Shown here: piece by piece, positions 1 to 13,193 of the stretch
How the letters are laid out: every line of letters starts with the position of its first letter
Numbering within the stretch: position 1 is the first letter of the stretch
Assembly (NCBI GenBank): GCA_008080735.1
Contig: SHMW01000101.1
Location: 1-13,193, forward strand
Direction of reading: 5' to 3'
DNA from: Promethearchaeota archaeon
Lineage (GTDB): Archaea; Asgardarchaeota; Lokiarchaeia; Sigyniarchaeales; SOKP01
Length of the DNA: 13,193 bases
Program-made: the position numbers and the translations under genes
The notes under the pieces: generated by a model
What the model was told of the DNA's origin: nothing
The model's input: only the letters and a program-made list of their open reading frames with translations
Database searches by the model: none

Positions 1-94
1 AAAATCAATAAATGAAGAGACTTATTTTTAATGAATCTAAGAGAAATTTTTAGTTCTGAATAAAAATAAAAACAAGTTTTTTTATTACTATATC

Positions 95-838
95 ATGAAA
101 AATGGGAATCATTTAAATCCGAAATTGGAAGAAAATATTAGGGATTTAATTAAGAAACAACTGGAAACTAGTGATGCGCTAATTGGGATAACATGTGGCA
201 CTCACGGAGGAACTTTTATTGCCAGTGAATTTCAAAAAGAAATTGCTATGAAACAACAAGAAATCACAGCGGCAAATAGTAGCATTTTATTTCTCTCTTC
301 CAAATTACTAAAAAATTCCTTAAATCAAGATATCTCTTACGATTTAATTGCAGGAAAACAGAGAATCGTTTTATCAGTTTTAACAGAACATATTACTTTG
401 ATAGCTCACTTAAACAGAGAATTAGCGGAATTAGAAGGAGTAAATAAATATATTTCCAAATTAAAAGAATTTGCATTACAAATTTCGGCAATTGTGGAAA
501 CTTCTGATATTATTAAAGAAGAGATTTTTGTAAAAGTAAAGAGAGCAATTCCAAATGCGCTTGTAATTGCTATCATTACAAAGGAAGGCATCCCGATTAA
601 AGTTCAAGCGACTATGGCTGAACCTATGCTCTCTGCAATGATTTCTGCTCTCTATAAATTATCAGGTATTTTATTAGAACAAAGCGGCTTAGAATATTCT
701 GTTATTGGAGGGAATGCAGGATCTATTATTATTGCCGAACTGGATGAGACCCGAATACTTTGCGTAGCAGTGCCTGAAGCCAAAGATACAAAACTCGGGG
801 GATATATTGCAAAAATTAAATCAATTATCGAATCTTAA
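95..838 (+). CDS. Tandem (double) Roadblock/LC7-MglB-like domain protein
   Basis: Two ~115-aa halves each show the Roadblock pattern: LIGITCGTHGGTFIAS vs LVIAIITKEGIPIKV, ITAANSSILFLSSKLL vs LSAMISALYKLSGILL, ISYDLIAGKQRIVL vs LEYSVIGGNAGSIII. Each half ends in an amphipathic helix. Confidence 0.75.
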   Translation: MKNGNHLNPKLEENIRDLIKKQLETSDALIGITCGTHGGTFIASEFQKEIAMKQQEITAANSSILFLSSKLLKNSLNQDISYDLIAGKQRIVLSVLTEHITLIAHLNRELAELEGVNKYISKLKEFALQISAIVETSDIIKEEIFVKVKRAIPNALVIAIITKEGIPIKVQATMAEPMLSAMISALYKLSGILLEQSGLEYSVIGGNAGSIIIAELDETRILCVAVPEAKDTKLGGYIAKIKSIIES

Positions 839-2080
839 TTATCCAACTAATCGAAAGATATCATCGGTAATTTTAAGGGCTTTAAAGAAGGATTCAGCAA
901 AATTCTTGTCCTTATATAAAATAGTACAGACAGGGTGATTTTTTTGAATGGGTTCTACTGGTGGGCTTTTATCATGTACATATTTCATTTTGTTAATAAT
1001 CTTAATTTTTGAAATTGGAATAGTATCTGGAGCAAAAACTATTAATTTTGTGGTAAAAGTATTCATTTCTGAGTTTTTTAGTACATTTTTCACTTTTTCC
1101 CATTTTGAAAGAGTAAAACTTTTTATGTGTAGATTTAATAAATTTAACCCTAAAGATTCCTCTGAAGCTCTAATAGATCCAGGAATTCTGGGATTAATCT
1201 CCATTAGGTAAGGTACGTGATCCTTGATTACAAAATCGAAGCCATTTATCCCTCTTAATTTTAAGGTGTCTGCTAAATTATTTGAAATTTTAAGAATTCT
1301 TTTCCTATCCGCTTGAGTTAAATAAGCTGGAACCACATTTCCACAATACATAAAAGGTTTGGGGGGATTTAATAGTTTTAATCCAATTATTTGGCGGTTT
1401 ATAGATATAATCTCAGTATCTCTTCCATTAGAAATGATAGTACAACTTACCGGAATTCCTTCAATATACTCTTGTAGTAACCATTCATTCAAAATATCCG
1501 AATCTTCAATCTGTTGGATTTTCATATTTAAATTGCTAATGTTATCTACTTTATACACATTAGCACCCCCAGAGCTTGATTTCTTCTTTAAGATTAGGGG
1601 AAATTGGAGATGGCCATAGACCTCAGTCTTGTTAAGAGGGATAGTGTGAGGGACCGAAAATCCATTTGACTTCAGATATGAATATATTTGCTCGATATCT
1701 CTTGCTCTCTTAATGGTTTCTAAATTATTATTGAGGCTAATAATCCGAGAATCTTTTTGGAGTATATACTCTAGAATCATTCTTCTCTCATCAAAGGCAT
1801 CATCCAGTCCACTCCCAATCAATAAAAAATCAATATTAGGGTGTCTTTTCAATAATTCAATACAAAATTTTGCTAAATAATATTTAAAATTTTCCTTGAG
1901 GTTTTCATATGTGTCATCTAATTCATCAGTAACAATTATAGAATCCTTAACATACGGATATAAGTCAAGATCACCGAAAAAATCTACAGCATAGACTTCT
2001 AATCCTGCTTTATGAAGTGAATATGCTAAAGGACGCACATTAAATCCAACAACAATTACCGATCCCTTCGCCTTTGACAT
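839..2080 (-). CDS. ATP-grasp domain carboxylate-amine ligase (COG2232-like, substrate unknown)
   Basis: N-terminal VVGFNVRPLA...AVDFFGDLDL, plus ATP-grasp motifs FPLILKKKSSSGG, WLLQEYIEG, GINGFDF and MEINPR. Confidence 0.88.
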   Translation of the reverse strand: MSKAKGSVIVVGFNVRPLAYSLHKAGLEVYAVDFFGDLDLYPYVKDSIIVTDELDDTYENLKENFKYYLAKFCIELLKRHPNIDFLLIGSGLDDAFDERRMILEYILQKDSRIISLNNNLETIKRARDIEQIYSYLKSNGFSVPHTIPLNKTEVYGHLQFPLILKKKSSSGGANVYKVDNISNLNMKIQQIEDSDILNEWLLQEYIEGIPVSCTIISNGRDTEIISINRQIIGLKLLNPPKPFMYCGNVVPAYLTQADRKRILKISNNLADTLKLRGINGFDFVIKDHVPYLMEINPRIPGSIRASEESLGLNLLNLHIKSFTLSKWEKVKNVLKNSEMNTFTTKLIVFAPDTIPISKIKIINKMKYVHDKSPPVEPIQKNHPVCTILYKDKNFAESFFKALKITDDIFRLVG

Positions 2081-2230
2081 TTAAAAGAAATATGAATAAT
2101 TAAATGAAAAAATGATTTTGCCTTAAAATAGTTTATAATCCCTATAGAAATCTAAAAACAAAATATAGAGTAAAAATGTATGATAATCAATAAGTCAATG
2201 CTCAAGTAGGAAATATAAGAAAAATGCAGG

Positions 2231-4435
2231 TTATATCATTTTTTTAAGCTTTAAAATTAAATTTTCGGGGTGATACTTATCAAATTGATAGAGCTCGGCA
2301 TTTCCGTAGACTTTAAAATTCTTTTTAATTTTATCTGCTGAATAAGGATGCACACCAAGTGCCTGCGTAGCGTAGCTCTTTTTGGGTTCAAGAACTACCA
2401 TATGAACCTTCTCTTGTGATAATTTTTTTGTAATTTCCTTTAATTCTTCGACAATTAAGGTATAATCACTTTCCACTTGAGCAATTAAATTAGGATGTTT
2501 GACTGATATATTTGCTCCACAATCGGAGCATATAAATATAACAGGGATAATGTTTCTGTTCTTTAAGCGTTCAATTTTAATAAGTTCTTGACATTTCTTT
2601 AAGCCCGCAGCCATAGGAGTATAAGATTTACCTTCTAAATCTTTTAATTTTTGTATCGCATTCTGAAATGATACCGTCGGTTTTTGGAGAACAACCGCAT
2701 CCTTCCCGCGAAAGACTATTAATGAGATTTTATCTTTCTTTCTATATCCTTCTCGTTGAAGAGATAAAATTACATCGGTCATTTGTTTTATTACATAATA
2801 CATTGATGCTGAGCTATCAAGCACAAAAAACAGGCATAGAGGTGCACGATATTCATAGATTTTGTCTTTTAAATCGTATTTATCAAATTTGATAGGAAAA
2901 TCAATCTCGGTATCGTTGTATACCGCATTTTTCAAATACGTTCTAATGGTGGCATCTAATGCTATACTTTTTGGTTGCTGTCCAATTGGAGAGCGGTAAG
3001 ATACATATCGTCCTTTTTGAGATGATGCGATTTTGATACGACGTCCAATCCCACGTCCACCATAATCAGATATTTTACGATCCTTACGTATATTATCGAG
3101 GATTGATGTCATTTTTTTTTCCATTTTGTAAATTAATGGAATTACATCAAATCCATTGTCGGTGAGATTGAAATCCTCCTCTGCTGGAATTTCTTTAACC
3201 TTCCAGCCTCCAGCAGGATGTCGATTACGTTTTTTTTCATCCTCATATTTCGGAGGGGGTAATTTCTGCTCTTTTGTTTCTGGTATATCTACTTTATCAG
3301 GATCAATGGATTGGCGTTTGAATTCTTCTTGAGGCTCATCCGAATGTTTTAATGGACCCTCTGTCTCATCATTAGGTTGATATATATCGGGATCTTCATA
3401 GGCCTCACGTATTTTTCCATAAACTTCCATGATTTTGCTTTTTATCTCTTCGGGAGTCATTTCGTAATGTAGAGATTTTATTCTATGCTCGAACACTAAA
3501 TCCATCGCGATATTAAGATCTTCCTCAATTAAATGGTCTCTATTATTAAAGGCAGCATGTGCACGCGCACATCTTATAAAAGTGATATCTGCTCTCTGGG
3601 AAAATATATCCAATTCATTAACTGTTTGAGCTACTAACTCATAGATTTTGTTTGGAATCTTGACATTTTTAATTATTTTTCTCGCTTGAAGAAGCTTTTT
3701 ACGTAATTCCTTCTGTTCATCTTCATATTTTTTGATGAATTCTTTTGGATTGTCGTTGAATTCAATTACTCTTTTAGTAATTTCTGCACGTATGCTTGGA
3801 TCACGTGGAGCTTTGATCTTCACTTCCAAGCCTAACCTATCTGCGATTTGTGGTCTTAATTCTCCTTCCTCTGGATTCATACTCCCCACTAATACAAATC
3901 GTGAAGGATGCATAACAGAGATACCCTCACGTTCAATAATATTCACGCCAGATGCCGACGCATCTAATAGCGTATCTACAATATGGTCTTGTAGAAGGTT
4001 AATCTCATCAATATAGAGAATACCCCTATTTGCCTTTGCCAATAATCCAGGATGCAATTCAGAAATACCTTCAGTCAGGACTTTATCGATCGAAAGTGAG
4101 CCTGTGACCATATCTTCTGTTACTCCTAAAGGAAGATTGACTAAGCGCATATCACGCTTCATCGTTTCAATTTCCCCTTCTTTTTTCTTTTTTTGGCATT
4201 CAGTACATAACTCATCCATGTCAGAATTTGGATCGCATGAAAAGGGACATGCTTTTACCACTTCAATTTGAGGCATTACTTCAACTAATGACCGAACAGC
4301 GGTTGACTTGCCGGTTCCTTGATGACCAGACAAGAGAACACCGCCCACTTGGGGATCAATTACGTTAAGAATCAACGCCATTTTCATCCTTTGTTGTCCC
4401 AAAATCGCTGTAAAGGGGAAGTTTAATTTTTTCAT
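2231..4435 (-). CDS. Magnesium/cobalt chelatase ChlI/ChlD-family AAA+ ATPase with C-terminal vWA domain
   Basis: FPFTAILGQ start, Walker A GHQGTGKST, Cys cluster CPFSCDP...CTEC, PGLLAKANRGILYIDE (Walker B) and GSMNPEEGELRPQIADR. An acidic/Pro-rich linker leads to a vWA domain with MIDAS DSSAS, TPMAAGL and ICSD. Confidence 0.92.
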   Translation of the reverse strand: MKKLNFPFTAILGQQRMKMALILNVIDPQVGGVLLSGHQGTGKSTAVRSLVEVMPQIEVVKACPFSCDPNSDMDELCTECQKKKKEGEIETMKRDMRLVNLPLGVTEDMVTGSLSIDKVLTEGISELHPGLLAKANRGILYIDEINLLQDHIVDTLLDASASGVNIIEREGISVMHPSRFVLVGSMNPEEGELRPQIADRLGLEVKIKAPRDPSIRAEITKRVIEFNDNPKEFIKKYEDEQKELRKKLLQARKIIKNVKIPNKIYELVAQTVNELDIFSQRADITFIRCARAHAAFNNRDHLIEEDLNIAMDLVFEHRIKSLHYEMTPEEIKSKIMEVYGKIREAYEDPDIYQPNDETEGPLKHSDEPQEEFKRQSIDPDKVDIPETKEQKLPPPKYEDEKKRNRHPAGGWKVKEIPAEEDFNLTDNGFDVIPLIYKMEKKMTSILDNIRKDRKISDYGGRGIGRRIKIASSQKGRYVSYRSPIGQQPKSIALDATIRTYLKNAVYNDTEIDFPIKFDKYDLKDKIYEYRAPLCLFFVLDSSASMYYVIKQMTDVILSLQREGYRKKDKISLIVFRGKDAVVLQKPTVSFQNAIQKLKDLEGKSYTPMAAGLKKCQELIKIERLKNRNIIPVIFICSDCGANISVKHPNLIAQVESDYTLIVEELKEITKKLSQEKVHMVVLEPKKSYATQALGVHPYSADKIKKNFKVYGNAELYQFDKYHPENLILKLKKMI

Positions 4436-4613
4436 CTTTAATTGCGTAATTAACTGTTATATTTTTAAAATCTTAGATACTCAAAAGAAAAAAGAAATAA
4501 AAAGTTTCTAAAATCAAACAAATTGGTAATGATATCAAATAGAAAATAACTATCTTTAATAGAAAACCCGTAGACAAATTCATAACAAACAATTTTTATG
4601 AAGTGAAGAGATA

Positions 4614-4781
4614 GTGGATGAATTTGTTTTATGTCAGAGTTGCGGAGAGAATGAAGAAGGAGATGAGGTGTTTTCCTGTAATAATTGTGGGAATATGATC
4701 TGTGAGATATGCGCACGCGCCTGTAAATATTGCGGAGAATACTTTTGTGACTCTTGTTATGAAGTTCATGGATGTCGGTAA
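4614..4781 (+). CDS. Small Cys-rich multi-zinc-finger protein (55 aa; 5x CxxC + HxC), not in ORF track
   Basis: Manual translation from GTG 4614 to TAA 4779-4781: MDEFVLCQSCGENEEGDEVFSCNNCGNMICEICARACKYCGEYFCDSCYEVHGCR. It has 11 Cys and 1 His in regular CxxC pairs. It fills the gap between the chelatase and radical SAM genes and is more GC-rich than the flanking DNA. Confidence 0.85.
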   Translation: MDEFVLCQSCGENEEGDEVFSCNNCGNMICEICARACKYCGEYFCDSCYEVHGCR

Positions 4782-4850
4782 GTTAAGCTTACAAGATAAT
4801 TCGCTAAGGAATTAAATAAATTGAGAATAGACTTATTAACCATAATTTTA

Positions 4851-4860
4851 TTTCTTTTTT
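4851..4860 (+). terminator. Possible oligo-T terminator downstream of the Cys-rich gene
   Basis: TTTCTTTTTT about 70 bp after the stop at 4781. Archaeal-type T tract, but the region is AT-rich. Confidence 0.3.
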
Positions 4861-4876
4861 ATGTATTAAAGTTCCA

Positions 4877-4884
4877 TTATATAT
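4877..4884 (+). promoter_or_regulatory. Putative archaeal TATA box for the radical SAM gene (leaderless transcript)
   Basis: TTATATAT 20-27 bp upstream of ATG 4904. No SD-like sequence precedes the ATG. Confidence 0.4.
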
Positions 4885-4903
4885 TCATCCCCATACCAAT
4901 AAC

Positions 4904-6067
4904 ATGAATAGGTATAAACTTCTCAATATCGCGAAAACATATTTTAAATCGGTATTTTATTCCATCTTGCCCAAGAGAACGGTACCTCTATGGACACATT
5001 TATGGGTGACTCGTAGATGTAATCTAAGATGTAAATACTGCTATGTTTCTCATGAAAAATATCCTGAAATGAATACAATAGAGCTTAAAAAAGCAATCAA
5101 GCATATTAAAGAAAAGTTGCATTGTAGTTTCATTGCTTTAATGGGAGGAGAACCCACCATCAGAAAGGATTTGCCCGAGATCATTCAGTATATGACGGAT
5201 TTAAATATAACCTCCTTTTTGACGACGAATGGAACATTACTGGATGAACGCAAAATTTTTCAACTTTGTGAATCTGATGTTGATTTCATAGAATTATCTC
5301 TCGATGGGATGAGCCCCTCTCCTATCAGTGAAAAAACGGGTCAAAACCTAATGAATATCCTTGAAATTTTAATCAAATACACTAAAACTTATGACGTGGG
5401 GCTCTCTATTAATATGGTAATTACAAAACAGAACTATAAGGAATTATATGAGTTGATTCGATTAGTCTCCGGAGAACCCATATCTATTACAACGGGATTA
5501 TATATTCCAGACCTACAAGATGAAAAAAATATTCTCGATGATCCTTTTGCTTTTATTTCCTCTGAAGATCTAATCAATCTTGATGGTTTTGTTAACCGAA
5601 TTATTAATCTTAAAAATAAGGGAGCATTCCTTGCGATGGATGACTCATATTACAAAAAATGGGTTCCTTTTATGAGAGAACTATTAAAACGTCCACCTCA
5701 AAAACCAAAAAAACTCTGGAAATGTAAAGCAGGGAAAAATTTTCTTGAGATTGATTGCGATGGTAGAATTCGATATTGTTCCTATTTGAATCAATTAGTT
5801 GATGAAGATCTAACGATTATTGATTTGGATTTATCCTATTACCATCAATTAGGCTCGAGATTTAAAAATATGTTGAAGAGATGTAATAATAGATGTCTTT
5901 CAAATTGTTTTTACCAAGTGAGTTTAATTAAGAATCATCCATTTAAGTTTGCCGATGAATTCGTATTTAAGCACGCAATGCCTTTTGTATATGAGTTGTT
6001 TGACCGAGAGAAGACATCGGAGAAAATGGCACTAAAAAATGAATGGCGGAAGAAATTTAATTATTGA
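4904..6067 (+). CDS. Radical SAM enzyme (MoaA/PqqE-like superfamily) with C-terminal Twitch/SPASM-like Cys cluster
   Basis: CNLRCKYC (CxxxCxxC), MGGEP, TTNG and LSLDG motifs. C-terminal CKAGKNFLEIDCDGRIRYC and CNNRCLSNC could bind an auxiliary Fe-S cluster. Confidence 0.92.
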   Translation: MNRYKLLNIAKTYFKSVFYSILPKRTVPLWTHLWVTRRCNLRCKYCYVSHEKYPEMNTIELKKAIKHIKEKLHCSFIALMGGEPTIRKDLPEIIQYMTDLNITSFLTTNGTLLDERKIFQLCESDVDFIELSLDGMSPSPISEKTGQNLMNILEILIKYTKTYDVGLSINMVITKQNYKELYELIRLVSGEPISITTGLYIPDLQDEKNILDDPFAFISSEDLINLDGFVNRIINLKNKGAFLAMDDSYYKKWVPFMRELLKRPPQKPKKLWKCKAGKNFLEIDCDGRIRYCSYLNQLVDEDLTIIDLDLSYYHQLGSRFKNMLKRCNNRCLSNCFYQVSLIKNHPFKFADEFVFKHAMPFVYELFDREKTSEKMALKNEWRKKFNY

Positions 6068-6143
6068 ATCCAATAACTTACGACGAGATAGTTCGCAATT
6101 TGAAGAGATAAGGAATTATAATTTATCTGATTTATACTAAGAG

Positions 6144-7094
6144 CTAAAATTTATTGGCTAATTCTTCAAATTTGGAGTTTAATGTCGCCACTTTTTCATC
6201 CCATTTAGATAAGATTTCATTTACTTTCGGAATTACTCGTTCTCTCTCTTTAAACTCGAGATAATTCATAAAATCTTTGATATTTTCAATATTTATGAAT
6301 GTTTTTGCCACAAACTTTCGAATATCTTTTACTTGTTCTTCTAAGACTTCTTGAGTTCGGTGTTGCTCTCCTTTCCTAACCAATGTTTTTAGATACTCCT
6401 CTGTACCTAATAATTTAGAATTCAATTCATTGATTTTATCAGAGATATATTTCTCATACCGTTCATAGATATCCCTACGAGGAAAAAAGTTAGTTATATC
6501 GATGATAAATTTTTGAATTTGTTTAACCATCTGCTCTCTGCTTTCATACCCTTCAATTTGATAATCGATTTCATGATAGGATGCTTCAATCCCTCTATTT
6601 ACATCATCCAAACGGAAGATTTTAAATCCAGGATCATTTTTGAGTTGTTTCACTGGATCACCTTTCTTTTCAGGAAGTTCGACTTGTCGGATGAGGCGCA
6701 CCGGATTAAAAACTAAGGAAACGGCTTTCGGATTGTTTTGCTGGTAAGAAAGGGTTGTTTTTACATCTAACTGGGACATCATTACTTTAAAGCCAGGATG
6801 ACTATGCCACCATCCAAGCGTAAAATCGCCTTGAGAGAATGCTCTATCGTCAATAATACTAAAAGACTCATAATCTTCGGTATTCCAATATACCTTATCA
6901 ATGATATCTTCAGGGTTTTTCTCTTGATGCGTAATCGGATAAGCCTCAGAAATAATTACGTCCTCACCTTCAATATTTCCAATGAATATTCCGTAGACTT
7001 CCAACCAGTCATCTTCGGGCATCCGCGTGTTCGCAAAACGTACGCTCGCAGCAACAATGGTTTTGTAAACTTCTTTCGGTATTATTACTGTCAT
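6144..7094 (-). CDS. MPN+/JAMM metalloisopeptidase (Rpn11/CSN5-like) with C-terminal helical domain
   Basis: Catalytic Glu in WLEVYGIFIG and a complete HxHx7Sx2D motif in GWWHSHPGFKVMMSQLD (H97, H99, S107, D110). The C-terminal ~130 aa look alpha-helical. Confidence 0.9.
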   Translation of the reverse strand: MTVIIPKEVYKTIVAASVRFANTRMPEDDWLEVYGIFIGNIEGEDVIISEAYPITHQEKNPEDIIDKVYWNTEDYESFSIIDDRAFSQGDFTLGWWHSHPGFKVMMSQLDVKTTLSYQQNNPKAVSLVFNPVRLIRQVELPEKKGDPVKQLKNDPGFKIFRLDDVNRGIEASYHEIDYQIEGYESREQMVKQIQKFIIDITNFFPRRDIYERYEKYISDKINELNSKLLGTEEYLKTLVRKGEQHRTQEVLEEQVKDIRKFVAKTFINIENIKDFMNYLEFKERERVIPKVNEILSKWDEKVATLNSKFEELANKF

Positions 7095-7387
7095 TTTTGA
7101 TCAAAAAAGTATTTTAGTATCTTTTCTTAATAATACAAATATTCGTATTTAACTTTTTATCATTGAAAATGCGAGAAAACTCATCCCTTAAGGGAAACAA
7201 GATTATTCAAAATTATTCCTAATTGAAAAGAAATAGTTTAGAAGTTGAATTATTATTCCAAATAGAAATTACATAATACATCTAAAAATATAATAGATTT
7301 AAAATCATAAATTACTATTATTAAGTTAATTCAATTAATACATAATAAAGTATAGTTCAAGTTTATCTAAAGAGGATACACAGAAAA

Positions 7388-8014
7388 ATGACTGAAAAAG
7401 GATTTGAACCATTATCCAGCCAGCTAGGTATACCTGGGACTTCATACCGGCTCCAGCTTGGATTAATTAACGATAAATGGGCATCTCGGATTCTTAAGGG
7501 AAATAATATTATCGATTCTTACGTATTTAAGGATGAGGATGTCGGGGGAGGTTATCCTAATCAAAATCTAATCGTGGGTTGGGTTCTTAGAACCGTTGCG
7601 ATTCCAAATATCAATCCACATCAAGTTATGAAAACAACTCAAGCGTTAATGAAGCAAGCACGGACTAATAAGGAGAAACAAAAAGTTAAAGCACCACTTT
7701 CCGAAACTAAAGACGTGGAATTGGAGAGGGTTCCAGAAACTGAAATAAAGCGACCAAAAACAAGTGGATGGGTAAAAGAAGAAGCTCCGAGTTCTATGAG
7801 CGAGTCTGAAAAACGTCAAGCGTTTCAAGAGAGAGTAAAAACTAAAAAGGAGGGTGAAGCAACTAGCAGCCAACATAAACGTGAGCTTCCGAAGATTCCA
7901 AGTGCTGGTGGTGAGGAGATGAGCGAAGCAGAAAAGACTTTTTGCCCCTTCTGTGGAAAAGATTTGACTTTTATTTATTGCCCTTACTGTGGTAAGAAAC
8001 TACCACATGACTGA
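7388..8014 (+). CDS. Hypothetical protein: N-terminal globular domain, charged low-complexity linker, C-terminal zinc ribbon
   Basis: 208-aa ORF with SD-like GAGGA at 7372-7376. C-terminus CPFCGKDLTFIYCPYCGKKL provides four Cys (CPxCG-x7-CPxCG). Confidence 0.8.
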   Translation: MTEKGFEPLSSQLGIPGTSYRLQLGLINDKWASRILKGNNIIDSYVFKDEDVGGGYPNQNLIVGWVLRTVAIPNINPHQVMKTTQALMKQARTNKEKQKVKAPLSETKDVELERVPETEIKRPKTSGWVKEEAPSSMSESEKRQAFQERVKTKKEGEATSSQHKRELPKIPSAGGEEMSEAEKTFCPFCGKDLTFIYCPYCGKKLPHD

Positions 8015-8048
8015 ATGATTTGGTGCGTCTAATTAATTTTTATATTAC

Positions 8049-8055
8049 TTTTTTT
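8049..8055 (+). terminator. Possible oligo-T terminator of the Zn-ribbon gene
   Basis: T7 run about 35 bp after the stop at 8014. Confidence 0.35.
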
Positions 8056-8166
8056 AATTAATCGACTAAAATGCGTCAATTTAAAGCAACATTTTTATAC
8101 ATCAATCTTTCAAATGAAATCTAATCATGAAAATTTTGAGAAAAACCTTAATAATGAGGATTGTTT

Positions 8167-8778
8167 ATGATTAAAACAATTATATTTGACCTTGGAAATG
8201 TTCTGATTAACTTTAAACCAGCAGAATTCTTGATGCAATTTACAGATAATATCTTCGAAATAAATGATTTTGTAAAGAAAGTCCCGAAAAGCAAAATTTG
8301 GTTTGATCTAGATCGAGGAAAGTTGACTGTTAAAGAAGCATATGAGATTTTTCTTAAGCGGTACCCTGAAAAAGGGGAATTATTAAATCTTTTTTTTAAG
8401 GAGAATAAATGGATGGAAATGCTTACACCCATTCAGAAAAATGTAGATATTCTCAGAGATTTAAAGATTAATGGATATGGGCTATACATTCTATCAAGTT
8501 TTATCGAAGAGGCATTTTCTTATGTGCAATCTATATATGAATTTTTATCTCTATTTGATGGAGGTGTGATTTCCTATCAAGTAGGAACTATTAAACCAGA
8601 AAAAACAATATATCGTATATTATTGCAACAATACAATCTTAATCCCGAGGAAAGTCTTTTCATAGACGACCATAAAGTAATCTTAAAACCTGCAAGACAA
8701 CTTGGGATGAAGGTAATTCATTATCAACCCGATACTGATTTACGGGAGGAATTGCGGAAATTTTCTGTTAAGATATAG
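8167..8778 (+). CDS. HAD-superfamily phosphatase (subfamily IA, YihX-like)
   Basis: Motif I IIFDLGNVL, motif II ILSS, motif III KPE and motif IV FIDD. ATG 8167 is preferred over TTG 8161 because GAGGA at 8156-8160 is correctly spaced for it. Confidence 0.9.
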   Translation: MIKTIIFDLGNVLINFKPAEFLMQFTDNIFEINDFVKKVPKSKIWFDLDRGKLTVKEAYEIFLKRYPEKGELLNLFFKENKWMEMLTPIQKNVDILRDLKINGYGLYILSSFIEEAFSYVQSIYEFLSLFDGGVISYQVGTIKPEKTIYRILLQQYNLNPEESLFIDDHKVILKPARQLGMKVIHYQPDTDLREELRKFSVKI

Positions 8779-8898
8779 GGTATAAAAAATTTCCAAATTA
8801 TCATAAGATTTTCAAAGAGTATAGAAAAATATAATTAAAACTATAAATTGTTTTATTGAATATATACAATAATAATCTACTGTTAACCATTTTTAAAT

Positions 8899-10491
8899 GT
8901 GAGAAAAGTGAGATCAAGGAAGTCAAATTTATCTGACAATTCAAAAGTGATCATAAAGCCTGAAGCCTATTATAAAATGCTTGTCCATGTGTTAAGGTTT
9001 GGAGCAAAAACAATCCGAGGGCAAGGATATAAAGAAGTTATGGGAATTTTAATAGGGCGATTGGAAGGTGAAGGTACGATTAAAGATGTGATAATAGAAG
9101 ATGCGGTACCCGTGTCACATGGAGGATCAATCGAAGTTAGATTTGCTCCAGAGGATTATGCAACGTTTTCTATGATTGATGAAAAATTCGCGAAAGAGAA
9201 TTTATTTAGTGTGGGATGGTTTCACTCTCATCCGGGATTAGATATTTTCTTTTCAAGTACAGATATTATGAACCAATTAGGATGGCAGACACCAAATCCA
9301 AGTGCTATCGGAATCGTTTTTGATCACACTTACTTGGATAGACCCGGAGATCTTGGCTTTCGCACTTTTCGGTTAGATGACCCTTCAAAAGGGGAAGCAT
9401 CTGGTTATCATGAAGTAGAAACGATTGTAGAACCGCCAGATAGCTTAAAATTCTATGAAAAAATTATTAGCTTAATCTCAAGTGTCCATACGAAGGAACC
9501 TCCAATTCTCGAATTAAATGAAAAACCCAACTTGTTTGGAGAAATTTTATTCCCATCTGACGGAGATTTGATGGTCGAAATGCCTCAAATCAGTACTGAG
9601 AAAATCGTAAATATGATAAAGATGGGATTTTTCAACATAATAGAATCCTTGATTGAACCTGTGATTCGACAATATAATAAATGGAGTCAGAATATTCTAA
9701 AAAATATTAGCAGTCAAAATTTATTGATAAAAAGAAATCTAGTTGATGTGAAAACAACAATTAACGATCAACTAAACGAAGTACAAAATACTTATTCTAC
9801 AAAGCTCAAAAACTTATTTAATGAAATGGACTATTACATTGATGATAGATTTGACAGCATAGATGTAAAATTAGAAACCATAGAAGAAGAGGTAAGTCAG
9901 TTGGAACAAACTCTAACGGATGATATTAGTAATAAAATCAACATAATGATTAAAGAAATGAGAAATGATTTCAGTAAAACATATCAGAGCAATCTGACAA
10001 ATTTAGAACATTTAAGGGAAAATATCTCAAAATCAAAAGAATTCTTTACTCAACAAGAAGAACTCCTCAAAAAGATAGAAGTTCAACCAGAAAAGATTCA
10101 GGCAATTCTTAAAAAGGAGATTGGAAATTATTTAACAACAGCAAATGACGACTTTAATAAAAATTACGAAAATTTGAATAAGATTATTAACAATTCAGAG
10201 GAACGCGCGGAAAAGGTGGAATCCAAATTGGCGGATTCCCTTTCAATCCTTGAGAGTTCAGTTGAGCCCTTAGAACAAAAAATCAATAATCTCAACACAG
10301 ATAAAAAGGTTCTGCAAAACAAGATTGATAAAGCAACATCACAAATTAACGAAAAAGACAAAAAAATCGAATCCTTAGAGAATGACAATAAAAATCTTTC
10401 AGAAGAAATGAAAAAAGAAAAAAAGGAAAATGAGAAACTGCGAGAAAAACTCAAAAAATTAGAAAAAAAGGTGGAGAAAAATGCCAAATAA
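8899..10491 (+). CDS. MPN+/JAMM metalloisopeptidase (Rpn11/CSN5/BRCC36-like) fused to a long coiled coil
   Basis: KEVMGILIG and VGWFHSHPGLDIFFSSTD (intact HxHx7Sx2D, His codons at 9223 and 9229), then NPSAIGIVFD. About 300 aa of heptad-rich helix follow, ending in a K/E-rich tail. The GTG start is uncertain (8899 or 8908). Confidence 0.92.
   Translation: MRKVRSRKSNLSDNSKVIIKPEAYYKMLVHVLRFGAKTIRGQGYKEVMGILIGRLEGEGTIKDVIIEDAVPVSHGGSIEVRFAPEDYATFSMIDEKFAKENLFSVGWFHSHPGLDIFFSSTDIMNQLGWQTPNPSAIGIVFDHTYLDRPGDLGFRTFRLDDPSKGEASGYHEVETIVEPPDSLKFYEKIISLISSVHTKEPPILELNEKPNLFGEILFPSDGDLMVEMPQISTEKIVNMIKMGFFNIIESLIEPVIRQYNKWSQNILKNISSQNLLIKRNLVDVKTTINDQLNEVQNTYSTKLKNLFNEMDYYIDDRFDSIDVKLETIEEEVSQLEQTLTDDISNKINIMIKEMRNDFSKTYQSNLTNLEHLRENISKSKEFFTQQEELLKKIEVQPEKIQAILKKEIGNYLTTANDDFNKNYENLNKIINNSEERAEKVESKLADSLSILESSVEPLEQKINNLNTDKKVLQNKIDKATSQINEKDKKIESLENDNKNLSEEMKKEKKENEKLREKLKKLEKKVEKNAK
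10468..10476 (+). promoter_or_regulatory. SD-like ribosome-binding site inside the upstream CDS (translational coupling)
   Basis: AAGGTGGAG directly upstream of ATG 10481. The upstream stop is at 10489-10491, giving an 11-bp overlap. Confidence 0.55.
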
Positions 10492-11830
10492 CAATAAAGA
10501 TAGTAGACAAAGTAAAATCGTAGTAGACATAAAAAAGGAAGCTTTCAGAAATATTATTGCGCATATATTTCGATTTGGGCATGAAGCTTTAGATGAAAGT
10601 GTAGATACTATGGGATTCTGTTTAGGATCCCTTGAACAAGATCATTATGTCGTTAAAAATGCCATACCTGTCTCACATGGACCCAGCCTTAGGAAAAATT
10701 ATTTCTCAAAAAAATCAAAATTAGTTAATCAAATCGAAGAAAAATATCAAGATGAAAATCTACAATTAATCGGTTGGTACATTTCTCATCCTTCAGAAGG
10801 AGTTGAATGGAAAGAGATAGACATTCAAAATCATCTTCAAATTCAAACTGAACGAAGACCTAATGCGTTTTGCATTCTATTAGATCATAAATTGATCAGA
10901 AAAGAGGATGATTTTGGAGTCAAGATCTATACTCTGAAAGATTTTGAAATGGGAGAGGCAAGCGAAATTAAGGAATTAGCCTATAAGGTGGAATCTCCAA
11001 ATAGTTTGGATTTTTTTAATTGGGTACAAAAATTTGTAGAAGATTATCACAAAAGTGATCCTATATTGATTAAAGAGATTGAGGAAATAGTCGAACCGAA
11101 AGCAGAAATGCTTCAGGAGATCCCCTCAGAAATGGAGGGTATTCAGGAAAGTGAAATAAACTTCGGTCCGCACTTCCAAAATAGTCTCGAAGAATTCGGA
11201 GAGATGATCGATACTGTCTTTAAAACTGAAATAAACACATCTATGAATGGATTTGTACAAGAGGTCTTAAGGGGTTCCAAAAAATTGGAGAATAGCACTA
11301 AGCAGATGAGAGATAATATCACATTAGGCATGCAAAGACTTGGTAAATGGTTTGAAACTCAAATTGAAGAAATATCGAGAACTTTCAAGAACAGTGTTAA
11401 AAATTCAACCGAAACACGGGTAAACCAAGTTTTGACTTTAGAGGAATTAATAAGAGAAAAATCGGATGATGTTTCTCTCCATCTCCAGCAAATAATAGAA
11501 GATGATCTGCAAACGCAGCAGAGAGAAATAAAGGGAAAATTGGAACAAATGGGAACTAAATTGAAAGAGCTAATATCGATCAATTCTACTAACTTGGAAA
11601 ATCAACAAAAAGTTAAAGACATCACCCAGAAACTAAATAAATCCATCCAAGAACTCTCTTCAAAGCTAATTGAGGATTTAAACCCTTTAATTAAGGATTT
11701 GATTGAGCAACAAACCCAAAATCTTGAAGATTTAAAACAAAGGAACGAATTAATCGACCAAAAGTATTCTATAATAGAAGAGAGTATTAAAAAATTGGAA
11801 AAAGCAATATTGAGTCTTAGAAATATTTGA
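10481..11830 (+). CDS. MPN- (catalytically degenerate JAMM) protein fused to a long coiled coil
   Basis: Aligns with the upstream paralogue (HIFRFG/HVLRFG, AIPVSHG/AVPVSHG, GEAS, ESPNSLDF/EPPDSLKF). Catalytic positions differ: DTMG for EVMG, and WYISHPSEGVEWKEID with His to Ile and Ser to Lys. The C-terminal half is helical/coiled coil. Confidence 0.88.
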   Translation: MPNNNKDSRQSKIVVDIKKEAFRNIIAHIFRFGHEALDESVDTMGFCLGSLEQDHYVVKNAIPVSHGPSLRKNYFSKKSKLVNQIEEKYQDENLQLIGWYISHPSEGVEWKEIDIQNHLQIQTERRPNAFCILLDHKLIRKEDDFGVKIYTLKDFEMGEASEIKELAYKVESPNSLDFFNWVQKFVEDYHKSDPILIKEIEEIVEPKAEMLQEIPSEMEGIQESEINFGPHFQNSLEEFGEMIDTVFKTEINTSMNGFVQEVLRGSKKLENSTKQMRDNITLGMQRLGKWFETQIEEISRTFKNSVKNSTETRVNQVLTLEELIREKSDDVSLHLQQIIEDDLQTQQREIKGKLEQMGTKLKELISINSTNLENQQKVKDITQKLNKSIQELSSKLIEDLNPLIKDLIEQQTQNLEDLKQRNELIDQKYSIIEESIKKLEKAILSLRNI

Positions 11831-11957
11831 AAGGTTTATCCTGAAAGTTATATGAGAATGTGAAATCTCCTAGTTAAGAATCTAAAATAAGAAATGTGGA
11901 ATTGAAAATACCCTAAATTATAAAGTCTTATACTTTCGCATTTAGTGTATAGAGGAA

Positions 11958-12233
11958 TTACGACCAGCTCAAACTTGAGACCATAGATACCCTCAGTTTA
12001 AACTTCGGTATATTAGTTCTTAGTCGTTTTAACTCGTTTCTTTTTGCGAGATTACTTAAAATCCTTCCAATTTTATCTACTCTGATATCAATTCCGTAAT
12101 TATCACTAAGAACAGAACTAATTTTATATGAGGAGAGGATAACTACTTCTGAAATAGATTTTTCGCACAATAATTCGATCGCTTCCTTGATAAGACTAAG
12201 CAAGCTTTCTTTATCATCTACTTTCTTTTCCAT
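11958..12233 (-). CDS. Small basic protein, possible winged helix-turn-helix DNA-binding fold
   Basis: 91 aa from ATG 12233 (TTG 12242 is an alternative start). Pattern SSYKISSVLSDNYGIDIRVDKIGRILSNLAKRNELKRLRTNIPKFKL reads as helix-turn-helix plus beta wing. The fold call is tentative. Confidence 0.6.
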   Translation of the reverse strand: MEKKVDDKESLLSLIKEAIELLCEKSISEVVILSSYKISSVLSDNYGIDIRVDKIGRILSNLAKRNELKRLRTNIPKFKLRVSMVSSLSWS

Positions 12234-12262
12234 CTTTCTCAAATTTAAATGTGAATGATTTA

Positions 12263-12270
12263 TATTTAAA
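12263..12270 (-). promoter_or_regulatory. Putative TATA box for the small wHTH-like gene
   Basis: TTTAAATA on the minus strand, preceded by purine-rich AAGTAATAG, 30-37 bp upstream of ATG 12233. Confidence 0.35.
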
Positions 12271-12373
12271 ACTATTACTTTATATTTTTTAAAATTTTCT
12301 GCTCAGAATCTCTATAATTGAATAATCGATAACACGGATTATAAAAAATAATGTGTCGAAAATTCAATAAAAT

Positions 12374-12388
12374 AAAAAGAAAAAAAAA
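12374..12388 (-). terminator. Oligo-T terminator of the V4R-like gene
   Basis: The minus strand reads TTTTTTTTTCTTTTT starting 18 bp after the stop at 12406. Confidence 0.5.
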
Positions 12389-12405
12389 GGACGCATTTCC
12401 TCAAT

Positions 12406-12936
12406 TTAGAGTTTAATGGTCTCTATTTCATAGACACATTTATTATCTCCACGTTTGCGACATAGCCCTTCTTTGTGATCTATGCGAGCTGCTTTGTCAA
12501 AGCTTTTTGCTGCTCCTTCAATTAGACCGAGATCGAATTGGCATGGATAAGGATTATCCGCAGTAATAGTATAACTATCATCATCAATCTTTTCAAACTT
12601 ATAAGATCCGATAACTGATGGATCACTCGGTTGATGATTCATTTGGTATGCTTGATCAATCGACTTTAATACCGATTCAAGGTCGTTTATATTCGAAGGC
12701 CAAGCTGCATGCTTCATCACATTTTTCCCAACAGATTTTAGAACAAGTTCTCCATACTCTTTTTCTATTTTCTCCAATGCGCCTAAGAACGCATCCACCG
12801 GATAATATTCATTTGGTTGAATTTCAGATCCGAAAGATTCTTCGATAAGATCTTCGGCTAACTTATCGCTAGTAAATGCTTCTATAATGGAATTGATTGA
12901 TTTGCCTAATGCTTTTGTATCTGACATAAATATCAT
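12406..12936 (-). CDS. Stand-alone V4R/H-NOX-like small-ligand-binding domain protein
   Basis: YYPVDAF..., VGKNV, SIDQAYQMNH, IGSY, NPYPCQFDLGLIEG and C-terminal HKEGLCRKRGDNKCVY. The C..GxxxG and Cx3Gx3C pattern is typical of V4R-type folds. Start is 12936 or 12927. Confidence 0.7.
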   Translation of the reverse strand: MIFMSDTKALGKSINSIIEAFTSDKLAEDLIEESFGSEIQPNEYYPVDAFLGALEKIEKEYGELVLKSVGKNVMKHAAWPSNINDLESVLKSIDQAYQMNHQPSDPSVIGSYKFEKIDDDSYTITADNPYPCQFDLGLIEGAAKSFDKAARIDHKEGLCRKRGDNKCVYEIETIKL

Positions 12937-12956
12937 TTAATTAATACAAAGGCTTA

Positions 12957-12964
12957 TTTATAAA
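12957..12964 (-). promoter_or_regulatory. Putative TATA box for the V4R-like gene (leaderless transcript)
   Basis: TTTATAAA 21-28 bp upstream of ATG 12936. Confidence 0.5.
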
Positions 12965-13193
12965 GACGCAGAATTAAAAAAGTTTAAATACATTAATTAT
13001 TTTTTAAAAAACTCAGCCCATATGACTTTTTTGTAAATGATTCTTCAATTATATTGACATTTTTATCAATCATATTATTGACATGACTGTATAAAAAGGA
13101 TTGGGAGATATGTCGCTTTATATGATTCTGAAACTTACATATTTGTCATTCTATGGATTTTTTAATTTTAAATTGAAGTAATGTTTTTTATTT

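Follow-up and report, generated by a model that had tools for sequence, protein, structure and literature searches.

A stretch of 13,193 nt (the window, meaning the whole of the DNA that was analysed) carries two overlapping genes for paralogous proteins of the eukaryote-type MPN family. Our preferred reading, which we hold to be reasonably probable, is that they form a lineage-specific Promethearchaeia operon whose two products join in a heteromer, with gene 1 supplying the catalytic subunit and gene 2 a non-catalytic partner. The proteins would assemble most simply 1:1, as suggested by a complex model and by conservation; gene 1 would be the constant zinc isopeptidase, and gene 2 a partner retained on account of its fold and contact surface, not of its catalysis. 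The gene 2 active site would be dispensable, destroyed several times independently and dead in this genome.

The initial annotation had described two paralogous MPN genes that overlap by 11 bp, with an internal Shine-Dalgarno-like site, and the open reading frames, the GGTGGAG element, the Pfam matches and the level of identity all bear this out. The features of the pair are as follows.

8908-10491, plus strand: gene 1, MPN+ (JAMM) protein of 527 aa, with a GTG start and a JAMM site intact in orthologues
8944-9486, plus strand: gene 1 MPN domain, residues 16-196 (Pfam PF01398, AF2 model)
9487-9636, plus strand: gene 1 linker, residues 197-246, with a low-confidence model and the near-invariant motif KEPPILE.NE
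9637-10482, plus strand: gene 1 tail, one predicted helix of 282 residues (247-528; AF2 model, hydrophobic period ~3.6)
10470-10476, plus strand: Shine-Dalgarno-like GGTGGAG, within gene 1 at its 3' end; spacing to the gene 2 ATG, 4 nt
10481-11830, plus strand: gene 2, MPN- paralogue of 449 aa, a predicted pseudoenzyme in this genome (Pfam, paralogy, synteny)
10520-11050, plus strand: gene 2 MPN domain, residues 14-190 (Pfam, AF2 model, Foldseek)
11051-11230, plus strand: gene 2 linker, residues 191-250, with the invariant motif PILIKEI.E...LQEIP
11231-11824, plus strand: gene 2 tail, one predicted helix of ~200 residues (251-448; AF2 model, period ~3.65, apolipoprotein profile matches)

The gene 1 frame is open from the GTG at 8899, where the gene had originally been placed (8899-10491, plus strand, 530 aa), but the N termini of orthologues move the start to the GTG at 8908; residue numbering for gene 1 nevertheless runs from 8899. 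The gene 1 and gene 2 proteins both match the JAB/MPN family PF01398 (E = 2.8e-13 and 1.3e-10, respectively), and they are paralogues with 32% identity over ~196 aa (E = 1e-31). In gene 1, the JAMM motif HSHPGLDIFFSSTD (9223-9264) and the catalytic Glu46 (9034-9036) make up an intact site, E46...H109-S-H111-x7-S119-xx-D122. The corresponding gene 2 motif, ISHPSEGVEWKEID (10781-10822), is degenerate, with Asp42 in place of the catalytic Glu at 10604-10606. The resulting D42...I101-S-H103-x7-K111-xx-D114 still contains the Asp and the second of the two His residues; Glu, however, is replaced by Asp, the first His by Ile and Ser by Lys, and the site fails the E-x(n)-H-S/T-H-x7-S-xx-D motif, making the protein MPN-. 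The assignment of an intact site to the first gene and a broken one to the second was thus correct. Because the genes overlap by 11 nt (10481-10491) and gene 2 has its Shine-Dalgarno-like site inside gene 1, both proteins would probably be made from one mRNA; two orthologous loci have comparable GGAGG sites inside the 3' end of gene 1. The sequencing runs listed as containing this stretch are DNA runs of marine-sediment metagenomes only, with no RNA run among them.

Comparison of orthologous loci, one per species, placed gene 2 directly downstream of gene 1 in 79 of the 79 that were testable, so that the pair is conserved as neighbours. The gap between the genes ranges from -26 to +57 nt (mode, 6) and is 0-15 nt in most loci. 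This adjacency, the near-zero spacing and the internal Shine-Dalgarno sites point to matched synthesis of the two proteins. Four gene 1 matches appeared as open frames of 978-987 aa, suggestive of gene 1-gene 2 fusions, but the DNA has a stop codon between the genes each time, and there is hence no Rosetta-stone fusion. Separately, gene 1 and gene 2 lie ~6 kb apart in genome G174.

The two active sites differ in their histories. Active-site states were read from alignment columns, since regular-expression scoring gave wrong states for some proteins. The gene 1 catalytic columns read EHHSD in 81 of 81 orthologues. The gene 2 site is intact in 33 of 78 species (42%) and broken in the other 45, in ~18 different ways. 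A conserved loss of the gene 2 catalytic residues, which the initial annotation had set as a check, is therefore not what we found: the losses are lineage specific and varied, a pseudoenzyme scaffold is no property of the whole family, and both subunits may be enzymes in those lineages that have a complete gene 2 site.

Modeling of the gene 1-gene 2 complex gave a score of 0.64 (0.51, 0.65 and 0.64 in separate runs), whereas the best control scored 0.00. The mark had been reached during calibration by 58 of 80 solved complexes and by 2 of 110 mismatched pairs, counts that hold only roughly here, where our own alignments were used. The runs share at least 84% of contacts, with a partner pLDDT of at least 66. 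In the model, contact is made by the first and last MPN helices (H1 and H4) and the conserved linker (including residues 192-202 of gene 1), and the tails start out in parallel, side by side. The modeled interface is the best-conserved surface of gene 2, even where catalysis has been lost (3.36 bits, versus 2.73 bits for the rest of the MPN domain; permutation P = 0.0003); in gene 1, conservation of the interface residues does not exceed that of the remaining domain. The model resembles solved MPN dimers, namely, the CsRpn11 homodimer and Rpn8-Rpn11, so its passing score may reflect that likeness, and the score does not separate a heterodimer from gene 1 or gene 2 homodimers.

The same data bear on the alternative that there is no mutual pairing and that each protein is homo-oligomeric or stands alone on its own stalk. 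The genes would then encode cotranscribed paralogues with different jobs, gene 1 an isopeptidase and gene 2, depending on the lineage, either an enzyme or a noncatalytic binder. The H1/H4 homodimer formed by CsRpn11 in crystals (PMC6043591), the complete gene 2 site in 33 species, tail lengths that do not track each other and a score blind to the difference between hetero- and homo-assembly all favor such an arrangement. Against it stand the adjacency in 79 of 79 loci with internal Shine-Dalgarno sites, the gulf between the heteromer model and its controls and the conservation of the gene 2 contact surface, although a homodimer could use the same surface. We regard the absence of pairing as rather unlikely, and a heteromer of the two proteins, as modeled, with gene 1 as the constant catalytic subunit, is the more probable state. 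For the 1:1 heterodimer originally put forward, this means that the pairing has gained computational support from synteny, the Shine-Dalgarno sites, the complex model, the conserved interface and the purifying selection described below.

What such a heteromer would act on has to be judged from the rest of the genome and from the neighboring genes. Genes for ubiquitin-like proteins, for an E1 and for E2s are present in the genome, as are six for eukaryote-like MPN proteins. A canonical operon on another contig (C21) contains genes for a ubiquitin-like protein, a ThiF-E1, an E2 and an MPN protease of 264 aa, and this protease is a better match to Rpn11 (53.5 bits) than is gene 1 (38.7 bits). The pair under study does not have the adjacency to ubiquitin, E1 and E2 genes of a CsRpn11-like ubiquitin-operon Rpn11, and there is no ubiquitin-system gene within the window. 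The neighbors that recur with the pair are the following.

95-838, plus strand: Roadblock-domain protein, syntenic in 48 of 80 loci
839-2080, minus strand: ATP-grasp ligase, syntenic in 60 of 80 loci
2231-4435, minus strand: ChlI/ChlD-like AAA+-VWA protein, syntenic in 66 of 80 loci
6144-7094, minus strand: gene 3, a third MPN+ protein (316 aa; Pfam) with an intact JAMM site and a helical tail of ~130 aa
7388-8014, plus strand: lineage-specific protein with a C-terminal double zinc ribbon, with a homologue in 76 of 80 loci
11958-12242, minus strand: small winged-helix-like protein of ~91-94 aa, convergent with gene 2, present in 70 of 80 loci

Gene 3, which belongs to the same conserved cluster and was omitted from the coordinates of the initial annotation, is divergent from gene 1 and gene 2. 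It lies upstream of gene 1 on the opposite strand in 72 of 81 loci, and its site is intact in 60 of 60 full-length copies. The zinc ribbon homologue has a median distance to gene 1 of -826 nt and, in most relatives, lies directly upstream on the same strand; an Atlas search with this protein returned its own Asgard clusters only. For the small open reading frame at 11958-12242, the nearest named Atlas clusters are winged-helix families, a weak match at only 0.86.

The substrate would most plausibly be a conjugate of ubiquitin or of a ubiquitin-like protein. The presence elsewhere of a ubiquitin-E1-E2 operon with its own Rpn11-like protease speaks against this, and it lends weight to a second alternative, a heteromeric MPN peptidase that is no deubiquitinase. 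The pair would then take off a different tag or peptide, such as one attached by the ATP-grasp enzyme, or process another substrate. Prokaryotic MPN/JAB domains act on several nonubiquitin substrates, and an ATP-grasp ligase is a conserved neighbor. However, sequence and fold alike assign the MPN domains to the eukaryote-like Rpn11/CSN5/CsRpn11 type. The ATP-grasp and chelatase-like genes lie several kilobases off on the other strand and are missing from 14 to 20 of 80 loci, and no tag gene was seen in the cluster. We give a nonubiquitin role about the same low probability as the absence of pairing.

AF2 models of both proteins consist of an MPN domain, a linker and then one long helix, in keeping with the long helical tails described originally; the coiled coils attributed to them did not hold up. 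Hydrophobic periodicity in the tails peaks at 3.60-3.65 residues (81 gene 1 and 77 gene 2 proteins), and tail profiles match ApoA-IV (E = 8e-10), ApoA-I and apolipophorin III; PF01442 is among the precomputed Pfam matches of many relatives. Matches to SMC, Rad50 and EzrA in NCBIfam occur only at low scores, far below the cutoffs. By sequence, then, the tails are classed as hendecad-like, apolipoprotein-like amphipathic helices lacking a classic heptad coiled coil. They share long amphipathic helices, an ~11-residue periodicity and significant profile matches with the exchangeable apolipoproteins, but they are without proline-punctuated 22-mers, and the similarity, which concerns the tails only, may be convergent. 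Gene 1 proteins range from 477 to 624 aa across orthologues and gene 2 proteins only from 438 to 471 aa, so the tails cannot pair along their whole length. If fully helical, they could span roughly 30-40 nm, and their probable role is that of a stalk, a scaffold or an anchor to a surface.

The periodicity and the apolipoprotein and PF01442 matches in both families would also suit a mainly structural role, in which the tails attach to a membrane or lipid surface or form a filament or rod, with the MPN heads serving mainly as binding modules. Such matches can, however, stem from shared composition and periodicity, and a content of ~30% core hydrophobic residues fits helical bundles as well. Moreover, all five JAMM residues are invariant in gene 1, which argues that catalysis is selected, and we consider a chiefly structural function improbable. 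Our preferred reading of a catalytic heteromer can be extended to a stalked MPN+/MPN- isopeptidase, independently built, with ubiquitin-type conjugates as its targets at a membrane or large scaffold; this fuller version we offer only tentatively.

The broken gene 2 copies do not look like relics. In a gene 2 tree with gene 1 as the outgroup, the earliest branches are intact, and at least five changes of active-site state (full length), or at least four (MPN domain alone), are required; these changes are probably independent losses. The median dN/dS for the MPN domain is 0.16 in broken gene 2 lineages (range, 0.10-0.30), versus 0.11 for gene 1 in those same pairs of genomes (15 pairs), values indicating that broken copies remain under purifying selection. 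That gene 2 here is a decaying pseudogene from a tandem duplication is very improbable: three of five catalytic residues are lost and the family evolves faster than gene 1, but no stop interrupts the frame along its full length, orthologues occupy 79 of 79 loci, the H4/linker segment carries invariant residues and the dN/dS values contradict decay.

The range of the pair bears on its origin. It occurs within a single order of the GTDB, in 111 of 117 genomes of this genome's family and 4 of 11 of a sister family, and is absent from all other families of the phylum (0 of ~200 genomes in the GTDB-based search). Some hits carry NCBI names such as Thor-, Odin-, Hod- and Hermodarchaeota, which hinted at a broad distribution among Asgard archaea, but the GTDB-based search puts all carriers in the one order, and the idea of a pair conserved across Asgard genomes finds no support. 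The nearest paralogue of gene 2 in the genome is gene 1 (114 bits, versus no more than 67 for others), and its profile matches Rpn8 at 20 bits, versus 38-42 bits for CSN5, CsRpn11, Rpn11 and BRCC36; profile, paralogy and range do not make gene 2 an orthologue of Rpn8 or CSN6. Together, the one-order range, the closeness of gene 2 to gene 1 and the weak Rpn8 match indicate a parallel invention: the enzyme/pseudoenzyme arrangement is best read as having arisen within this order, alongside Rpn11-Rpn8, CSN5-CSN6 and BRCC36-Abraxas. Of the two origins that the initial annotation left open, the parallel is thus favored and the precursor is not.

Known systems resemble the pair in different respects. 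In Foldseek searches, the MPN fold matched Rpn8, CSN5, CsRpn11 and Rpn11 with a probability of 1.00. Rpn11-Rpn8 and CSN5-CSN6 are the best matches in fold and sequence and are likewise paralogous active/inactive MPN pairs with a helix-mediated MPN-MPN contact (modeled here for the archaeal pair). Paralogous MPN+ and MPN- subunits are present in this genome; across the family, only 45 of 78 species have an MPN- gene 2. Rpn11-Rpn8 and CSN5-CSN6 dimers sit in PCI-domain complexes held by a C-terminal helical bundle. The archaeal pair, in contrast, is confined to one order and has no PCI partner near the cluster: its conserved neighborhood contains no PCI gene, and a genome search with PF01399 gave only weak winged-helix matches in large proteins on other contigs, a search that also matches 4 of 14 control genomes.

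BRCC36-Abraxas and BRCC36-KIAA0157 (ABRO1), the core of BRCA1-A/BRISC, similarly combine an MPN+ enzyme with an MPN- paralogue and place C-terminal helical segments side by side. The BRCC36 and Abraxas coiled coils are much shorter than the hendecad-like archaeal tails of 200-280 residues. MERIT40, a subunit of the BRCA1-A/BRISC complexes, has a VWA domain (PMC7692841), and the conserved neighbors of the gene pair include a VWA protein. However, the BRCC36-Abraxas MPN contact is through beta-sheets (PMC7692841), unlike the H1/H4 contact of our model, the gene 2 site is still intact in 42% of species, and the gene 2 profile matches BRCC36 no better than CSN5 or Rpn11, so that there is no orthology. 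The best solved relative of gene 1 is CsRpn11 of Caldiarchaeum subterraneum (6fjv, E = 4e-12; also 6fju), which has an archaeal eukaryote-like JAMM domain, as gene 1 does, and whose crystal homodimer sets H1 and H4 in parallel (PMC6043591), the arrangement of our gene 1-gene 2 model. CsRpn11 differs in being only ~200 aa long, without a long tail or inactive paralogue, and in being encoded beside ubiquitin, E1, E2 and E3; its operon role in this genome falls to the gene on contig C21 instead of to gene 1 or gene 2.

The proteasome lid, the COP9 signalosome, BRISC/BRCA1-A and eIF3 all have an active/inactive MPN dimer at their core. If our reading is right, the pair would be a separately arisen prokaryotic example of an arrangement not known in archaea according to Fuchs et al. 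(2018; PMC6043591), and a full-text literature search found no paper describing it. It would also amount to a natural replicate experiment on how active enzymes give rise to dead twins like Rpn8, CSN6 and Abraxas, since some species retain an intact partner site and at least four to five separate lineages have had it destroyed. With living lineages of both kinds and clear selection on the contact surface, the passage from enzyme to obligate pseudoenzyme partner is directly testable by comparing orthologous pairs. Being confined to one order, the pair sheds little light on how the eukaryotic complexes originated. It does show that the eukaryote-like MPN set of Loki-type Asgard archaea, with six members in this genome, reaches well beyond a single ubiquitin-operon protease.

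Two MPN genes, paralogous to each other (E 1e-31; 32% identity across 196 residues), overlap by 11 nt on the forward strand of the AT-rich window (G+C, ~31-35%):

8899-10491 (+), gene 1 open reading frame, Pfam JAB/MPN domain PF01398 (E 2.8e-13)
10481-11830 (+), gene 2 open reading frame, Pfam JAB/MPN domain PF01398 (E 1.3e-10)

The N termini of orthologues make GTG 8908 the most likely start of gene 1, for a product of 527 aa; gene 1 residues are numbered here from GTG 8899. A GGTGGAG site (10470-10476) lies within gene 1, 4 nt upstream of the gene 2 ATG. The gene 1 product carries a complete JAMM motif (E46, H109-S-H111, S119, D122). The corresponding gene 2 positions are D42, I101-S-H103, K111, and D114: one His and the Asp remain, whereas the Ser, the Glu that serves as general base, and one zinc ligand of three are lost. 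The reading frames, Pfam matches, and residues thus confirmed what had been read from the sequence alone, namely, overlapping MPN paralogues of which the first has an intact JAMM site and the second a broken one. In sequence comparisons, the Rpn11 homologue of Caldiarchaeum subterraneum (CsRpn11; PDB 6fjv, E 4e-12) was the closest to gene 1, followed by Rpn11 and CSN5, and the gene 2 MPN fold matched Rpn8, CSN5, CsRpn11, Rpn11, CSN6, eIF3h, and BRCC36.

Searching with a gene 1 family alignment, we recovered 80 loci from species-representative Asgard genomes. Synteny of the pair, a check put forward in the initial annotation, held throughout: counting loci with >300 nt downstream of gene 1, the window included, a gene 2 family member directly followed gene 1 on the same strand in 79 of 79, with a gap of -26 to +57 nt (mode, 6). 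GGAGG sites within the 3' end of gene 1 were also found in other species. The sole exception to adjacency that we saw was in genome G174 (locus L094, contig C10), where genes 1 and 2 share a strand but are separated by ~6 kb. Fusions of the two genes of ~980 aa, suggested by a search table, proved at the DNA level to be two genes split by a stop codon.

Comparison of the 80 loci showed that the conserved block extends beyond the gene pair to the first six of the following features:

Roadblock-domain protein, homologue in 48/80 loci
ATP-grasp ligase, homologue in 60/80 loci
2231-4435 (-), ChlI/ChlD-like AAA+-VWA protein, homologue in 66/80 loci
6144-7094 (-), gene 3, divergent, a third MPN+ gene, in 72/81 loci (window included)
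Zn-ribbon protein, directly upstream of gene 1, homologue in 76/80 loci
small winged-helix-like open reading frame, convergent, homologue in 70/80 loci
4904-6067 (+), radical-SAM gene, homologue in 1/80 loci
8161-8778 (+), HAD-hydrolase gene, homologue in 1/80 loci

The radical-SAM and HAD genes interrupt the conserved block as local insertions; in the window, the HAD gene sits between the Zn-ribbon gene and gene 1. Gene 3, an MPN+ gene with a helical tail, falls outside the region that the initial annotation had described. The AAA+-VWA protein matched TIGR02442 at 588 bits, under the 779-bit cutoff. In the proteasome, the VWA subunit Rpn10 stands alongside the MPN dimer. In BRISC/BRCA1-A, the VWA subunit accompanying the MPN dimer is MERIT40 (PMC7692841). 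The likeness of the neighbour to these subunits may be coincidence and the gene a bystander chelatase.

We read catalytic states from five alignment columns. All 81 gene 1 proteins were EHHSD and all 60 full-length gene 3 proteins EHH[S/T]D, whereas only 33 of the 78 gene 2 proteins (42%) were EHHSD. The 45 defective gene 2 proteins showed ~18 combinations (e.g., EIRTT, EHRSD, ELHSG, ESHSE, and QHHSD), that of the window being DIHKD. In trees built without the catalytic columns and rooted on gene 1, gene 2 formed a single clade (support, 100), in which the first branches to diverge were intact. The minimum number of changes between intact and defective states was 5 for the full-length tree, 4 when only the MPN domain was used, and 7 for the tail by itself. 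These changes are most simply read as independent losses, because regain of three or four residues is implausible. The gene 2 site is therefore lost repeatedly but not universally, and retention of HxH by most orthologues, which had been named as an outcome contrary to the proposal, is half borne out. Decay, named in the same way, is not: across 15 pairs of closely related genomes, broken gene 2 MPN domains had a median dN/dS of 0.16 and gene 1 one of 0.11, and intact gene 2 MPN domains gave 0.20 in 9 further pairs. The broken copies are thus not in decay, and their low dN/dS implies that gene 2 is selected for something besides catalysis.

One defective state, E-I/L-R-T-T, occurs in two groups of gene 2 orthologues (L074, L075, L076, L069, L077, L066, and L070; L008, L060, L040, L034, and L047). 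The groups are separate on the tail tree (AU test, p 4e-6), and a single clade is not rejected on the MPN tree (p 0.31), a pattern that suggests either exchange of MPN domains and tails between gene 2 lineages or convergence.

AlphaFold2 models built from family alignments (mean pLDDT, 73.6 for gene 1 and 75.6 for gene 2) gave both proteins a common plan of an MPN domain ending at about residue 190-196, a linker, and one unbroken helix (gene 1, 247-528; gene 2, 251-448). The linker, of ~50 residues, is modelled with low confidence yet is strongly conserved in both proteins, with the motifs KEPPILE.NE (gene 1) and PILIKEI.E (gene 2). The tails had been described as coiled coils. Across 81 gene 1 and 77 gene 2 proteins, however, their hydrophobic periodicity peaked at 3.60-3.65 residues, with a power ~5-6 times that of shuffled sequences, which rules out heptad coiled coils. 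We read the tails of both proteins instead as hendecad-like amphipathic helices, which might pair into a straight rod of two helices, assemble as a bundle, or lie along a lipid surface; the gene 2 family profile matched apolipoprotein A-IV (E 8e-10), ApoA-I, and apolipophorin III. Gene 1 proteins range from 477 to 624 aa, whereas gene 2 proteins keep to 438-471 aa, and the distal gene 1 tail is therefore probably unpaired.

We predicted the complex from both full-length chains with family alignments, in three runs with three controls. The runs scored 0.51, 0.65, and 0.64 and all three controls 0.00, with at least 84% agreement in contacts among runs and a partner pLDDT of at least 66; the median score of 0.64 does not separate a heterodimer from homodimers. 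In calibration, which holds roughly here because we used our own alignments, the mark was reached by 58 of 80 complexes with solved structures and by 2 of 110 mismatched pairs, and the pass may in part reflect memory of similar solved complexes. The confidently modelled contacts join gene 1 residues 21-40 and 177-202 to gene 2 residues 22-37 and 170-196, that is, the first and last MPN helices (H1 and H4) plus the start of the linker, and the tails touch in parallel register (gene 1 270-314 with gene 2 265-306). Conservation offers separate support for binding: the gene 2 residues at the modelled interface form the best-conserved surface of that protein (3.36 versus 2.73 bits; permutation p 0.0003), and most of the invariant positions in the family lie in the H4/linker segment. 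The gene 1 domain is conserved throughout, which makes the same test uninformative there.

A parallel H1/H4 homodimer similar to the model is known from crystals of CsRpn11 and has itself been called "grossly reminiscent" of Rpn8-Rpn11 (PMC6043591); BRCC36-Abraxas, unlike the model with its helical contact, is joined through beta-sheets (PMC7692841). The interpretation offered in the initial annotation is supported in part; the intact sites of many gene 2 proteins argue against a pseudoenzyme throughout the family. A heteromer of a constant enzyme, gene 1, and a partner with a dispensable, often dead active site is probable.

In whole-genome searches of genomes at least 80% complete, grouped by GTDB, the pair was present in 111 of 117 genomes of the window's family, 4 of 11 of the sister family, and none of ~200 from all other families, and was thus confined to one order of the phylum. 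In two closed sister-family genomes the pair was not found, and we saw only a gene 3-like MPN. Another sister-family genome, G133, carries a second, shorter tandem MPN pair (C78:7302-9240, -) with open frames of 369 and 334 aa. The NCBI titles of carriers are Promethearchaeota or Promethearchaeia, that is, Loki-type. A few carrier metagenome-assembled genomes (L006, L010, L029, L036, and others) are labelled Thor-, Odin-, Hod-, or Hermodarchaeota in NCBI; these labels look unreliable, as they conflict with GTDB placement in one family or order.

Within the genome, the nearest relative of gene 2 is gene 1 (114 bits, versus at most 67 for the other MPN genes), and the gene 2 profile scored 38-42 bits to MPN+ enzymes and 20 bits to Rpn8. 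Because of these similarity scores and the distribution, we take the enzyme/pseudoenzyme pair to have arisen within this lineage, in parallel with the eukaryotic architecture rather than as its ancestor; of the two origins first offered, precursor or parallel, only the latter is favoured. An Rpn8-Rpn11 type arrangement was not known in archaea according to Fuchs et al. 2018 (PMC6043591), and our full-text literature search found no description of the MPN+/MPN- pair. The reach of the finding is limited by its narrow distribution, one Asgard order.

The window's genome also encodes ubiquitin-like genes on contigs C37 and C21, an E1, and E2s, including a canonical ubiquitin operon:

L087:4131-8486 (contig C21), Ub-like (120 aa), ThiF-type E1 (408 aa), E2 (175 aa), Rpn11-like MPN (264 aa), and a 374-aa gene

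The MPN protein of this operon is nearer to eukaryotic Rpn11 (53.5 bits, versus 38.7 for gene 1) than are genes 1-3. Two further long MPN+ proteins of this genome (L088:2392-4047, +, 551 aa; L089:2513-3700, -, 395 aa) equal genes 2 and 3 in closeness to gene 1, and the C-terminal part of the former gives a weak SNAP/TPR-like match. With six MPN genes in the genome, eukaryote-type MPN proteins have undergone a lineage-specific expansion, and MPN proteins with stalks or extensions form an enlarged family in the lineage. A search of the neighbourhood found no PCI partner near the pair. Given the type of MPN domain, the substrate is most likely a ubiquitin-type conjugate; another tag, such as one that the neighbouring ATP-grasp enzyme makes, is conceivable.

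In ten related genomes, gene 3 is split at one identical position in the JAMM motif, between HSHPGF and KVMMSHID, by a stop-containing insert of 30-32 nt (L019:6495-6540, -; same codon position in L009, L010, L024, L028, L041, L045, L046, L060, and L066). The region folds as a relaxed bulge-helix-bulge motif, and cuts made 3' of nucleotide 2 in both bulges restored the frame (...WWHSHPGFKVMMSHID...) at all ten loci. The 4-bp central helix pairs in 10/10, with two compensating variants, GGUU/AACU and GGCU/AGUU. The insert is probably an mRNA intron of the tRNA type, for which the literature searched gave cbf5 of Crenarchaeota (PMC2738675). Gene 3 of the window is uninterrupted, and the close relatives L007 and L012 are without the insert, which implies that its gain or loss was recent.
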